DNA from: Plebeiibacterium marinum
GTDB lineage: Bacteria > Bacteroidota > Bacteroidia > Bacteroidales > Marinilabiliaceae
Direction: 5' to 3'
Length of the DNA: 21,037 nucleotides
NCBI RefSeq assembly: GCF_026013615.1
Contig: NZ_JAPDPI010000067.1
Span: 1 to 21,037 of the forward strand
The notes beneath the pieces were generated by a model, which saw only the letters and a list, made by a program, of their open reading frames with translations, searched no databases and had not been told where the DNA came from. Positions 1-21,037 of this stretch are shown piece after piece. The translations under genes and the position numbers were made by a program. Positions within the stretch are counted from its first letter, which is position 1; each line of letters begins with the position of its first letter.

Positions 1-81
1 GGAATCTCTTGCTCTAGAGCTTTTTGCTTCCTTTTTGGGGCAATGCCAAAAAGGGAGTTGGGTTTGGGACAACGTCCCAAT

Positions 82-125
82 ATCAAGAAATTCACTTCGT
101 GAATTTCTTAATTTAATGACATTGA
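82..125. repeat. Palindromic repeat module, copy A (perfect 11-bp-arm palindrome AAGAAATTCAC-ttc-GTGAATTTCTT at 85-109 plus conserved 3' tail)
   Basis: Inverted repeat read directly. About 32/42 nt are identical to copy B at 271-316, including a compensatory stem change (T:A here, C:G in copy B). Confidence 0.6.
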
Positions 126-270
126 TCGTGCGGCAGCCTGGGGGTTGGACGATTTGTATTCCGTAACGATCCCAAAAAACTTGAGAACTACCAACCTCAA
201 TACAAAAACATCCACAGGTAATTGGTATTTTAAATTTAATCAACCAATAACGCCAAGGAGGTAATGCTCT

Positions 271-316
271 TAACTTAAGAAATCCACTTTGTGGATTTCT
301 TAAGTTAAAGGTATTA
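271..316. repeat. Palindromic repeat module, copy B (perfect 14-bp-arm palindrome CTTAAGAAATCCAC-ttt-GTGGATTTCTTAAG at 274-304 plus conserved tail)
   Basis: Inverted repeat read directly. It is homologous to copy A about 192 bp upstream. GCCAAGGAGG occurs on both sides (252-261 and 318-327). Confidence 0.6.
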
Positions 317-351
317 GCCAAGGAGGGGGGCGAGGAGAACGCTATATTTTG

Positions 352-562
352 TGGTAGAACGGCTTTATGGGCTGGTAGAACGGGTCAGTGACTTGGTAGA
401 AACAGCATTTTGCCTTGGTAGAAGGGGTCAATTGGTTGGTAGAACGCCTCAAGTAGCTGGTAGAACAGCCCAATGACATGGTAGAAGTATCTCCCGGCGT
501 GGTAGAAGGGGGCAACAACATGGTAGAACGGGTCAGGGATCTGGTAGAACCTGTAAAATCAA
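352..562 (+). repeat. Phased tandem array: 10 units of 21 bp (one of 22 bp), each starting with an invariant TGGTAGAA core followed by a diverged 13-nt segment
   Basis: Core starts are at 352, 373, 394, 416, 437, 458, 479, 500, 521 and 542. The core is identical in 10/10 units. Degenerate extra copies lie at about 332 (GAGGAGAAC) and 563 (TGGTTTTGG). No ORF of 60 aa or more crosses the array, and the core contains TAG. Confidence 0.9.
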
Positions 563-626
563 TGGTTTTGGAATAATATCAAAAAAATCACGTGTCAAAT
601 AGTGGGTACAATATACTTTGTAATCA

Positions 627-1973
627 CTACAATATCCCCCTCGATTTAATTTCCAGGTACTTATTAATCGTATTTACCGTAAGCTCCCCCGGGGTTGTCA
701 GTATGGTTTGGATGCCGTGTTGGTTTAGTTCCCGAACAATCAGCTTTTTGTCGTAAACAAACTTCTCGGCAATGGTTTTAACATAGATGTCTTCTATGCT
801 TGTGGCCCGTTGGTCGGTAATTTTATTTACTTCGGTGTTTTTAAAAAATACAACAACCAATAAATGGGTTTTGGCAAGGGCCTGCAAATATGCGATCTGT
901 TTTCGTGCCGAGCTGATGCTTTCAAAATTGGTGTACAATACCAGTAAACTCCTGTGGGGGATCTTTCTTCTTACTTGTGCATAAAGCAGCTCAAGGTTGG
1001 ATTCCGGAAACTGTGTTTTTTGGTTGTATAACACTTCCATGATCGACTGCATATGTCGGCCATTTCTGGAAGCCGGTAACATAGAATGAATAGAGTTGCT
1101 GAATGTAAACAATCCTGCCTTATCATGCTTGAGCATGGCAATGTTTGATATAACCAGGGAAGTGTTTATGGCATAATCAAGTAGCGTCATTCCCTCAAAC
1201 GGCATTTTCATCGACCGGCTCATATCTATCAGGTTAAACACTTGCTGCGATTTCTCGTCCTGATACTGGTTTACCATTAAATGGCCTTTTCGGGCAGTTG
1301 CTTTCCAGTTGATGGTGCGGTAATCGTCGCCGGTAATATAGTCGCGTATCTGGTCAAACTCCATTTGGTGACCAATCTTCCTTATCTTTTTAATCCCTAC
1401 TTCAGTCAGGCGGTTTGAGATGGCCAATAGCTCAAATTTCTTCATCTCCACAAACGAAGGGTAAACTTTAACCATGGCATCCTGACTAAAAATATACCTC
1501 CTTTTAATCAGTTTTAAAGGTGAGCAGATGTTTATATTCATTGCCCCAAAAAGGTACTCGCCCCTGGTTACCGGTTTTACCTGGTAGTAAAAGTTCTTTT
1601 CCTGGGATGGATTTAATGAAAACTCTTCCATAAAATCCCTTTTCTGGAATTGGAACGGCAGTTCATCAATAACACTGACCCTTACCGGAAAATTGAATTT
1701 GTTGCTGATAAAAAGCTGTACTTTATTAGTGTCGCCATTCGAAAATCTTTCGGGTAAATTGCGCGAACCCAGTATCTTTTTATTACTTCCCTTGTGGTAT
1801 ATCAGAATAGTGTCTGTGATAAATAAAAAAACAAATAATGTAAACGATATCTGGGCCATAATAAATACCGGTTGGTAGTATTGCCCAACAATCATCAATG
1901 CCACAAGCAGTCCCAGTCCGGCAAAAAACCGGTTTGTTAAAAAGAAAGATTTCCAGAAGTTTTGCATATACAA
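627..1973 (-). CDS. DUF58 family protein (vWA-like partner of MoxR ATPases) with two N-terminal TM helices
   Basis: 448-aa ORF. It carries the hallmark DUF58 motif [35 protein letters not shown]. It lies 6 nt downstream of the MoxR gene, which is the canonical MoxR-DUF58 pairing. Confidence 0.88.
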
Positions 1974-1979
1974 TATTGT

Positions 1980-2960
1980 TTATCGTGGAATCTCTACCGA
2001 ATCAATAATTTGCCGGATAACAGCATGGGTGCTGATGCCTTCCATTTCTTTTTCGGGTGTCAGGATCACACGGTGCGTTAACACGGGCAGCAATACAAAT
2101 TTCACATCTTCCGGAGTCACAAAGTCACGTCCTTCAATGGCCGCATAGGCTTTGGCCGCATTTAAAACTGCCAATGAAGCTCTTGGACTGGCTCCCAGGT
2201 ATAAGCTGTTGGTGGTTCTTGTTTTTTCAACAATACGGGCAATATAGCTTACGATGTCTTTTTCAACGATCACTTCTTTTACTAAGGATTGAAAAGCGGT
2301 AATTTCATGGGCTTTAACTACCGGCACTACCTGGTCGAGCTCATGTTGACTCTTTCTGGTCTGAGCATTGGCAATAATCTCAATTTCTTCTTCCAGGCTC
2401 GGATATCCTAGTTCTATTTTAAACAGAAAACGGTCGAGTTGAGCTTCCGGCAAACGGTAAGTACCTTCATGTTCTATGGGGTTTTGTGTAGCAAAAACAA
2501 TAAACGGATTTTCCATTTTCCAACAATTGCCATCAATGGTAACCTGTCGTTCTTCCATCACTTCAAACAAGGCAGCCTGTGTTTTTGCCGGCGAGCGGTT
2601 TATCTCATCTATAAGTACCAGGTTTGAAAATATGGGGCCTTGTTTAAACTCAAATTTTGAAGTGCCCGAGTTGAAAATGGTAGTACCCAAAACATCCGAA
2701 GGCATTAGGTCGGGCGTAAACTGAATTCGCGAAAAGTCGGTGGATATGGTTTTGGCCAAAAGCTTTGATATCATGGTTTTGGCAATTCCCGGAACACCTT
2801 CGAGCAGTATGTGGCCATTGGCCAGCAGGGCGGTTAACATCAGGTCAATAATTTTTTCCTGACCCACAATAACTTTGGTTATTTCGTTTTTTATCTTAAA
2901 AACAGCTTTGTTTAGTTCATCCAGATTTAATCTGTTTTCAAAGGGGGTATTATTTTCCAT
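1980..2960 (-). CDS. MoxR-family AAA+ ATPase
   Basis: 326-aa ORF. Walker A is [11 protein letters not shown] and Walker B is LVLIDEINR. The [25 protein letters not shown]-terminus and C-terminal lid region ([31 protein letters not shown]) are typical of MoxR. Confidence 0.95.
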
Positions 2961-2971
2961 ATGGTTGCTTC

Positions 2972-4171
2972 TTATTTGTTTTTACATTTTTGATAGATAT
3001 ACTCAATGTTTTTACTGAAATGTTCCAGGTCTTCTTCGGTATAGGATGCGTTCAGTCTTAATCTTTCAGCCTGCGAAAAAAGTTTTTTGATGGTTTTATG
3101 GGGTATATCCAGTTTGTTTGATATTTCTTGTATTAAGTGTTCATTCGTTTCTGAGGTGTCAATAAAATATCGGGTACGTAAAAATTCAAGAAAGTACTTG
3201 AATCTTTTTTGGGCTATATCTAAATGGTTTTTTCGTTTAAAGTACAACCTGCCTATGGTTTCGATAAACGACAGCGTGGTGTTTCGGGGTGGATTTATTA
3301 CTGGAATTTTCCTTTGGTTTCTTTTTGCTGAGATCACAAGGTAGGTAACAATGGTAAAGAGCAGAATATACCAGGCATATTTAAGCCCTTTTTGCGACAG
3401 TATGTAGCGTAGCAAAGATGTAGATGGACGGGGCTTGGCTTTGTAGTATTCGTCCCATATTACCTTGCTGTTCTGTGGCAGGTAGGATAAAGTTTTAAAG
3501 GCGTATTCGTAATTAATATCCGAAACCAGGTTAAAATTAGTATAGGCTAAGGGATTCAGGTTAATAAAAAAGTTTCCCTGGCCATATTTTACCCTGATAA
3601 AATTGGTTTTTGCTTTATTGCCTAATCCTAAAACGGTTGTTTTCAGGGTGTCGTAATAATTGAAATGGATGTTTTGAAATGCTTTTTTGTAGGTGTATCC
3701 AAAGGGTGACTTCAAGGTTTTGTTGACCAGGTTAATCGTTATCGAATCATTGTAAATGTTCTTAATGTTGAAACTGGTGTTTATGTCAAAACCAATGGAA
3801 TCCAATACCAAATCGCTAAATTCTGAAGCTGCAATAAAGACATTGTTCCCTTTTTTTACATGACTGGTTATTTTATCAAAGTCGGTTTTATCCGGATGAA
3901 ATGAACTGTTGATAATAACCAGGTCTGCTTTTTCAAATTGATCTCCTGATAAAAAGTTGTATAAGGGCGAATGGCAGGTATATATTGCTGAAGAATCAAA
4001 AAGTGTTTTTAATTCATCAAACAGAATTTTGCTTCCGTAAGGAATGTCGTCATCTTTCGAAAAACTCAGGCTCCAGTCAATGGGTTTGGGGGTAATGATA
4101 AGAATGAATAGATATAGTACAAAACCAAATCCAAGTGCCCCAAAAACATATTTATTCTTTTTGTTACTCAT
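2972..4171 (-). CDS. DUF4350-like membrane-anchored protein (N-terminal TM, large extracytoplasmic domain, second TM, C-terminal cytoplasmic helical tail)
   Basis: 399-aa ORF. The N-terminal TM is followed by PKPIDWSLSFSKDDDIPYGSKILFDEL, which resembles DUF4350 proteins found upstream of MoxR. It overlaps the upstream gene by 8 nt. Confidence 0.7.
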   Translation of the reverse strand: MSNKKNKYVFGALGFGFVLYLFILIITPKPIDWSLSFSKDDDIPYGSKILFDELKTLFDSSAIYTCHSPLYNFLSGDQFEKADLVIINSSFHPDKTDFDKITSHVKKGNNVFIAASEFSDLVLDSIGFDINTSFNIKNIYNDSITINLVNKTLKSPFGYTYKKAFQNIHFNYYDTLKTTVLGLGNKAKTNFIRVKYGQGNFFINLNPLAYTNFNLVSDINYEYAFKTLSYLPQNSKVIWDEYYKAKPRPSTSLLRYILSQKGLKYAWYILLFTIVTYLVISAKRNQRKIPVINPPRNTTLSFIETIGRLYFKRKNHLDIAQKRFKYFLEFLRTRYFIDTSETNEHLIQEISNKLDIPHKTIKKLFSQAERLRLNASYTEEDLEHFSKNIEYIYQKCKNK

Positions 4172-4895
4172 GTTTGTTGGATTTAGGTGTCATACAATCA
4201 TTAAAATGATCAAACTGGGTTTTCATTGCCAAAAACTTTGATTCGTCCATAGCAAATTGTCCGTACCAAACATATTCGTAATTCAATACCAGCTGCTTGA
4301 ATTCCTGTCTGTTCTTTTTAGCTTTTAGTTCATAATAGTAGTCCAGGTTCGTTTTCCAGGGTTGCCAATCTATTTTATTTTCATGGTGTAATTGGCGTAA
4401 ACACAGCAAGTATAGAATCCTGACGGCTTCTCTGTGTGCTTTGTTGCGTATGCTCACCTGCAGCATGTTGTCCAGATTTTGATTGTGTATGTCATCACTA
4501 CCCTGTGCAAAATTTAGTTGAGATACGGGTTTGCTTGCACTTATAATGAAGATTCCTGAGGGCCTGATGCCAATGAGTTTGAGTATGATAAAAATAAGGA
4601 TGAGTACTCCGGTTCCAATTATCAGGTATTTAATGGTGTTGGGTTGTATGCCCATATCGGCAAATAATCCAAAGAACCATTTTATAAACTTATCCCAAAG
4701 TGATTCCGGCATTTCATACCTGTCGTACTTATAAATATCCATTTGCCTGTAGGCCTCCATGGTTTCAACAGAAGGGTGGCGGTACACAACTGTGGAATTG
4801 TCCCAGGCCGATACCTTTCCGGTTTGTTGCGAAAAGGTTAAAATGCCCGGGGCAACAATCAAACAGAATAATATAATACGATTTAAATACTTCAT
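4164..4895 (-). CDS. DUF4129-like protein (signal peptide, central TM, C-terminal DUF4129-type helical domain)
   Basis: 243-aa ORF. The C-terminal segment REAVRILYLLCLRQLHHENKIDWQPWKTNLDYYYEL resembles DUF4129. Its start codon directly abuts the stop of the upstream gene (4895/4896). Confidence 0.65.
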   Translation of the reverse strand: MKYLNRIILFCLIVAPGILTFSQQTGKVSAWDNSTVVYRHPSVETMEAYRQMDIYKYDRYEMPESLWDKFIKWFFGLFADMGIQPNTIKYLIIGTGVLILIFIILKLIGIRPSGIFIISASKPVSQLNFAQGSDDIHNQNLDNMLQVSIRNKAHREAVRILYLLCLRQLHHENKIDWQPWKTNLDYYYELKAKKNRQEFKQLVLNYEYVWYGQFAMDESKFLAMKTQFDHFNDCMTPKSNKHE

Positions 4896-5816
4896 TTAGT
4901 CGTTAGTGCTGTTGATGTTTTTAATTCGTTCCAGAAGAGAGGTGTTGTCCTTGTGTTCGCATAAGCTGAAATATTGGAACGAGAGGATCAGGGGAAGTAT
5001 TGGGGTGGAAATAACCGTAGTTAGTGTGGATGAAACTGAAATAATAATTGCAGGAATGATGTCCACTGTTTTACTGTTAGATAGCAGGCCTTTAGCTGTA
5101 AAATACGATGTTACCGGAACTGTCAATGCCATATTCAAGGCAAAGCCAATGATAATGGCAATAATGACCAAGCCAAATGTTTGCCACCAATGGCCCTTAA
5201 TCAGGTAAAAACACCTTCTGGCAGATTCCAGATAGGGTTCGTCTTCGTTTAGTTTGATAATCAGTATAAATGAAAATGCCAGGGATATATATATTACAAG
5301 AATCAAGGTGGCAAAAACACCAATGGCTGCCACAATTGGATTTCCCAGTGCTCCTAAAAACAAAGCTACTATACCATATGCAGTTCCAATCAGCAATAGG
5401 GTTAACAACGAGTATCCCAACAGGGCCATAAACTTGCCGGTAAACATGCTCCATACAGAATGGGTGTTTTCTGCCCGGTTGTTGTTTTTTGAATAATGAA
5501 CTACGTATGAATAGGTTAGTCCGTAAAAGAATAAATACATAATAATAGACAGGATGTAGATAAGGAAAACCTCGTTGGAGACGTTTTGACTAAATTCCTG
5601 GGCCTGACTTGGATTGGATAGTACTTTGAATAAGGTGTTAAAAGTGTTTCTGAAGTAAATAGTACTGAAAATTGAATATACCAGGACAGGGAGCCCTGCA
5701 TATAGAATAATCATTCTCCAGAATAATTTATATTCTTGCTTTATAAAGGCAAAAGTAGCGTTCAATACATCACTAAAACCGCGTTTCTTTTTGAGTTCAA
5801 TATTTTGTTCCATCAT
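4896..5816 (-). CDS. Polytopic integral membrane protein of unknown function
   Basis: 306-aa ORF with about 6 hydrophobic helices and no motif I can name. Its start overlaps the stop of the upstream gene by 1 nt (TAATG). Confidence 0.6.
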   Translation of the reverse strand: MMEQNIELKKKRGFSDVLNATFAFIKQEYKLFWRMIILYAGLPVLVYSIFSTIYFRNTFNTLFKVLSNPSQAQEFSQNVSNEVFLIYILSIIMYLFFYGLTYSYVVHYSKNNNRAENTHSVWSMFTGKFMALLGYSLLTLLLIGTAYGIVALFLGALGNPIVAAIGVFATLILVIYISLAFSFILIIKLNEDEPYLESARRCFYLIKGHWWQTFGLVIIAIIIGFALNMALTVPVTSYFTAKGLLSNSKTVDIIPAIIISVSSTLTTVISTPILPLILSFQYFSLCEHKDNTSLLERIKNINSTND

Positions 5817-6808
5817 TAATTGGTGTCTGTATGTTTTTGGTTTCTATTGTTTACTAATTTTTTATGTGCAAATATCGGGTTAATGAAAAAATACCAGATG
5901 ATAAAACCTAAGGAGCATATTATAATCAATAAGTTGACAAACAGAGGCATGGTGTCGTAATGCCTGGTTACAAAACTTTCTAAAAAGCCGGCAACGATAA
6001 ATACCGGAACCAGCCCAAGCATAATTTTTAAGCCGCGGATTACACCTTTTTGCAGAGCTACCACCCTTGGGTAAGTTCCGGGGAATAAATAGCTGTTGCC
6101 AAGTATTATCCCTGCTCCTCCGGCCAGGATAATGGCTGGTATTTCAAGAGCCCCATGGATATAAATGGTTAAGGTAGATACAGTGAATAGATTTTTTAAG
6201 TAAAAAAAAGTTTGAAAAGAGCCCAGCATAACCCCGTTCTGAAATAAAATAAATCCTACAGCAAGGGGTGTTAATATGCCAAAAATAAAGGCCATAAACG
6301 AAACTTTTATGTTATTGAAAGTAATAAAAAAGAACATTTCAAATTCACTCCTGCTGCTATATATCCCCATGGGATCGCCTTTTTCAATGTTATCAAGGGT
6401 TGTATTTACATAGGCATCCCCTGTAATCAGGCGTATAAACCCATCGTCGTTAACCGCCGAAATGCCACCCAGTACAAATGATATTGTAAAAATGATAACA
6501 GAGACATAGAAGTATTTCCGGGCGTGGTACAGTTCCAACGGGAGCTCTTTGAACCAGAAATCTTTGAAACGGTTTGATTTTTCTTTTTTGTTTTTATATA
6601 CTTCCTGGTGGGTTTGTACTGCCAATGAGTTAAGGTATGATATGGTTGGCGATTCGGGAAAGAAAGTACGTGCGTAGGCCAGGTCATCTGTGAGTTGAAT
6701 AAACTGTTCTGCAAGCTCATCAGGATTGATGCTTCCCGTATGCTTGATGTTCTTTTCAAAGCTTTGCCATCGGTTCTTGTTTCTGTTGATAAACGTGATT
6801 TCTTTCAT
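5816..6808 (-). CDS. SpoIIM-like (stage II sporulation protein M / DUF95 family) integral membrane protein
   Basis: 330-aa ORF. A roughly 90-aa soluble N-terminus precedes multiple TM helices with an HGALEIPAIILAGGAG-type motif typical of this family. It is the first gene of the minus-strand operon. Confidence 0.65.
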   Translation of the reverse strand: MKEITFINRNKNRWQSFEKNIKHTGSINPDELAEQFIQLTDDLAYARTFFPESPTISYLNSLAVQTHQEVYKNKKEKSNRFKDFWFKELPLELYHARKYFYVSVIIFTISFVLGGISAVNDDGFIRLITGDAYVNTTLDNIEKGDPMGIYSSRSEFEMFFFITFNNIKVSFMAFIFGILTPLAVGFILFQNGVMLGSFQTFFYLKNLFTVSTLTIYIHGALEIPAIILAGGAGIILGNSYLFPGTYPRVVALQKGVIRGLKIMLGLVPVFIVAGFLESFVTRHYDTMPLFVNLLIIICSLGFIIWYFFINPIFAHKKLVNNRNQKHTDTN

Positions 6809-6862
6809 AAATCAAGTCAGGTAACTGAATGCTAAAATGATTCAATTTTTAGTTTAAAACAT

Positions 6863-6870
6863 CAAATATA
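6863..6870 (-). promoter_or_regulatory. Candidate Bacteroidota -7 promoter box (TATATTTG on the minus strand) for the six-gene operon
   Basis: CAAATATA on the plus strand is TAnnTTTG on the minus strand, about 55 nt upstream of the start codon at 6808. This is a motif match only. Confidence 0.3.
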
Positions 6871-7002
6871 ATTAATCAGCTCAAATTTGTTACATTTGGT
6901 GAAGCTATAATTTATCAGTATTGCTTAGTGCTTGTAAGAAAACTGGGTTTTGAATACTATAAATTAAATTGTTGATTGGTATATAGTACTATAAAGCGTA
7001 TT

Positions 7003-7722
7003 ATGGAGTTTGTAAATATTGACACCACACAAAATGTGAATCTTGAGTTTAAGTCGGCAAGTATCGGTGATAGGATACTGGCATACTGTTTCGACTTGTT
7101 GATTATTTTAACCTGGAGTATTACCTGGACGATCATCATAAACAAAATGGGCGGTTTTGAAGTGTGGAATATTGTTTTTTCATTGCCCGTAGTGTTTTAC
7201 AGTTTGTTATGCGAACTTTTGTTGAACGGGCAATCCTTTGGAAAAATGGTGTTTAAAATTAAAGTGGTAAAACTGGATGGCAGCGAGTTGACCCTGGCTA
7301 CTTGTTTGGTGCGTTGGCTGTTTCGTATTGTTGATAATTTGATCTTGTTTGGGAGTATTGCTGTTTTAACCATCATATTGAGTAAAAAATCTCAACGGCT
7401 TGGAGATATCACTGCCGGTACTACCGTTATTAAGCTAAACAAGGCTAATTTATTCGAGGACACTAGTTTTGTTGAAGTTCCCGAGAGCTACGATTTAAAA
7501 TACCCTCAGGTGAATCTTTTAAATGATACTGATGCAAACATTATTAAAGACGTGCTCAAGTTAGAAAAGGCTTCAGGTCCTGGGGATGTTGATTCTGTTG
7601 AAAGTATCTTAAAAAAGACACAAAGGGCTATTCAACAAAAGTTAAGCCTTACCGAAGTGGAAGTTGAGCCAAAAGAGTTCCTGAAATCAGTTTTGATAGA
7701 TTATAATCATATGAATCAATAA
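7003..7722 (+). CDS. RDD family membrane protein
   Basis: The ORF track opens at a TTG at 6976, but the ATG at 7003 (MEFVNIDTTQNV...) is the more plausible start. IGDRILAYCFDLLI, GQSFGKMVFKIKVV and QRLGDITAGTTVIK are typical RDD-domain features. It is divergent from the MoxR operon. Confidence 0.8.
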   Translation: MEFVNIDTTQNVNLEFKSASIGDRILAYCFDLLIILTWSITWTIIINKMGGFEVWNIVFSLPVVFYSLLCELLLNGQSFGKMVFKIKVVKLDGSELTLATCLVRWLFRIVDNLILFGSIAVLTIILSKKSQRLGDITAGTTVIKLNKANLFEDTSFVEVPESYDLKYPQVNLLNDTDANIIKDVLKLEKASGPGDVDSVESILKKTQRAIQQKLSLTEVEVEPKEFLKSVLIDYNHMNQ

Positions 7723-7731
7723 ACTTTGGGT

Positions 7732-8886
7732 ATGAGATATATAATAGTTTATATGTTGCTAATTGGGTTGTTCGCCTGTAATAAACCTGTAGAACAAAAA
7801 GTGCCGGTTGTAGATGGACAGGTTATTAATGCAAATGGGGGCAAATTGTTTTTCTACCAGCAGAATACGGATATTAAGCTTTTGGATACCATTACAGTTA
7901 GTGACCAGGGAAGCTTTCGGATATATAAGGAAAGTGTTACTGCCCCGGGGTTTTATTTTTTACAGTTCGAAAATGGGCAACGTATTAACCTTTTTCTTCG
8001 TCCGGCCGATTTTATTCAGCTTCAGGTAGATGCCAATGATGTTATAAATAGCTGCAAAAGCAAGAATTCAAAAACTATGAATGCACTATGGGAAATCGAC
8101 CGCAATACAAAGGAACTGAAAACCCATCTGGACCGTATTTCGGGTGATTTTGCAGGTATTGTAGGAAAGGATTCTGCAGTGGTTCTTTATCAAAGTCTGG
8201 TTGCCCAAAAAGATAGCCTCCTGAAAAAATATAAGAGTAAAGCATTAAAACTGTTGAAAGGCATTGATGATGAAGTAGTGAAATGGTATACACTCAATCA
8301 AAAGGTTGCAAATATTATTTTGTTTTCCCTTGAGGAGGATCTAAAGCTATTTCTGGGCAATTCTGAAAAATTGATGAAAGATGACAGGTTAAGTGAACTG
8401 TTTTATGACTATGACCAGGATTTAATGAAGGCCTACTCTTTTATACGAAGGACGGAAAGATACTCAAAAGGTGAGCAAATGATTGAGCTCAAAGCCAGAA
8501 CCAATTGGGATGAGATGCTACCCCTGGATAAACTGAATGCAAAATTAATTCTGTTAGTATTATGGAATGGTGATGTTGAAGCTTGTGAGGTCAGACTAAA
8601 GGAAATAGAAAGTAATAGAAAGAAATATGGGCACCGGGGATTGAAGGTGTTAATGGTGGCTTATGAAAATAATAAAGAATCATGGAAAGAAAATATCTCT
8701 CGTTTAAGTAGTTCGTATTGGAATATTGTTGATACAACAGGAATAGAGTCTACCGATCTGGTGGAACTAGGAGTAAGGTCATTGCCATTTAACTTTTTGG
8801 TTTCCCCGGAGGGAACTATTGTTGAACGTGAATTGTGGGGCGCAGAGTTGGAAACGGGGGTAGAGAATTTTCTTAAAAATTATTAA
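7732..8886 (+). CDS. Lipoprotein with a C-terminal TlpA/thioredoxin-like fold and a degenerate active site (VEAC instead of CxxC)
   Basis: The lipobox is LIGLFAC. The ORF track starts at a TTG at 7726, and the ATG at 7732 is more likely. The C-terminal segment LVLWNGDVEACEVRLKEIE...LKVLMVAYENNKESWKENI...LPFNFLVSPEGTIV aligns with the TlpA pattern FWASWCxPC...VSLD...W...IPxxFLIDxxGxI. Confidence 0.75.
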   Translation: MRYIIVYMLLIGLFACNKPVEQKVPVVDGQVINANGGKLFFYQQNTDIKLLDTITVSDQGSFRIYKESVTAPGFYFLQFENGQRINLFLRPADFIQLQVDANDVINSCKSKNSKTMNALWEIDRNTKELKTHLDRISGDFAGIVGKDSAVVLYQSLVAQKDSLLKKYKSKALKLLKGIDDEVVKWYTLNQKVANIILFSLEEDLKLFLGNSEKLMKDDRLSELFYDYDQDLMKAYSFIRRTERYSKGEQMIELKARTNWDEMLPLDKLNAKLILLVLWNGDVEACEVRLKEIESNRKKYGHRGLKVLMVAYENNKESWKENISRLSSSYWNIVDTTGIESTDLVELGVRSLPFNFLVSPEGTIVERELWGAELETGVENFLKNY

Positions 8887-8952
8887 TATATTTGGGCGCG
8901 GAACAACTAAAATAGAGAGTTGTCAGCATTACCTGTAATCAAAATATGCAAA

Positions 8953-10119
8953 ATGAATATGAGTAGATTTATATTGTTTTTTAGCCTTTTGCTTCTTTTA
9001 TCTGCCTGTGGCGAGAAAAATAAAATGAGAGTAAGCGGAAAAATTGAAAATGGCGAAGGTAAAGTGTTATACCTGAAGCAGCTGAACCTGAGTGGTGAAG
9101 TGGATGTGGATTCCGTGGTTCTGAAGGCCAAAGGTAATTTTAAGTTTTCCCTGCCAAAACTCGAAAATCCAACCTTCTTTTTGTTAAAACTGTCGGATAA
9201 AAATTTCATAACCTTGTTGGCTGATTCAACAGAAAAGATTGAAGTGATCGCCAATGCAGAAAATCTATCAAAACACTATGATGTAAGTTCTTTAGGTTCA
9301 AATTATATACAGGCTCTGAATACGAGGTTTGACAGGACAAAAACTGAGGTGGATAGTTTGATGAAGATATACAACGATACACCAAAGGATGAGAAAGAGC
9401 TGATAGAGGAGGTGCGTCAGGATTTAATTGAAGTTATAGATAACCAAAAAGTTTTTGTCAGGGACTTTGTTATGGCAAACCCTCGTTCTTTTGCTAGTTA
9501 TTATGCCGTATTTCAGCGTTTTGATGATGGTACGCTGGTGTTAAATGCATATGATAAAGAAGATTTAAACCTGTTCTCAACTGTGGCCACCAGCCTGAGC
9601 TTGTTTTATCCTGAATCTCCCCGGTCAGAACAACTTAAGAATTTTGTGCTGAATATCCGCAAAGAAATTAAGATAGGAGAGCTTCAGTCAAAACTTAAAA
9701 ATGAAGCACAAAGTAATATTCCCGACATTGAAGAAGAGGATTTGAACGGGAAAAAGATAAAGCTCTCTTCTTTAAAAGGTAAATTGGTATTGTTGTCGTT
9801 TTGGGCATCATGGGATGAAAAATCAAGAAAAGAAAACAAAAACCTGATTAAGATCTACAACAAATATAAAGCTAAAGGATTCGAAGTTTATCAGGTGTCG
9901 CTCGACAGGAGTAAAATTCTTTGGGAAGGGGCAGTGGAACAAGATAAGCTTCCATGGATAAATGTAAGCGATTTAAGGTTTACAGACTCCTATCCGGCAC
10001 GTATATATAATGTGCAACAATTGCCAGCCAATTATTTGATCAGCAAAAAAGGAGAAGTGATAGGTAAAGATTTGTTCGGAAGAATACTTGATGAGAAGCT
10101 AAATGACTTGTTAAATTAA
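8953..10119 (+). CDS. Lipoprotein with an N-terminal DUF4369-like domain and a C-terminal TlpA/thioredoxin-like fold lacking both catalytic cysteines (FWASWDEKSRKEN)
   Basis: The ORF opens at 8920, but the signal peptide/lipobox MNMSRFILFFSLLLLLSAC starts at 8953. GKIENGEGKVLYL is DUF4369-like. LVLLSFWASWDEKSRKENKNLIKIYNKYKAKGFEVYQVSLD...LPANYLISKKGEVIGKDL is a clear TlpA-family scaffold. Confidence 0.85.
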   Translation: MNMSRFILFFSLLLLLSACGEKNKMRVSGKIENGEGKVLYLKQLNLSGEVDVDSVVLKAKGNFKFSLPKLENPTFFLLKLSDKNFITLLADSTEKIEVIANAENLSKHYDVSSLGSNYIQALNTRFDRTKTEVDSLMKIYNDTPKDEKELIEEVRQDLIEVIDNQKVFVRDFVMANPRSFASYYAVFQRFDDGTLVLNAYDKEDLNLFSTVATSLSLFYPESPRSEQLKNFVLNIRKEIKIGELQSKLKNEAQSNIPDIEEEDLNGKKIKLSSLKGKLVLLSFWASWDEKSRKENKNLIKIYNKYKAKGFEVYQVSLDRSKILWEGAVEQDKLPWINVSDLRFTDSYPARIYNVQQLPANYLISKKGEVIGKDLFGRILDEKLNDLLN

Positions 10120-10141
10120 ATTTTGCATAAAAGATATGGTG

Positions 10142-10170
10142 AAGGAACTCAGTTTGGGTTCCTTTTTTTG
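10142..10170 (+). terminator. Intrinsic terminator after the second TlpA-like gene
   Basis: AAGGAAC-tcagtttgg-GTTCCTT followed by TTTTTG, located 23 nt after the stop codon. Confidence 0.65.
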
Positions 10171-10214
10171 TGTGTACTTGAATATTTACTTCATTTGGTT
10201 TAAAAAGTATAATG

Positions 10215-10247
10215 CTTGCTTTTTCACGTAAAAAACTGATATATTTG
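10215..10247 (+). promoter_or_regulatory. Candidate promoter for lpxH (TTG ... TATATTTG)
   Basis: TATATTTG at 10240-10247 matches the Bacteroidota TAnnTTTG -7 box, with CTTG about 21 nt upstream. It lies 39 nt before the ATG at 10286. Confidence 0.35.
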
Positions 10248-10285
10248 TCCGTTCAAAAAAATTAAGCAGTTGCTTATTGGTTAAA

Positions 10286-11050
10286 ATGGAATTGCAGCAA
10301 GAGGGTAAAAAAATATATTTTGCATCAGATGTTCATCTGGGCGCACCATCTATTAAAGACCATAAGGCGCATGAAAAAATGTTTGTTGATTGGTTAAATG
10401 AAATAAAGCCAAGCACCAAAGCGCTTTATCTCTTAGGTGATATATTTGATTTTTGGTACGAATACCGTTATGTTGCCCCTCGAGGATTCACACGTTTTTT
10501 AGGAAAAATAGCAGAATTTACCGATGCCGGGATTCCTGTGCATTTTTTTACCGGGAATCATGATATCTGGGTGTTTGATTATCTTCCGAAAGAAACGGGG
10601 ATGGTGCTCCATAGGGAACCTGTGTCGGTTGAACTGGACGGTAAAAAGTTTTTTATCGGACATGGTGATGGCTTAGGACCATATGATAAGGGATATAATT
10701 TTTTAAAAAGTATTTTTACCAATACAACTTTACAGTGGCTTTTTTCGCGTTTGCATCCTAACTTTGCAGTAGGCCTGGCAAAAAAATGGTCGGCGCATAG
10801 CAGGTTAAAGAACGAAAACTCGGAAGAAGCAAAATTTTTGGGTGAAGAAAAAGAATATTTAATGCTTTATGCCAAAGATGTTTTAGCAAAAGAATATTTT
10901 GATTATTTCATTTTTGGGCACAGACATATTGATATAAACAGACCTATTGGCGATGGTAGTCGTTTTGTATACCTGGGGGATTGGGTAAAACTCAGGTCGT
11001 ATGGAGTCTGGGATGGCAGTACGTTTGAACTAAAGTATTATAAAAAGTAG
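10286..11050 (+). CDS. lpxH: UDP-2,3-diacylglucosamine diphosphatase (LpxH-type calcineurin-like metallophosphoesterase)
   Basis: Metallophosphoesterase motifs are SDVHLG, LGDIFDFWYEY, GNHDIW, GHGDG and GHRH, in a protein of LpxH size (about 254 aa from the ATG at 10286; the ORF track begins at a TTG at 10277). Confidence 0.85.
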   Translation: MELQQEGKKIYFASDVHLGAPSIKDHKAHEKMFVDWLNEIKPSTKALYLLGDIFDFWYEYRYVAPRGFTRFLGKIAEFTDAGIPVHFFTGNHDIWVFDYLPKETGMVLHREPVSVELDGKKFFIGHGDGLGPYDKGYNFLKSIFTNTTLQWLFSRLHPNFAVGLAKKWSAHSRLKNENSEEAKFLGEEKEYLMLYAKDVLAKEYFDYFIFGHRHIDINRPIGDGSRFVYLGDWVKLRSYGVWDGSTFELKYYKK

Positions 11051-11120
11051 TTATAAAATAAGCTTGGTGGCTGTTGTGGTAACATGGTGGTCGCTAATGT
11101 GTTAGCAAAAGTCGAATACA

Positions 11121-12197
11121 ATGGGAATTTATGCTGTTGCCACAAGTACGGGCTGTTATCTGCCCGAAGTAGTGGTGAAAAATATTGATTTTGCCAATCA
11201 GTTATTTTTAAATAGCGATGGCAGCAAGATCGAAACTCCGGGCAAGGAGATAGTAGAAAAGTTTGAGCAGATTACCGACATTACCGAAAGACGTTGTGTG
11301 GGCGAAGGATTGGTTACTTCAGATATTGCTGCAATAGCTGGTAAGCGAGCACTGGATGCCGCCAATTTTGATAAGGAAAACCTTGATTACATTATAGTAG
11401 CCCATAACCTTGGGGATATTAAGCACGGGAGTAGGTTTCCGGATATTTTGCCAACCCTGGCATCAAGGGTTAAACAAAAACTCGATATTAAAAATCCAAA
11501 AACAGTAGCTTACGATATTACATTTGGGTGTCCCGGCTGGACTCAGGCCATGATTCAGGCCAATTATTATTTAAAGTCTGGAGATGCCAAAAGTGCGCTT
11601 GTTATCGGTGCCGATACCTTGAGCCGGATGATGGACCCTCATGACCGTGATTCGATGATTTTTGCCGATGGTGCTGGTGCTGCACTTCTTGAGGCTGTTG
11701 AAAGTGATGAGCCAGTAGGTATTTTAAAGCACGTATCGCGTACCGATACCGAGGAGCATCTTGATCTGTTGCAAATGGGACCATCATATAATCCGGAATT
11801 AAAGCATGATCACCTGTATCTGAAAATGTTGGGACGTAGATTATATAATTATGCGTTGACTAATGTGCCTCTGGTAGCTCAGGAGTGCCTGGATAAGAAC
11901 GGACTTACTTTAACTGACGTTAAAAAAGTTCTGATCCATCAGGCTAATGCCAAAATGGATGAAGCCATCCTGAAAAGGATATTCCGCTTATATGGAATCA
12001 GGGAAGTGGATTACGATGTGATGCCAATGACCATTAAAACCTTGGGAAATAGTTCTGTGGCTACAGTCCCAACCTTGTTCGACATGGTTGTTAGGAACCA
12101 ATTAAAAGGGCATGAGCTAAATAGTGGCGATTATGTTATGATGACCTCCGTGGGGGCCGGTATGAACATTAATGCTTATATGTACAAAATGCCATAA
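11121..12197 (+). CDS. 3-oxoacyl-ACP synthase III family protein (FabH-like KAS III)
   Basis: 358-aa ORF. The catalytic triad context is preserved: FGCPGW (Cys), HQANAKM (His), GNSSVATVP (Asn). The thiolase-fold C-terminus is SVGAGMNINA. Confidence 0.85.
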   Translation: MGIYAVATSTGCYLPEVVVKNIDFANQLFLNSDGSKIETPGKEIVEKFEQITDITERRCVGEGLVTSDIAAIAGKRALDAANFDKENLDYIIVAHNLGDIKHGSRFPDILPTLASRVKQKLDIKNPKTVAYDITFGCPGWTQAMIQANYYLKSGDAKSALVIGADTLSRMMDPHDRDSMIFADGAGAALLEAVESDEPVGILKHVSRTDTEEHLDLLQMGPSYNPELKHDHLYLKMLGRRLYNYALTNVPLVAQECLDKNGLTLTDVKKVLIHQANAKMDEAILKRIFRLYGIREVDYDVMPMTIKTLGNSSVATVPTLFDMVVRNQLKGHELNSGDYVMMTSVGAGMNINAYMYKMP

Positions 12198-12223
12198 AAT
12201 TAGATTATTCAATTTCTTAATAT

Positions 12224-12257
12224 GGGGGTATTCTTTAATTTAGGGTATCCCTTTTTT
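12224..12257 (+). terminator. Possible intrinsic terminator after the KAS III gene
   Basis: GGGGTAT-13 nt-GTATCCC (7-bp stem including two G:U pairs) followed by TTTTTT. Confidence 0.4.
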
Positions 12258-12505
12258 ATGCCTAATTATATCAATATCATCTTTGAACTGCCTCCTGAAT
12301 TTTCTTTATGTTTGCTGGTCTCCTTGTTGAAAAATAGCGATATTGTAGTTTTTATATTACTGACCGTTAAGTATTTGGAGTAACTTCTTAGGGTCTTTGA
12401 AAGGATATAAAATCCACATATCTATAATTTGTAAGCTACAAATTGGCTCTACACCTATTAACGGACATGCTTTTCTTTACGTGCTGAAAGCACAGCTTAT
12501 CATAG

Positions 12506-12574
12506 CCCCAGGTAAAACGCAGTGACACCTGGGGTTTTTCAGTTTTATACCTCAGCGTCCTGTAAGGACAACTC
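12506..12574 (+). repeat. Left REP-like inverted-repeat block (hairpin A CCCCAGGT...ACCTGGGG and hairpin-containing module B CAGCGTCCTGTAAGGACAACTC)
   Basis: Read directly. Reverse-complement matches on the right flank are 25/29 (A) and 21/22 (B). Confidence 0.8.
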
Positions 12575-12626
12575 GTTCATATTTTATAAAAAATAGTGTT
12601 ATATTTAATTCAAAATATTATCTAAT

Positions 12627-13082
12627 ATGTCGCAATCTTTATCAAAACTCTATGTACATATCATCTTTCACGTTAAAGACCCATCTCATACATTCATCAG
12701 GAAACCTGATAAAAATAGTCTGTATAATTATATAGGTTCTATCATAAAAGACAATGGCTCTATACCTTTAATTATTAATGGTACAGAAGATCATATGCAT
12801 ATCTTCTGTGTTATGTCGAAAAATATAGCACTATCTATGTTTGTTAAAGATATTAAGAGACATAGTAGTAGGTGGCTAAAAGGTTTTGATAATTTTTATC
12901 GGGTATTTAAATGGCAGGGTGGTTATGGTGGTTTTTCCGTTAGTTCGTCTTTATACGATAAAACATTTAATTATATAAAAAAGCAGGAAAGACATCATGA
13001 AACCATGTCTTTTAAAGATGAATATTTATTGTTCTTAAAGGAATATGGTATCGAATATAATGAGGAGTATTTGTGGGGATAA
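12627..13082 (+). CDS. IS200-like / REP-associated (RayT-type) Y1 HUH tyrosine transposase
   Basis: 151-aa ORF. The N-terminus is LYVHIIFHVK, the HUH motif is DHMHIF, and WQGGYGGFSVS is present. The catalytic Tyr context is NYIKKQERHH. All are characteristic of the Y1_Tnp family. Confidence 0.85.
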   Translation: MSQSLSKLYVHIIFHVKDPSHTFIRKPDKNSLYNYIGSIIKDNGSIPLIINGTEDHMHIFCVMSKNIALSMFVKDIKRHSSRWLKGFDNFYRVFKWQGGYGGFSVSSSLYDKTFNYIKKQERHHETMSFKDEYLLFLKEYGIEYNEEYLWG

Positions 13083-13088
13083 ATTCTT

Positions 13089-13157
13089 GAGTTGTCCTTT
13101 CAGGACGCTGATTGATATTGCTTATACACCCCAGATGACACTGCGTTCTATCTGGGG
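13089..13157 (+). repeat. Right REP-like inverted-repeat block (B' GAGTTGTCCTTTCAGGACGCTG and A' CCCCAGAT...ATCTGGGG)
   Basis: It is the reverse complement of the left block. In A' a G-to-A change on one arm is matched by C-to-T on the other, so the stem is preserved. Confidence 0.8.
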
Positions 13158-13307
13158 CTAGGATGAACCAGGCCTTCGGCCTGCTTGTATTTAAAACCAA
13201 ACAAGGATCAGCTAAAAACTCTTTTTCATCAGGCCCCAATTTTGTTCCTGATCCCTTTTTTCTTTTATTTTGTGAAAGATGTTTTATAAACTGAGTTCAA
13301 TAAAAAT

Positions 13308-14591
13308 ATGATGGAAATAGTGGTTGCGTTTTTGGTTGGGAGTATAGGCTGTTTTGCCTTTTTATATTCTTATTATACTTCAAAAAAGTCACAGCTTAGG
13401 CAACAGGTTCAATTTTTTTCTGAGGAGAACAATAATCTGAAATCTCAAAATGTTGAGATCCTGCAAAAATTAGAAAAAGTTAATAATGAGCTGATGCAGG
13501 CAAAAATGCATATTGCTGCCATTGATACTGAAAATGCTCATCTGATTAACTTAAATAAACAACGCCAGCAAGAGATTGAAAACCTTCATGAAAGGCTCAG
13601 TAAGGAGTTTGAAACCATTGCCGACCGTGTATTGATTAATCGTTCAAAGCAAATAAGCGAACAGAGTAACCAAAAGCTATCGGATATATTGTCGCCCTTG
13701 CAGGAGCGCATCACACGTTTTGAAAAGAAGGTGGAAGAAACCTATGATAAGGAGGTAAGGGATAAGTTAAGCCTAAAGGCCGAAGTAAAAAGATTATACG
13801 ATTTAAACCACAGAATCAGTGAAGAAGCTCAAAACCTATCCAAAGCTTTAAAAGGAGATGTGAAAAAGCTGGGCAATTGGGGGGAAGTTATTCTTGAAAG
13901 GGTACTGGAGCAGTCCGGATTGACCAAAGGCCGCGAATATCGTCGCGAAGTGGTGGATGAAAACAGCAATGGTGCCACTATTCGCCCGGATGTTATTATA
14001 GATCTGCCTGAAGGAAAGCACCTGATTATTGATTCAAAAATGTCATTGTCGGCCTATGAAGAGTTTGTAACGGCTGAAGATGAGGAAACAAAAGCAGTTG
14101 CCTTGAAAAACCATAAAGAAAGATTACGGCAGCATGTTAAAGATTTGTTCGAAAAAAATTATATCTCTGCTAAAAACATCAACTGTCCGGACTTTGTGTT
14201 GATGTTTATTCCTGTTGAAGCTTCATTTGCCGCAGCGGTTGAGAATGATAATGACCTTTTTTCTTTTGCCTGGGAAAAGAAGATAGTCCCTGTGAGTCCG
14301 TCAACATTGTTGGCTACATTAAAAACAGTTAGTTCCATATGGCGGCAGGAAAACCAAAATAGAAATGCACAGGAAATTGCCCGTCAGAGTGGGGCTTTGT
14401 ACGATAAGTTTGTTGGTTTTGTGGCAGATCTGGAGAAAATAGGTTCCAATATCAATACACTTCAAGGTAATTACGATACGGCATTGTCAAAACTTCAGCA
14501 AGGTAAGGGTAATCTTATTTCACGGGCCGAAAAAATTAAAAGTCTGGGAGCCAAAACAAATAAATCAATAGAAGATAAGTTTTTGAATTAA
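13308..14591 (+). CDS. rmuC: DNA recombination protein RmuC
   Basis: 427-aa ORF with an N-terminal TM and a long coiled coil. The C-terminal RmuC nuclease-like domain includes GNWGEVILERVLEQSGL, GREY, RPDVIIDLPEGKHLIIDSKMSL and VLMFIPVE. Confidence 0.92.
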   Translation: MMEIVVAFLVGSIGCFAFLYSYYTSKKSQLRQQVQFFSEENNNLKSQNVEILQKLEKVNNELMQAKMHIAAIDTENAHLINLNKQRQQEIENLHERLSKEFETIADRVLINRSKQISEQSNQKLSDILSPLQERITRFEKKVEETYDKEVRDKLSLKAEVKRLYDLNHRISEEAQNLSKALKGDVKKLGNWGEVILERVLEQSGLTKGREYRREVVDENSNGATIRPDVIIDLPEGKHLIIDSKMSLSAYEEFVTAEDEETKAVALKNHKERLRQHVKDLFEKNYISAKNINCPDFVLMFIPVEASFAAAVENDNDLFSFAWEKKIVPVSPSTLLATLKTVSSIWRQENQNRNAQEIARQSGALYDKFVGFVADLEKIGSNINTLQGNYDTALSKLQQGKGNLISRAEKIKSLGAKTNKSIEDKFLN

Positions 14592-14608
14592 TCATATCAG
14601 GAAAATAG

Positions 14609-14729
14609 TTCGGGATATAGTCGTAATTAATTCGGGATGTGTTCCTGTTTCGTTCGTAGCTCCTTCGGTTCTCGTTCGGTTCTCCTTCGGTTCTCGTTCG
14701 GTTCTCGTTCGGTTCTTCTTCGGTTAAGA
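14609..14729 (+). repeat. 11-bp phased tandem repeat (consensus TTCGGTTCTCG), 6 well-conserved units plus about 5 decayed in-phase units
   Basis: TTCGG starts at 14664, 14675, 14686, 14697, 14708 and 14719, exactly 11 bp apart. Decayed units in the same phase are at 14609 (TTCGGGAT), 14620, 14631 (TTCGGGAT), 14642 and 14653. Confidence 0.88.
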
Positions 14730-14747
14730 GGTATTATAACCGAAGAA
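14716..14747 (+). other. Perfect 11-bp-stem hairpin (TTCTTCGGTTA-10 nt-TAACCGAAGAA) built from the last repeat unit
   Basis: Inverted repeat read directly. There is no adjacent T-tract on either strand, so it is not a canonical terminator. Confidence 0.6.
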
Positions 14748-14929
14748 AGACCAAATTAATTCCTAAGGAATTGCATTCGAATCGCGACTAAGGTACGATG
14801 CCTTCCCGACCACAGCATAAAGAATGTTCCACGTGGATAAAAAAGCAATAGAAATTTTAATGTATACGGAAGGTTTGTTTACGATTTAATATAAATAACG
14901 CATTTTTTACAACAAATTAATATCGTAAG

Positions 14930-14960
14930 TTTGTATAATTAAAAAATACACCTACATTTG
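14930..14960 (+). promoter_or_regulatory. Candidate his operon promoter (TTTG -33-like element and TACATTTG -7 box)
   Basis: TACATTTG at 14953-14960 matches TAnnTTTG. TTTG at 14930-14933 lies 19 nt upstream. The leader ORF begins 22 nt downstream. Confidence 0.45.
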
Positions 14961-14981
14961 TATCCATAAAATTTTTGAGAA

Positions 14982-15029
14982 ATGACAAATTTAGTACATC
15001 ATCACGGACATCATTATAATCTACCATAG
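14982..15029 (+). CDS. His-rich leader peptide mini-ORF (MTNLVHHHGHHYNLP) of the his operon
   Basis: The sequence is ATG ACA AAT TTA GTA CAT CAT CAC GGA CAT CAT TAT AAT CTA CCA TAG. 5 of 15 codons are His. It sits between a promoter-like box and an intrinsic terminator, directly upstream of hisG. Confidence 0.7.
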   Translation: MTNLVHHHGHHYNLP

Positions 15030-15066
15030 GTGGGCCGGGATTGTTGTATATAAAAATATAATTATG

Positions 15067-15107
15067 AAAGAGGGCTTGCCGATAAGGAAGCCCTCTTTTT
15101 TTGTTTT
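15067..15107 (+). terminator. Intrinsic terminator in the his leader (candidate attenuator)
   Basis: AAAGAGGGCTT-10 nt-AAGCCCTCTTT (11-bp stem) runs into TTTTTTTGTTTT. It is 37 nt after the leader stop and about 95 nt before the hisG start. Confidence 0.75.
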
Positions 15108-15202
15108 AGAAAGAACAATTGTTAAAATGTAGATATGAGCTAAGTCGGCTGTTTTCATAAAGTCCCTTATCTCTTATCATTAATAAAAAAGTTAAAAGTA
15201 AG

Positions 15203-16060
15203 ATGGAAAAACTTAGAATTGCCCTACAGAAAAAAGGAAGGTTACACGATGATTCAATGGCTCTTTTAAAAGAGGCAGGTATTAAGTTTAATACTGGAAG
15301 CAGGACTTTAGTAGCTCAATCATCTACATTCCCAATTGAAGTGTTGTTTTTAAGAGATGATGATATTCCACAAACCATTGCCGATGGAGTAGCCGATATT
15401 GGTGTAGTGGGTGAAAACGAAGTGGAAGAAAAGGATTTTAAATTAACCATTGCCAAGAGGTTAGGGTTTAGTAAGTGTCGCTTGTCATTGGCTATTCCCA
15501 AAGCTGATGAATATAAGGGTCTTGAATATTTTGAAGGAAAGAAAATTGCGACCTCTTATCCGGTTATCTTAAAAAAGTATTTTGATAAGATGAATGTCAA
15601 TGCGGAGATTCACGAGATTGCAGGTTCTGTTGAAATTGCTCCGGGAATTGGCCTGGCAGATGGTATTTTTGATATTGTAAGTTCAGGTAGTACCCTTGTT
15701 GCCAATAGACTAAAAGAAGTAGAGGTGGCTATGAAATCAGAAGCTTTGTTGGTACAGGCTGAAGGATTGTCGGAGGGTAAAAAGGCTTTGATTGAAGAGT
15801 TGTTGTTCCGTATCAATTCTGTGATGGCTGCTAACTCTAACAAATATATCCTGTTGAATGCACCCAATGATAAAGTAGAGGAAATTGTAAGTATATTACC
15901 AGGAATGAAAAGTCCTACCGTGTTGCCATTGGCCGAAAAAGGGTGGAGTTCGGTTCACTCGGTTATTTCTGAAAAGCAGTTTTGGGAAATCATTGGCAAA
16001 CTTAAAGATCTTGGGGCACAAGGAATATTGACCTTCCCAATTGAAAAAATGATATTATAA
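15203..16060 (+). CDS. hisG: ATP phosphoribosyltransferase, long form (with C-terminal regulatory domain)
   Basis: 285-aa ORF. LRIALQKKGRL, DIPQTIADGVADIGVVGEN and DIVSSGSTLVANRLKEV are present, plus a C-terminal HisG_C-like region of about 80 aa. It is the first gene of the his cluster. Confidence 0.93.
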   Translation: MEKLRIALQKKGRLHDDSMALLKEAGIKFNTGSRTLVAQSSTFPIEVLFLRDDDIPQTIADGVADIGVVGENEVEEKDFKLTIAKRLGFSKCRLSLAIPKADEYKGLEYFEGKKIATSYPVILKKYFDKMNVNAEIHEIAGSVEIAPGIGLADGIFDIVSSGSTLVANRLKEVEVAMKSEALLVQAEGLSEGKKALIEELLFRINSVMAANSNKYILLNAPNDKVEEIVSILPGMKSPTVLPLAEKGWSSVHSVISEKQFWEIIGKLKDLGAQGILTFPIEKMIL

Positions 16061-16139
16061 AGAGTATTTCTTATGACAGGGGTGTGCGTTCGGCTATAGA
16101 AAAAACCGGATGCCAGCTCCTGGTAATAAAACAACGTGC

Positions 16140-17423
16140 ATGCAGGTATTTAAATATCCCCCAAAAGAAGATTGGGTAAAATTACTACAACGCCCTGAAA
16201 ATGATTTAAGTGGATTGTTTTCTACAGTTCAGGGAATTTTGGACGACATAAAAGCAAATGGAAATAGTGCCGCAATAAAGTATTCTGAAAAGTTTGATGG
16301 TTTTGCTGCAAAGGAGTTGTTGGTTTCTAAAGAAGAAATTGATGAGGCGTGTATGCAGATATCTTCGAACCTCAAGGAAGCTATTTATAAAGCAAAGCTG
16401 AATGTGGAGACTTTTCACGAAGCTCAAATTGTTCCTGAGAGAGTTGTTGAAACAATGCCAGGTGTAGTATGTAGGCAAAAAAGTGTAGCCATTGAAAAGG
16501 TTGGGTTATATATTCCCGGAGGAACTGCCCCCCTGTTTTCAACGGTTCTGATGCTGGCTTGCCCGGCTAAGATAGCAAAGTGTAAAGAGATTGTTTTGTG
16601 TACACCCCCTGACAGGGAAGGCAAGGTTCATCCGGCCATATTGTACACGGCTTCGCTTGTGGGGGTTACCAAAGTATATAAGCTTGGGGGCGTGCAGGCC
16701 ATTGGAGCCATGGCATATGGTACAGAAAGTATTCCCAAAGTGGATAAAATATTTGGTCCGGGTAATAGCTATGTAACGGCAGCCAAGCAATTGGTAAGCC
16801 TTAAAGATGTGGCCATTGATATGCCTGCAGGACCATCAGAAGTTGAAGTTCTTGCTGATGAATCTGCCAATCCGGCTTTTGTGGCCTCAGATTTATTAAG
16901 CCAGGCAGAACACGGGGTGGATAGTCAGGTTATTTTGGTTACCAATAGCATCGAACTCATTGCCAAAGTTGAAGAAGAGCTTGAAAAACAGCTGAGCCGG
17001 CTTTCCCGTAAAGAAATTGCGGTTAAGGCACTTGAAAACAGTCGTATCCTGTTGTTGGGTTCTAAAGAAGAAATGATTGAAATGACCAACCAATATGCTC
17101 CTGAGCATTTAATTATTGCTATGAGGGATGAGGATGAGGTTGCCAATAAAATAACCAATGCAGGTAGTGTGTTTGTGGGGAATTATACTCCTGAAAGTGC
17201 CGGTGATTACGCATCAGGTACCAACCATACCCTGCCAACCCATGGTTATGCAAGGGCATATAGTGGCGTTAACCTGGATAGTTATCTTAAGAAGATAACC
17301 TTTCAAAAAATTTCTCCTCAGGGACTGCTGGAAATAGGCCCTGCCATAGAGGAAATGGCAGCTGCCGAACAGTTGGATGCACATAAAAATGCAGTTACCA
17401 TTCGTTTAAATTCATTAAAGTAA
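16140..17423 (+). CDS. hisD: Histidinol dehydrogenase
   Basis: The ORF opens at 16110, but MQVFKYPPKEDW at 16140 is the typical HisD N-terminus. IPGGTAPLFSTVLM, GPGNSYVTAAK, DMPAGPSEV, SQAEHG, APEHL and GDYASGTNHTLPT are all present. Confidence 0.95.
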   Translation: MQVFKYPPKEDWVKLLQRPENDLSGLFSTVQGILDDIKANGNSAAIKYSEKFDGFAAKELLVSKEEIDEACMQISSNLKEAIYKAKLNVETFHEAQIVPERVVETMPGVVCRQKSVAIEKVGLYIPGGTAPLFSTVLMLACPAKIAKCKEIVLCTPPDREGKVHPAILYTASLVGVTKVYKLGGVQAIGAMAYGTESIPKVDKIFGPGNSYVTAAKQLVSLKDVAIDMPAGPSEVEVLADESANPAFVASDLLSQAEHGVDSQVILVTNSIELIAKVEEELEKQLSRLSRKEIAVKALENSRILLLGSKEEMIEMTNQYAPEHLIIAMRDEDEVANKITNAGSVFVGNYTPESAGDYASGTNHTLPTHGYARAYSGVNLDSYLKKITFQKISPQGLLEIGPAIEEMAAAEQLDAHKNAVTIRLNSLK

Positions 17424-17449
17424 ATTTTTAATATCTCGGGGCATAAATC

Positions 17450-18493
17450 ATGAAACCATTAAATCAACTTATACGCCAGAATATCTTATCCTTAAAACCG
17501 TATTCTTCAGCACGGGATGAATATACAGGAGGTGAAGCTATATTCCTGGATGCAAACGAAAACCCGTTTAACTCTCCCTATAACCGTTATCCGGATCCCT
17601 ATCAAAGAGAACTGAAAGAAAAGATTGCCCGCATCAAGGGGATAGCTGCAGAATATCTTTTCCTGGGAAATGGTAGCGATGAGGCCATAGATATTGCTTT
17701 CAGGGCTTTTTGTGAACCCGGTAAGGATAACGTGGTGGCCATTGACCCTACTTATGGTATGTATCTGGTGGCTGCTGACATTAATAATATTGAAACCCGT
17801 AAGGTTAAGCTGACAGATGATTTTGATCTGGATACAGATGGGCTGTTACAAGCTTGCGATCAAAATACCAAGCTTTTGTTTATCTGTTCACCAAACAATC
17901 CTACCGGGAACAGTTTTAAAAAGGAGGATATTGTAAAAATTATTGAAGGCTTTCAGGGTATTGTGGTACTGGATGAGGCCTATATTGATTTTGTTCCGGA
18001 AAAAAGTTTTGTGCACGAATTAACCAGATATCCTAATGTTATAATCCTGCAAACCTTTAGTAAGGCTTGGGGTATGGCAGGAATTAGACTGGGAATGGCG
18101 TTTGCCTCTCCTGAAATAATCCAGATCTTTAATAAGATTAAATATCCCTATAATGTTAATGTCTTGACACAAAAGAAGGCACTTGAATTGCTGCAAACAG
18201 AGCAAGACATGTCAGATTGGGTAAAGGTGATTTTAAGCGAGAAGTCAAAGATGAAAGAAAGACTGGATGGGTATTCTTTTGTTCAGAAAATATATCCTTC
18301 TGATGCCAATTACCTTCTTGTGAAAACTGATAATGCCAAAGGTATCTATAATTACCTGGTAAATGAAGGTGTTGTAATCAGGGATCGTTCTACAGTGACC
18401 CTATGCGAAGGATGTTTAAGGATAACTATTGGATCAGAACAAGAGAACCAATGCTTATATCAGGGATTGGATAAGTATATGGCTGACAACTAG
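17450..18493 (+). CDS. hisC: Histidinol-phosphate aminotransferase
   Basis: 347-aa ORF. LDANENP, YPDP, GNGSDEAID, SPNNPTG, LDEAYIDF and the PLP lysine context TFSKAWGMAGIRLG are present. Confidence 0.93.
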   Translation: MKPLNQLIRQNILSLKPYSSARDEYTGGEAIFLDANENPFNSPYNRYPDPYQRELKEKIARIKGIAAEYLFLGNGSDEAIDIAFRAFCEPGKDNVVAIDPTYGMYLVAADINNIETRKVKLTDDFDLDTDGLLQACDQNTKLLFICSPNNPTGNSFKKEDIVKIIEGFQGIVVLDEAYIDFVPEKSFVHELTRYPNVIILQTFSKAWGMAGIRLGMAFASPEIIQIFNKIKYPYNVNVLTQKKALELLQTEQDMSDWVKVILSEKSKMKERLDGYSFVQKIYPSDANYLLVKTDNAKGIYNYLVNEGVVIRDRSTVTLCEGCLRITIGSEQENQCLYQGLDKYMADN

Positions 18494-18536
18494 CCTTTGT
18501 TCCTTGTAAGATACCAGTTGTAAAAAAAGCAAATTT

Positions 18537-19661
18537 ATGAAACGAGTATTATTTATTGACCGCGACGGAACCATTATAAAAGAACCACCAGTTGATTTTC
18601 AGGTGGACAGTTTGGAAAAACTTGAGTTTTACCCAAAGGCAATTACCAATTTAAATAAAATGGCTTCAAAACTGGATTTTGAATGGGCCATGGTAACTAA
18701 TCAGGATGGGTTAGGAACAGATTCGTTCCCTGAAGACACCTTTTGGCCTGCGCAAAATAAAATGTTGAGCACTTTGGAAGGTGAGGGTGTGGTTTTTGAT
18801 GAAATTTTCATCGATCCATCAATGCCCTGTGATAACTCGCCAAACAGAAAACCTGGCACCGGCATGCTCACTAAGTATTTTAGTGAAGAATACGACCTGA
18901 AGAATTCTTTTGTGATTGGTGATAGGCTAACAGATGTTCAGTTGGCAAAGAATCTGGGGTGCAAGGCCATTTTTCTGGCCGAAGAAAGTGCTTCCGTTGA
19001 AATAAAGAAAAACGGGCTTGATGAGGTTTGTGCCTTAATTACAACTGACTGGGATCAGATATGCCAATATTTGTTTTCGAAAGAAAGAACGGCTTCGGTA
19101 GTGCGTAAAACATCCGAAACAGATATTGCTATCAAGCTAAACCTCGATGGCAACGGTAAGTGTGATATTTCTACCGGACTAAACTTTTTTGACCATATGT
19201 TGGAGCAGATCGGAAAGCACTCCGGTTGCGATTTAAGTATAAAGGTAAATGGTGATTTGCATGTTGATGAGCACCATACCATTGAAGATACTGCTTTGGC
19301 ATTAGGGCAGGCCTTTAAAGATGCCCTTGGCGATAAAAGGGGTATTGAGCGTTATGGTTATTGTCTTCCTATGGATGAGTGCAAAGCATTGGTAGCACTT
19401 GATTTTGGAGGACGCCCCTGGTTGGTTTGGGATGCGGATTTTAAGCGTGAAATGGTGGGGGACATGCCTACAGAAATGTTTATGCATTTCTTTAAAAGCT
19501 TTTCTGATGCCTCGTTGAGCAATTTAAGGGTGGAAGCCAGTGGTGCCAATGAACATCATAAAATAGAAGGTATTTTTAAGGCTTTGGCCAGAGCTATTAA
19601 AATGGCCATTAAAAAAGATGTTTTTAATGATACCCTACCCAGTACAAAAGGGGCATTGTAA
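18537..19661 (+). CDS. hisB: Bifunctional histidinol-phosphatase / imidazoleglycerol-phosphate dehydratase
   Basis: 374-aa ORF. The N-terminal HAD phosphatase has FIDRDGT, NQDG, RKPG and GDRLTD. The C-terminal IGPD has [32 protein letters not shown] and LPSTKG. Confidence 0.95.
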
Positions 19662-19674
19662 AGTATTAAAATAT

Positions 19675-19716
19675 TAAGACATTCAGGCCTCATTCGGTCT
19701 GATGTCTTATTTTATT
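19675..19716 (+). terminator. Intrinsic terminator ending the hisGDCB transcription unit
   Basis: TAAGACAT(TCAG)...(CTGA)ATGTCTTA forms a stem with one bulge, followed by TTTTATT. It starts 14 nt after the hisB stop. Confidence 0.6.
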
Positions 19717-19822
19717 GGATCTGCCAATCTGCTTTTCTTGATTTCATTTATGTATCCATACATATTTGTTGCAAAATATTTACTAACTTTCACCTTGTTA
19801 TTGATTGAATTAAATGGTGTAA

Positions 19823-21037
19823 ATGGCTGGTATTGCAAGCAAATCAGGGTTCCCAATAGCTGGTATACTTCCTCGTGAAGAGATGTTGGAGGTTAAGAAG
19901 ACCAGAAAAAAACTTATTATTGGAATTCCTAAAGAACTATCTAAGTTTGAAAACAGGATAGCATTAACCCCTCAGGGAGTTGAGCTGTTAGTTGAAAACG
20001 GACATACTGTTTTGTTTGAGACCGGGGCCGGGGAACCAGCCAACTATTCCGATTCTGATTTTTCGGAACGGGGAGCTTCCATTGTCAGGTCACCAAGAGA
20101 AGCCTTTAGTGCCGAAATCATATTAAAAATTTCTCCTTTTACAGAAAGCGAAATAGACCTGTTGTCTCCAAATCAAACTGTTATATCCCTTGTTCAATTG
20201 TATCAGCAAACCAGGGAGTTGATACAGAAGATGATGAGCAAAAAAGTGAATGCTCTTGCCTTTGAGTTGATAAAAGATGAGAATGGATCTTTTCCTGTGC
20301 TTCGAAGCATGAGTGAAATTGAAGGAACAGCTTCAATTATGATTGCCAGTGAATATTTAAGCAAGGCCCATAATGGTAAAGGGGTATTGTTGGGAGGTAT
20401 AACAGGGATTTCTCCTGCCGAGGTTGTAATTCTGGGAGCAGGAACTGCAGGGGAGAGTGCTGCACGTGTGGCCTTAGGGTTAGGGGCTACGGTTAAGGTT
20501 TTTGATAATTCAATAAAAAATTTAAAAGATCTGCAGGATAATGTAGGGCAAAGGGTGTTTACTTCTGTATTGCACCCAAAAGCACTTACCAAAGCATTAA
20601 TTTCGGCTGATGCCGTAATTGGAAATTTACGGTATTTGCAATCCGGCTTAAGGTATTTTGTTACAGAAGACCAGATAAAACTGATGAAACCGGGTTCTAT
20701 CCTTATTGATTTGGGTATAGGGCAGGGTGGATGTTTTGAAACATCTGCCTGTACTGATTTTGCCCATCCCGTTTTTCGGAAACACAACGTAATTCATTAT
20801 TGCGTACCTAATGTGGCTTCGCATGTGTCGCGTACATCAACTATTGCCTTGAGTGATATCTTTGCTCATTTACTATTGAAAATTGCTGATTCTGGTAGTA
20901 TTGATACGATTGTAAAGGAAGATGTTGGTTTTAGTCATGGGGTATACATTTACAAAGGTATACTGACTAATCATTATATTGGAGAAACCTTTTCGTTGCC
21001 GTCAAAAGATATAGGTTTGCTTATGGCAGCTTTTTAG
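19823..21037 (+). CDS. Alanine dehydrogenase / pyridine nucleotide transhydrogenase (AlaDH/PNT) family protein
   Basis: 404-aa ORF ending at the window edge with TAG. IIGIPKE...ENRIALTP is an AlaDH_PNT N-domain start, and the Rossmann motif is VVILGAGTAGESAARVALGLGATVKVFD. About 30 aa of N-terminal extension make the start uncertain (alternative ATG at 19883). Confidence 0.75.
   Translation: MAGIASKSGFPIAGILPREEMLEVKKTRKKLIIGIPKELSKFENRIALTPQGVELLVENGHTVLFETGAGEPANYSDSDFSERGASIVRSPREAFSAEIILKISPFTESEIDLLSPNQTVISLVQLYQQTRELIQKMMSKKVNALAFELIKDENGSFPVLRSMSEIEGTASIMIASEYLSKAHNGKGVLLGGITGISPAEVVILGAGTAGESAARVALGLGATVKVFDNSIKNLKDLQDNVGQRVFTSVLHPKALTKALISADAVIGNLRYLQSGLRYFVTEDQIKLMKPGSILIDLGIGQGGCFETSACTDFAHPVFRKHNVIHYCVPNVASHVSRTSTIALSDIFAHLLLKIADSGSIDTIVKEDVGFSHGVYIYKGILTNHYIGETFSLPSKDIGLLMAAF

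Follow-up and report, generated by a model that had tools for sequence, protein, structure and literature searches.

Near one end of a 21,037-bp stretch of DNA from Plebeiibacterium marinum, which we refer to throughout as the window, a motif of eight bases, TGGTAGAA, recurs ten times at an almost perfectly regular interval. The question raised by this locus is what kind of element such an array represents, and whether its sequence, its relatives and its surroundings tell us what it might serve.

Anatomy of the array

The array and its possible outliers are the following:

352-562, plus strand: ten-unit direct-repeat array, each unit with the invariant core TGGTAGAA, a semi-conserved CGGGTCA and a variable tail
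332-340, plus strand: possible decayed edge copy GAGGAGAAC, 6/9 match to TGGTAGAAC
563-571, plus strand: possible decayed edge copy TGGTTTTGG, 4/9 match, in phase

Exact copies of TGGTAGAA begin on the plus strand at 352, 373, 394, 416, 437, 458, 479, 500, 521 and 542, all in the same direct orientation, and the window contains only one further copy, on the minus strand at 7852. The period is 21 bp, the sole exception being the 22-bp interval from 394 to 416 (unit 394-415); the spacers of nine units are accordingly 13 bp long, and that of the remaining one 14 bp. Base 9 of the unit is C in 6/10 cases, G in 3/10 and A in 1/10. An initial annotation of the locus had described the ten units, their period, the one 22-bp unit and the choice of C, G or A at base 9, and we found all of these positions again in the sequence. 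When TGGTAGAAC was searched with at most 1 mismatch, 17 matches were obtained against 3.6 expected, ten of them being the array units, and this count was reached by 0/100 shuffles.

The initial annotation had further held that the core is invariant, that the next bases follow a weak consensus and that the tail is unrelated between units. The information content bears this out: it is 2.0 bits at each of the 8 core positions, falls to 0.4-0.8 bits over the following 7, whose consensus is CGGGTCA, and to about 0.15-0.64 bits over the last 6, and the mean pairwise identity of the spacers is 0.37. Tandem Repeats Finder recovers only 2.5 units, because the units diverge strongly outside the core. 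The autocorrelation of the array has peaks at lags 21 (0.57) and 42 (0.48) only, and a 10-11-bp sub-period, as expected of OmpR/PhoB-like half-sites, was sought in it and not found.

As had been noted before, the array is richer in G+C than its surroundings (46% in 332-583 vs 38% in the window). The spacers taken alone reach 57% G+C, which in a 38% G+C genome suggests a foreign origin. Its plus strand contains 69 G vs 35 C. Of the decayed copies proposed earlier for the two edges, TGGTTTTGG is in phase with the array, whereas GAGGAGAAC lies 20 bp and not 21 bp from unit 1, and both matches are weak. The array is no assembly artefact, since an independent ENA assembly (L094, described below) has it with small differences. 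It is a real, statistically unambiguous and well-delimited feature, and its core and spacing look constrained.

Constraint on the core and on its spacing

All reading frames through the array are broken, whether the cause is the 22-bp unit or a stop such as the TAG within the core. The longest open reading frame that crosses it measures 59 aa (342-521, minus strand), in agreement with the initial statement that none of 60 aa or more does so, and the array is non-coding. For the stop-free frames, we calculated how probable it would be for ten units to use identical synonymous codons, taking codon usage from the window's own genes and assuming the encoded amino acids to be fixed. The P values run from 2.5e-7 (frame LVE) down to 4e-18 and are thus at most 2.5e-7 in each of the five stop-free frames; therefore, protein-level selection cannot yield the invariant 8-mer. 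The test supports a core that is held constant at the nucleotide level.

A closely related sequence, L094 (ENA ERZ21878193), was found via a database protein 99% identical to the DUF58 protein of the window, and it aligns to window positions 275-11965 at 98.7% identity, array included. Its array has nine units; the copy number differs solely by a deletion that removes exactly 21 bp, appears to begin and end within spacers, and keeps the phase. Between the two strains, the cores have 0/72 substitutions, compared to 6/118 in the spacers, 8/136 in the immediate flanks and 14/254 (5.5%) at all non-core intergenic positions. At the latter rate, about 4 core changes would be expected, and 0 are seen. 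For cores vs spacers, Fisher's test gives P = 0.055, and the core-versus-spacer comparison is a weak one (P about 0.02-0.05) in that the array is present in two sequences only. With n = 2 sequences, it is suggestive of a core that is conserved between strains while spacers and flanks change. Selection on the core as a recognition site, which the initial annotation had proposed, thus gains suggestive evidence from the codon test and from the L094 cores.

The same intergenic alignment contains 3 indel events per 14 substitutions. That the spacers have kept their length despite a near-random sequence and despite common indels implies selection on spacing, and although the comparison comprises n = 2 sequences, it is suggestive of a constraint on the spacing itself. 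A fixed spacer length combined with a randomised spacer sequence fits a recognition-site array with a spacing requirement.

One may ask at this point whether the array could lack a function today, being either a neutral minisatellite or what is left of a coding sequence with heptad repeats. A unit of 21 bp corresponds to 7 codons, the minus strand at the array has a stop-free stretch of 78 codons, and two of the unrelated stretches that share the 8-mer, L009 and L045, appear to be coding heptads (LVExxxK, Prevotella) in stop-free stretches. Neutral minisatellite decay, however, cannot explain the array, because 8 contiguous columns are perfect while 13 are randomised. The cores are, moreover, unchanged between strains whose flanks differ by 5.5%. 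A heptad-repeat protein-coding sequence was rejected on account of the frames broken by stops and by the 22-bp unit, and of the synonymous positions that are invariant at the P values given above. Both versions are disfavoured, and we regard an array of this origin as extremely improbable.

The array is cargo of an insertion

The surroundings of the array contain the following features:

627-1967, minus strand: DUF58 gene (446 aa counted from the ATG), which closes the conserved MoxR/DUF58 operon
584-626, no strand assigned: A+T-rich spacer (30% G+C) from the array to the DUF58 stop codon, with no strong terminator
262-316, no strand assigned: near-perfect palindrome with 26-nt arms and a 3-nt loop, 88% complementary, 36 bp from unit 1
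121-150, minus strand: isolated part (CCCCCAGGCTGCCGCACGAT) of the terminal inverted repeat found in a ~165-bp MITE-like element
70-124, no strand assigned: diverged second copy of the palindrome, from the alignment to L094

The array lies 65 bp downstream of the DUF58 stop codon. The DUF58 protein of the window has its best matches in Marinilabiliaceae (Saccharicrinis, Labilibacter), and its gene forms the boundary between the conserved core genome and the array-bearing insertion. In L237, L238 and L239 (about 75% DUF58 identity), DUF58 is followed after 7-138 bp by a convergent priA gene, and the DUF58/priA junction is therefore empty in three of the four relatives examined. The fourth, L095, carries unrelated cargo at this junction, namely thioredoxin-like, SusC/D, FecR and ECF sigma genes. 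L094 has a ~4.2-kb insertion there that includes the array, with priA at its far side. The array thus belongs to the cargo of an insertion that is specific to this lineage and sits at a DUF58/priA hot spot. It is not part of the MoxR/DUF58 operon, and its placement next to a housekeeping operon, to which the initial annotation had drawn attention, is incidental.

In L094, a long palindrome and non-coding DNA of high G+C content share the insertion with the ~165-bp MITE-like element, which is present three times and has terminal inverted repeats of 25 nt. There are also small cassettes. They comprise a 70-aa fragment similar to the C-terminal end of an R subunit of type I restriction (HsdR), a 279-aa secreted protein of unknown function and, from toxin-antitoxin systems, a Phd/YefM-YoeB pair and RelE/ParE-like fragments. 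Homologues of the 279-aa protein were sought as a guide to sister islands and gave only distant matches on short contigs. The palindrome at 262-316 is the only strong secondary structure in the region. L094 has one hybrid copy of this palindrome, and window positions ~117-274 represent an indel between the two strains.

If the array is a set of binding sites, a gene for the cognate protein might be expected nearby, and the initial annotation had suggested inspecting the genes on the left of the window for one that encodes a Rep, a ParB, an integrase or a regulator. The ~4 kb of left flank supplied by L094 contain no Rep, ParB, Par, integrase or regulator gene, and no Rep, Par, integrase or regulator gene lies in the 21-kb window either. 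Likewise, there are no transposase genes in the L094 island, and PADLOC found nothing significant among the island proteins.

The location of the array invites the idea that a Tn7-like or Mu-like transposon once ended here and left its phased ~22-bp transposase-binding sites behind. The array sits at the edge of an inserted island, close behind the stop codon of a conserved gene and at a junction that is an insertion hot spot, and the right end of Tn7 has direct repeats with a 21-22-bp geometry. This idea is at odds with the absence of transposase genes and with the search for inverted partner copies of TGGTAGAA, of which none was found in the island or near priA at up to 1 mismatch. Also, ten sites are far above the 3-4 per end that are typical. 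A transposon end is disfavoured by these observations, and we hold it to be very improbable.

Does the motif act in RNA?

A search of the array against Rfam 15, with permissive as well as gathering thresholds, gave no match, and a scan for tRNA and tmRNA found none. Folding of both strands yielded no consistent structure for an array RNA. A Bacteroidetes-type promoter (TAnnTTTG -7 box) was absent from both strands of window positions 1-1000, and scans for sigma-70 promoters and for terminators remained at or below shuffle expectation.

These results bear on the possibility that the array is transcribed and titrates an RNA-binding protein or a small RNA, in the style of the CsrB/RsmZ sponges. 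The transcript could be a 3'UTR produced by read-through of the DUF58 operon, which would extend to the palindrome and comprise ten GUUCUACCA motifs, or it could come from the cassette side and carry UGGUAGAAC. Such a role would be helped by the lack of a convincing terminator from the DUF58 stop codon to the array and the presence of the strong palindrome just beyond the latter, by the C-rich and G-poor composition of the minus-strand version, and by the largely unstructured nature of the array as RNA, which would leave its motifs accessible. However, there is no dedicated promoter of the Bacteroidetes type on either strand and no Rfam family, and the motifs are not presented in hairpin loops. 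The strict spacer length and the in-phase 21-bp indel are unexpected for a sponge RNA, and the relatives have almost no 3'UTR at the DUF58/priA junction. We consider an RNA sponge unlikely.

Two further RNA-related or defence-related classes were rejected. In type III toxin-antitoxin RNAs of the ToxI kind, repeats of ~34-40 nt that hardly differ from one another precede a terminator and a toxin gene. Here, the units measure 21 nt and have divergent halves, the array has no Rfam match, and no toxin gene lies downstream of it because DUF58 is convergent. CRISPR arrays have repeats of at least 23 nt, spacers of at least about 26 nt, and cas genes or a leader. In the present array, the repeat is 8-9 nt and the spacer 12-13 nt, and no cas genes were found by Pfam on 10 window ORFs and 8 island ORFs or by PADLOC on the latter (for all other window ORFs, the identification came solely from precomputed Pfam tags of their L094 orthologues). 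When the array spacers were compared to nearby DNA as a test for a CRISPR-like origin, only chance 10-mers were shared.

Comparison with protein-binding arrays

Among arrays that are bound by proteins as double-stranded DNA, the initial annotation had pointed to the direct repeats of LytTR-type regulators. The geometry agrees, in that 9 + 12 = 21 bp, whereas the LytTR consensus [TA][AC][CA]GTTN[AG][TG] has no match on either strand of 321-600. Furthermore, LytTR sites come as pairs or triplets upstream of a promoter, unlike the ten copies between convergent genes that we see here.

Iteron arrays of plasmids include the seven 22-bp repeats of the R6K gamma-ori and the nine 19-bp repeats of P1 incA, and also those of F incC and RK2. 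Like plasmid and phage iterons, the present array consists of tandem direct repeats of ~20 bp that recur every two helical turns and number up to about ten, their core being better conserved than its flanks; it is likewise non-coding and associated with addiction modules. Its repeats also agree with those expected of iteron-type origins, where direct repeats of 17-22 bp follow one another about every 22 bp. What sets it apart is its chromosomal location and the lack of a rep gene within 4 kb, of DnaA boxes and of a clear DNA-unwinding element; an adjacent initiator (rep) gene was found neither in the window nor in the ~4-kb L094 flank. Ten contiguous copies are at the upper end for known iteron arrays, and to our knowledge the core sequence is unlike that of any known iteron.

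The suggestion of origin activity is not borne out either. No DnaA box with at most 1 mismatch lies within ~400 bp of the array, the nearest one (976-984) being inside the DUF58 coding sequence. The GC skew is positive along the whole window and shows no switch. As for an A+T-rich unwinding element, only the 43-bp stretch of 30% G+C is present near the array, and signs of replicon activity were likewise not found. A blastn search with the L094 array region and its GC-rich flank (L094 11342-12100) gave no match in 72,556 plasmid and 50,697 phage records, and the array thus also differs from iterons in having no DNA similarity to the plasmid and phage records searched.

The second class to be considered is that of partition centromeres (ParR, ParG, omega or StbA type), examples being R1 parC with 10 x 11 bp, R388 stbDR with 2 x 5 repeats of 9 bp and pSK41 parC with 4 x 20 bp. 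In centromeres of types Ib and II, several direct repeats in phase serve as the nucleus on which a protein filament forms cooperatively. The array has such phased direct repeats; its copy number of about 10 matches that of parC and stbDR, and its ~20-bp period that of pSK41. These centromeres, however, lie directly upstream of parMR or stbABC, where they act as operator, whereas no adjacent operon for an NTPase and an adaptor (par) was found in the window or in the L094 island. Membership of the array in the iteron-origin or centromere class is accordingly not established, given that the searches for an adjacent rep or par gene and for origin features came up empty.

Searches for related arrays

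We scanned 185,579 species genomes, IMG/VR and the JGI metagenomes for three copies of TGGTAGAA with gaps of 12-14 bp, and obtained 93 matching stretches in the species genomes, 21 in IMG/VR and at least 120 in the JGI metagenomes. Most of the matches are ordinary tandem repeats in which the whole 21-bp unit is conserved and the unit differs by locus, and many sit in long open frames. A cross-domain element sharing TGGTAGAA was rejected, since nearly all matches listed are whole-unit tandem repeats with unrelated units. In the variable-spacer matches L066, L071, L146, L196, L202 and L204, a Rep gene beside the TGGTAGAA repeats was not evident. Among the matches listed, blastn of the window against the matching stretches found no similarity, and a second array of the window's kind was seen in none of the genome, viral and metagenome collections, be it in Bacteroidota or elsewhere. 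The initial annotation had asked whether related arrays keep the core while spacers and copy number vary: this is what we see in L094, where the core is kept and the spacers and the unit number differ, and no further instance was found among the matches listed. Literature searches with the 8-mer, read on one strand or the other, brought up nothing relevant, its occurrences being primer-like throughout.

How often would a shared core be met by chance? A generic scan of 1.47 Mb of fetched loci found core-plus-variable-spacer arrays with other cores at a rate of ~4 per Mb; therefore, a shared 8-mer is expected by chance in a collection of 596 Gb.

In Bacillaceae, numerous arrays are scattered over the genomes in non-coding DNA; they are built on the core (AGT)TGGTAGAA(W), repeat every 21 bp and have variable spacers. 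Their hosts are Alkalicoccus, Bacillus sp. CSSed10, B. infantis, Sutcliffiella and Virgibacillus soli. They stand beside hairpins or terminators, usually directly after a terminator; a neighbouring gene common to them was sought and not found, and they have no Rfam family. A resemblance to the tRNA D-loop (AGTTGGTAGAGC) and an extended -10 element were both considered for these arrays and dropped, as neither is conserved across them. The Bacillaceae arrays share with the window array the 8-mer core, the 21-bp period, the variable spacers and the non-coding nature. They differ in belonging to another phylum, in occurring in many dispersed copies per genome, in a core that is less strict (TGGAAGAA and TGGCAGTA variants) and in their extended consensus, AGTTGGTAGAAW, and there is no homology to the window array beyond the core. 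The identity of the cores is probably a coincidence.

A related precedent is the STAR element of Staphylococcus aureus, which like the array has a short conserved direct repeat with variable spacers, is non-coding and has no known function. In contrast, STAR occurs in many dispersed copies with ~40-bp spacers, whereas the array is the single one known and has strict 21-bp phasing. The array could then be one copy of a dispersed intergenic repeat family, STAR-like or Bacillaceae-like, with no role specific to this locus. The region is indeed a patchwork of repeats, the palindrome being present twice and the MITE-like element three times in L094, and the Bacillaceae genomes show that same-core 21-bp arrays can be numerous and dispersed with no common neighbour gene. 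But only a single array is present in about 31 kb (window and L094), the three collection scans brought up no other Bacteroidota array among the matches listed, and the shared core of the Bacillaceae arrays can be coincidental given the frequency of arrays with other cores. We judge membership in a dispersed family to be rather unlikely.

A putative docking array for a DNA-binding protein

The reading that we prefer, tentatively and at a little below even confidence, is that of an orphan iteron- or centromere-like array for cooperative protein binding that was brought in with mobile DNA. The array would be a docking site on double-stranded DNA for a sequence-specific protein encoded elsewhere, with one protein subunit per TGGTAGAA core and possibly weaker contacts to the next ~7 bp. 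Given a spacing of two helical turns, up to ten subunits could line up on one face of the DNA and bind cooperatively, and the bound subunits may form a nucleoprotein filament or a handcuffing complex. The working principle would be the one known from plasmid iteron and incompatibility arrays and from type Ib and type II partition centromeres. The array would have arrived with the ~4.2-kb insertion of mobile DNA between DUF58 and priA and would now be an orphan with no cognate gene in cis. We infer that the array may derive from the maintenance module of a plasmid or an ICE; the binder, if it still exists, would be encoded elsewhere.

Several properties of the locus point in this direction. An invariant core, copies in direct orientation, a two-turn period and a fixed spacer length are best fitted by cooperative binding on one face of double-stranded DNA, and the unit-wise change in copy number, the lack of RNA structure and of a promoter, and the degraded mobile DNA rich in addiction modules fit the same explanation. 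A plasmid maintenance region that combines a toxin-antitoxin module with iterons, which are bound by the antitoxin, is described in one report (PMC7848731). What counts against a docking array is that neither a rep, par, integrase or regulator gene nor a DnaA box, a skew switch or a similarity to plasmids or phages accompanies it within the stretches searched. The same holds for the lack of a second such array among the matches listed, and for the number of copies, ten being at the upper end of what iteron arrays are known to have.

A more far-reaching version would have the array serve as a platform recognised by a trans-acting system that has not been described so far and is still selected for in this chromosome, with the same-core arrays of Bacillaceae belonging to the same widespread system. 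One could think of a centromere associated with the island, of an element for silencing or for setting a boundary, or of a structure assembled one unit at a time from a repeat plus a spacer of fixed length. We regard this version as quite improbable, and on present evidence the array is not a new class of system. The description that suits it best is that of a chromosomal, orphan variant of the iteron- or centromere-type binding array.

Implications

A practical lesson from this locus is that the array belongs to the DUF58/priA insertion hot spot and not to the MoxR/DUF58 operon. If no binder exists, it would still provide a clean example of an intergenic repeat with conserved core and spacing. 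If, on the other hand, a protein binds, the ten-site array would be a ready-made probe for fishing out this binder. Binding would also mean that an iteron- or centromere-type architecture exists in chromosomal and partner-less form in Bacteroidota, a phylum in which plasmid maintenance and the biology of islands are poorly known.

Core-bearing arrays in other genomes

Pattern scans for arrays carrying the core returned many 21-bp-period, non-coding arrays scattered through Bacillaceae genomes (L032, L034, L035, L061, L064, L068, L070, L072, L084, L092, L042, L048 and L053). The core of these arrays reads (AGT)TGGTAGAA(W), whereas the spacers vary. Most of the arrays lie directly 3′ of a gene terminator. 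Virgibacillus soli (L005, L024, L033, L046, L073, L076, L081 and L085) carries at least 10 arrays, each with up to 56 units, and these display a 42-bp super-period. The array of B. infantis is followed by a terminator, a layout as for a small RNA gene. A comparison of neighbouring genes across the Bacillaceae loci showed none in common, and an Rfam search with these arrays returned no family. In Sutcliffiella sp. (L048, 4497-4740), a run of three TGGTAGAAT units in forward orientation precedes six units of ATTCTAACA, all with a 21-bp period. ATTCTAACA nearly matches the reverse complement of the core. The two arrays face each other, and their arrangement in the sequence suggests a symmetric, putative protein-binding region.

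A different context of the core was seen on two contigs of one uncultured MAG (L066, ~3080-3165; L071, ~60-175), where the perfect palindrome ATTTCTACCGGTAGAAAT adjoins three units of TGGTAGAA in direct orientation, whose spacers vary. MazF/RelE-type toxin genes are found nearby, and a Rep gene was not seen on these contigs. The palindrome and its three units look like an operator or an iteron set.

Further repeats and a leader region in the window

Genes and elements of the window:

12627-13082, IS200-like Y1 transposase gene (Pfam PF01797)
15070-15102, G+C-rich hairpin with a T-run, 3′ of a leader peptide and upstream of hisG
15203, hisG, downstream of the leader peptide and the hairpin

The transposase gene is bracketed by 92-nt inverted repeats (12483-12574 and 13089-13180) that contain hairpins, and the layout of the whole element (12483-13180) is similar to that of RAYT/REPIN systems. 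Directly downstream of rmuC, there are six copies of an 11-bp tandem repeat, CTCCTTCGGTT (14660-14725), which can alternatively be parsed as two copies of 33 bp. Its period equals one helical turn, and the units are conserved over their full length.

The leader peptide upstream of hisG, MTNLVHHHGHHYNLP* (14982-15029), is His-rich. Together with the hairpin, it makes up a leader region (14982-15102) that looks like a his-operon attenuator in this Marinilabiliaceae genome; no family reached its gathering score in an Rfam search of the region.

The DUF58/priA junction

An A+T-rich long palindrome with 26-nt arms occurs twice in the window (70-124 and 262-316), whereas L094, the contig of a closely related strain, has a single, hybrid copy (11625-11665). 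The two strains therefore differ by an indel of ~158 bp (window ~117-274), which looks like the product of recombination between the palindrome copies.

A MITE-like element of ~165 bp occurs three times in the L094 island (11965-12135, 13300-13576 and 14490-14765) and has 25-nt terminal inverted repeats, CCCCAGCTGCCGCACGATTGCATCG; a solo terminal repeat of this element lies at 121-150 of the window. The copies set apart small cassettes, namely an HsdR fragment, a 279-aa secreted protein, Phd/YoeB and RelE/ParE fragments. This layout is reminiscent of integron or CALIN arrays, and an attC consensus was not seen in the region.

In three relatives (L237, L238 and L239), the junction carries no insert. 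In another (L095, 11342-20063), it is occupied by a thioredoxin/SusCD/FecR/ECF-sigma block, and in the lineage of the window by the island with its toxin-antitoxin genes and the array. The convergent DUF58/priA junction of the Marinilabiliaceae is an insertion hot spot.
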